DNA of 54,526 nucleotides from Thelocarpon superellum (lineage: Eukaryota): the NCBI GenBank assembly GCA_026025795.1, contig JAPEUG010000078.1, forward strand, positions 1 through 54,526, given 5' to 3'. Made by a program: the position numbers and the translations under genes. Below, one piece after another: positions 1 through 54,526 of this stretch; the first letter of the stretch is position 1, and every line of letters begins with the position of its first letter. The notes beneath the pieces are model-generated. The model did not search any database. It had not been told where the DNA came from and saw only the letters and a list, made by a program, of their open reading frames with translations.

Positions 1-251
1 TGCGTCCCAGGGATATCGGTCGTTTCATTATAGCAGCCGACGTATTTGTAGGATGATTCGCCGCTGTTGATGACTGCTGTTGTGGAAGGAGTTGGGGCAA
101 CGGACGTGGGAGCGACGGAGGAGGAGGCGGAGGAGGAGGCGGAGGCGGAGGAGGAGGAGGCGGAGGAGGAGGAGGATTGAGCGACTGTGGTGCTGGCGGA
201 GAGAAGGAAGAGAGAGAGGAGTATGAATTGCGCGAGGCAGAGCGATGGCAT
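1..251 (-). CDS. Secreted/cell-surface WSC-domain protein, N-terminal part; runs off the left window edge
   Basis: Not in the ORF track because it has no stop in the window. ATG at 251 (minus) gives MPSLCLAQFILLSLFLLSASTTVAQ (signal peptide-like), a Ser/Ala-rich linker (the GGA/GGC tract) and ...GESSYKYVGCYNETTDIPGT. YxGCY is the typical start of a WSC domain. Confidence 0.7.
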   Translation of the reverse strand, partial: MPSLCLAQFILLSLFLLSASTTVAQSSSSSASSSSASASSSASSSVAPTSVAPTPSTTAVINSGESSYKYVGCYNETTDIPGT

Positions 252-790
252 CTTCGCCGCCACCAGCACCATCTTGCACTGCGCTCAGCCGGTCCCAGGT
301 GGTGTTTGAGAGAAGTCCCACACGAGTATTGAGCAACCACCCACTTGTTCCTCGATGCACTCAAGACATCGTGTCGTGGAGCAGAGCTGGGCAGAAACCT
401 AGGATACAGGGACTGTGCAAGGGCAAATGTACGGCATGAGGGTGCTGCGTCCAGCTAGAGCTCATGGGTCAACACTCGTGCTCGCACAACGCGCCAGCAA
501 GGCATAGAAAGTTTATTCTTTGCTCAGATTCTCGTGCAGCTCCCCTGGCCCGGGACTCGGGAGCCTGTCGTGTTCCGCTGCGTATCATACGGGAACGAGT
601 ATTCGTACCGAAGAGCTCCTTTTCGCCACGTGGACCTGTCGCGATTGGTCGACGGCACGGCCCGTCCGCTTCGCTCGTTTGTCGCTGTGGAGGATATGGA
701 CGATCACGTGCTCTCTTACCTAATTATCTACTAGTTGATAGTGCTTACCGAGACGGAATCCTATATGTTACTGTAAAGAAGGTCGTCTCG

Positions 791-834
791 CAGATAACTA
801 ATTCACCATCTCCAGATAATTAATTCACCATCTT
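791..834. repeat. 22-bp tandem duplication
   Basis: CAGATAACTAATTCACCATCTC followed directly by CAGATAATTAATTCACCATCTT. Confidence 0.8.
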
Positions 835-1552
835 CACCCTCCATTGTGATTGGTCCAATTAGCTGAATCCAAGAGGGAACCCTACCTTAACCTTCATCGC
901 CTTCGCCTGACTAATCGATCTCCCTGTGACGGATGCGAGCCGGGGACGACGAAAAGTTGATGAGTACTATTCATACGTGACTTATACGAGAAGAACACTG
1001 CGAGGCGACTTGTACGACGATCATGTCAGAAGGAACCCTCACGGAGAGACCTGTAATGCTAAGGTACTTATCACACTCATGCTGAAGCGATGTGGGTGGT
1101 AAAGAATGACCGGAGGCATTCCCGAACGTCCGCCCAAGTCAAGTGATCGAACATACCATTTCTCCCCGGTGCCTCCACTCTCCGACTTTCCGTGTGCCCG
1201 ATGAGAATTGTGTCCGACGGAGGCCTCCCGTTGTGTGCTTATCCAATGGCCGTGGTTACACCGCACGCAGGGAGCGTTTGCAGACAGATGACTTTGAAGC
1301 GCCTCAGATCTCTGTGACAAAGTAACCTTTCTCTTGGCGTGCGCCTGACTAGCCTCCCTCTATTGCCATCTGGGATGGAAAAGGATGAGGACGTTTGGAA
1401 TCAAAAACGACGAGGCAACTCGGACGATGGTCATGGGAAGAGCCTCTCACGGAGAGAGCGGGACAAAGACTGATAATCATACGGACGACCAACCGATACT
1501 GGTGCAAACGAATGACTATACTAGGCACCAAGTCAAAGATCACTCACTGGCC

Positions 1553-4500
1553 TCACAAATGGTCCCAGTCGCCCGAATGTGGGTGGGCACGACGGTAGGT
1601 GTACCCAATGAAAGCGCCCTTCTTGCGCAGATCCAACGCCTGCTTGCCCATCTCCTTGTCGCGGAGGATCTTGTCACGCGGCCGGATGCGAGGCAGCTTC
1701 TGACCCGTCTTCATCGCCTCGGCCTTGATCTTCGCCACCGCGATCGACTCCATGTTGTCGTCCAGGTCGAAGCGCGACGGATCCGTGTGCTGGGATTGAC
1801 GGAGCCGGATCTTCACCTGCGCCGGCTGCGTCTCCGGTTGCTCGCGCGCGCTGCTGTAGCTCGACGTGTCGTCCACGTCGCTGACCGCCTCCTCCTCCTC
1901 AAAGTAGCGCGTGTCTTCCCAGTCGTTGATCTTCGGCACAAAGGGCGGGCGCGACAGGTGATGCCGATCCCACTGGATCCCGCGGAAGAAGGGATGTTCC
2001 TTGATGTCGCTCGCGTCGTTCTCGTACACGTGCCGGCCTTGCGCCTCGTCCTCGGGCCGCTTCCTGCCCATCGACAGCACGCGTCCGAGCGACTGCTGCA
2101 GCAGGCGAAAGTCATTGACCGCGTAGATCTTCGAGCTCAGACGCAGCTCCTTGTCCCGCAGGAGGTTGCTGATCAGGTTCCCGGCCTTGCGCGAGATGCG
2201 CATGTCGTACGGGAAACGGAGGTGAAAGGCATGGTTCTGTCCTCGTCAGCCACGCCTCCGTCCCACCAGGTCCGCTCACATCACCCACCACGATCTTGTC
2301 CTTGGTCTCTTGGCGCGTCTCCATGCCAAACGGAGTGTAGCCATAGAGGCACTGGCGACGTGTCACGAGTCAGCCACCTGCCTCGGGCGCGCGCGCGCCG
2401 CAACTCACCTCGAAGAGGATGATCCCCACGCTCCACCAGTCACAACGGCCGTCGTACTGGTCGCCCCGGACCACCTCCGGCGCCATATACTGGCTCGTGC
2501 CCACCACGCTCCCGGCGAGCGCCCGCTTCCCCGCGCGGTTGCGCCACTTGAGGAGGCCCTCGCGGAGGTCAGGCCCGCGGGGACCCGAGGCCTCGGGGAC
2601 CTCGTGCACGTTGTGGGCGCCCCCCACGTCCCACGCAGGTGGCGCCACGCCCGCCGCCACGTCCGCGGCCATCCGGGCGCCCTCCTTGCGGTCGAGGGTG
2701 TCGCCCACCACCTCGACCCCCAGCTTCTTCAGCAGCGAGTGGCGCTGGTGATTGAAGTACTGCTGGTCGTGCGACCAGTGCCCGTCAAACGCCAGGCCAA
2801 AGTCCGACACCCGCAGGTGCCCCGAGGCCGAGATGAGGAAGTTGTCGGGCTTGATGTCCCGATGGATCCACCCGAGCCGGTGGGCCTCCTCGATGCAGAG
2901 AATCATCTCCGCCACGTACCACCGCGCCACATCTTCCGGCAGCGTGTGCCGCCGGATCAGGAGACCCAGGAAGTCGCCGCCCACCATGTACTCCATCACC
3001 AGGTACAGGTTCGTCTTGTCCTGGAAGCTCGCCATCAACGGCACGATCCAGCGCGAGCCTTCCGACGACACCAGGAAGTCGCGCTCAGCGCGTAGATGCG
3101 CCTCTTGCGTGCTGCGGAGCATCTCGGATTTGCGGATGACCTTCATGGCGAAGACCGTCTTTGGCCGAGCGGGGGCCCACTCGCCCCATCCGGGCCGACG
3201 CGTCGATCCCGAGAGGTTACGTTCCGACGACGACCGCGAGTCGTCGTTGGTCGAGTCCATCATCGGCTCGATCTCCGTCTGCCGTACGAGGCGGACCACG
3301 CCAAAGCTGCCCTTGCCCAGGATCTTCACGACCTCGTACCCGGCTACGGACACGCCCGTTTGGCCCCACTTGTCCGACGGACGGGCTTTCAGCACGCGCT
3401 GCTGCCGGAGGTGGTCGCTCTCGCCCTTGGACCAGTTGCGTCGCTCTGACATGCGTCGCTCGTCCGACCACGGCGCCGAGAGGAGGCGTCCCTCAAACTC
3501 TCGTCGGCGCAGCGAACGCGGACTGACGGGACAGTTCAAGAGCTCGTTGAAGTGCGTCTCGAAGAAGATCTTGGCCGCGGCCGTCGTCTCGACCGTGATG
3601 ATCGCTGCCGACGTTAGCTCGACCGCTGCCGCACGGCATCCCGACGGAGACTTACTTGGGGGCGGTGGGAAGAGTCTCGCGGGTTCCTCAACCACCGTCG
3701 CCTCCTCAACCAGTGTGGGCACGGACTGTTCCGAGGCTTCGTCGATCGACGCGCATTCCGGCACAAACACGGGCTGCATCGGCGTCGCCTCGTCCGCAAG
3801 CCAGGTGGCGGATGTGTCCGACGTCACGGACGTGGCCTCGGTGGACTTGCTCTGGCGAGCGTGTTGGGGCGACGACGTGTTGCCACTCGTGTTATAACTC
3901 GAGGGGTTGGTCGTCTCATCAGGGCTGATGGGTGGCGGCGACTGTTGGTGCACTGCATCCGACTCGGTCTCCAGCTTCAAGTCCTTGGACGGCGAGGCTT
4001 GATAGTTCCGGGCGGCGTAAGCATGCACGGAGTGCACGCTAGGCCGTGTGCGAAGCTGCGGCCGATGCACCACCGTGGGAGGGATGAAGGCATCCGAGAT
4101 CTTGTGGGATAGCATGTGCACCAGACTCGGTGACGGCTTCAACTCCGGGAAGAGGTGCTCCGACGCCACATCCGTGGGATCGGAGCGGGTGACAAGCCCA
4201 CGCGCACGCGTGGGACGAGGCAAGGGGAGTTGGAACTTGGTCCGCTTGGTCTCTTCGACACGATCAGGCACCAGCTTGCGGGGCATATCATTGAGGGACA
4301 CGACATCCGCCTCCGCTGGAGTAGCGACGGTGGCGTTGTTGTACGCCTCCAGGAACGTATAGGGCGACAGATCACGGTGCATGAACGAGCCATGGCCCGT
4401 GAGCCAGGCCATCTCATGCCCCTCGGACGGGATGGCGGTGTAGCCATCCGACCCAGGCGTACCTGTGCGATGTGTCAATGTTGAAGGCTCGACGGTAGAA

Positions 4501-4805
4501 GGACACTCACTGCGATTCTTGCCGAGGCCCAACAGGGACAAGAGCTTTGAGCCTCCGCGCCGAAGCTTGGCGGCGGTGGTGTTGTGTTCGACGATTTCGT
4601 CGTAGCCGGCGTCATTACAAAACACGTTGGCGGGCGCGGCAGCCGCGTAGACATTCTGCGGAACATGTCCGTCTCCCGCTGACTTGTTGACCTTGCGAGT
4701 TGTGCGTCCTCGTCCGGCAAAGAGGCTCATCGCGCTCCACTGGCCCTTGCGACGACCCTCCGCCATGTTCGGGGAGGGGGTAGGACAGCGTTGATCACCG
4801 CCCAT
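1553..4805 (-). CDS. AGC-group Ser/Thr kinase, NDR/LATS (Cbk1/Cot1-related) family, 4 introns
   Basis: Motifs LGKGSFG, FAMK, HRDIKPDN, DFG, SVVGTSQYMAPE, DWWSVG and the C-terminal hydrophobic motif AFIGYTY. Predicted introns 4463-4510, 3605-3655 and two more near 2351-2408 and 2237-2288. Start uncertain (4805 or 4766). Confidence 0.9.
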
Positions 4806-5630
4806 GGTGGGTGGCGTGCGCGATGGACGATGAAATGAAGGATGATTTTCTCGCCGTGAATCTAATGGCGGGGCGATCCAGCGGCGATGGATGATACGAG
4901 AGATATGGGGATGAAGTGGATGAAGTGTTGATGCGTTGCGGAAGGGTGGTGGAGATGGAGAGAGATGAATATGATGCGTGTGGTGAAGAGAGAAGATGGT
5001 GGTGGGGAGGGGTGAAATCACTGGAGGCGGGGAGGCTATATAGGGGCAAGAATTTCAGCGTCCCAACTGCCACCATCCCAAGGGGGAAGTAGCGATGGGG
5101 AGAAGCCACACGCTCTGTTGACCCAACACAACATTCCCAAACGCCGAGGCGGTCCGTCGCCTGGTGCAGGACGTCTTGCAGATAGAGGTCAAGGGAAGAA
5201 TCTGAAGAGGTAGCCGGCCGATCCCACCATTGAATGTCTGGATTCGCCGCCACTGTGGCCCCTCCCAAAGTTGCTCAATCCACCGGCTGATGTCATTCTC
5301 CCGATACGGTTGAACTGGGGTGATTGGACGGCGTGGAAGATGCGTGAATGATGAGGCAGGCCATGGACAGCGCTCTGCACAGCGACATTGATGCGTCCAC
5401 ACCTAAACTTGTTTCTCGTCCGACCATCTGATGCCTCGCTTACAGGGATTGTCGTCACTGCGATTGTGCCGGACGGTGGGGGGAAGTGGTGAAGTCAGGC
5501 CCATCTCGGTGTTGTTTTGTTTTCTCGCTCAGATCTCATCCGCCCACCACGGCGAACTTGAGGCCCTGGAGCGACCCACGGACTAATCCTTCCACGCCTC
5601 CATCCGTCTGCTGCTGTAGATCCATTCATC

Positions 5631-7605
5631 ATGGCCAATGAAGAGAGACTGCCCTGGTCCTATCGGATCCGTACCCTGCTGCATGTGTCGGATGACCATC
5701 TCAACGACGAGGAGAAAGAGACGAGGCTTCGTCAGGAGCTCGAGGAGCCGGTGCACGAGAGCAGCTACGGCGTAAGTGTTCCACCTGGAAAGGTGGATGG
5801 CGCAGAGATGGATTGTTCTCATCTCATCTCGTCCCCTCGTGATGCAAGACGCAAGGGCGACCTGGTTGGGCAGCGCTGACGGTGAGGCGTGCATGCAGGC
5901 CAACGTCGTCTTCCACCATTTCCTAGACACGTCCCCGGAGAGTCCCTGCACGGAGCGGCGCCTGGTTCCGTTCGATCGCAGGCAATGGGAGCACCTTGTG
6001 AAGATGAAAGACGTGCTCGACCGACGTCGCGCGCTCATGGACCAGATCCACCAGCTCGCCACGGCCAATGACGAAGCGAAGAAGACTTTGGAGGCTCTGG
6101 TGCGACACGAGCCGGTCAAGCCTTCGGCCCTTCGTATGACGCTGGACGGGGGCGCCCTCGCCGGCCTGGCGGCCATCACGTTCAAGGACGACGGGCCGTC
6201 CGAGTCCCTGGCCGTGAAGCTTTATGCCATGAGTCAGCTCGACGCGCGGCAGCCGTACATGCCCATCTGCCCGGCGCAGACGCCCGAGGCGTGTCGCAAG
6301 GCACGCGAGACGGTGGCGAAGATGCGATATAAGCTGAAGGACGAGCCGTCGGATTGGCAGATCGACGCGGCGGTGCCGTGCGAGGACACGGTGCACTTCC
6401 AGCCCGTCATCTGCATGGATACCGATCCCGGTCTCGGTGACTGCGTCTTCCTCGATGCCTGTCCACGCCAGTGGCGTGGCTGCCGGTACGTGCACTACGA
6501 GCGCCTTCTCCCACGCACGGGCGCGTCGGTGCTGGGGATCCAGATGTTGAAACAAACCAAATGGGCGAAGAAGAACGACGTGCAACTGTTCGATCAGATG
6601 AGTCCCGAGCAGAAAGAGGCCGAACTCGAGGCGCTGACGGTCCGGCAACGTGAGTGGGCTCGGCTGGGCCCGTTCAAGCTGGGCAACGCACTGTGGGCGG
6701 GACGGCAGGTGAGGGCTCGTCAAGATCCCGGTCGCCCTTGGGTCACTGACCGATGGCCTGGACAGCCGGACCTGCCGCACTGGCACACCACAGATCTCTA
6801 TGCCTTTGACTTCAATCTGCTCGGCGAGTTTCGAGTCATCGTGGTCGCACGTATGTCGCCTCGTCCGCACTTGCGGCCGCGTGGAGAGGAGTGCTGATGA
6901 GCCATGTGCAGCGGTGTGGCCCGAGCATCCGAAGCCGCCCTACCAGACCACAGAGGAGCAGGCCCTGCGCTCCATGTCGATCGGCAATCTCGGACGTGAT
7001 GCCCTTCTCTACCTCTGGGTCAGCCAGGACAGCCTTGCCTTTGGGCGGAACTGTCTGAAGTCCTGGGGATTCCTGAGCCTGGGCGAGGTGACGTGGATCA
7101 AGACGGACCAGATGGATTATGTGACGATGCGAAAGGAGCTTCGCTATCCTGCCTTCTGGGCGAACCACGCGAGGGAGTTTTGCCTGGTGGGGTGAGTGGG
7201 CCTCCCAGCCATGTCGTGACCCCGGCGCAGAAGCCAGGTTCAGGAGCCGATGCAGAGACTGACGCACGAGACGATAGGATCAAGGGAGAACCCGTTCCCT
7301 TCACCACCTTTACCGGCGACCAAGCCACGAAGACGATCGTGGCGCCCAAAGGTGAGAAGCGCAGCAAGCCGGCCGAGTTCTACGACATGATCGACTTCTT
7401 GGCCGGCGCGAGCACGCGCAAGATCGAGGTCTTTGGTCAGGCGCGCAACGAGCGTCCGGGATGGACGACGCTGGGTCACACCGCCCCGTGTGATCCGACG
7501 TCTCTGAACAAGGAGAAGGAGGACACGCAGGCCAAGCCGGCCAAGAAGACGGGGGACGGGGGAAAGTTTAGCTGGAGCGGCAAGAGTACCCGTCGACGCA
7601 AGTGA
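5631..7605 (+). CDS. IME4/METTL3-like MT-A70 family protein with CCCH zinc fingers and a degenerate catalytic motif
   Basis: Exons 5631-5771, 5899-6850, 6912-7191 and 7278-7605 join in frame (1701 nt, 566 aa). HFQPVICMDTDPGLGDCVFLDACPRQWRGCRYVHYE resembles the METTL3 zinc-finger region. LYLWV, WIKTDQ, NHAREFCLVGIKG, SKPAEFYDMI and RKIEVFG...GWTTLG match the MT-A70 core. The DPPW position reads APVW. Confidence 0.85.
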
Positions 7606-8564
7606 TGGCGGTAGACAGAGGTAGCCAGTGGTAGATGATCATTGAACACGTCTGGACATGACCTTGTGCACCTGCGGCTCACCCTCTGCGTTCTTGCTGT
7701 CCTGGTTAGCACTTTCACATATGAGTATCACGTTGTCGACATAGGATGGGATGCAAGGCTTGGCGTGTCAATGATAACTCCAACTGATGGCATGGACAGA
7801 TGTGCGAAACATGCCCTTGCAAACTCTAGGAGCTTGTCATCATCCAAGCATGGCCCTCGGAGCACTCCAGCACTCCGTATCATCCACAGCACTTCCAGAT
7901 ATGAAATGTCCAATGTGGGCATGAAGACGAGTGACCACGCATATTACGCGAGGAGGGCGCCAGGTCGTTGACCATGCTGTTGACGATTGTGACTGGTCCT
8001 GCGCTACACTACTCTGTTAGGTCAAGCTCCTCGCATACAGGAGTACTCGGTCTCTTCATCCGCTTCTGACATTCCAGACCGGCTGAAATCAGGATGGTTG
8101 ACATTACTTCGGCCTCACATGTTTGATCACGGGCATCCCACAGATTATGTGGAACAAGGATAGAGCACTGCCTCAAGCTATGCTGTACATACTCTGGACT
8201 TAGGGACAGCTAATGTATTCTTGCACAACCGTCTTGTTGGCATCAAGAGGCATGCTTCATCACAGCATTGAATGGCACGACAGATCACGCATGTCAGTTT
8301 ACGTGTCGAGTAGGATTGCATTGCGAGTCCCACAATGACCCACTTTTTCAGGTGTGTTGGAGGACAAGGATATCTTTATACTTGCGTCAGTCCCGTTCAC
8401 CCAAGCTACAACTTGCAGCTCCTCTGTCCCCCTGACCAGTTTGTATCGAACAGTTGAGCTCCCAGCTTACAAGATCGTTCCCGCCTTAATTTGCCTCACT
8501 CTCTTCTTGAGCCGGTCGCCAAGTCCATTTGACAATCAAGGCCTCTCACCATGCATCATTCCAT

Positions 8565-8811
8565 TGTGAGGCCGGGAGCTCCACGCCTTTCTGCGAGGAT
8601 AGAAGAGGTCATGTGATGGTCATGTGATATAGCACGTGACCTGACACACTGTAAATAAACCGAGTCCCGCTGCGAGCTAGCAGAGCCCCAGCGTTCGGCT
8701 CGAGTAACACAAGGAGGCTAGCAATAGGTCTATGAGCCCTGAGGAGCCACAGAGTCAACTCCCATTGACGACGTCTACTGTTTCCGCCTAGCTGTAGGCC
8801 TCGTCGTCACA
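8565..8811. mobile_element. Possible solo LTR / retroelement relic
   Basis: 247-bp segment beginning TGTGAGG and ending CGTCACA (TG...CA with short inverted termini). It contains GGTCATGTGAT twice, CACGTGAC and GTAAATAAAC, in a gene-free stretch. No target-site duplication is visible. Confidence 0.3.
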
Positions 8812-8984
8812 CTGCACCCATATGACCTAGAGTCTTCGTATTCAATGTAATATTGAACATTCTAGTTTACATGACTTAGACCAGTACACAGACCCAGACT
8901 TGATCCTACCTTGACAATGCTGCTCTTCGACCTCGTCGAGATTGATGAGCATCCAGATTTTCGACATTTTCCCGGTTGTTGAAA

Positions 8985-9083
8985 TATTCATCGGGCAAAG
9001 ATTATTGGATAACGCAAAGATACTGGATACCGCAAAGAATATTGGATAACGCAAAGAATATTTCATAACGCAGAGAATATTTG
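8985..9083. repeat. 18-19 bp minisatellite, about 4-5 degenerate copies
   Basis: TATTGGATAACGCAAAGA / TACTGGATACCGCAAAGAA / TATTGGATAACGCAAAGAA / TATTTCATAACGCAGAGAA, preceded by the more diverged TATTCATCGGGCAAAGAT. Confidence 0.85.
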
Positions 9084-10256
9084 ATTGTTTAGACGAAAAC
9101 CACTCATATCTCGTCCTGTTGGCCGTGGAGAGCTCTACATGACCGATTTTCATCCTGCACGTATCCACCTTGACGCAGCGTCGAGCTTTGCGAGAATTTG
9201 TATCACCCGCTCCACGACGTTCGATTACAGCCTCAGCTGCTGATGGATGAAGTACTGGCAAACGCGCCCAAATTGAGAATGTTTTCCGTCTCACAGTGGC
9301 GCCTAAGCCTCGCTCCTGCACCTCCTCCACTCACAGTCACACCTCCTACCTTCTCACCGCCACAGTGCCATCCTCCTACTCCTTTAGTACGCGAACGCGT
9401 CCGCACTCTCTCCCACTTCCTCTCTCCAACCAAACACAACACATTCACTCCAAGCTTAGATACGTGTCTTCGACCGGAAAGAGACAGAAGGGCTAATTGG
9501 CTGGCAACGATCCATCTCACGTCCAAGCTGTCCAAGTGAGCCCACTCCTCCCCGTCCGAGCCCGGTAACAGTAGCTAATTGAACCTTGCAATCCTGGCCA
9601 AGAGCGAAGGGGACAAGACTTCTTCGTGCTTTGCAGCTCGTGCACATTCCACCGCGGCCCACCCACGAACGCGAACGCGAACGCGAATGACATGGTGGGC
9701 GGAGGCTCCAAGACTTCCGGGTCAGAGTCGAAGTCTGGATCAGGCCCCGACAGCAGGAAATGTAGTTCGACGGACGTGCGCGGACCGACTGCCTGCCCTC
9801 AGCCAGTGCTCCGTGGCGGGGTAGGAGGGTCTTTCAGCCCGCTTCATCAGAGCTGAAGATTCACGAATGAAGCAAGTCAAATCTCCTCCATGGCTTGTGC
9901 TTCTGACGATAGATCCTCGATGCAATTTAGAGCTACATACAATGGCCCCCCAATCTTCACGCTGCGTCGTCGCATGTGACCCGGGAAAGGGGATGACAAG
10001 AGACTGTCGTACTAAGTCCCGAGGCATGCGAGCGAAGCGTTGAAATGCGGTGGGGGGACGGTCGGAGTGGGGTAAAGAGACAGAAGTACACAGGAGTGGT
10101 ATGGTATCAGTAGAAGAACACAGATGCAATCACTCGCGTGGAGCCAAGGTCGGGATGAGGAACGGCCGGCGGTTGGCGTCCTCGGTCTTTCCAAGCACCA
10201 CACACAAGACGTACCGCGTCGACCTGGCGTTGGCGTTCGGACATTCGCTCGGCCCT

Positions 10257-12011
10257 TTATTTGATGCCTAGGAGCTTGAGCTCGAAGAGCAAGGTGCTGT
10301 TGGGCGGGATTTGACCGGCCTTCTTCTTGCCGTAGGCCAGATTCGCCGGGATCGTCAGCTTCCGCTCACCGCCTACGGACATGCCGGCGACGCCAATGTC
10401 CCAGCCCTTGATGACCTCGCCCGTGCCGAGCTTGAACTTGAACGGCTCTCCGCCCGTGTTGGCTGCACCAGTGTCAGCCTTTTCGACATTGGACTGAGCG
10501 CGCCACTCATACCATCAAAGCGTTGTCCGTTGCTCTGCAGCTTGCCAATGTACCGCATGGACACCGTGTCACCCTTCTTGGCCGCTCGGCCGGTGCCCAG
10601 CTTGCGGTCGTCGACGGTAACGCCCTGTACGATCTTCACACCGAGGCTGCCCTTGGGCTTGCTGTCGGGTTTGGCCGCTGTCGCTTTGGTGGACGGGCTA
10701 GGGCCCTGCTCGAGCTCCTTGGCAAACTGAACCTTCTTGTCTCCCTTGCCGGTGACGGGGCTATCCTTGGCCGCCGCCGCTTTCTGGTCCTCGGTCTTGA
10801 CCACGGCCTCGCCAGCGTTGTTCTTCAGCTTCTTCAGCTGCTTCTTGCTCAATTTCGGTTCCTCTTTGCTCACGCCGTTGGCCGGCTTGAGGGACTTGGC
10901 CATGATGTCGTCTAGATTGGCCGGCTCCGAGTCGGAGTCCTCGGCCGGGCGCTTGTTCTTACCCTTCTTGATCTCGGCCTTCTTGACCACTGTGGGCGCC
11001 TCGTCCTCGTCTGAGAGGAGTTCGGTGATGCGCGGGTCGGCCAACGCATCGAGCTCGTCACTCTCATCCTCAAGTTCGTCGTCATCGGGCGACAGATCGT
11101 ACTCTTCCGCCTCACCGTCCTCGTCCTCGTCCTCGTCGGACTCGACGAGGTTGGCTGCATAGTCGTTCACATAGTTGCCTGTCAAAAAGATGCTGTGGGT
11201 GCCGTAGACACGAAAATACACGTCTTCATCCTCGCGAATGGTGAGGTCGATGGCCTGCTGGTAGTGCTGCCGGGCGGTTAGCTGTTGGGCCAGCAGTGGC
11301 GACGCCCGATTAACCTACCGAATTCGGATCCAGCGTGCATACGACAAAGGACTCGTGATCTAGCGCATCCTCGTCGTCATCCTCGTCGTCCTCGTCTGAG
11401 TCGACCAAATCCTCCTCGCCGTTGGCCTTGGCCTTGCCTTTGTTGCTCTTGACGATCCCGTTGACCCCATTCGCCTTGTCGCCACCCAGGTCCATGCCCT
11501 CTCCGCCTTCAAGCTTTTCCTCCAGGATCTTCTGTAACTCAGCCAGCTGCTTCTCCTTGCGGGCCTTCTTTGACTTGGACGGATCGCTGGGACCACCATT
11601 CTTCTCCTCATCCTCCTCGTCATCTTCGTCGTCGTCGTCGTCGTCATCCTCATCCTCGTCGGAATCGGATTCGGCCAGCAGTGCCTTGAGGTATTCATCG
11701 TCGTCGGAGTCGCCCTCTTCTCCGTCATCATCGGAATCGTCCATCCCATCGCGAGCCCGGTACTCAATCCGCAGGGTAGCGCGCTGCGGGCGGCCAGCCG
11801 CTTTCAGGTCTTCCTCGGGGGACTCGTAGGGATCAATTGCCGCCATGGTGAGCCGGATCTACTGTCATGTTCAACGTCTGGTCCGTTCGCACCCGGAGTG
11901 GGGGAAAGCACAATAACTTACCGTTGAGGGGAAGTCCGTAAAAGCGGGGACGAGAACCCCACCACGAGGTACCTCCAGTCCGTAGACGGCCATGGGGATC
12001 AAGGACGCCAT
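10257..12011 (-). CDS. FPR4: Nucleolar FKBP-type peptidyl-prolyl isomerase / histone chaperone (Fpr3/Fpr4 type)
   Basis: N-terminal nucleoplasmin-like segments ([31 protein letters not shown]), long acidic and lysine-rich tracts, and a C-terminal FKBP domain ([43 protein letters not shown]). Exons 12011-11922, 11858-11319, 11266-10513, 10462-10257. Confidence 0.92.
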
Positions 12012-12805
12012 GTCGAACAAAGGGGTAGGATGGGAGAACGAGCTGTCCAAGATTGGGAGGTTGACGGGTGGGACCGGGCGGACGTGCGGACGTGCCAGCA
12101 AGTACAGAGCCTGGCAACCCGGTGGTTGGACGCAAATGCGGCGGTGTGGAATGACAGCGGCGGCGTCGAGGCTTCTTGCGAAGCAGATTCACCGAGATGG
12201 CGTCAGCAGGCGGTGGAGTGCGGCGTGTCTGGAGTCAATTCTTCAGTGAGAAGGAGAAATTCAAGGTCCAGCAGGAAAATTGCGGTGACCGCCTTTCCGC
12301 TTGCACAGCTGGTGGTAGGGAGTATTTACGAGGAAATATGCCTATTCGGACTCGTAGGCGGAACGGGCGTGCCCGAGGATTTTTTCCCTTGGCAGTGTCT
12401 GGCCGCTGGTATCGTTTGTGTATCACTACGGCCCGGACTAGCGAAGCGTAACTCGTACCCGATAGATACGCCGCAGTCGCCCTCTACCAAAGACGCGAAT
12501 CCACCGCCCCTCGCAAGTGACGACAGAGGCTGGGAGCCGGCGTGAGTCAACCGTCACGTGCTGACGTATCGCTTCCGCGTCTCCCACCCCCAGGTCCGCC
12601 ACGTCCGCCCAGGAGGCCCTTGATGATATATGGACGAGGGACGGAGTGCAAAGCACCGACTCCAGACAGCTCGAGCGACCCACATGGCCGCTCTGGTTGT
12701 TGAAGCCAGTGGCAAGATTGACCCTGCCAGCTGCTCTGACGCTTGCCCGTTCTCGTCCACCATGGACGATCGACGTCATGCGTGACTTCGTCCTGGAAAC
12801 TCGCC

Positions 12806-15800
12806 ATGGCCGGCCGGATGAACGCCCCAGAAGGCAATGCGGCGGCGGTACGCAAACGCATCGAGAACCGTTAGTCGCCACCCTGAGCTCACGTTGACGT
12901 CTGCTGATACATCTCATCTACAGACACGTTTGAGAACGAAGACGGTGACGAATATGAGGGCTCTACCTTTGGCGGCTTTACCGAATACTTTCGTCGCAAG
13001 AAGATCAAGCTACAGAATCGGGACGTCGATCTCCGGGGGTCTGCGCCCGACCATCCGCACATCTTCCGCGGGGTTGTCGCCCATGTCAATGGCTATACTC
13101 AGCCTTCGCTGAATGACCTCCACACGCTCATCGTCTCCCATGGTGGAGGCTTCATGCAGTATCTCGACGGCAAGACCACCGTCACCCATATTATCGCCCA
13201 CGCCTTGACGCCGAAGAAGCGCGTGGAGTTCCGACGCTATCGCATGGTCAAACCGGCCTGGGTGGTTGAGAGCATCAAAGCCGGCAAGCTGTTACCGTGG
13301 AACGACTTCCGCCTGGTGGACGAGGGGGAGGGTCAGAAGGTTCTCGGCTTTGAGAACGGCAACGTGGTGAGCCAGACCAATCAGAAGATTGGAGGCTACC
13401 GCGATGAGTCTATCGGCAGGCGGATGGCGAATTACGTCCACGACGTGGCCGAGGAGATGGATCATCGCCCAGTCGCCGCCTTCCCGCCGCCTCAGGATGC
13501 TCCAGACCGGCCAGGAGATGCCCCGAAGGCAATCGAGGCTCCTCTTCGACGGTCAACAGGCGTCTCGGAAGACGTACATCGATTGTTAGAGGATGTCGCC
13601 GATGCCGCGGACCTTGACGAGCTACAAGATGTGGATGTAAAGGGGCAACTTGGGGGGCTCGCGTCGAACGATCAGGGGCCTGCAGCCGAAGGCCCCACAT
13701 CAACCCGACAAGTTTCGTCGGCAGACCACTCGCCGCCTGTGCGAGACCAACCATCGCCAGTTAAGGGGCGAAAGATGACAGCGGAAGAACACAACATGGC
13801 CCTGCTGGCCGACCCTCGCATCCGCAACGCTTCCGTGCTGAATCCCAACTTCATCAAACAGTACTACGCCGAATCGCGACTCCACCATCTCTCGACGTGG
13901 AAGGCGACGTTGAAGGCGCAGCTGCAACGTGTGACCGCCGAAAAGTCTTCGTCCCAGCGAGCAGCGCTCACGCGCCCGTCGGGCTCACGGCGCTACATCC
14001 TGCACGTCGACTTTGACAGTTTCTTCGCCGCCGTCTCGCTCAAGAATGCGCCCCACCTCAAGGATAAGCCTGTAGTCGTGGCCCATGGCAATGGCACCGG
14101 TTCTGAGATCGCCAGCTGCAACTACGTGGCCCGATCTTTTGGGGTCAAGAATGGCATGTGGATGAAACAGGCCCAGAATCTCTGTCCCGAGGTACAGGTC
14201 CTGCCGTATGACTTCAAAGCCTACGAGGATGCCAGCCGACACTTCTACGATGCCGTCCTGCGCACGGGCGGCATCGTCCAAAGCGTCAGCATTGATGAAG
14301 CCCTGGTGGATGTCACGGACCTCTGCCTAGCCGCTGGAGGGACTGATGGCCGGGCCATCCAAGAGGGCAGCATCTCGCGGGAACAGGTCATGGCCGAGGA
14401 GATTGCGCGGGACGTGCGCGCTCGGGTCATGGAGAAGACGGCGTGTGCGGTGTCGGTGGGGATCGGGGGAAACATCTTACTGGCCAAGGTGGCGCTACGA
14501 AAGGCGAAGCCGGCGGGACAATACCATATCAAGCCCGAAGAGGCGCTCGACTTCCTTGCCACGCTTCCGGTGCGAGATCTTCCCGGCGTGGCGTACAGCA
14601 TCGGCGGCAAGCTCGAAGAGATTGGCGCGGTCTTGATCCAGCATGTTCGTGCCCTCACCAAGGAGAAGCTGGTGTCGACCCTCGGCCCGAAGACGGGGGA
14701 CAAGATTTGGAACTATGCACGCGGCATCGACCGCAGCGAGGTCGCCGAGCAGGTGGTCCGCAAGTCCGTGTCGGCCGAGGTCAACTGGGGGGTGCGCTTC
14801 GAGACCCAAGCTCAGGCGGATGAATTCGTGGACAACTTGTGCGGCGAGTTACACAGCCGCCTTGAGGAGCAGAAAGTCAAGGGTCGCCACCTTACGATGA
14901 AGGTGATGCGACGAGCCCAGGACGCGCCTCTCGACCCGCCCAAACACCTCGGGCACGGCAAGTGCGACGTGTACAACAAGAGCGTGGTGCTGGGCGTGGC
15001 AACCACCTCTCATGAGATTCTCGCGCGAGAAGCGCTCTCGATCCTCAAGGCCTTGAACTTCGCCCCAGGCGAGCTGCGCGGCTTAGGCGTACAGATGACC
15101 AAGCTGGAACCGCTCAAGGAGACGGTGGAGGGCCAGGCCGAGAGCAGCCAAAAGCGGCTTCAATTCAAGGCTCCGTCGACGGTGACGCCGTTGAAGAAGG
15201 AGGCTGCGGACTTGATCCTGGACGATCCCGACCGTCCGAGCACGGAGACGATACGAGCTCCGAGTGTGGTGGGATCGGTGAAGCAGGAGGACCGTCTCCC
15301 CAAGCCGCTCAACACGTTGGGCACGCAGTTTCTGGTTCCTTCCCAAGTGGATCCCGCCGTCTTGGCCGAGCTGCCAGAGTCCATCAGGAAGAAGGTGCTT
15401 CAGTCTCACAAGGGTTCCACTCGGACGGGCTCTCCATCGCGCCGAGCCGGATCGCCGACCCCATTTCCAGCTCCCACATCGGCTCTTCTCCAACCCAACG
15501 CCGAAACGCTTGAGGCCTTGCCGGCGGAACCGAAGCAGGAGGTGCTCAAGCACATGAGCCGGAACCCTGTCAAAGGGCAAGGTCACGCTCTCCGGCCACA
15601 ATCGCCGCACAAAGGGCATGCGTTGGGCAACTCGAAGGGCAAGAGAGCCACCACGCCAAGCAAACGACGAGGTGGTCTCTCCAACCGTGGCGCGAAAGGG
15701 GGTGGCAAGAGCGAGAGCCACTCGACCCTGACCCAATCCAATTTCGTGTCACGAGCCTCGGCCGCGAATCCTCCTCCCACCACCGACTACTCGGGTACGG

Positions 15801-16399
15801 AATCCGGGGACGAAGGCGGCGTGCAGGAGACGGACATTTCCCCCGACTTCCTCGAGGCCCTCCCAGACGACATCCGACGTGAGATTCTTCTCGAAGCCAA
15901 ACGCGAACGGCTCAACCGACGAAGCCAGCTCGACTTTTCCCTCCCCCGCGCCACCACCCCCGCACCCTCGCGCCATGCACCGCCACCGCCACCGCCACCG
16001 CCACCGCCACCAGCCGACCAACCCGTGATCTCATTCACCTCGCGAGCAGGCCCCAAACCCACCTTCACCAGTAAACAGCTCTCGACGCTGGCGGAGCTAC
16101 GATCCGCCGTGTCGGCGTGGGTGAGCTCCCTGGCTGACGAGGGCCCGCATGACGACGACGTGCAAGCGCTGGCGCGCTATCTCCGGCTCGTGGTCGCCGA
16201 GGAGCGGAACCTGGAGAAGGCCAGAGCGGTGTTGAAATGGTTCAAGTGGGTGGTGCATGTCGAGGTTGAGGAGGGGCAGACGACGCCGCAAGGGGGCGGT
16301 GATGGCGCCGTGATTGCGTGGGCAGCAGCCGTCAGTGTTGTTGACGACGCCATGCAGACTGCCGTGAGGGAGAGAGGGTTGGGTCCGTTAGTGGTGTAG
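12806..16399 (+). CDS. REV1: DNA repair protein Rev1 (Y-family deoxycytidyl transferase)
   Basis: ATG 12806, intron 12870-12923, then FGGFTEYFRRKKIKLQN, a BRCT domain (VAHVNGYTQP...VKPAWVVES), SRLHHLSTWK, HVDFDSFF, SIDEA and UBM-like motifs (VLAELPESIR, FLEALPDDIRRE). Confidence 0.95.
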
Positions 16400-16763
16400 C
16401 GATCGGCGTACCGATAGTATCAGCCTGAGATGTAGATGGGTGCAGAGATGTAGGAGGACAGCTGTAGTACCGCGATCGATTTCACATCCAAGACATGGGA
16501 CAAGGACTACGACAGGACGAAGATGGACGTGTCTTCAGAACAGCACCCCCTCGAGTACAGAGATACAAATACGTCTTGAACAGAGTGACAGGGTGCGACA
16601 CACACGCCACCGCCTCACCCTCTCTCTCTCTTTCCTGTTGTAGTCGTAGTCGTCTTCGCTGCCGCAGTCACAGTCAGTAGAGAGCGCGCGCGCACCGAAG
16701 CAGCAACGACGGGACACCTATTCCCAAGCAACTCGTCCGTTCCACCCTCCGGTCCGCCCTCGT

Positions 16764-16902
16764 CCTGGGACGTATCATCCAGTGGTTGGGCAATGACTGG
16801 TGAGATGTCGTGGTGTTCAGTAGTGCTTGGAACATTGCTTTATTGCGACTGCTGGTAGCTTTGGTGTCAACGGTATCGTATCCATTGCCATGGAGCATCA
16901 GG
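16764..16902 (+). ncRNA. Candidate structured non-coding RNA (unassigned)
   Basis: Nested complementary segments with many G.U pairs on the plus strand (pairings listed under findings). No known RNA family recognised. Confidence 0.35.
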
Positions 16903-17304
16903 CGTCGTGCTGACTCCGTCTATACTAAAGTCCGGCAGGCGACGGAGAAGGGAAAGGAAACGAGAGGGATGGAGGTGGCGGGTGCGGAGCCGAGTACATC
17001 AAGACACGACCGCATGCAGGCCGGCCAGAACGATGACGACCGAGTCTACGGAAGACGGTGGACGGTGGACGTGGATGGTAAATGGTGGAGAATGGAGGAT
17101 GGAGGATGGAGAAGAACAGGATGAGAACACAACAAACAGGCAGAAGTCACCAACGCTGCAGAGTAAGAAAGCCGCCCGCTGTGAGTCCGTCAGAGGTGCA
17201 CTGCACTGCATGTCTCCGTTCATCCTCATCGCCTGGATTTCCGCCCAAGACGCCGAAAAAGCACCGCGTACCCTATGTGCATTCAGAGGACCGATGAAGG
17301 CCCA

Positions 17305-20300
17305 TCAGTCCGCAATGACCACGGTATGTCCAGCCGCAGTCGTGGCATTGCCATCCATTGACGCGTCGGTTCCCGCCGTGCGAACGACGTCGTCCAATCG
17401 TCTCAACGCGTCCGCCACGCCGTCCATGGTCGCCACGATACCCGTGCGCAGGCCCTTCCATCCCTCGCCCTGGTCCAGCATCAGCGCCCGCAGGGCCTCC
17501 GCGAGCGGCGCCGGGCGCGCCGTCGGGGCATCGGCGCGGTCGCGAACGCTGCTGGCCAGCGTGGCGGTGTCCTCGGAGATGAACCATCGGATGTCGTCGC
17601 GGCGCTGGCGCAGGCGGATGTCGAAGAAGGCGCGAGGCGCGTCGTAGCGGAGTTGCAGCCAGTCGGCCGCGCGCGGGAGGATGAATACGCGCGTGGGCGA
17701 AGCGGCGTGTGCGGTGCTCGTGGCTTCGAGCGCGGCGAGCGCGCGGAAGAGCGGGATCGTGAGGCTGACGAGCACCGTCACATGCTCGAGCCCCGCGTCG
17801 CCGTCGCCGTTCAGGATGCGCGTGAGGAAATCCGCGATGCGCAGGTGCGGGTTGCCCGCCTCGAGCGTGAACGTCATGGGTGCCTGGCTGGCGAAGCCGA
17901 CGGTGGCGCGGAGCGGGGGATCCCGGGCGTAGTGGAAGACGAGTCGCCCGAGCGAGAGCGAGTCGCACTGGAGTCGGAATCGCCGCACGACTTGCAGGAA
18001 GCGGATGAGCCGCTCGATGCGCACCAGCCGGTCACGCATCTGCGTCACCATGCTCTCGCCGACGGGCCCGTGCAGACGACAGGCAAAGGTGCCCGAGGCC
18101 GCGTGGAAGACGACGTCGTCGTCCACCCGGTCGCGAATCATCCCGAACAGCGCCGGCTGCACCAATCGCGCGACCATGATCTGCGTCGCGTGCCCCGTCG
18201 ACGACGTTACCCCTTGGTACTTGACCTGCACCGGTTCCTTGGCCCACGTCTGCAGGCGCCGCCGGAGCCCGTGTCCAATCAGGGAGGAGAAGCGGATGAC
18301 AAGGAGCGGGAGCGCGTCCGTGGGATCGCCGTCCGTGGTGCCGGCACGGACCGCGTAGCGGATGCGGGACTGCTGGAGTTGTCGGGCGTGCACAAAGAGC
18401 GAGATCATGCCGGCGCTGATGCGCTCCAGCCGGCCGAGATACTCGTACGTCGGGTCGATGGAGCGCGCCGTCGCGGCCGCGATCGGGAGCCGCTGGTGGT
18501 CTCCGATGGCGTGCCCGATCGTCGCGGGCAGGAGCTCGAGGATCCACCAGTCTTCGCCGCCCATGCCGACGCTGAGCGCCACCACCCATCGTCCGTTCCA
18601 TCCCGTCCGACTAAAGTACGACACCTGCAGCGTGTCGCGCGGGAAGACGCGCTTCATGTCTTCTTGCTTGGGCGACAGCGTGCGCAGCAGCTGCCACCCC
18701 ACGCACCGCGCCCGGCTCTCAATCTCCTCCTTGACGATGAGACACCGCAGGTTCGAGAGGTGGTGGGGCGCCTCCGTGGCGGGGTCTTTGAGGCTGTTGA
18801 GCGTGTGCTCCACCTGACTGAACCGTAGCGTCGCCGGTTCCAGCGCAAAGCGGCCGCCGATCGGTTCCATCGTCAGGGTCGCAGTGCGGGACGGCGTCAG
18901 CTGCGCCGTCACCTTCGACTGCACCGACGCCACGGCGGAGGTGGATAATGAGAGCGAGAGGGTGGCGTGCGCATAGAGCGGTGCCTCGAGGAGCTTGTCG
19001 CGGATCGCTCGTAGGATGGAGTTGGTGTGGAGAGCAATGACACGCTTCAGGAGCGCTTCCATCGAGGTGCCCGTCGTTGGCAACGCCAAGGGGGACTCGG
19101 CCGCCTCCTTGCCGTCGCGCACCCAGCGGATCGCGATGGCGCTCGTCGCCGGTCGCGATATGCCATCGGCCTGGGCGGCTTTCCGCCGGACGCCGATCTC
19201 GATCCAGCTCTTGCCGCCGGGTCGCTTCAGCCAGTATTGCACCACCAGCGTGCGTCGGACCATCTCGAGCCGGACGGCGTCGGCCCATCGCCCGCGCACC
19301 AGCTCAGCCGCCTGGCGCCGGAGGACGTTGATCTTGTGCGTGAGCACCAGCTCGTGCAGGAAGTCGTAGCAGCCCCGGAGGCCATCCGTCTTGAGCACCT
19401 CGTTGGCGCGCTCTTCGATCTCGTGGCGCAGCCGGCCCTGCAGAGCATCGGGGTCGGAGGCGAAGAGGAAGCGGAGGTCGAGGAAGTAGAGCTGCTTCGT
19501 GGGGTCTTCATCCGCGATGGACAGGTCCACCTCGAACTCGCCCGGCACCACAAACGTCGCCCGGCCCGAGGCGATGGTGAAGGTCTGAAAGTAGGGAGGA
19601 AGGTCTTCGTGGAGGTTGAGCCGGATGGCGAGAAGCGTGTTGATGTTGCGGAGCGTCTTGAGGGTCTCGTGGGGCGAGAGAGGAGGGGCAGGAATGAGAT
19701 TCAGCTAGCATATCCGTCAGCATGTCAACCAAATGATCTCGCCACGCTCTTCCGCGGCCACATACGTCGGGGAGCCAGGAGGCCGTGCCGGTCGACAGCA
19801 CCTCCAACGCCGTGGCCAGGTCGGGATTGGGCAGCTTGGCGGGACCCATGGACAGCTTTAACCGCCCGAGCTCGAGACTGGCTTCGTCGTGCAGGTAGGC
19901 CTGGGTGCGCAGCCATTGCAACAGATCGATGGCCTTGCGCACATCCTCGGTCGATCGGCTCCAGCTCGCTAGGACCAGGAGCTTGATGAACTGGGCACGG
20001 CGGTGCTGCACAAAATCCATCAGACGCGTCTTCTTCTGCACGCTGACCTGCGCCGCGGCGTTGCCATTGACCAAGGCGTGGGCGTCGTGGAGGCCACTCT
20101 GGTGGGTGGCGTGCGGCGCCGACATGTCGGCCAGGGCATGAATGACCTCCTTCAGCTCGTTCAACGTCTCCTGCACCAGGCGCACCGTGAGTTCGGCGAG
20201 GTCCTTGTACTCGCCACCATCTACCCGCTCGATGTAGGGCGGGTCTTTGGCGACCGCGAACGTCCCGTCCGCGCCCTCTATGACCCCCTCTTCGTTCGCG

Positions 20301-20467
20301 TTCACATGGCGGCCATTGGCAACCGGCTTCGCCAGTTGAGGTGACTCGGTTTTGGGCATGAAGCCATTCGGAATCAACGATGACTTGGGGCTGTGTGGCC
20401 GATGCGTGGGGTCCTGGGCCCCGTCGTCATCGCGAGCCGCGCCATTCTCCACCCTCATGCCAGGCAT
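17305..20467 (-). CDS. MED14: Mediator of RNA polymerase II transcription subunit 14
   Basis: RAQFIKLLVLASWS, AKLPNPDLATALEVLSTG, FTIASGRATFVVPGEFEVDLS and YFLDLRFLF are Med14/Rgr1 N-domain motifs. One intron at about 19705-19765 joins ORFs 19508..20497 and 17305..19551. Confidence 0.92.
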
Positions 20468-22344
20468 CTCGTCCGTGGCCTCGTCCAGCGCCAGCACATC
20501 CCCATGCGGCCTCAGACCCTCCTCCTGACCGACCGGGTACGACGCGGCGCAATCTATCGTGGCCAGTCGAGGTGCGATGTACGACGGATGATCTGGTGGA
20601 GGTCAGCGGCGCGGGTCGTCGGGCCACGGTCAGGACCGGCCTGCCCCTCGTCCGTCCATGCAATGGCCTCGTGAGATGTGCCTCGCTCCGCCCTCCGCGA
20701 GGTAAGCGCGCCGTCGAATGAAAGGATGGTCGTTTGGTGGCGGGACAGAAGGCGCGGATTGTGGCAGGGTGTGATGGACGGCGAGCTGGGACAAAGAAGC
20801 CAGCGGGCCCACCCCCATGAACGATACGGTCGCAACAGGATCAGTCGCAGCTCATTGAGGAGAAGGTGAGCAGGCGCAGAGGCGAGGTGATTAAGGGAAG
20901 AACCGGCGCTGGTGGTCGGAGAGAAGGTGACGGTAGGGAGCGTGATGAGCGTGATGAGCATCGGGGTGCGATGGGTGCGATGGAAGGGCGATGTTGCGGA
21001 TTGCGCCAGTGACGATCGCGCTTCTCGCCGAGCGTACGAGTAGAGAGCCACAGCGCGACGGAGCCGCAGAGCAACAGAGCCACAGAGCCAACAGGCCGCG
21101 ACCCAAGAGCGAGTGGCCGACGGCTGGGGACCGTTGGCGTTCTCGCTTGCCCAAACCCACCGGATAGTGGTGGTGCTCGGCGAGTGGCCGATGACTCAGC
21201 ATGTCATCGAGCATCGACCTTCCACGTGACAGTGCCCCAAGGAGCGCTACGAGGCACCACGTACCCATCGCCTGACTCCAGACGGGAGTGACTTGCCCCG
21301 GCTCCCTGTGCGGTCGTTGGTGCCATCGCCAACATTATTGTCCAGTCCTCATCCTGATCGCTGGTAGCCGGCCACGGCGCTGGCGTGCCTGGCGACGCTG
21401 TTGTTGCAAAGCCTGCTGCCCCTATGGCCATCGCCGTCTCTCCCGCCAGTGTCCTTGGGGCTGGCATCACCCGGTGCATCGTCGCCCGCGTCAAGAACGT
21501 CATTGGTCCACGCCGCGCGGTAGAGCAGTCGTGTGCCCCGCCGCAGGGGCGACACGCCGCCCACCGTCTCCGTCTCGGTGTCAAGCCTCATGCCGGGTAG
21601 GGTCTGCAGTCGCCTCGTGCAGACGCGACAGGGAGTCGGCGTATGTGGTTCCCCCGTATTTCCCCATGTCCGGGGCAGACGAGGGTCCGCCCTCCGGACT
21701 CACGCCGCACGGGAAGTTCGGCGATGGAGGGGTCATGACCTCGAGTTCTGGAGCGAAGACGGGGCTACAACACTACTGTACAAGCAAGTGCCGATACAAA
21801 GGGTGCGTCGTACCTCGTCCTCTTCGGGGCTCAGCTCATGCACCCCGCCAGTCGAGATCGGCCATCGATCTCACCATCTATCTCGTATATACATTCCTCA
21901 TTCCCACGCGTGCCGATGGCGGTGGTCTGGATGGCGAGGCAGGTGGGTGGTGCTGGCGCCTGTCCGCGTCCTATGCCCCAGGGAGGCTAGAGACGCCCGT
22001 AGGAGCAGGGTAGCCCAGGCGATACCCCTCCAGCCCCAACGAGCGACGGTTGACGAGCGTCGGCCCCTACCCGGCCAACCCCCAAGACCCTCGTGATGAT
22101 CCTCGTCTGGTCCCCGGTAAACGCCAGCGTTCCATTTGCTGGACCTGCTACATCCTTCGCGGGTCTGCGAGCGAGAGCACCATGATCGCTCCCTGCACCC
22201 TTGGTCGGTACGACGCGTAGACCTGGGAGAGTCGTTCGACCGCTCAGCCGGGCGGCTCATGCCTCGACCGTCGACGATGCTGGCACAGGCACGATAAGTC
22301 CACACGTCGACGCTGGCTCCGGCCTCGTGAGGGCCAAAGCAGCC

Positions 22345-24436
22345 ATGGCGCCTCGCTCGGGTGCCCTGGACGGCCCCTCATCCCCTTCGCGGCCCACGCC
22401 GGGGAGTGCCAAAGCCTCGCTCCGCTCCCCGTCGGCCTCGTTTGACGCCGACGACGAGCGTTCCATGTCGGGCCCCGACAGCATGGAACATAGTCTCGTC
22501 CTCCGTCCGTCCGCACCGCGTTATCCGGGTGAGGATGTCCGACCGACGAGCCGGAAAGAGCTTGCGGGCTGGTATAGCTACGGCTGGGCCGCCGAAGTCT
22601 TTGTCGTCTGCGGCATCGGTGAGACCCGGAGCTCCAGGCTCGGCCCGCACGACCCCCACGCTGATGGGTGCGTACCGCAGGCTCCTTCCTCCCCATCACC
22701 TTGGAGCAGCTCGCGCGGGATCGAGGCGTGCTCCTGTCCGACCAGACCACCCCGTGCCATGCCAGCCCAACGCCGGCACCCCCGCCCCTCTCGTCGGCCG
22801 GGCTCCTGGCGCGACTGGCCCCGGCCACCGACCATGAGCCATGCGTCGTCTTCCTCCTTGGCCTCGAGATCAACACCGCCAGCTTCGCCATGTACACCTT
22901 TTCCGTCAGCGTCCTGATTCAGGCGCTCGTCATCATCAGCATGAGCGGTGCGGCCGATCATGGTATGCCCCTGCTCCGAGTCGGGTGACGAGGGGCACCA
23001 CTGACGCGTCACGGCATCTAGGCAAATATCGCAAGTCCTTTCTCATCACCCTGGGGGTGGGGGGCGCCCTGGCCACCATGCTCTTCCTGCCCGTCGGGCC
23101 CGAGGTCTACGTGATTGGGGGGCTGTTGGCCATCGTCGCCAACGTCTGTTGCGGGGCCTCCTTTGTCCTCCTGAATTCCTTCCTGCCCCTCCTCATTCGC
23201 TACCATCCCTCCGTCGCGCTGGCGCCCCCCACTCGGAGCCCGAGCTTGGCCCGGCGCTCGTCCGCGGGGTCCCGAGCCTACCGGGCCTCGGTCGACGGCG
23301 GCTCGGCGGCTGCGGCGGCGGCGCCGCTCGTCGACTCCACCGCCGCACTCCTCCCACCCGCGACGCTCCCTCCTCGCATCTCGCCGGAGCTTCGGCTCTC
23401 GACCACGATCTCCTCGTACGGCATGGGCATCGGCTATATTGCGGCCGTGCTCGTGCAAGCGCTCCTAATCGTCATCGTCGTGCTCACGGGCTCGTCGACC
23501 TTCTCCCTCAAGCTGAGCGTCTTCGTCGTCGGCGCGTGGTGGCTCGTCTTCACTCTCCCCGCCGCCATCTGGCTGCGGCCCCGTCCCGGCCCGCCGCTCG
23601 AGGGCAGCGGCGGGACGCCGGGCAAGGATCGCTCCTGGCTGGGATACACGGCGTTTGCCTGGCACAGCCTGGGCAAGACCATCGTCCGCGCGCGATCGCT
23701 CCTCGACGTCGTTTATTTTCTGCTGGCCTGGTTCCTGCTGTCGGACGGCATCTCGTGCATCTCTGGCACGGCGGTGCTCTTCGCCAAGACGCAGCTCGGG
23801 ATGAAGCCGCCGGAGCTGGCGCTCATCAGCCTGATCGGCACGCTGAGCGGCGTCGTCGGCGCCTTCGCCTGGGCGCCCCTCTCCAGCTGGCTCGACCTGC
23901 GCCCGAGCCAGACCATCATCGTGTGCATCGGTCTCTTCGAGAGCATCCCGCTCTACGGCCTCCTCGGCTACATCCCGGCCATCCAGCGGCTGAAGGTCCT
24001 GGGCCTGCAGCAGCCGTGGGAGATGTATCCGCTGGGCGCCATCTACGGATTTGGCATCGGCGGCATCTCGGCCTATTGTCGCAGCCTCTTTGGCGAGCTT
24101 ATCCCGCCCGGGTCCGAGGCGGCCTTTTACGCGCTGTACGCCATCACCGACAAGGGATCGAGCGTGTTCGGGCCGGCCATCGTGGGCCTCATCACCGACC
24201 TGACGGGGAGCATCCGTCCGGCGTTCATCTTCCTCGCCGTCCTGCTGGCCCTGCCTCTGCCGTTGATGTGGCTCGTCGACGTCGATCGGGGCCGACGCGA
24301 CGGGGCGGACATGGCAAAGGAGCTGGGCGGCATCCACGACGACCTGGTGCCCTCCACCCACTCGGCACGTGGGGAGCGACGCGGGCTGCTGGACGACCAA
24401 GACGGCTTGCTTGAGGCCGGCGACCCAGGGGTTTGA
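22345..24436 (+). CDS. ATG22: Vacuolar amino-acid effluxer Atg22 (MFS)
   Basis: [51 protein letters not shown] and [21 protein letters not shown], with many hydrophobic segments. Introns 22619-22680 and 22963-23021. Confidence 0.93.
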
Positions 24437-25099
24437 GGCTGCGTGACGGGTATGCCCGGTCACACGTTGTGCTGGCGTTGGGATACAAGGAGCGGGAGTA
24501 GAATTGGTGAGGCAAGGTGGGCTCTATTTCCTTGGTCCTCAGCTTGGTGCGTTTGTCGATGATTCTCGATTTTCATCCATCTCGATCCCTGTCGCATACC
24601 CTGATAATCTGTGGAGTCCCCTTGGATTGGACCCATCTCTAGATACGTATATCAGTGGATTGCAGAAGCTTCTTATTCGGAAGTACATGGCTGTTTCGGG
24701 TCCGGATCGTCGAGCACCGTAACTCGATGCGATTTTCCGACGCCGTGCCGGCTCAGGAACCAACGTCGTGTTGGTGGTGGTGGTGGGGGGAGAGCGAAGC
24801 CGCCTGGACGATGCTGCTCCCTCTTCCGCCACACTCAACCACTTACCCGGCGCAGGTCAGCACCGAGTCGACCGAGTCGATGGGTGGCAAAAGTTGCTCA
24901 GTAATCCAGCTGGGCTCGCTGGCAGTGCCGGGCAATTGCGGCGCATTGTCACGGGCAATAATGCCTCCAGCCCAAAGCGAAGCGATGGCGCTAGGACCCC
25001 GAAGCTTGACTCGAACGGGCGACTAGCGCAGGACAGGTCGAGAAGAGGACAGAGTCGGCATTTGGGCGAGAGGCGTCCAGCGTCCAGCGTCCGGCGTGG

Positions 25100-25137
25100 A
25101 CAGCCGACAGCAGACAGCAGACAGCAGACAGCAGACA
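25100..25137. repeat. (ACAGCAG)n heptamer microsatellite upstream of PDI1
   Basis: acagccg followed by acagcag x4. Confidence 0.8.
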
Positions 25138-25298
25138 AACCCGCTCGAGCTCTCCGGTTCATCACCATCGGTTTTTCTTTCCTCCCTGATCTTGACTCGG
25201 ACGGCTCCCCTTCCGAGACCGGCCGCTTGTGTCCCCACTGGACCCTTTGGTGTCCCTTCGCTGTCCCTCGTGCGCACCACCCACGTCTCCCCACGACC

Positions 25299-27208
25299 AT
25301 GGGAAACTTTCGAAACGCCGTCGTTGGCCTGCTGGGCGCCACCGCCCTGGCCAGCGCGTCCGATGTACACGATCTTAAGAAGGATACCTTTGAGCCCTTT
25401 GTAAAGGAGCATGATCTGGTCCTGGCTGAATGTGAGTGATCCGCCCCTCTCACCAAAGAGTGGCCCCTCTGACTGACCTTCGCCGCGCCCCTTAGTTTTC
25501 GCTGTGCGTCTTCCATACCCCCGCCCCGTCGTTGGATGCATCGTACTGACCGCCACCTGAATTGTGTAGCCATGGTGGTATGTGTGATGTGTGATGTGTG
25601 ATGTGCATCCTGTGGGGATCCAAGGTCGTGGCGTGCTAATCCGGCAACAGTGGACATTGCAAAGCACTGGCGCCCGAATATGAAGAAGCCGCGACGAAGT
25701 TGAAGGAGAAGGATATTGCCTTGGTCAAGGTGGACTGCACAGAGGAAGCCGAGCTATGTCAGAGCTATGGCGTCGAGGGCTACCCCACCGTCAAGGTCTT
25801 TCGCGGGCCCGACAACGTGCAGCCCTACAACGGACAGCGCAAGGCGCCCGCGTGAGTGAACTCGTCCGTGCCTCGTTTGGGTCCGTCTGACGGGACATGT
25901 AGCATCATCTCCTACATGACCAAGCAATCGCTCCCGGCCGTGTCGACCATCACCGCCGAGACCATCGAAGAGTTCAAGACGGCGGACAAGGTGGTGTTGG
26001 TGGCCTTCTTCGACGCCAGCGACAAGCACTCCAACGAGAGCTTTGACGCGCTGGCCGAGGGCCTGCGGGACACGTATCTCTTCGGCGCCACCAGCGACCT
26101 GGCCCTCGCCAAGGCCGAGGGGGTGCAGCAGCCGTCGATCGTGCTGTACAAGCAATTCGACGAGGGGAAGAACATCTTCGTGGACAAGTTCGACAAGGCG
26201 GCCATCGAGGCCTTTGCCAAGACGTCCGCCATCCCGCTCGTGGGCGAGGTGGGCCCCGAGACGTACGCCGACTACATGGCCGCCGGCATCCCGCTGGCCT
26301 ACATCTTCGCCGAGACGGCCGAGGAGCGCACGGAGCTGGCCGAGCTGCTCAAGCCCGTGGCCGAGAAGCACCGCGGCAAGATCAGCCTGGCGACGATCGA
26401 CGCCAAGGCCTTTGGCGCGCACGCGGCCAACCTGAACCTGGACACGGAGAAGTTCCCGGCCTTTGCCATCCAGGAGACGGTCAAGAACCAGAAGTTCCCC
26501 TTTGACCAGACCAAGGCCCTGACGCACGACGACGTGGGCAGCTTCGTGCAAGACTTCCTGGACGGCAAGATGGCGCCCAGCATCAAGTCCGAGCCCGTGC
26601 CGGAGACGCAGGATGGGCCGGTGCAAGTCGTCGTGGCGCATAACTACCAGGACATTGTCATGGCCGAGGACACGGATGTGCTGCTCGAGTTTTACGCGCC
26701 CTGGTGTGGTCACTGCAAGGCGTAAGTCTCCTGTTCTCCTCGCCTCTTCCTTCCGACCGCCTTGACACGCTCCAGGCTGGCTCCAAAGTACGAGGAACTC
26801 GCGGCCCTATACACCACCAACCCGGACTACGCCAAGAAGGTGGTCGTGGCCAAGGTAGACGCGACGGCCAACGACGTGCCGGAAGACATCCAGGGCTTCC
26901 CGACCATCAAGCTGTTCCCCGCCGGGGCCAAGACAGCGCCGATCGACTACTCGGGCTCGCGCACGATCGAGGACCTGGCCAACTTCATCAAGGAGAACGG
27001 CAAGTACAAGGTGGATGTCTACCACGCCGCGGACGCCGACACGGACATGCCCGACGCCGAGGCCATGGGCCAGCAGGCGCCGGCAGCCAGCGAGAAGGTC
27101 GCCGACGCCACGGACAAGGTCAAGAGCAAGGTCAGCGAGGCGGCCGAGGCCGTCAAGACCGCCGTCGCGGACTCGGACGACGATGGCTCTGACCACGACG
27201 AGCTGTGA
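25299..27208 (+). CDS. PDI1: Protein disulfide isomerase
   Basis: Signal peptide, two WCGHC sites and C-terminal HDEL. Exons 25299-25431, 25496-25503, 25570-25577, 25651-25851, 25903-26721 and 26776-27208 sum to 1602 nt (533 aa). Confidence 0.96.
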
Positions 27209-27593
27209 GGGATTCCAACTCATCTACAATCCCTCCCTCTGCCCCGTGCTCGAGCCCCATGCGCGAAGATTGCGACCGAAGACACCGGCGATGCGGCGCG
27301 TCACGTATTCGCCGTTGATGGAATCATACGGCGCGGTTTCGAAAGCATGGTTATTTTCCCGTTTGCCCCTCTGTTGTCCGCTTTATCTCTCTTGTCTGTT
27401 TCTGGCCCCGTAATCTTTGTCATCATGTACAATTCGTCTTGACTTAACCACGAGTGTGAGTGCAAGCACGAGTAGAGTACGAGTAGAGTACAGGGATCGG
27501 CATTGACGAGCACGGTGTGACTGCGCGTACTGCAGCCTGCCTTGTAGACAACCTACTCCTAGTCTTGGGCTAAAACTACGAGGTATGCTACAA

Positions 27594-28849
27594 TCAATCA
27601 ACCTCCAGAGCGACCGACGCATCGGCCGCAGCTTTAGGTGGCCCGCTCGTCGTCGTCGTCGTCGTCGTCGTTGGGGGCGGCGGCAACGAAGCAGCCTTGG
27701 CAGCAGACGACGAGACGGGCCGATCCTCAAGCCGGCTCTTCTCCTCCCCCTCGCGGAAATAATCGTCCATGGCGCGGTTGGGGCTGAGGCCCGCCGTGCG
27801 GCTGCGTCGACCGCGTTTCTCGCCCGCAGTGGCACCGGGGGTCGACGGGGGGAGCTTATCGCCGTTTTGGATCCCTCCCGGAAGAGGAAGCGCGGCGTTG
27901 CCGACGAGCTGTGATGCAGGGATGAGAAGATCGGCGGGCGCGGAGGCTGGGATGAAGGTGGAGGCGGCGGCGGTAGCATGGGCGCTCGTGTCGAAGAACG
28001 TCTCGCCGGGCGCAGGCGGAGGCTCTTGCAGCGGCGCCGGCAGGCGGTGCAACGCCCCGTATCCGAGCGTGCAGCCCAGCGCCCCGTCGCCTCCCCAGTG
28101 CCGCGATGGATGGATGGTCAGGAGGCGGGTGAGGTTGTACTCGTGGTTGTAGATGTAGAGATCGAGAGGTCGTGACAGATGCTGTGGTTGGTTAGGGCCG
28201 TGCATTCCGCGACCCAGGGGCTCAAAGGGGAGGGGGGAGGCATACGTCTTCGACCAGCTCGCCCAGTCCGGCTTCACCGCGCACAATGCCCGAGGGCGTG
28301 CCGATGATGTAGTCCCCGTACGGCAGGAGTCCCGCCTGGTCGGCAGGGGAGTTGGGAGCGACTTCGAGGATGTGCCAGACCTCCTCCGTGCTGGACAGCG
28401 GCGTCCATTGCAAACTTAGCCCGAGCGAAGGAGGGTCCTTGGGCACCGCAATCGCCAAGGTCCGCGTCCGTTGTCCCTGCACCAGACCACGTCAGCGGGC
28501 ACCACACCACAAGACGCCCACATGCACGTCGTCGCTGCATACCTTGGCGCTCCAGATGGCGAGGGTCACGCTGCCGCCGGCGCAGTTCCGCACTTCCTGC
28601 GCAAAGAGATGGGGATCCGCGTCCTCCGTTGGGGCCGTCAGCGATGGTCAGACGTACGATGCAGCGAGCTTCGGCACTCACGATGGGCCGCCCGTTAATA
28701 CCAATCACAAAGTCGAACCATGGTTCAAGATTCAAGCTGGCGTCTTTGTTGCGGAGCACCTGGAAGCCAAATATCCCGTAGCCGGAGGCGCCCTGCGAAG
28801 GGGAGTCGGAGTCGAGGCGCGAGATGAAGCGATTCAGGGCGCCGAACAT
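27594..28849 (-). CDS. GRH1: Golgi reassembly stacking protein (GRASP55/65 homolog)
   Basis: MFGALNRFISRLD, GFQVL...LEPWFDFVIGING, WHILEVAPNSPADQAGLLPYGDYIIG, LYIYNHEYN and WGGDGALGCTLGYGALHRLP. About 3 introns. Confidence 0.93.
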
Positions 28850-29233
28850 GGCGAACGGCGATGGGGACGGAGGTGATGGTCAGAGAGCTGCAGGGCATAC
28901 GCGTGGGCGCGGGCGTGGGCGTGGTCGCGGTAGGTGTGATGCCGGTGGTCGCCAGACCTGCCCGTCACATCCTTCTCATGAGTGTGGAGTCTACGTTCCT
29001 GCGTGGAGGACAGTCCATTCAGCGAAAACCGAACCGTAGCTACTGCATCCTTCCCGTAGCTCCCGCCCCGGCCAGTCCCCGTTCCATCTAGCGTGCACCG
29101 CTGCATGGGTAGAGTATGCTCATCGCTCGGCTGGACTGTTGAACGTGGGCCGAGGTCGCGAAGGCAGGTTAAGTTCGCCCGCAGCATTTCTAGGTGGATC
29201 GTTTCCCGCGACGACGGTGCATCGTCACGGGTC

Positions 29234-30194
29234 ATGGTCCGACATGGGCTGAGATCTGCGAGTAGCACGGGGAGGGTCTCATCTACCGACGCAGAGATGC
29301 CCCCGAGCTGTCATCACTATGTCGATGTCGACGAGGTCCCGTGGGACATCCAAAAGTAGGGCCCCCCCAATCATTGCACTCGACCAAAATTGAAGTCGTC
29401 TTTCTAGATATTGGCAGCAGCGGTACGACATCTTCTACCGATACGACGAAGGCGTGTGGATGACGGATGATGCCTGGTACGGCGTGACCCCCGAGCCAGT
29501 AGCTCAGTATGCCCCCGGCCCCCGCACACCGTTACGGTCACTGACGAAGCTCAGGACGATTGCCGAGCATCTGGCCGACGCTGCCGCACCCGAGAAAGAT
29601 GTCTTGATCGACGTCTTTGCCGGCGCTGGTGGCAATGCCATCGCCTTTGCCGCCTCAGGACGGTGGAAGCGTGTCGTAGCGATCGAGAAAGACGCCGACG
29701 CCCTGAGCTGTGCAAGGCACAATGCCTCCGTCTATGGTGTGGAGAGCAAGATCGAGTGGTTCCTGGGTGACTGCTTTGACGTCCTACCCACCATGCCCGA
29801 CGACATCCGGCAGCACTGCGTCATCTTTGCCAGCCCTCCGTGGGGAGGTAAGTGATCTGTCCCGAGGCGCCGTGAACCGACTGACCTGACCCGACACAGG
29901 GCAGAGCTATCGCTCAGCCAGCGTCTTTGATTTGTCCACGATGCAGCCCTACTCGTTGCAGTACCTCTACCAATCTCTGGTGGCCATCTCTCCCGAGCTC
30001 GTCCTCTACCTACCGCGGTCATCCGATCTACGGCAGATTGCCGACTTGGTGCCACCGCACCAACAGGCACAAGCGGTACACTACTGCATCCGCAGCGCCA
30101 GTAAGGTATGCTTTCGACCGGGCGTGACTGTTGTATGGCGACTAAGGCGACGACCCAGGCCTTGTGTGTCTATCTCTTGAGTAACGGCGCCTGA
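29234..30194 (+). CDS. TGS1: Trimethylguanosine synthase (RNA cap hypermethylase)
   Basis: Spliced IQKYWQQRYDIF...DDAWYGVTPEPVA, IDVFAGAGGNAIAFA, IFASPPWGG, YLPRSSDLRQ and ALCVY. Four introns. Start may instead be 29297. Confidence 0.9.
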
Positions 30195-30844
30195 GAATTG
30201 GCACGATGGTACCAGACTCATTGGTCGAGAAGCGGATTGTTCTGTGACGTAATTGAAGAATATGAACGAGATTTGCCATGATCGATCCTGTCTGCCAGCA
30301 GAGATACGTTCTCGAGTCCAAAGGATGACCGATTTTGGTGAAATGCGCAAGTCACTGTTTCAGCCCCCACTTTACCTGTAGATACTCATCCAGTGACGGC
30401 CGCGCCCGACGCGGGTAAACGTTGCGGTTGTGGCGCCTCGCCCTAGCTGGAGCTCGACGCAGCGTAAAAGCAAGTCACGTGCTGCCCTGGTCCGATTTCC
30501 ATCGACTCGAGGTGCGAGCGCAACACCTACGACAGTCCACCGCCCTGCGCTCACTCCTCCTTCTTCTTCTTGTGCCTCACCTCCTCTGACTGTGCAAAAG
30601 TGGAGGCCTTCTTCCCATCCCGACCTCTCTTCACGTGCTCCTCGCTGAGCTCGCCACCAAACCTGCAGCGCAGACGCGTACGAGCTTTACTGAATGTCCG
30701 CGTGAGGAGGCCCCCCCGATAGAAACGGGCCGCGTGCCCGCGCTCCCGATCGGATCGATTGTGCCTGGCCTCTGGCGCGCCTGGTCCAACACTCCACGGT
30801 CCGGTCCGACACAGCCTCTGGCAGCTGTGCTCTCCCCTCGGCCG

Positions 30845-33800
30845 ATGCCTCACTCGATGCCTCTCAACGACAACGACGATCAACTCATCTCAGGCATCCT
30901 CAACGACGACCCGACCTCGAGTGGGAAGCTCGACTTCTTGAATCGGCCCCTGGAGCCGGGCGAAAAGGCGGACGACGCCATCGACTACGAAGACATCGAC
31001 GACGATGATCTGGCGGATGATGACGAGGATCGGCTGACCGGCGCCACCAACGGCGACACCGCGTGGCAAAATGGCGGACAGGGGCGCGCGCTGGGAGAGC
31101 TGGATGAACTCACACAAGAGGGCCTTTCGGGGCAGGAGGACTCCTCGCAGGCGGTGGGAGATGAGCTGGATGACCTGTTTGGGGAAGCGCCCACCTTTGC
31201 GCAGGGCCCGCACGCCACGACCAATGGAGATCCTCCCGCCACGGTGATCCCAACGGACCTCTTGCTCGACGTGGATGATGACGAGCATGTCGTGGACGCA
31301 TCGGCCAGCGGCGCAGTGGTGCAGCATCCATCGAATACCGCCAGCACCGTCGCCGCTGCGGCTGCCTACGAGAATGGAATCTACAGCGCGGAAGAGACGG
31401 CGCGGCTCATGGCCCAGAACTTTGCCATGGTCCCGGCGCCGCCCGAGAACCGCGAAGAGGCCCTGGCGGTCATGTGGCCCAAATTTGACAAAGACCAGAC
31501 GCCGCAGTTCATGAAGTTGCTCCCGCCCAAGAAATCACAGTACGTGGCGAAGGCCCCGTGGAAGCCACCCAAGCCGACCCATCCGAACAAGGTCGGCATC
31601 GACCTTGCCCCCGACCAAGAACGCCTCTTCCGCAACACCACGCTACCACTGGCCAAGAAGCGGGACCCCGATAGCGAGGTGGATGCGCGCGGCCTCGTTC
31701 CCATTCATGAGGACGAGCCGATGAAGGACGCCAGCGAAACGGATGCCGACGGCGATGCCAGTATGGACGAAGCGGAGATGATCGGTGGCGTCACGTGGGA
31801 GGACCTGAAGATGGTGTGCCAGGACTGGGAGACGCCGCTGGCCGAGGAAGCCTCATTGCCCGAGCCGGTTGCGGCGGTCGACGCGTTGTCCCTGGCCAGC
31901 GACGATCTCTTTGGGGAGCAGGACGAGGACTGGGCCCGGGGGCCAGAGGGATCATCGGCCAAGGTACGTGTCGGGCCTGCCTCGTTCCGCGGAACTCATG
32001 CTGACCGCGTCTGATGTTCCCAGCGCCGACGGCTCGACCCGCCCGTCGGCCGTGTATTCGCCACGCCCTCCTACGAGATTCCCTTCATCGACGATCCCGA
32101 GCGATTGACGTCGCGGATTGCGCGGCGGGTGGTGCTGGACTTGAACGACCCGCAGCTGCTCGTTGAGGTGCGCTCGGCCGGCGAGACGGGATTGGGGGCG
32201 CGGCTAGCCAACGGCCAGCGGAAAAGCGATGCGCACGGGAACCTAACCAAGGAGCTGAGCCGACGGTACAACGTGTCCAACGACCAGGCGTACGATCTGC
32301 TCAAAGAAAATCACCAGAGCAAGGTGCGCAGCACGCTGGGCAATCTGGCGGTCGAGCACAGCATGCCGGCCCTCCGTCTCCAATACCCCTACTATAAGGT
32401 TAAGCTGCATACGCGCGAGGCGCGCTCCTTCCATCGTCCGGCGATGAACTTCGTGCCCAACGTGCCCGTGCGGTTCGCCAAGATGCGGCACGTCAAGCGC
32501 AAGAACGTCAAGGGCAAAGAGACGCGCGAGATCTTCGCCGCGACCAAGGACCTCTCGCTGGGCGACAACTCGCACGTGTTGCTGCTGGAGTACTCGGAAG
32601 AGCAGCCGCTCATGATGTCGAACTTTGGCATGGGCAGCCGTCTGATCAACTATTATCGACGCAAGGACATGGAGGATCACGCGCGGCCCAAGCTGGACAT
32701 TGGCGAGACGGCGGTGCTGCTGCCGCAGGACAAGAGCCCCTTCTCCATCTTTGGCAACATCGAGCCGGGCCAGACGCTGCCGGCGCTGTACAACGGCATG
32801 TTCCGGGCGCCGGTGTTCAAGCAGGCGGCCAAAGGGACCGACTTCCTGGTGATCCGCAACACGACCGGGGTGGAGGGGTCGCTATGGTACCTGCGCACCA
32901 TCGAGCACCTCTACGTGGTGGGGCAGGAATTCCCGTCGGTGGACGTGCCGGGTCCGCACTCGCGCAAGGTGACGACGGCGGCGAAGAATCGGCTCAAGAT
33001 GATCTCCTACCGCAAGATGCGGCGCAACCAGCCGAATCGGATCAGCGTGAGCGAGGTGACGGAGCACTTCCCGGACACGACGGACATGCAGAACCGGCAG
33101 AAGATGAAGGAGTTCATGGTCTACTCCAAGGATCACAAGGAGTGGGAGATGCGCCCGGGCGAGACGATCCCCGACGCGGCCAGCATCCGGACGATGGTCA
33201 AGCCCGAGGACGTGTGCCTGCTCGAGGCGTCGCAGGTCGGCCTGCGCCACCTCCAGGACGCCGGCTATGGGCGCGACGACGAGGACAGCGACGACGAGGA
33301 AGGGAAGGAGGGCCAGAGCCTGGAGCAGCAGCTGGCGCCGTGGCACACGACGCGCAACTTCCTGCACGCCACGCAGGGCAAGGCCATGCTCCAGCTGCAC
33401 GGCGAGGGCGATCCGTCGGGGCGGGGCGAGGCGTTTAGCTTCATCCGCACGTCGATGAAGGGCGGCTTCCGCCCCGAGGGCGAGAGCGCCGCCGATAAGA
33501 TGGACGCCAAGAAGAGCAAGGAGATGGGCGGACACAGCTACAACGTGGCGCGCCAGCAGAAGGCCTATCAGGCGGCCATCCGGCGCATCTGGGATGCGCA
33601 GAAGACGAGCCTGTCCTCGACCGTGGACCCGGCGGAGGTCGAGGGCGAGGACGAGATGGCCGAGGCGGCCCCGGATCTCCTCGACGACGGTCGCACGCCC
33701 CGGTCTAGCGTGCCGACGCCCGTGGCCCCCTCGCAGCATGCCGACGACGAGACGGGGAGCCTGTTCAGCAGGTACAGCCTGGACAGCCATCGGGGCCGCA

Positions 33801-34462
33801 TCATGCGCATCGCGCGGAAAGCGAAGAAGGGCGCAAAGGTTGAGGCCCACGACGTCATCTCCGACCCGCGCGTGATCCGGGAGTACCTGAAGCGACGACA
33901 TGCGCTCGAGGCGGAGGCGTTGGCGTACGTACTCCGGGTGGCGATGGATGACATGGACCCCGTGCTGACGTGTGCAGACTGTCGGAGCTCAAGCCGACCG
34001 GCGATCTCGAGTTTGATCGGCGTGCACAGAAACGGTGGGTGGCGCGTGGCGTCCGGCGCGGACGGGACGTGGGGCGGCTGACGCGGCGACAGATTGGAAG
34101 AGGAGCTGGCGCGTCTGGAGCGCAACAAGGACCGGCGGATCGCCCGCGACAAGCAAAAGGGCATCTGGCCCACCGACGAGGCGGCGGCCGGCGAACCCGG
34201 GTCGCCCAACTCGCCTGCGGTGGCGGCCTCCAAGGGTGCGGGAACGGCGCGCCGGTGCGCCAACTGCAAGGAGGTTGGACATATCAAGACGAACAAGAAG
34301 TCTGACCTGCCCTTTTTCCTCTTCCGCTCTCTCCTGCACTCCCGTGCTGACGCGTGCTGCGCCCCTTCCAGATTGTGCCCTTTGCTCAATGGCACCAGAC
34401 GACCCGAAGATGTCGTCGCCGACGCGGGCTTTGGATCCATGGGCACTCCCGCCCCGTTGTGA
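30845..34462 (+). CDS. TAF1: TFIID subunit Taf1
   Basis: EKADDAIDYEDIDDDDL (TAND-like), YNVSNDQAY, LLEYSEEQP, APWHTTRNF, GEGDPSGRGEAFSF and a C-terminal zinc knuckle (RCANCKEVGHIKTNKK-LCP). Introns 31964-32023, 33925-33977, 34035-34092, 34300-34371. Confidence 0.95.
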
Positions 34463-34557
34463 TGAAGTGGGGGGCGAGTGCGACGGTCTGTGCGAGCACG
34501 AGTGCGGGGAGCGAGTCTACGACGCTCGCGACGGATGCATTGGTCCGTGGGGTGTGA

Positions 34558-34622
34558 TGCGTGGTGCTTGGTGCGTGGTGCTTGGTGCTTGGTGCTTGGT
34601 GCTTGGTGCTTGGTGCTTGGTG
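34558..34622. repeat. (TGCTTGG)n heptamer microsatellite in the TAF1 3' region
   Basis: About 9 units of TGC(T/G)TGG read directly. Confidence 0.85.
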
Positions 34623-35291
34623 TTGGACGGCGATCAGTGCTTTTACCAGCGCCGTGTTTCGAGACATGCGGGCATTTCTCCAGCGTTGTTCTACAGGCGT
34701 CCGTCAGCCGAGTGGGACAAGACCGGGTCGCATCATGGTGGGAGGACTAGGGCGGGGACGGATGGGTCGGTGCATCTTGCGGCGCCGGTCATTTTGTGGA
34801 CGAGAACGAATGGTTCTTCTGCCCTTACTCGAAATCAATCCGACAATGTGCAGTATTGGGTGACGTGCGTGAGATTGAGATCTATTTGGATGCGGTGGTG
34901 GGTGATTCGAGGCGTAGACGCTGTAGAAGATGTTCGCCTCGGCGCGCCCCTGGATCCGGGTAGGGAAGCCTGGAGGACTCCCGCCTCCCGAGACGTCGGT
35001 CGAGGTTCATGACGTCGCCCCGAACTCTGGTTCCACTGACGCGTCGCGTAACTTCTTTCCCTCACTCAGCTCGCGTACCGGCGATTGATCGTAGCCGACG
35101 AGCAGCCGTCAACTACCGGACGCCGCGTACGAGTATGATGCTCGTACGCGAAGATCGTCAAGATTCAGGTTGCTCCAGACATCGGTGCAAGCCCCGGTAC
35201 TTCCACCCAGGCCCGTCGGAGCTACATCTTCCCCTCTACCTCTACCTCTACCGTCACCCTGTCGTTCCTCCTCTTTGTTCGCTCCGTCAGC

Positions 35292-36420
35292 ATGGCCACC
35301 GCGACCAAGCGAAAGGCCACCGACCTGGCCCTAGACAAGGCCAAGAAAGCCAAGGCAGACGGGAGCATCACCTCCTTCTTTGGCGCGCCCAAGTCCACCG
35401 CGGCCACGAACGCCACGCTCGGCGTCTCGTCAAGCCCCGTCTCAACCCCAGCCACTGTAAAGTTTGACAAGGAGAAGTGGGTGGAGAAGTTGACGGCCGA
35501 GCAGAAGGAATTGCTCAAGCTGGAGATTGACACGCTGCACGAGTCGTGGTTGGCCCATCTCAAGGACGAGGTGCTGACCAAGGAGTTTCTGGACCTCAAG
35601 CGCTTCCTCAAGGCAGAGGTGCAGGCGGGGAAGAAGGTGTTTCCGCCGGCCGAAGACGTGTATTCCTGGTACGTTCTCCAACAGCCCAGGTTCCATCGAT
35701 CCTTTGAGCAATTCGCCGAATAGTCTACGTTCGTCGATCTGACACCGTCCCCAGGTCTCGCCACACCCCCCTCCCCACCGTCAAAGTGGTGATCCTCGGC
35801 CAAGACCCCTACCACAACCACAACCAAGCACACGGCCTGTGCTTCTCCGTGCGGCCGCCCACGCCGGCCCCGCCGTCGCTGAAGAACATGTTCATCGCGC
35901 TGAAGAAGGACTATCCCTCCTTTACGCCGCCACCGAAGAACACGGGCCTCCTGACCCCCTGGGCCGACCGGGGCGTGCTGCTCCTCAACACGTGTCTGAC
36001 GGTGCGAGCGCACGAAGCCAACAGCCACGCCAAGCACGGATGGGAGAAGTTTACGCAGAAAGTCATCGACACCGTCGCCAAGGTGCGCACCAAGGGCGTC
36101 GTCTTTCTCGCCTGGGGCACTCCGGCGGCGCAGCGGGTCGCGAAGATTGACAAGAAGAGACACAATGTGTTGTTGAGCGTTCACCCTAGTCCACTGAGTG
36201 CGTCTAGGGGATTTGTACGTGTCACTCCTCCCTCCCTCTCTCTGAGCATCTTCTCCCCCACAGCCACAGAACGAAGGAGAAGGACAGCTACTAACGGAAT
36301 GACTGACAGTTCGACTGCAACCACTTCAAGAAAACCAACGAGTGGCTACAGACACGGTACGGAGTTGAGGAGCAGATAGATTGGAACTTGGACGTTGACC
36401 CTGCCGAGGCTGGTGTTTAA
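35292..36420 (+). CDS. UNG1: Uracil-DNA glycosylase
   Basis: VILGQDPYH, QAHGLCFSV, GVLLLN, FLAWG, HPSPLSASRGF and FDCNHFKKTNEWL. Introns at about 35669-35754 and 36215-36309. Confidence 0.96.
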
Positions 36421-36614
36421 TCACTCCTACAAACGCAAAATACCCCGCACCCTCTGTTTCCCTCTTTCCTTCTCTTTCTCCTTCTTTCGTCCTTTCTTAC
36501 ATTATGCCTAGAGAATCTGGATCTGGATCTGGACCTGGAACTGGAGACAAGAGGGAACTACCAGGAGAAGCCACCAAGTACATCGTACAACCCAGAACGC
36601 GGGAGACTTTCCTC

Positions 36615-38216
36615 TCATCGTCTCACACCAAAACTAGAAGAAGAAGAGAGAGCCCCTTTCTCCTGCAACTCACGCATGGCAGCTCTCGCAGACCGACTTC
36701 CACCGAGTTTAGGCCCCTTGGGCCGCTCATCGCCTTTCTTCCCTCCCATCCCTCCACCTCCACCTCCTCCTAATCCACCCGCTTTCGCACCAGAGGCGGT
36801 CGTGGTAGACGAAGATGCAGTGACGGGCCCAGTCCGCCGTCGTTGACGCGAGGAGACAGCGTCCATGAATTCCCGCCGGAATTGCTCTGCGATACGGTCG
36901 TCTGCTCCTTCTTCCTCCTCTTCTTCTCCCCCCCCTGCACCGCCGTCTCCGTCTCCGTCTGCTTCTCCGGCCCGGCGGTGGTGGAGTCCGGGGTGACCTG
37001 CTGCTTCGTTGTAGATCTCCACTTTGCCACATCCTTGCCGTTAGCTTCGTAAGAAGAAAGAAGAGGAGAGGGAAAGGGAGGGAAAGGGAAGGAAAGGGAA
37101 GGAAAGGGAAGGAAAGGGAAGGGGAAGGGAAGGGAAGAGAAAGGAAAAGAGGCAGAGCTTACGTCTCGACTCCCGCAAGACTTCCTCCACCAGCCTGTCC
37201 CGCCTCATATCCTCGCTCGTCCGTCGTGCTTGTCGGCGCTTGGGTCGGTAGGGCTTGCCGTCTTTCCCGATCCGGATCTTTCTCTTCCCCGCCTTTTCCT
37301 CTTCGTCTTCTTCCCCTTCCATCATCTGCCCCTCCATCCGCCGTCGTGCGGCTTCCGTACGCGCAATGTTCGACAAGGTCGCGTTAGGCCCCAGGTCAAT
37401 CTCGTGTAGTTTTCCCAGCGACGCTGGCTGTCGCTGTAGATGGTCTCGTGTTCCAGAGGGAGATGGATTGGGGGGTGCGTTCATTCCGTCGCGGTGCGAG
37501 GCGTCCGCCTCATCCGGCACAGCGGACGCCGAGGACTGGGATAGATCTCCCCGACGGCGCTTGGCTAGCTCGGCATCTATGAACGCGATCCTTCCCCGCG
37601 TCAGTCGCGTCACTTTCAATTTCCGGCTCTCCACTCCCGCTTTCCACCTCATGGGACCTTGACCACCGACGCGGACGTTGGAGGCCGGAGACTCGAGGCT
37701 TGGCGGCGCTGTCACTCACATGTGCTTATTCACGTCCGCCACCTGGCCCGTCTGCGGCGCAAATCGATTCGTGACACTCGCCACGTCCTCCATGACCTCG
37801 TCTTCGTGCCCGACCGTCTCGCCTTGACCGTGGGTTGTCGGTGGTGCCGACACGAGCGCCATCCCAGATGCATGCGAATGCGCCGCCGCAGACGTCTGGC
37901 CCGCGCCAAACTCGAGCCCGCCTCGTCGCTGCTTGGCCTGGCGTCGGAGCCGGACGATCTCCGAGATGTGCAACGCTGTGTTTTCCGCCTCTCCTTCCTC
38001 TGCGTGCTTCCGCTGGTGGGACGGTACGGCTCCTGCGCGACGATCCTGACTCGACATGTCGTGTGCGTGGACTGCAGCCGCGTCGGTCGTCGTCGTCGTC
38101 GCTACTACTGCCACATCCTCGTCCTCGTCGGCCCGCTTGCGATATACCTTTCGTCGTTTCCCCGGGCGAAAGCTCACGGGGCCTTCACCCAGCTCGGTGC
38201 ACTGTGTCTCCGTCAT
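36615..38216 (-). CDS. Probable C9orf78/Tls1 (Hep_59)-like splicing-associated protein
   Basis: FRPGKRRKVYRKR, RRGGLEF, RFAPQTGQVADVNKHM|IAFIDAEL, GKLHEIDLG, ADDRIAEQFRREF and GPKLGGSRSARAAM. Introns at about 37592-37718 and 37023-37162. Confidence 0.72.
37051..37152. repeat. 102-nt uninterrupted homopurine/homopyrimidine tract (intronic)
   Basis: Only A and G on the plus strand from 37051 to 37152, including GGAAAGGGAA x4. Confidence 0.9.
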
Positions 38217-38532
38217 GCTTCGGGGTGTTCGTGGAGGGAGCTGCGGCACGAGGTGCAACGGGTAGCAAATCGAAAAGTCCTCGAGGTTATGGCGCAGCGC
38301 GTCGTCGCCCCCACGTCGCTTACCCGGCGAAAGGAAATGGATATACACGTAGCTCCGGGTAACGACAGCCTCGCCAACCTCCCCAACAATGCCAATTCCG
38401 CTCCGTTCAACGACTTGGCCATGTCCGTGTCAACACCGAACAGTTCTCCACTACTATGTCAAAGCGAATAGAGTTGAGATTGCGATACAGTCCCTATTCC
38501 TCCAACACTCCTCTAACGTTTGAGCGCTGAAC

Positions 38533-39744
38533 CTAGATAACGTCGTCTCGCTCCCATCCCATAGGCTTCAGATGCTCAATCCCTTTGGAAGGATGGTCCT
38601 TGGTCGCGGCCTTGTACGTCGACACAAACGGATTGGGGTCCATGTTCTGGTCGAGATTCCCTAGCGTGTGGTTGACCTCCCGGTGTTTGGCCTCGTCCGC
38701 GCGGATGTAGAGCAGAAGATCGCGCATCTTGCGATGCCCCTCTGGCATGTTCCAGTACCGGACCGCAATCTCAGGTGCTTCCAGGTCGTTCCACTTGGGC
38801 AACTTGCCAGCATCAATGTCATTGATGGCCCGCGTGTACGTCAACACCGCCTCTTCTTCCAGGTACCCGACGAATCGGTGGCACGACCGGGGCGAGATCA
38901 GGTATGACACAAACATGGCATTGAAGAAGACGCCCTGCGCTCCGAGGAGCATGAATCGCATGAACCACCCGGGTTCCGCCATCTTGAGGAAGGTCAACAG
39001 GTGCATCCGCTCATTGTAGGCTTCTTCCAGGAGCGTCTCGATCCTACGACCGTTAGCTTACGGAGCCTCATCGACGCATCATCCCTAAGAGCCCACCATC
39101 CGTTGTCGCGCTTCATCCTCCGCAGGCTGTGGAGGTGTCGAAGCATTCCTCCCACCATCCCCGGCACCCCGGCCACGCTCTCGAGAAAGACGAACCGGAC
39201 GAGCCACTTGCGCTCCGTCATGGCGAATGTCCGGGGTTGTTTGGCCAGCGTCGGATCTTTCTTCGCCAGAGCCACCTCCTTATCGTGTCGGTAGCCTGTG
39301 CAAAAGTCCATTCCAGTCCGCAGCACGCGGACCATGGATAACGCTACCCAATCGGCCCAGTTCTTCGTCTGCCGATGAGCCACCTTGATGTCCTTCATCT
39401 GTTGTTCGGAATATCTAGGCTGATTGTTAGCCACTGAGATCCACCATAACTGGAGAGCCACCTTACATCGGATGAGGCCATGCTGGGCCGGTCAATTTGA
39501 TATGGGGGGCGTCGGATGGAGGGGGAAAGTATTCCTTGAGGCCTGTTGGCGCCGTCGAGGAGAAGGCCCGTCGTGATGGGAGCCCATTGTGAGGAACGAC
39601 TCGAGGATAGCAGCCGTATGCATCGGTCGTGCCGTGACAGCGACGGATCACCAGGCGAGGGACACCACGGACGAACGCCGCATGTTTCGCCAAGGTGACC
39701 GTGGACGCCACAGCAGAGGGAGTGAGCTTGGTAGTGGAGAGCAT
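38533..39744 (-). CDS. AOX: Mitochondrial alternative oxidase
   Basis: Basic N-terminal presequence, [52 protein letters not shown] and [13 protein letters not shown] (di-iron ligands). Two introns. Confidence 0.97.
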
Positions 39745-39932
39745 GTAGCCAGGATATGGGGGATACGTTCAGTGAGGCGACGGTAAGATTTGCTCCAAGA
39801 GCTTCAGTCGCCCTCAGTCGTACTCGATATTAGAAAACTCCTCGCCTTTCTGATGTTGAGGGAAAACCACGGACGCCCACCCAGAAAGCAGGCACGAGTA
39901 TATGAAGGGTAGGGTTCGTATGCGTCCATCCC

Positions 39933-39945
39933 CCGAAAGCGTCCG
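39933..39945 (-). promoter_or_regulatory. Candidate alternative oxidase induction motif (CGG-N7-CGG)
   Basis: Minus strand reads CGG ACGCTTT CGG about 190-200 bp upstream of the AOX ATG. Confidence 0.55.
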
Positions 39946-40395
39946 AGCAATCCCATCCTCTCTCGGGCGTGATTGTAATCTTGGACCACCGGCTACTAGT
40001 GCGACCCTGGCTCTCCCCCCCTCCAGCCTGTCCATCTGACCAGATGCGTTTTCTTCATCCACGAGTTCCGTCAAGCAAGCTCGCCCGTAACGTCGCCGTT
40101 CCTGCGCCGAATGGGGCGATACCGCGGGTGTTCCCGGCCGAACAAGGCTGAGTCGCCCAGCAGCAGCCGGTACGTTTTCGCCTACGCCGTCCGCCGCCGC
40201 CACCAGCGCATAACCGTTACGTAAAGCCCCGCAGGCTTTGGCACCCACGGAGAGAGCGCCTTTACGAACCGGCCCTCGGAAACGCTCCCATGAAGATCAG
40301 GCCGCGACGAGATATTCACGCAACGGTGTTGAGAGGCTGTTCTTAAAAATGCCATAGTAAAGCATGGCCCACAACAACGATTGCGGTGCTCTTCG

Positions 40396-40898
40396 TCAAG
40401 TGCCCGAGGCCGTGACCGTGAATGCAGACTCCCCCTCCTTGACCTCCTGCTCAAATTTCTCCAACTTGTAGACATGCGCCATGCGAGGACCCTCGTCAAG
40501 GTCCTTGAGTAGTCTCCGTAACGCATCCTCGCTTCCTTGCGCTTCCCCTTCAACCTGGTTCCGTCAGCGGCCAGGAAATGCGTTTGAGGCGTCATGACAC
40601 GCCGTTGATCCCAGAGGGACGCGGTTGCAAGAGCATCGGAGGCTGTTCGCCACCATTCACCACCTACCGTGCCGTCGGATGTGTTACGAACCCATCCCGT
40701 CACACCATAGCTACGGGCTTTCTTTTCCGCAAAGGCTCTGCTGATGCTCAGCATTTCCTTTGGCGAGTCCGAGAGCAATCATGTACCGATAAGACACGCC
40801 TTGCACCCGCCCATGGACCGTAAAGGCGACCTGGTCCTCATTTTTAGTCAAATGTGCGAGGTCACGTCGCCACCTTGGCATCCTACCCGCTTTGACAT
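40396..40898 (-). CDS. Acylphosphatase
   Basis: Four exons join to MSKR|VAFTVHGRVQGVSYR|AFAEKKARSYGVTGWVRNTSDGT|VEGEAQGSEDALRRLLKDLDEGPRMAHVYKLEKF... GxVQGVxYR and GWVRN are acylphosphatase signatures. Confidence 0.92.
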
Positions 40899-41863
40899 GA
40901 TCTACAACGTCTCACAAGAAGTCTGATGGTGAGATTGATTGAAGTCGTCTCCACGTCGATGCAAGACGATGAAGGTGAACGGTGGCTGAGGGAGGACTTG
41001 GACTCCTCGCACGTGAGCACTGGCGCTACCAGCGGTCGACGTCGCATCCCACCGTGGTGGCAAGCGAATCTTCGACCGGGGCCAGCTTGAGCCAGGCCAG
41101 GCTTGAGCCAATCCGGGCAAATCAAAATATGCCGACGGTCGGTACCGGGCGCTCGTACCAGCCTACCCAGGAACAGGAGCGTGATCGGACCCCGGCGAGC
41201 TGGAACATAAACAACGCCACCAGCTAGCATTCCCCATGCTTCGCAAGGCCCCGCAAGGCATCCAGTTCGTCCGTCTGCTTGCCACACTGGGACGCGGATG
41301 CACAGCAGGATCGAATCCAGGTCTAAGATTAGATAGCGGGCGATCACGAACGCGGTGCGACCCCTGCAGCAGTGCCGAACGGGCCCGGGTACCGGTACTT
41401 CTCGTGCCGACCGTGACCGCCGAGGTGACGGGCACTCGCCCCGACGTGGCGTCGCTCGACATCCTTAGGGGAAGCGACGGCTTAGGCCCATTTGCCCGGC
41501 CAACTAACGCCCTCCCCTGACTGACGCCGCAATGCTCGTTCTCACTCGTTCTCGCTCATCAATTTCCGACTCGAGCAAGCTGGGGCAACGCTGGTCGGCG
41601 CCGTCGCCGTCGTACGAGACGACCAGTCACCTGCACTAACATACACACTTGTACTTGTATCACCGCTCCCCTCATGCACTCATGCACCCATGCACTGTGG
41701 ACCGCTGAGATTCAGCATGTGTCGTGCCGCATACCGCCTGATCCAGTATCAGACCTGCTGATCGCGCCTGTCATATACAACAACTCCGAGTACTCGTACG
41801 GTACCTGCGGTGTTGACCACAACGCCGGGTGGCCTTTCACCTCACCCTCTCCTGTGGGGAGCG

Positions 41864-43540
41864 ATGAACGAGCCCAACGACACCATGGACGCCCACGTCC
41901 CCATCACTGCCCCGACCCTCCGCACCCTCTCGCCTTCCCCGCATGCCTCTCCTATGCTGGGTCCTGCACGACCGTCGGCCGGTGGGCGCTCGGTGTCCAT
42001 GGCATCGACAGCGTCCATGTCATCTCGCGGCTCCTCCGGCTCGCGCGCGTCTGACACCTCGGCCGCGCGACGCCGAGGGTACGCCCGACCGCAGGCGACC
42101 ACCTTTGCCGACTCGGCACGCAATCGCGAGAGCGTCATGAGCCTTGGCACCATTGCACATTTGCAGTACTACTTTGCCCGCACCGGCCTGCTCGATGGCA
42201 AAGGGGGCCAGCTGTATCGCGACAAGTCGAAGGACGAGCGTAAAAAGGTCGCCGGCGAGCCCACTGGCCCCGTCATATCCATGCCCAGCCTTCGTCAACC
42301 CAAATTGCGGTCCGGCAGCGACTCGACCTACTCCTCCATGCGCTCGTCCCCCGATCCCGCCCAGCCCCTCGAGCCAGAGACCTCGCTCGATGGCGCCTTG
42401 ATGGACAGCCCGATCCAGGAGGAGTTTGCTGCGCACGACCACGAGACGACGTCGCCCATGCTGCCGCCCACGGTCAGCACATACAACTTCCGCGCGAAAC
42501 CCTTGCCTCGACCGCCTACCATGCCCCAGATGCGTCGAGACGTCCGAGACGCCTTGGCCGATGCTTCCAAGGTCTTGCAAGAGGCCGAAGTCGAGACGCG
42601 AGAATCACCATCCTTGCCCGGGCCGAAGGAGGCTGGGGCCACGGCGGAGGCCGTAGGCAGCCCGGATGCGACCGAGCCGCAGGGGTGGCACGAGATCCAA
42701 GGCATGCATATCCTCGATCTGATGACCCTCGCGATTCGGGCGGCCAAGATCTATTACACCGCGCACGAGCATCCGGCACGCCTCGCGGCGCTCAAGTCGG
42801 AGCGGCGCATCCGCGAGGAGCTGCTGACGGTCATGGACACGTTGAAGCGGATGGCCAGTCGGACCTTCCACGGCGGGATACGCGCGGAGGAGCGACAGGT
42901 CATGCAGGGCTGGATTGATGACGTTGAGGCCCTGCTGCGCCAGGAAGAGGGGCAGGAACAGCGCGAGGCCCACGAACGCGAACAATGGGCGTGGATGGTG
43001 GAGAGCTGGAGCGGACGGCCACGGGAGCGTGAGTGGTCGTTCATACGCTCCTTTGATCCGTCCACCGCACCGTTGCCTGCCTGGGACGGTCCGGAAGAGG
43101 CCTCACCTCTCCCAACGCCCTTTCTCCAGGCGCTGCAAAGCGGCATCCGGCTCATTCAGCTGCACAACCACATGGTCACAAAGTCCAAGCGGCCGTTCGG
43201 ACAGATTCCCACCTTCCACACCGACACGATAAAGCCCTACCGGGCGGCGGAGAACCTCCGCTTCTGGATCAAGGCCGCTGAGCTCCGGTGGGAGATCGTC
43301 TTGCGCATTGATGTCTTGGGCGTCGTCTACGGTCGCAGTGCCGAGACGTGGACGCACTTTGACCGGGAATTGATGCGCTGGTCGGCCAAGGTGCGCGAGG
43401 AGTTCATCCGCGAGTGGCGCGACCACAACTCCAGCACCGCCCTCGACGACGTCCCGAGCCGCGCGCCAGAGGACAGGGCGCTGGCGGTGAAAGTCGAGGC
43501 CGAGAGTCTGGACCTGGAACATCACCCGTGGCACGAGTAA
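41864..43540 (+). CDS. Hypothetical protein with a C-terminal calponin-homology-like segment
   Basis: Single 558-codon ORF with coding-like codon bias. FLQALQSGIRLIQLHN...PYRAAENLRFWIKAA resembles CH-domain helices. Confidence 0.75.
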   Translation: MNEPNDTMDAHVPITAPTLRTLSPSPHASPMLGPARPSAGGRSVSMASTASMSSRGSSGSRASDTSAARRRGYARPQATTFADSARNRESVMSLGTIAHLQYYFARTGLLDGKGGQLYRDKSKDERKKVAGEPTGPVISMPSLRQPKLRSGSDSTYSSMRSSPDPAQPLEPETSLDGALMDSPIQEEFAAHDHETTSPMLPPTVSTYNFRAKPLPRPPTMPQMRRDVRDALADASKVLQEAEVETRESPSLPGPKEAGATAEAVGSPDATEPQGWHEIQGMHILDLMTLAIRAAKIYYTAHEHPARLAALKSERRIREELLTVMDTLKRMASRTFHGGIRAEERQVMQGWIDDVEALLRQEEGQEQREAHEREQWAWMVESWSGRPREREWSFIRSFDPSTAPLPAWDGPEEASPLPTPFLQALQSGIRLIQLHNHMVTKSKRPFGQIPTFHTDTIKPYRAAENLRFWIKAAELRWEIVLRIDVLGVVYGRSAETWTHFDRELMRWSAKVREEFIREWRDHNSSTALDDVPSRAPEDRALAVKVEAESLDLEHHPWHE

Positions 43541-45502
43541 AACCATGGAGACGCCCCATGTGTCTGTATATTGACGAATCACGACGCAACGACCCGGGAT
43601 ACCCTGTGCAGATGCTGATGGTGTTATCCGCTCGAGCGAGAAATGCGGGACGGGGCACATTGGGCGGGCGCGATCTTCGACGGGAGAGGCGAGGTGGAAC
43701 GGACATGTCATGTGGCTCTTGCTTCGCCGATGTCTCTACCTCTACGCCGTATACCATAGATATCAGTGCCGTGGTCCCTGACTTCATGCTATCCAGCTCC
43801 GAGGTCCCCCTGTCCGTGATTGATCATGCGCGCTTCGAGTAAAGCCAAGTGATGAATAACGGCCAACGGGGCTGACAGCAGCCGGCGCAGGTGGCACAGG
43901 CTGGCCGTGCGCGGCAGAAACGCCTGCAGCGTGGAGGCCTGACGCAAGGACTCGGTCCGACGACAGATCCTTCAGGCGTTCTCATGGGCACAATACTCGT
44001 TCCCCAGTGCCCCAGTACAATACAAAAGCCTACTCGTTTACTGTGCACACATCCGGGTAAACACCCAGGAACCCGAGCTCTTCCCTCAACGAGTGGAGCC
44101 GCGTAAGTCGTGTACGGCAGTCCTCGGGTGCGCAAGAAGTAGATCCAAGACATGTTGACGAATGCTCACCTTGCACCGCAGGTATTCCTACAGAGACTAC
44201 CGCCTTGCGTTCCAGCACCAAGTCGCAGTTGATGTACATGACCGGGTAAATGTTCCAACACCCTCTTGCAGTGACTGTACTCTACCGATCCCTACCGATC
44301 AATACCAGATGGGTAGCGTGAGACCTGAAAAGGACGCGGGTAGCGTGGAAGGAATCGTCTTACCCGAGATTGGGGTAGGTCCGTGGGAGTTTCGTAGGAG
44401 CTGCCCCTCACCATGCATCGCACCGCCGCGCTGCAACACCGCAGGCCGGCTTGCGGGCACCCGTGATTCGAGCAGACGGTGACCCTCGACTAGCCGTCCT
44501 CCCCATATCTCCCACTAGAGATCTGCAGGGCACGGTGTTTGCCCCGCCTTCAAGACACAATATCAGTAGGGCATAGCAGCAGCCGTTGAACGACAAAACA
44601 GCCCCGCCGCCGTCCACCATTGCTACGCCGCTACCAGCGAGGGGTGGTAGCAGTACGAGCTCCCCATACGCGTTACCGGTAGTGCTGAACCTACCGTCGT
44701 CGCCAGATAAAGTTCCCCCTCGTTGCGTGTGGCATGTTGCATGTGACCCGTCGCCGTCGCCCGGTTTTGGGAGCCAGCCGAAGGCGACAGAGCACCGCGA
44801 GCCCACCGCGCGCGCACGGAGCACAGAGCACGGCAAAATAGAGCCATGCACGATATGAGTACGTGCAAGATCGGCCCAAGGCACGAAGCACATTTGGGTC
44901 ATCATCAGCCGCATTTCCATTACCCCCCCCTTTGCCTGTCGGGTTGTCCACTTTCTCGAGGGAACCGCATTTTACGCTGGTTGCCTTTTCAATCGGCCGA
45001 TTTTCCATCAGCTGAATCCCGGTACGAGTACCCCGGCCTCGCGGACACGCAGGGTGCAGGTAGCCAGGCACCGTCGCTAGGCTAAAGGAGCTGGGTGCTC
45101 GCTCGGTCGTTAGTGACCTGCTCCAGCCTGCGTGCTGCGTCGTGTCCGGCCACGATTGGAGAGCGACGTGATTGGACGGACCATCAGTGACGAGCGCTCG
45201 CCGACTATCCGCACGTTTCAGCGTTCACTCACCACCGGACCCTCTGGCCTACCACCAAGTCTCCAACTTCGCTCGCCGCGACTTTGCCCACACTTACGTC
45301 TGCATCCTGCCCTCGCCGAGCCTCGACCTTCCACCCTCGACCCCCACACCCAGGAACATCGCCGCTTCGGTCGACGGGGACGCGGATGATCGGCAGCCTC
45401 GCCGCCTGCCACCAGCGGCCCACCGCCATCACCGCTGCGCCCATCGCTGCCCCACACCGCTCGCCGCCCGCCATTGAGCTGTGAACACCAAAAACCAAGT
45501 TG

Positions 45503-48106
45503 ATGACGACGGCGAATGGCCTCGGCACGGCCCGAAATTCCCACTCCACTGCCAACGGTCCGCTCCCATCACCGCCATCGTCGAGCCTTCGTCGTCTCGA
45601 GGCCACCCGGCCCAGCCAGCCCGATGTCAGCGAGCCATCGCTTCCGTCCATGATGCGCCCAACACGGCCCGACGACGGCCCTGGCCCGTCGGCCGACTTT
45701 CCCAGTCCGACGGAATCGCCGGCCAAAGCAGGCGCCACCTTTAACCCCTTCACCCTTCGACGGGTCGATTCCTCGTACTCTCTCACGCGTGCCTCCTTCG
45801 CCAGCCAGCTTGCCCAACTCTCGTCGCTGCAGATTCCTCAAGCCTCTTCGCTGAAATCCAGCATCTCCGCCATCCCCCGCGCCACCGAGGCCGCGCGCGC
45901 CCTGAAAGACGCGGCGGAACAGATCCGCAAATGGATCGACAAGGCCGCCCAAGTCCTGACCGATTTGGACGCCGAGGATGATGTCGAATGGGCCGCCGCT
46001 GGGGGCCGAGAAGGCTTGGGCGAGGTGGATCAAGCGGTGACCCGCTTCGACGGCTTGATCCGGGTCTACGTCGACGCCATTGAAGAACTGCAAGCCCGCG
46101 AGGACGCCGACTCGGTGCCACCCGGCGAGCTGACGACGGTGGTGACGCAAATGGAGAAGACGTTTGAGGAGTGGGAGAAGATCCGGCGCATGTTGAAGAA
46201 CGTCAAGGAGCAGGTCGAGCTGGCGATGGAGTGGGAGGAATTGCTGAACGTCGTGCTCGGCGACATTGGCATGGAGATTGAAGATCTGGGCCGGCTGGTC
46301 TTTGAGATGGAAGAAGCCCGACACCGGAGTCTGGCGGGTGAAGCCAATGGCGACGCGAGTCACGGCATCGACATCGGCGAGCTCGAGACGATCGCGGAAG
46401 AGACGCCGCCGGCGGGGTCGATGGGCGAGGGTCGCCATGGCCGCAACGGATTTAGCATCCCCCACATCTCCAAAGGTTCTCCTCTGCAGTCACCCGGTCT
46501 GGTGGTGACGCACGACGATTCGAGTCTCCTAGCCTTGTTCGCGCGCATGCAACCCCTTCGGGCCTCGCTCGACTTTCTGCCCATGCGTCTCTCGACCTTT
46601 CATTCCCGCGCTCGACGCATCTTTCCCACCGCCTGTGACGAGCTCGATGACCGACGGGAGTCGCTGGAGCTCGACTGGCGTGACCTTGAGCGTGACGCCG
46701 ACTCTTTGCGACGGGAATTGGGCGAAGACCGCTGGGTCCTCGTCTTCCGCAACGCCGGTCGACAGGCGCAGAAGATGTGCGAATCCGTGAGCCGAAGCGT
46801 GTCGCGCGTCCGCGAGGCGATCGAAGGCGGCTCGCAACATATCAACCCGTCGTCCTTGGCCAAGAAAGTGGAGAGCTATGAGGCCAAGAAGACACACTAT
46901 GGGCCGGCCATCGAGCGGGTCCTAGCCATCATCGAACGAGGCGTGTCTGACCGGCTCACCATCAACGGCGAGATCATCCGGCTTCGCAGCGAGGCCGATG
47001 CGCAGTGGAAGGTGCTGGCGCGAGAGATCAAGGAGACCGACGCTCATCTCGAGGCGCTCCACCTGGGCAAAGATCAACAGCTCCGGGACTCGATCTCGAC
47101 CATCTTGTCGTTAGATCAGTCTGCGGCAGAGGGATCGGTACATACGCCGGGCAGCTCGCCAGCATCATCGGTCGGGATGAGCGGGGCGAATGGACGGACG
47201 GATGCCACCGTCGGGCCCTCGGCCACGAAGAGTCGGGCTCATCGCCTCAGCGCGCTCCCTCGTCCCAGCGGCGACCGGCGCAACTTTACAATGCCAGCCA
47301 CGGCACCGTCGACCACGGCGGCGACCCCTCGGGCACCCGCCACGCCGGCCGCCACTAGCCGTGTGGCCTCACCCTCCCGCACGATCCGACGCAGCTCCGC
47401 CACGCCGACGTTGCACACATACAAGTCTCGCTCGTCGTTGGCGGGAACGGACAACAAGCCTCGATGGAACTCCAGCGTCAGCACCAAGGACTCGCCCATT
47501 GGCCACAACTTCAAGCCGCTCACCCTCACCACGCCGAGTCCGCATCGCAAGACGCTCGGCGATGAGTCGCGACGGGAACGATCCTACTCTCCGGCCCAAC
47601 CCACGCCCGCCACCCACCTGCCCCTCCCGATGCGCGACCGTTTGGCATCGCCATCCCCGGCCCGCCTCTCCATCGGTCCCTACGAGACCCCACGACCCCG
47701 TCTCCGTAACCACGCCTCGACCTCTCAGATGTCCTCCAGCCGCACCGGTCGACCGAGTAACCTCACCCCTCGGCACGTCAGCCACGGCGACAGCGTAAAT
47801 GAACAGACGCCGACCGCTGCTCCCCCGGCGCGACCGGCAAGCGCCATGGCCAGCGGCCGACGCAGCAGTCTGCTTCCCATGCCCAAGGCACCACCGTCTG
47901 CGACCCGCAATGCCAGCGGCCGTGCCAGCGTTGCCATGACTTTCAAGGACCGGATGGCGGCCATTCCATCGACCGCTCGCCCGCCCAGCCAAGCCCGCAT
48001 GAGTATGAGCATGAGCGTGGGTCCTGGCACCTCCCGTCCGGAAAGCCGGGGGGGGAGTCGTGTGCGCGGTGGCGATACGGGCAAGGAGCGACCGGCATGG
48101 CGATAG
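45503..48106 (+). CDS. KAR9: Karyogamy / spindle-positioning protein Kar9-like
   Basis: Helical domain with VELAMEWEEL, LFARMQPLRASLDFLPMRL and LRRELGEDRWVLVFRN, followed by a basic Ser/Pro-rich tail with SxLP-like motifs (SALP, SLLP). Confidence 0.82.
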   Translation: MTTANGLGTARNSHSTANGPLPSPPSSSLRRLEATRPSQPDVSEPSLPSMMRPTRPDDGPGPSADFPSPTESPAKAGATFNPFTLRRVDSSYSLTRASFASQLAQLSSLQIPQASSLKSSISAIPRATEAARALKDAAEQIRKWIDKAAQVLTDLDAEDDVEWAAAGGREGLGEVDQAVTRFDGLIRVYVDAIEELQAREDADSVPPGELTTVVTQMEKTFEEWEKIRRMLKNVKEQVELAMEWEELLNVVLGDIGMEIEDLGRLVFEMEEARHRSLAGEANGDASHGIDIGELETIAEETPPAGSMGEGRHGRNGFSIPHISKGSPLQSPGLVVTHDDSSLLALFARMQPLRASLDFLPMRLSTFHSRARRIFPTACDELDDRRESLELDWRDLERDADSLRRELGEDRWVLVFRNAGRQAQKMCESVSRSVSRVREAIEGGSQHINPSSLAKKVESYEAKKTHYGPAIERVLAIIERGVSDRLTINGEIIRLRSEADAQWKVLAREIKETDAHLEALHLGKDQQLRDSISTILSLDQSAAEGSVHTPGSSPASSVGMSGANGRTDATVGPSATKSRAHRLSALPRPSGDRRNFTMPATAPSTTAATPRAPATPAATSRVASPSRTIRRSSATPTLHTYKSRSSLAGTDNKPRWNSSVSTKDSPIGHNFKPLTLTTPSPHRKTLGDESRRERSYSPAQPTPATHLPLPMRDRLASPSPARLSIGPYETPRPRLRNHASTSQMSSSRTGRPSNLTPRHVSHGDSVNEQTPTAAPPARPASAMASGRRSSLLPMPKAPPSATRNASGRASVAMTFKDRMAAIPSTARPPSQARMSMSMSVGPGTSRPESRGGSRVRGGDTGKERPAWR

Positions 48107-48842
48107 AAAGCTTTACCTGATCCAGCCGTCTCTTCGATATGTATGGATCGAGCTTTTCGCGATGCCTCGACACTCGATACTCGAGCCCGATACCCGCCCT
48201 CGACGTTTCATGCCCGACACACCACACTCATCCCACGATTCTCCCGTCGCTGCAACGGCACAGCAAAGTGGAGCAGCGCAGCGTCAACTTCTTGAAATCG
48301 ATTGACTGCTCGATTGATTGCCAGCCAGACCGATGATTTCCCCCCAGAACAATCTTGTCTGGTTTTCTTTCTTTTCCCTCTTTTCCCTCCTGATGGAATG
48401 TCGCCTTCGCGTTGGGACCGGGCTGAAGCGAACTGAGAGTGGACAAATGGACGAGATCGACGGAAATGGCGAATTACGGATTGCGGACGGGCTGCGTGTC
48501 GTGGCGTGGCGCGGCGTCCAGGAGCCAAGGAGCCAAAGTTTCCTCCATTGACCGCCTCTGAGTTGACTCTCTGTGCGCCTTGTACTCATATGACCTCCTG
48601 ACTCTCTGAGAACCGAATCCTCCATCCACCCCACATCCATTCCTACGTGTATACCACGTTATCTACGGTTCATGGCGCCAGTAGTGCGCCCCTTCGAGTC
48701 TCGTTTCTACTCTCCCCCCAGTGCTCCAGGCTGTTTTGGATCGTACGATACACTGAACGCCATCTCCATTCTAACCCAACCATACCACGCCATGCATTCA
48801 CTACGAACCCCCCTCGCTCCCGGCCTGTCGTCTGATTGCATG

Positions 48843-48954
48843 TCACTCTCCCTCACTCCCTCAATGCATCTCACTCTCCCTCACTCCCTCAATGCATCTC
48901 ACTCTCCCTCACTCCCTCAATGCATCTCACTCTCCCTTACTCCCTCAATGCATC
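48843..48954. repeat. 28-bp tandem repeat x4 overlapping the carrier gene stop codon
   Basis: TCACTCTCCCTCACTCCCTCAATGCATC at 48843, 48871 and 48899, and at 48927 with one mismatch. Confidence 0.92.
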
Positions 48955-50348
48955 TCCCCCCGCCTCTCATTTATACCCCTAGCCATCTTCTTCCCAATCT
49001 CATACGAACTGATCATGATCGCGCACGCCGGGGCGACTTTCAGACATCGCGCCGCCCATCCGCGCCATAGACCTGCCATTCCCTCCTCCTGGAAGATGTG
49101 GTATAGGAAACGGGGCATGCTGAGTTGTTCGGGACGGAGCGTCGCTTTGACTGCGGCAGCAGACGAAGATATGGAAGAAGGTAACGAAGATGAAGATGGA
49201 GACGGTGGCGCGGTTGGTCTGATCTGCTGCCTTGTCTTGCCCACGTCGAATGGCATGGTGAGAATGGCGGCGACGGCGCCAGATGTCGCGCCTGCGATGA
49301 AGCTGTCGACGAGCGTCGTGCTGTGCTTCTCGAGTCGCCGTGTCTCGGCGCGGCGGAGCGTGGCGTGGGAGCCAGGGCCGTCGAAGGCTTGACCCCGTGC
49401 TTGCGCGCGTGTCCGGGCGTCTGTCAGCGCGTTGCGTATCGCTTCGTAGCCCCACCAGTAGAAGCCGGAAAAGGGCACGTCTCGCCACAGTGTCAGCGTC
49501 AGGCCGCGCCATAGCGACGTGTAGCCCTGCTGATGCACCATCGTCTTCAGCCCTCGCCAGGTGTCGGTGAAGAGGGAGGTGCTTCGGCCCTGGCTTCCTC
49601 CGCCGCTGCTCGTGGAACCGGCTTGGAGGCGCGTGCGGAACATCTCGATCGGACTGATGACCGTGGCGGCCCCGACTCGCGCCATGGACCCTGCAACGAG
49701 CGGGATGTACGTGTCGGGCATGCGCTGTGCGATGGGGCTCCGCTTGCTGTAGCGCAGCCAGTCGTAACCGGTAAAATAGATGACGTTGGCGGGGATAGCC
49801 ATGACGAGGGTCGGACTAAGGCCTCGCCATAGCGATCCCAGTCCTTCGTTGCGTGCGATCTTCTGCAGACCGTCCAGGGTCGAGGTGAAGGTCCGTCGTT
49901 GTACTTCCTCTGCCGCGCATTCCGCTGGTGCGGTGCTCGACGGTGACACAGCGGCCACGCAGAACTCGGCATTGTTGTTCACCCAGAACACTTCTCGACA
50001 GCACGATGTGACGCCGAGATTCGGCGGGAGGTTTGAAAAGGGAGCGGGCGGGCCGCTCGGTAGAGTGGATATTCGCGGCGGTTGCGGTTGTGATTGAAGT
50101 CGAACTCGGACAACATCCAGGGGCGTCACTGAGCCGGTCAGTCTCTGAGGGCTCAGGCTCTGTTCACGGAAACGCCTACCCAGCACGGACGTGAGGAAAC
50201 TCCCCGACATGGCCGAGAGCATCTTTTGTGGCCCGGAAATTTCCGTAGCATCCCATCCATCGTGCCCTCGACCGTCATCCGCCCCAGCTCCACGTCTTCC
50301 CCCATCCTCTTCATCGGTTCGCGCGGGTTGCGCCACGAAAGCGGACAT
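48945..50348 (-). CDS. MTM1: Mitochondrial carrier, Mtm1/SLC25A39-40 type
   Basis: Three carrier signatures (TPLDVVRVRLQ, SPIEMFRTRLQ, MPFDVGKTRQQ), a Cys-containing loop (TSCCREVFW), TLWRDVPFSG and KVAPACAIMISSYE. Intron 50129-50179. Confidence 0.88.
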   Translation of the reverse strand: MSAFVAQPARTDEEDGGRRGAGADDGRGHDGWDATEISGPQKMLSAMSGSFLTSVLGRRFREQSLSPQRLTGSVTPLDVVRVRLQSQPQPPRISTLPSGPPAPFSNLPPNLGVTSCCREVFWVNNNAEFCVAAVSPSSTAPAECAAEEVQRRTFTSTLDGLQKIARNEGLGSLWRGLSPTLVMAIPANVIYFTGYDWLRYSKRSPIAQRMPDTYIPLVAGSMARVGAATVISPIEMFRTRLQAGSTSSGGGSQGRSTSLFTDTWRGLKTMVHQQGYTSLWRGLTLTLWRDVPFSGFYWWGYEAIRNALTDARTRAQARGQAFDGPGSHATLRRAETRRLEKHSTTLVDSFIAGATSGAVAAILTMPFDVGKTRQQIRPTAPPSPSSSSLPSSISSSAAAVKATLRPEQLSMPRFLYHIFQEEGMAGLWRGWAARCLKVAPACAIMISSYEIGKKMARGINERRGEMH

Positions 50349-50958
50349 TCATTCGGTCTCACCGACTGGGCCACACGGTCGAGGAGTGCTGGTAGCGATC
50401 CCACAGGCAGTCGATTGATTTGAAGCTTCTAGCCTGTTGTGGTCTGGATCTCTTACAAGTCACGGTGTAAGGCGATCGTTCGTGACGGACATCCTGGGTC
50501 GATGATGTCGCTACACTTTTTTGCCGTTCGCTTTTCGCCCGTCGCCTTTTCATCATCATTCCATTCTATCCGATCGACGTAACCGAACATGGAGGCGCCC
50601 GGCAGTGCTCGGCTAGCATGAACCCAGCTGGAGCCACCCAAGTATGTTAGCTGTGGAAGTTTCCTTGGGACCCCCGGCAACCGCAGACCCGGGCGGTGGC
50701 GTCGTTACAGTGGGTGACTGGGTCTGCTGGGATGCACCCGAGATCACCGAAGACAGCCAGTGCCGACACCATGCACTCTGGCCCACTATAGGAGGTATCT
50801 GAGTTTGGTGCTAGTTACATATGGATGTCACGATGATGGGCGCAGGATATTCGGCGCCATTTCATCGTGTCTCTATCTAGATCTCCTAAATCTTCTCTCT
50901 TCAGATGGGACCAACTTGACCTGGAAGGACCGGTCATCCTCACCGCCACTTGCCCATC

Positions 50959-52682
50959 ATGGAAGAATCCAACCCGGAGCTTGAATCGTTCCGACAACGG
51001 TGGCGAGAGGAAGTCCAGGCGCGAACCAAGGGCAAAAACGCTCGATCGTCTTTGCAGAATGCCTCCCAACCTGGACAAAGCCAGCGTCGAGATGTATCCG
51101 CGTCTAGCAAAACATCAGCACCAGCAACCTCGCTACGGACGGATGACGAGCATGACCCTGACGTGCAAATCGTACACGACTTCAGCGGGACGACGGACCA
51201 GATCCACGCGGGACCACGGAGCGGAGATCCATCCTTCTCCAAAGGTCGAGCACTGCTTGAACCCATCTCGGCGTTGGAGCATTATGAAAAGGGTGTGGAA
51301 AAGGAGAGACAGGGAAATCTAGGAGATAGTCTCAATTATTACCGCAAGGCATATCGGGTGAGCATGCACGGCTTCAGGTGCATGATCACTCCCCCACTGA
51401 CACTCTCGAGCTTGACGCTGGCGTCGACCAAATCTACCGGAACAAATACTTTCCCACGACCGGAGGAGTCTCCAAACCCAGCAACCCAAACCCAAGCAAT
51501 GCACCGGTGACCGTCCCCAACACCGCCCACCACTCCCTATCCGCCTCCACCACGGCTTTAATCGAGACCTTTGCCCACCTCTCCATCCCCGCCGCACTTC
51601 CCCTGATTGAAAACTCGCCCGCACCACCCTCGCCGCTGTCCACCATCCCCCGCGAGATCCTCGAAGAGATTCTTCTCTACGTAGCCATCAAGGACGTGGC
51701 ATGTTTCGTCCGTCTGGCCCAAGTATGCAAGTCTCTAGCCTACCTCGTTGCGACCGACGACCGCGTCTGGAAGCGTGTCTGCGAAGGACCAGAGGTGGGC
51801 TTCGGAGGGATGCACTACACCTGGTCGTGCGACCTCTTCGGCGCTCCTCTTTCTCGGAGCATCCAGCAGTCCCCCGACAGAGCAGCCACCCCGCCAATCT
51901 ACCGACCCCTAACCCCCCTCCCTCCGCACCTCACGTACATGCTCACCTTTCGCCATCGACCGCGCGTCCGGTTCGCTGGGATCTACATCAGCACGGTCAA
52001 CTATATCCGACCCGGTGCATCAGCACCGACGCAGACGTCATGGACCGCCCCCGTCCACATTGTCACCTACTATCGCTATCTGCGGTTTTTCCGTGACGGG
52101 ACTGTTTTCATGTTGACCACTACCACGGAACCCAGCGATGTCGTGCACAATTTCACGCGCGAAGTGGTCCTGCAGAACTCTCCCTCTTTCACGGCTGTCA
52201 CAGCCACGACTTCGACTAACCTGACCGGCGCAGCAGCTGTGAAAGGCACCCTACGAGGCCGCTGGCGACTATCAGGGGGGACGCGAACGGACGGAGGCCC
52301 ATATGGCCTGCTCTTATCCCCACGTGCATCCTCACCGGTACCACCCTCATCGCTCCCGCCGTCCCGCTCCGCTATCGCGCCCGGCTCAACCACACAAAGC
52401 GCAGGCGCAGACGCAGATGCGTCAGCAGGGATCCACGATCGAGAGGTGGACCAGGAAGAAGGCTCGATTCGAATAGAAACCAGCGACGGCCCACGGGCCA
52501 AGTACGCCTTCACTTCTCTCCTGACACTGCGGTCTGCAGGACGGAACGGACCACGCAACAACAAACTGGTGTGGAAGGGCCTTTGGTCCTACAATCGCCT
52601 CACGGACGATTGGGCTCAGTTCAGTCTCCGGAACGATAAACCGTTCTTTTGGAGCAGGGTCAGAAGTTACGACAACGCGTAG
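50959..52682 (+). CDS. HRT3: F-box protein, Hrt3/FBXO9/Pof7 type
   Basis: ELESFRQRWREEV, ALEHYEKGVEKERQGNLGDSLNYYRKAYR|LD, an F-box (LSTIPREILEEI), RPRVRFAGIYIS and VHIVTYYRYLRFFRDG. Intron at about 51358-51410. Confidence 0.88.
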
Positions 52683-52888
52683 GGTGGCGTCCGAGAGAAT
52701 CATTTGCGCTAGAGATAGTTGGTTGAAGGTCACTTGGAGCCCCTAGAGCCTCGTGCACCTACGCCGTTGGGGAGACCCATTTTCCGACCCACAAGCCGCT
52801 CGAATGACAGAACAAGCCCATCTTGCCAGACTTCAATCACTGTAGGCAGGTGCTTAGTCATTCCCCTTCTCATCGATTCGGGTCGATC

Positions 52889-53287
52889 TCAACATCCCCC
52901 ATGACGACAGCCTTGACCTGTGGCGTCCTCAAGTGCGTTGCCGATGATGCTCCTCCCACCCACCCCTGCAATCTCGCTATCCTCAAAGTCCACACTACCA
53001 CCCGAATTCACCCGACATTGCCAGTTGTGTGTAAGCGCAGCATTTGCACTCAGGTGGCAGAACATCATTTCACATGTGTCTCCAACGATGAAGAGACTCT
53101 TAGTAACTCCCGTGAAGTGATAACGGGTATAGCCACCATCTCTTGACGTGCCGTTGAAGTTGAGAAACGAGATGTTTTCCGACGTGTCGGTACTTTCACA
53201 GTCATAACCCCGACGCTGCACAGAGGGGGAAGCGGATATCAACCCGATGATCGAGGTGAAGACGACAACAAGAGCGGCAGCCTTCAT
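52889..53287 (-). CDS. Small secreted cysteine-containing protein (effector-like)
   Basis: 132 aa with good start context (GCCAAGATG), a hydrophobic signal MKAAALVVVFTSIIGLISA, a short propeptide ending QRR and 6 Cys. Confidence 0.7.
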   Translation of the reverse strand: MKAAALVVVFTSIIGLISASPSVQRRGYDCESTDTSENISFLNFNGTSRDGGYTRYHFTGVTKSLFIVGDTCEMMFCHLSANAALTHNWQCRVNSGGSVDFEDSEIAGVGGRSIIGNALEDATGQGCRHGGC

Positions 53288-54526
53288 CTTGGCGGTGAAT
53301 CCGACCTGGCGTTGTCAGATCTGAGGACCAAGCTGGTCTGGAGCTATTCTCCACAGAGTAGAGGTAGGAAGACGACGAGATCGGACACGTGCGGTTCCAT
53401 TGCGAGGACCAGCGGACATTTGTATGGTCAACTCCGCCATGGGTTGCATGTCGCTGCCTGACGTGACAGACACGAGAACGAGCCATGCTCTGTCTAGGAC
53501 GCTGTCAGACGCAGCTCTATGGCGACAACCGTATTCTCCATGCGCTATTAATGTTGAAACAGGTGTTCCTGGCGAGGCTTGGATGGTCAGGCGGAAGCAA
53601 TTCTGGTCAAGTACGCGCATAACTGGCAGCGCCCGCCGTAATTTTCCGTGTGGCGAGCGTACTCTGTCCCGTACAGGTGTTTGTGTACTACACCATCCTA
53701 CCGTGGTGGTAACATTCGTAGACTCGTTGCATCAGTCACCTTTACTCGTCCTACGGGAGGCGGCGCACAAGCCGGAGCATAACTGAGCACTGCTATCAAT
53801 GCAAGGCCGGCACCCACCTAGCCTCTACCCAATGCAACGTTCCCCACCTGGGCCCAGTGCACCACCTGTTTTATGGGTAAATGCGACATTGCATCGGGGA
53901 TGGAACATGACATGCGAGATACGGGCTGTGCGCGACGTTCTGCGGCCGGCCATGAGGCTCTGGATTTTCATCATCAATCCTGTCATGTGGCTTCTGATGC
54001 CCTCTCCGCCGGCCGATCTTAAACCTAGTGGGAACTCCATACAACGCTAGAGCTCTCCATGTCCCTCCTCCTGCTGTGGCAGAGAGACATGCTGCTGTCT
54101 GCAGATTGGATCGTGGACTTGGTGACAGCGACACATCGATCACAATGATCATCCTCGTCAGCCTGCTAGCCAAAGGCTCAGGCATGGTCGTGGCCGTTGC
54201 CATGGTGATAGGGATGACGATCAAGGATCTCACGTTGTCGGCGGTCAAAGAGTAGGTATCGCCTGGATGTTGAAAGGGAACGATCGAGGATACGGATGAT
54301 ACCGAATGAAGGTGTGGCTCGTCAAGGAACCTTCTGGGGATATACATGGGAGAATCTTGATCAGGACACGTTCGTCCATTTTCCCCAAAATGCCATTTTC
54401 ACACAATGTAGCATGGACCGTCACCTGAAGGTGTTGGAAGTACTCTCATGCAGTAGGTATTGAAACACGAGGACAACTACTTTAGCGATTCCAGCCGGAT
54501 TGGTTCCAGTCATACCACGGCAGGAC

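Follow-up and report, generated by a model that had tools for sequence, protein, structure and literature searches.

The five-exon gene at positions 5631-7605 (+) of the window, a contig of 54,526 nucleotides analysed at its full length, is best explained, with a probability that we put at roughly 0.55, as encoding a non-catalytic, RNA-binding derivative of Ime4 that probably remains functional. Its methyltransferase (MTase) domain has lost, in the Thelocarpon lineage, the catalytic aspartate of its DPPW motif (now APVW), two contacts to the ribose of SAM (N549/Q550 of human METTL3, now H/T), the contacts to the SAM methionine (R536/H538, now Q/R), and the GRTGH loop, through which METTL3 contacts both METTL14 and the RNA/m6A nucleotide (PMC10441475). 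With these four losses combined, and by analogy with mutagenesis of human METTL3, the Thelocarpon protein is most likely incapable of methyl transfer. The zinc fingers and the core of the fold are kept, at a near-normal rate of change, so that in all likelihood the protein is still produced and put to use, putatively as a non-catalytic RNA-binding or scaffold protein that pairs its zinc fingers with an inert MT-A70 fold.

Thelocarpon superellum is a lichen-related fungus. The product of the gene, 547 residues read from 1644 nt in frame, is letter-for-letter identical to a deposited protein (P0001, 'MAG: hypothetical protein M1838_005828 [Thelocarpon superellum]'). The gene has five exons rather than the four claimed by the initial annotation (Table 1), while the latter's description of open, in-frame exons with canonical splice sites and GC-rich third positions holds. 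All four introns are of the GT..AG type with CTGAC or CTGAT branch sites, the coding frame is open over 547 codons, and the other two sense frames contain 16 and 11 stops. GC3 is 0.805, whereas the introns stand at 0.62 and the flanks at 0.51-0.57; neighbouring genes range from 0.73 to 0.89, and the coding composition of the Thelocarpon gene is normal. The N-terminus is longer than in the clade orthologs and unaligned with them in the clade alignment, and its first 150 residues have no detectable counterpart in METTL3/Ime4. Relative to L001, an ortholog recovered from a metagenome, the Thelocarpon copy carries two additional introns; an intron of L001 coincides in position and phase with Thelocarpon intron 4, after CLVG.

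Table 1. Coordinates of the gene and its principal features in the window
Feature	Position	Strand	Description
Exon 1	5631-5771	+	Residues 1-47, begins at ATG; GC3 0.766; without homolog support
Intron 1	5772-5898	+	127 nt, GTAAGT ... GCTGAC ... CAG
Exon 2	5899-6708	+	Residues 48-317; N-region predicted to be helical, the two CCCH zinc fingers, clade-specific linker
Zinc finger 1	6268-6396	+	Ligands C171, C179, C208, H213; invariant in 8-sequence clade alignment
Zinc finger 2	6442-6495	+	Ligands C229, C235, C242, H246; invariant in 8-sequence clade alignment
Intron 2	6709-6765	+	57 nt, GTGAGG ... CACTGAC ... CAG; missing in L001 (one continuous frame there)
Exon 3	6766-6850	+	Residues 318-345 and first base of codon 346; carries D327
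Intron 3	6851-6911	+	61 nt, GTATGT ... GCTGAT ... CAG; inside catalytic-motif codons; missing in L001
Exon 4	6912-7191	+	Rest of codon 346 to most of codon 439; P346-V347-W348, Y356, MTase core strands
Remodelled loop	7121-7156	+	Residues 416-427, METTL3 interface and m6A-sensing loop (R471-H474)
Intron 4	7192-7277	+	86 nt, GTGAGT ... ACTGAC ... TAG
Exon 5	7278-7605	+	Last base of codon 439 to stop; K469, FGQARN 7432-7449, H506-T507 7477-7482

Intron 3 interrupts the codons of the catalytic motif. Exon 3 ends with Ala345 (GCA, 6847-6849) at the site where the family has its catalytic aspartate, and removal of the intron is predicted to join GCA C|CG GTG TGG into VVAPVWPEHP, exactly as the initial annotation had read it. 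Reading through intron 3 leads to a stop (ORF 5776-6897), and with the predicted splice at 6850/6912 the alignment to METTL3 runs without a gap across the junction. Because V347 and W348 are encoded in exon 4 and A345 in exon 3, no splice choice can produce DPPW; a search for an alternative splice restoring the motif found no in-frame option that yields it. A splice donor at 6844 was rejected as it shifts the frame, and the in-frame GT-AG alternative 6851-6887 (37 nt) has no branch site and yields ...ADEPCAAVW, not DPPW. An 'AD' at 6893, matched by tblastn, is part of the branch-site GCTGAT and a coincidence, since the spliced protein is gap-free and collinear with its orthologs.

It could be argued that the altered motif is an artefact, in which a misassembly, a faulty annotation or a contaminant contig conceals a real gene bearing DPPW; the source is, after all, a metagenome-assembled genome and the splice model is computational. 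We consider this very improbable. Positions 6390-7286 are matched with 0 differences by a contig of the probable source run, the same run covers the motif region at a word depth of ~170, and in a separate study (a moss metagenome, X2/X3) a contig of 332 nt spans 6705-7036, again with 0 differences. The motif DNA is thus identical in an independent study's contig, which argues against an assembly error, and the placement of A345 and V347/W348 on separate exons argues against an annotation error, as does the failure of the 6851-6887 alternative to supply the motif. A contaminant or chimeric contig was rejected on account of the fungal neighbour genes and the synteny with L001. Furthermore, the changes are spread through the whole domain instead of being confined to one site. 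Across ~1060 bases of the gene, the contigs vary at a single synonymous SNP (6201) and at one further, unlocated site within 5654-5903, and the 63 bases compared downstream of the gene hold 2 differences; this variation is too small to use.

The protein belongs to the METTL3/Ime4 lineage, as had been proposed, and has in common with human METTL3 and the Ime4 of yeasts an MT-A70 fold and, ahead of the MTase domain, a pair of CCCH zinc fingers. Residues 339-506 match positions 1-171 of the 172 in the Pfam MT-A70 profile (PF05063) at 101.8 bits, where the curated cut-off is 23.9, and exons 4 and 5 each match this profile alone (E 2.9e-11 and 2.6e-08, respectively). In a phmmer search of the PDB, METTL3 scored 150 bits (E 6.7e-43) and METTL14 58 bits (E 5e-15); no chain named METTL4 was among the 35 PDB sequences matched. 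Structural comparison gave the same ranking. The AF2 model (mean pLDDT 70.9, mostly >85 in the core) retrieved METTL3 chain A at each of Foldseek ranks 1-46 with TMt of 0.72-0.77 (best match: E 4e-19, TMt 0.76; 32-35% identity to METTL3), compared to 0.59 for METTL14 chains. A tblastn search of the 54.5-kb window detected this single locus and no second MT-A70 locus.

METTL14 is not known to carry the CCCH fingers. A descent from a METTL14/Kar4-type non-catalytic subunit, and not from METTL3/Ime4, would account for the degenerate donor and acceptor sites, which METTL14 shares: METTL14 carries an EPPL motif and P362/T363 at the positions of N549/Q550, and T507 of the Thelocarpon protein equals the threonine that METTL14 has at the Q550 position (PMC5023411, METTL14 residues as given there). 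This descent is nonetheless scarcely credible. METTL3 outscores METTL14 in both sequence and fold, the fingers are of the METTL3 type, and the protein nests among ascomycete Ime4 proteins in trees composed of METTL3-lineage hits only. A catalytic-subunit origin also follows from the syntenic orthologs, which bear DPPW. The very loop of METTL3 that faces METTL14 is remodelled in the Thelocarpon protein. MTA1, like the Thelocarpon protein an MT-A70 protein from filamentous ascomycetes, belongs to the separate METTL4 clade and is the sole MT-A70 protein reported for Pezizomycotina in the published survey (PMC10826363), whereas the Thelocarpon protein matches METTL3.

The closest kin of the protein make up a small clade within Pezizomycotina, comprising Trichoglossum hirsutum (P0002/P0152), L001, P0005, and Candelaria pacifica (P0003), all with its architecture and with a linker peculiar to this clade. 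Gene order in L001 matches that of the Thelocarpon contig over three genes: a kinase upstream, the MT-A70 gene, and a nucleoplasmin-like gene downstream. DPPW is kept in Trichoglossum, L001, and P0005, and for the first two, unlike Thelocarpon, this conservation extends to GNQ and to 57 of the 58 family-conserved positions. Candelaria reads NAPA at the motif and histidine at N549, and keeps 40/58. In the trees (IQ-TREE quick runs, with SH-aLRT as the only support), Thelocarpon, Candelaria, P0005/L001, and Trichoglossum group together (98 and 91) before Pyronema joins; the group lies inside the ascomycete Ime4 clade (SH-aLRT 94) with Saitoella and Saccharomycotina, and the placement is unchanged when Candelaria is removed (95). 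FastTree unites Thelocarpon and Candelaria (95, with a flag for the meeting of long branches), and IQ-TREE does not resolve them together; taken singly, each attaches beside P0005/L001. They share 8 identical derived residues, N549H included, against 39 positions changed to different residues. The motif was lost either once or twice in the clade, giving APVW in Thelocarpon and NAPA in Candelaria.

Sequence and gene order together mark the gene as the positional ortholog of fungal IME4, carried by a small relict clade within Pezizomycotina. The suggestion that it might represent a general feature of filamentous ascomycetes does not survive this distribution: a survey across 829 species of fungi concluded that Pezizomycotina have lost both IME4 and KAR4, retain MTA1 only, and are also without WTAP/Mum2 (PMC10826363). 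Trichoglossum, Candelaria, Thelocarpon, and a UniProt id gave 0 matches in the searched part of the supplements to that survey.

All three motif changes noticed at the outset are borne out by phmmer alignment to human METTL3, in which A345-P-V-W348 pairs with D395-P-P-W398 (DPPW to APVW), F491-GQARN496 with F534-GRPHN539 (FGRPHN to FGQARN), and L504-GHT507 with L547-GNQ550 (LGNQ to LGHT). An aspartate occupies the first motif position in 144 of the 147 METTL3-lineage rows that cover the site in a 154-sequence alignment (MAFFT FFT-NS-2); the exceptions are the Thelocarpon protein, its Candelaria relative, and P0134, where an exon has apparently been mispredicted. Among the SAM contacts, N549/Q550 are replaced by H506/T507, R536 by Q493, and H538 by R495, and further changes from METTL3 affect P397 (V), L409 (T), and S511/H512 (R/S). 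The SAM-adenine contact is kept (D327, METTL3 D377), as are W348 (W398), Y356 (Y406), K469 (K513), F491 (F534), N496 (N539), E489 (E532), and the equivalents of P396, W475, N477, H478, and E481.

The motif losses described by the initial annotation thus stand, and what it missed is their extent, which reaches the interface and m6A-sensing loop and 18 of the 58 conserved positions, which fall in the catalytic and interface loops as well as in the core. Only 40 of the 58 are kept, against a family median of 57. In the loop, GRTGH is replaced by KELRY together with a 3-residue insertion, and pLDDT falls below 50 over residues 416-430. The positions of R471-H474, I400, M402, and T433 read E421, L422, R423, Y424, E350, P352, and S383; from the METTL3 interface and RNA-contact set, the equivalents of H478, E481, and K459 are kept. 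With the RNA/m6A-contact loop lost, any RNA-binding role of the MTase domain itself would be weakened. The idea of a dead enzyme serving as an m6A reader through the product-sensing pocket of METTL3 was rejected, as 6 of the 10 pocket residues defined for METTL3 (PMC10441475) are changed.

Mutant data for the human enzyme bear directly on these positions. Either D395A or N549A/Q550A lowers METTL3-14 activity to background (eLife 2016, PMC5023411, in the assays reported there), and the Thelocarpon active site is degenerate at exactly these alanine-sensitive positions, D395 and N549/Q550. A methyltransferase that remains active through a non-canonical motif, or on another substrate, is consequently an unlikely reading: alteration of one of the two sites suffices in METTL3 and both are changed in the Thelocarpon protein, the aspartate is otherwise almost invariant in the lineage, and P397, L409, S511, H512, R536, and H538 have changed as well. 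What such an enzyme would have to work with is the retained D327, W348, Y356, K469, F491, N496, and E489, a core fold predicted with pLDDT >90, and R495, which lies two residues from the lost R536 and, going by its position in the alignment, might partly replace it in SAM binding.

In contrast to the MTase domain, the zinc-finger half has evolved at a near-normal rate. All 8 Zn ligands are kept, so the claim that the CCCH fingers are retained is correct. Family-wide, H213 of finger 1 is 96% conserved and the ligands of finger 2, which align to METTL3, are 95-98% conserved; METTL3 288-332 and the METTL3 zinc-finger chain 5yz9 (E 4e-06) both match residues 202-248. With Trichoglossum taken as the outgroup and L001 as the comparison lineage, a relative-rate count gives the Thelocarpon protein 58 unique changes in the MTase domain versus 8 in L001, and 26 versus 13 in the zinc-finger half (p 0.053), with a significant difference between the domains (Fisher p 0.012). 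Identities to L001 tell the same story: the zinc-finger parts of Thelocarpon are 41.9% and 56.8% identical, compared to 42.6% and 51.4% for Trichoglossum, while the MTase domain is 41.8% identical, compared to 67.0%.

The main rival to a functional derivative is a decaying relic, a gene still intact yet useless and en route to the loss that nearly all Pezizomycotina have undergone, under broadly relaxed selection since its writer partners disappeared. This is possible, though we regard it as doubtful. The reported absence of IME4, KAR4, and WTAP/Mum2 from Pezizomycotina (PMC10826363, the survey results cited above) is what a relic would predict, and the terminal branch of Thelocarpon is the longest in the tree, at 3.1 changes per column versus a median of 0.76. 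Together with the roughly 2-fold excess of changes in the zinc-finger half, this branch makes some general relaxation possible. The loss of 18 of the 58 conserved positions across loops and core also fits decay, as does the parallel course of Candelaria, likewise at 40/58. On the other hand, the protein has diverged from its closest relatives at ~60% of its residues, and yet not one stop or frameshift has entered the 1644 coding nucleotides, the four introns remain canonical, and GC3 resembles that of neighbouring genes. Every zinc ligand and 40 conserved core positions persist, and the acceleration is concentrated significantly in the MTase domain, which is not the pattern of uniform neutral decay. 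With its frame open, its GC3 normal, and its zinc-finger half near the normal rate, the gene looks maintained, as had been claimed, in keeping with a functional, non-catalytic derivative of Ime4.

A broader scenario can be offered tentatively. The catalytic-subunit lineage of the m6A writer may itself have been turned into a pseudoenzyme, once or twice, in relict Pezizomycotina that kept Ime4 when the rest of the subphylum lost it, with the dead protein preserved as an RNA-binding or scaffold protein that relies on its zinc fingers. The further roles suggested by the initial annotation, as an allosteric partner, a decoy, or a component of a rewired meiotic complex, are speculative. The protein may even serve as an inert partner of an MTA1/METTL4-type enzyme, in which case a METTL14-like role would have evolved anew from the METTL3 side.

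To our knowledge, every natural MT-A70 pseudoenzyme recognized until now, METTL14/Kar4 for instance, is a partner subunit, and our literature search found no paper describing a catalytically dead Ime4 ortholog in Pezizomycotina. Despite the loss reported for Pezizomycotina (PMC10826363), Thelocarpon, Candelaria, Trichoglossum, Pyronema, and Geopyxis still possess a gene that clearly belongs to the Ime4 lineage; its placement is vertical and, wherever DNA can be compared, it is syntenic. These survivors constitute a dated series of stages in the dismantling of the m6A writer. The Thelocarpon case, in which a catalytic subunit appears to persist without catalysis but with constrained zinc fingers, is a natural experiment on what METTL3 has been proposed to do independently of methylation; the intact ortholog of Trichoglossum and the apparently dead ones of Thelocarpon and Candelaria provide a ready comparison set.

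The MT-A70 gene of Thelocarpon superellum encodes a protein of the METTL3/Ime4 lineage, not of METTL14/Kar4. The product scores 101.8 bits against Pfam MT-A70 (cut-off 23.9), and its best match among PDB sequences is METTL3 (150 bits, E 6.7e-43), compared with 58 bits for METTL14; no chain named METTL4 occurs among the 35 matched PDB sequences. The METTL3 match comprises two stretches, the MTase domain (residues 321-507) and the second CCCH zinc finger (202-248), the latter also matching the isolated METTL3 zinc-finger chain 5yz9. With the AlphaFold2 model (mean pLDDT 70.9; MTase core mostly >85; <50 in segments 351-356 and 416-430), Foldseek ranks 1-46 are METTL3 chains at TMt 0.72-0.77, whereas METTL14 reaches 0.59. 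Every sequence of the clade alignment has all eight zinc ligands (C171, C179, C208, H213; C229, C235, C242, H246). Both the lineage and the retained fingers proposed in the initial annotation are thus borne out, and the METTL14 scores leave a Kar4-type subunit scarcely credible.

The computational gene model has five exons rather than the four first proposed, and four short introns with fungal-type signals (5' GTAAGT, GTGAGG, GTATGT, GTGAGT; branch site CTGAC/CTGAT; 3' AG). Its spliced frame of 1644 nt (547 codons) yields a product letter-identical to the database protein P0001, 'MAG: hypothetical protein M1838_005828 [Thelocarpon superellum]', itself a computational model. Other large frames in the window code for proteins usual in fungi (KAR9, REV1, MED14, TAF1-type DUF3591, ATG22, a protein kinase), and the NCBI taxonomy assigns T. 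superellum to Thelocarpales, Pezizomycotina. The N-terminal region of 150 residues is longer than that of every clade relative; no homolog of it was detected, and the AlphaFold2 model shows long helices at residues 74-115 (pLDDT near 70). The spacer to the downstream nucleoplasmin-like gene is ~2.6 kb, compared with ~1.3 kb in L001, a metagenome DNA record with a syntenic ortholog; it has low GC (0.51 for 7606-8800) and holds a 162-aa open frame without a Pfam match.

Features of the MT-A70 locus and states of METTL3 residues in the Thelocarpon protein
Feature	Position	Strand	State or remark
Exons of MT-A70 gene (n=5, computational model)	5631-5771, 5899-6708, 6766-6850, 6912-7191, 7278-7605	+	
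Segment encoding residues 1-110	5631-6090	+	
Introns 2 and 3	6709-6765, 6851-6911	+	absent from L001 (3001-3870)
Spacer	7606-10250		
Open frame in spacer	8842-9330	-	162 aa
METTL3 residues	D377, Y406, K513, F534		kept
METTL3 residue	I378		Leu; main-chain contact
METTL3 residue	P397		Val
METTL3 residue	L409		Thr
METTL3 residue	S511		Arg
METTL3 residue	H512		Ser
METTL3 residue	R536		Gln
METTL3 residue	H538		Arg
METTL3 residue	N549		His
METTL3 residue	Q550		Thr

At the predicted junction, splicing of intron 3 joins GCA C/CG GTG TGG to give FRVIVVAPVWPEHPKPPY, as originally claimed; read-through meets a stop, and removal of the intron produces alignment without gaps to human METTL3 and all orthologs. 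Ala345 is encoded by exon 3, Val347 and Trp348 by exon 4, and DPPW is therefore unreachable by any splice-site choice. The sole other in-frame GT-AG pair (6851-6887) spans 37 nt, lacks a branch site and yields no DPPW. Phmmer alignment sets A345-P-V-W348 on METTL3 D395-P-P-W398, FGQARN on FGRPHN (534-539) and LGHT on LGNQ (547-550), in agreement with the initial reading. Intron 3 interrupts precisely the codons that once specified the catalytic motif; intron 4 alone is common to this gene and L001. Across the 3' end of intron 3 (6893-6919), the exon 4 frame reads ...SADEPCAAVW, whereby a tblastn match stretches to an intronic 'AD'. This was judged a coincidence, its GAT belonging to the branch-site GCTGAT.

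Assembly error, a concern raised at the outset, was also checked. One contig from the probable source run covers 6390-7286 with 0 differences, and a 332-nt contig from another study's runs (moss metagenomes X2/X3, which may be a single data set deposited under two entries) matches 6705-7036, likewise with 0 differences. A look-up of sequencing runs containing the stretch listed no RNA run. Given this identity in an independent study's contig, and no splice that restores DPPW, an artefact is very improbable. Over 5400-7800, low-depth contigs in the moss-metagenome runs X2-X4 are at least 99% identical to the window, with one synonymous difference within the gene (6201, C>G) and 2 differences in the 63 bases covered downstream.

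Asp occupies the first motif position in 144 of the 147 rows covering it in a 154-sequence alignment, the remaining three being the Thelocarpon protein, Candelaria and P0134, apparently a mispredicted exon. Across 137 other lineage members, 58 columns reach 90% identity or more; Thelocarpon and Candelaria each keep 40 of these, against 57 in Trichoglossum and L001, 52 in Pyronema and a median of 57. The structural account in PMC5023411 names the METTL3 residues in contact with SAM or capping the cofactor once bound, and its mutant data put D395A, or N549A/Q550A, at background activity; the states tabulated here were mapped via the phmmer alignment to METTL3. The METTL3 loop G470-R-T-G-H474 has become K-E-L-R-Y with a three-residue insertion, and the I400, M402 and T433 positions are likewise altered, so that degeneration includes the motif changes initially noted but is wider, reaching the interface loop and these three residues. 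The pocket description in PMC10441475 assigns loop 470-474, I400, M402 and T433 to a METTL14-facing, RNA- and m6A-contacting METTL3 pocket; 6 of the 10 pocket residues it names are altered. An m6A-reader role via this sensing pocket is unsupported because the pocket has been remodelled. By analogy with the human METTL3 mutants, the Thelocarpon protein would be catalytically inactive; that it is a still-active enzyme is improbable.

Searching 1.84 billion representatives with HMMER produced 2052 matches at E <=0.001, four of them above the general METTL3 background: P0002 from Trichoglossum hirsutum (E 1.8e-69), P0003, a Candelaria pacifica MAG protein (E 1.2e-62), P0005 (E 4.4e-54) and P0004, a firefly METTL3 in which one segment is duplicated and which was set aside. 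L001, found in a metagenome-collection scan, shares three collinear genes with the window (kinase, MT-A70 gene, nucleoplasmin-like gene) and has intron 4 at the same position and phase. Motif state in orthologs, a comparison suggested with the initial annotation, proved divided: Trichoglossum, P0005 and L001 keep DPPW, and Trichoglossum and L001 keep GNQ, whereas Candelaria has also lost DPPW (NAPA) and has GHQ for GNQ. Candelaria P0003 further shows Y406 to Cys and N549 to His. The Thelocarpon and Candelaria proteins have 8 identical derived residues, including N549H, and differ at 39 co-changed positions; the motif may have been lost once or twice.

In IQ-TREE quick searches with SH-aLRT supports only (42 rows, all of the METTL3 lineage; 363 columns, LG+C20), Thelocarpon, Candelaria, P0005 and L001 group together (98), joined by Trichoglossum (91) and then Pyronema (84), the whole assemblage lying within an ascomycete clade (94) that includes Saitoella and Saccharomycotina Ime4 proteins. 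In the absence of Candelaria, the Thelocarpon protein again stands beside P0005/L001 (89; 95 with Trichoglossum), and so does Candelaria in the absence of Thelocarpon; the placement is therefore not merely long-branch attraction. Vertical descent of the Ime4 gene in the Thelocarpon clade fits these data. The available text of PMC10826363 describes MTA1 (METTL4 clade) as the sole MT-A70 protein of nearly all Pezizomycotina, with IME4, KAR4 and WTAP/Mum2 lost, and the available part of its supplement text makes no mention of Thelocarpon, Candelaria or Trichoglossum. Lichinomycetes s.l. (Diaz-Escandon et al. 2022, as presented in the available text of PMC12238968) unites lineages including these three, a union that PMC12238968 disputes. 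Two Pezizomycetes, Pyronema omphalodes (P0080) and Geopyxis carbonaria (P0126), have partial Ime4-lineage MT-A70 proteins with Asp kept. Ime4 retention in Pezizomycotina is therefore wider than the Thelocarpon clade and contrasts with the loss published for the subphylum. The short predicted proteins P0111/P0154 and P0120 correspond to clade members over the zinc-finger half alone and then run into unrelated residues; either truncated gene models or genuine truncation of the gene in further relatives may account for them.

The frame is open across all 547 codons, whereas the other two sense frames contain 16 and 11 stops. GC1/2/3 is 0.63/0.44/0.81; GC3 in neighbouring genes is 0.73-0.89, and GC is 0.62 in introns and 0.51-0.57 in flanks. 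Relative to the outgroup Trichoglossum, unique changes in the MTase domain (321-507) number 58 in Thelocarpon and 8 in L001; in the zinc-finger half (152-320) the counts are 26 and 13 (binomial p 0.053), and the regions differ (Fisher p 0.012). Candelaria follows the same pattern (43 vs 7 and 20 vs 12, p 0.018), its acceleration too being confined to the MTase domain. Identity to L001 in the MTase domain is 41.8% for Thelocarpon and 67.0% for Trichoglossum, whereas in the two zinc-finger parts Thelocarpon (41.9% and 56.8%) equals or exceeds Trichoglossum (42.6% and 51.4%). An unbroken relic under broadly relaxed selection, the main rival, is less probable, since even decay is expected of a dead gene and change here is concentrated in the MTase domain; the RNA-binding half thus appears still held and the catalytic half released. 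We favour, at a probability of roughly 0.55, a catalytically inactive Ime4/METTL3 ortholog that is still expressed, in which catalysis would have been lost from the MTase domain while the zinc fingers and inert MT-A70 fold were retained for a putative non-catalytic role centred on the fingers.

The database entry carries no annotation beyond 'hypothetical protein', and a literature search retrieved no account of an Ime4-lineage gene in Thelocarpon-clade fungi and no description of a natural METTL3-lineage pseudoenzyme. METTL14 is likewise an MT-A70 pseudoenzyme, but the Thelocarpon protein differs in deriving from the catalytic lineage. The finding would represent a METTL3-lineage pseudoenzyme within Pezizomycotina, a subphylum from which that lineage is said to be absent, and, as judged from the sequence of one MAG, may offer a clear-cut evolutionary example that brings its own comparison set.
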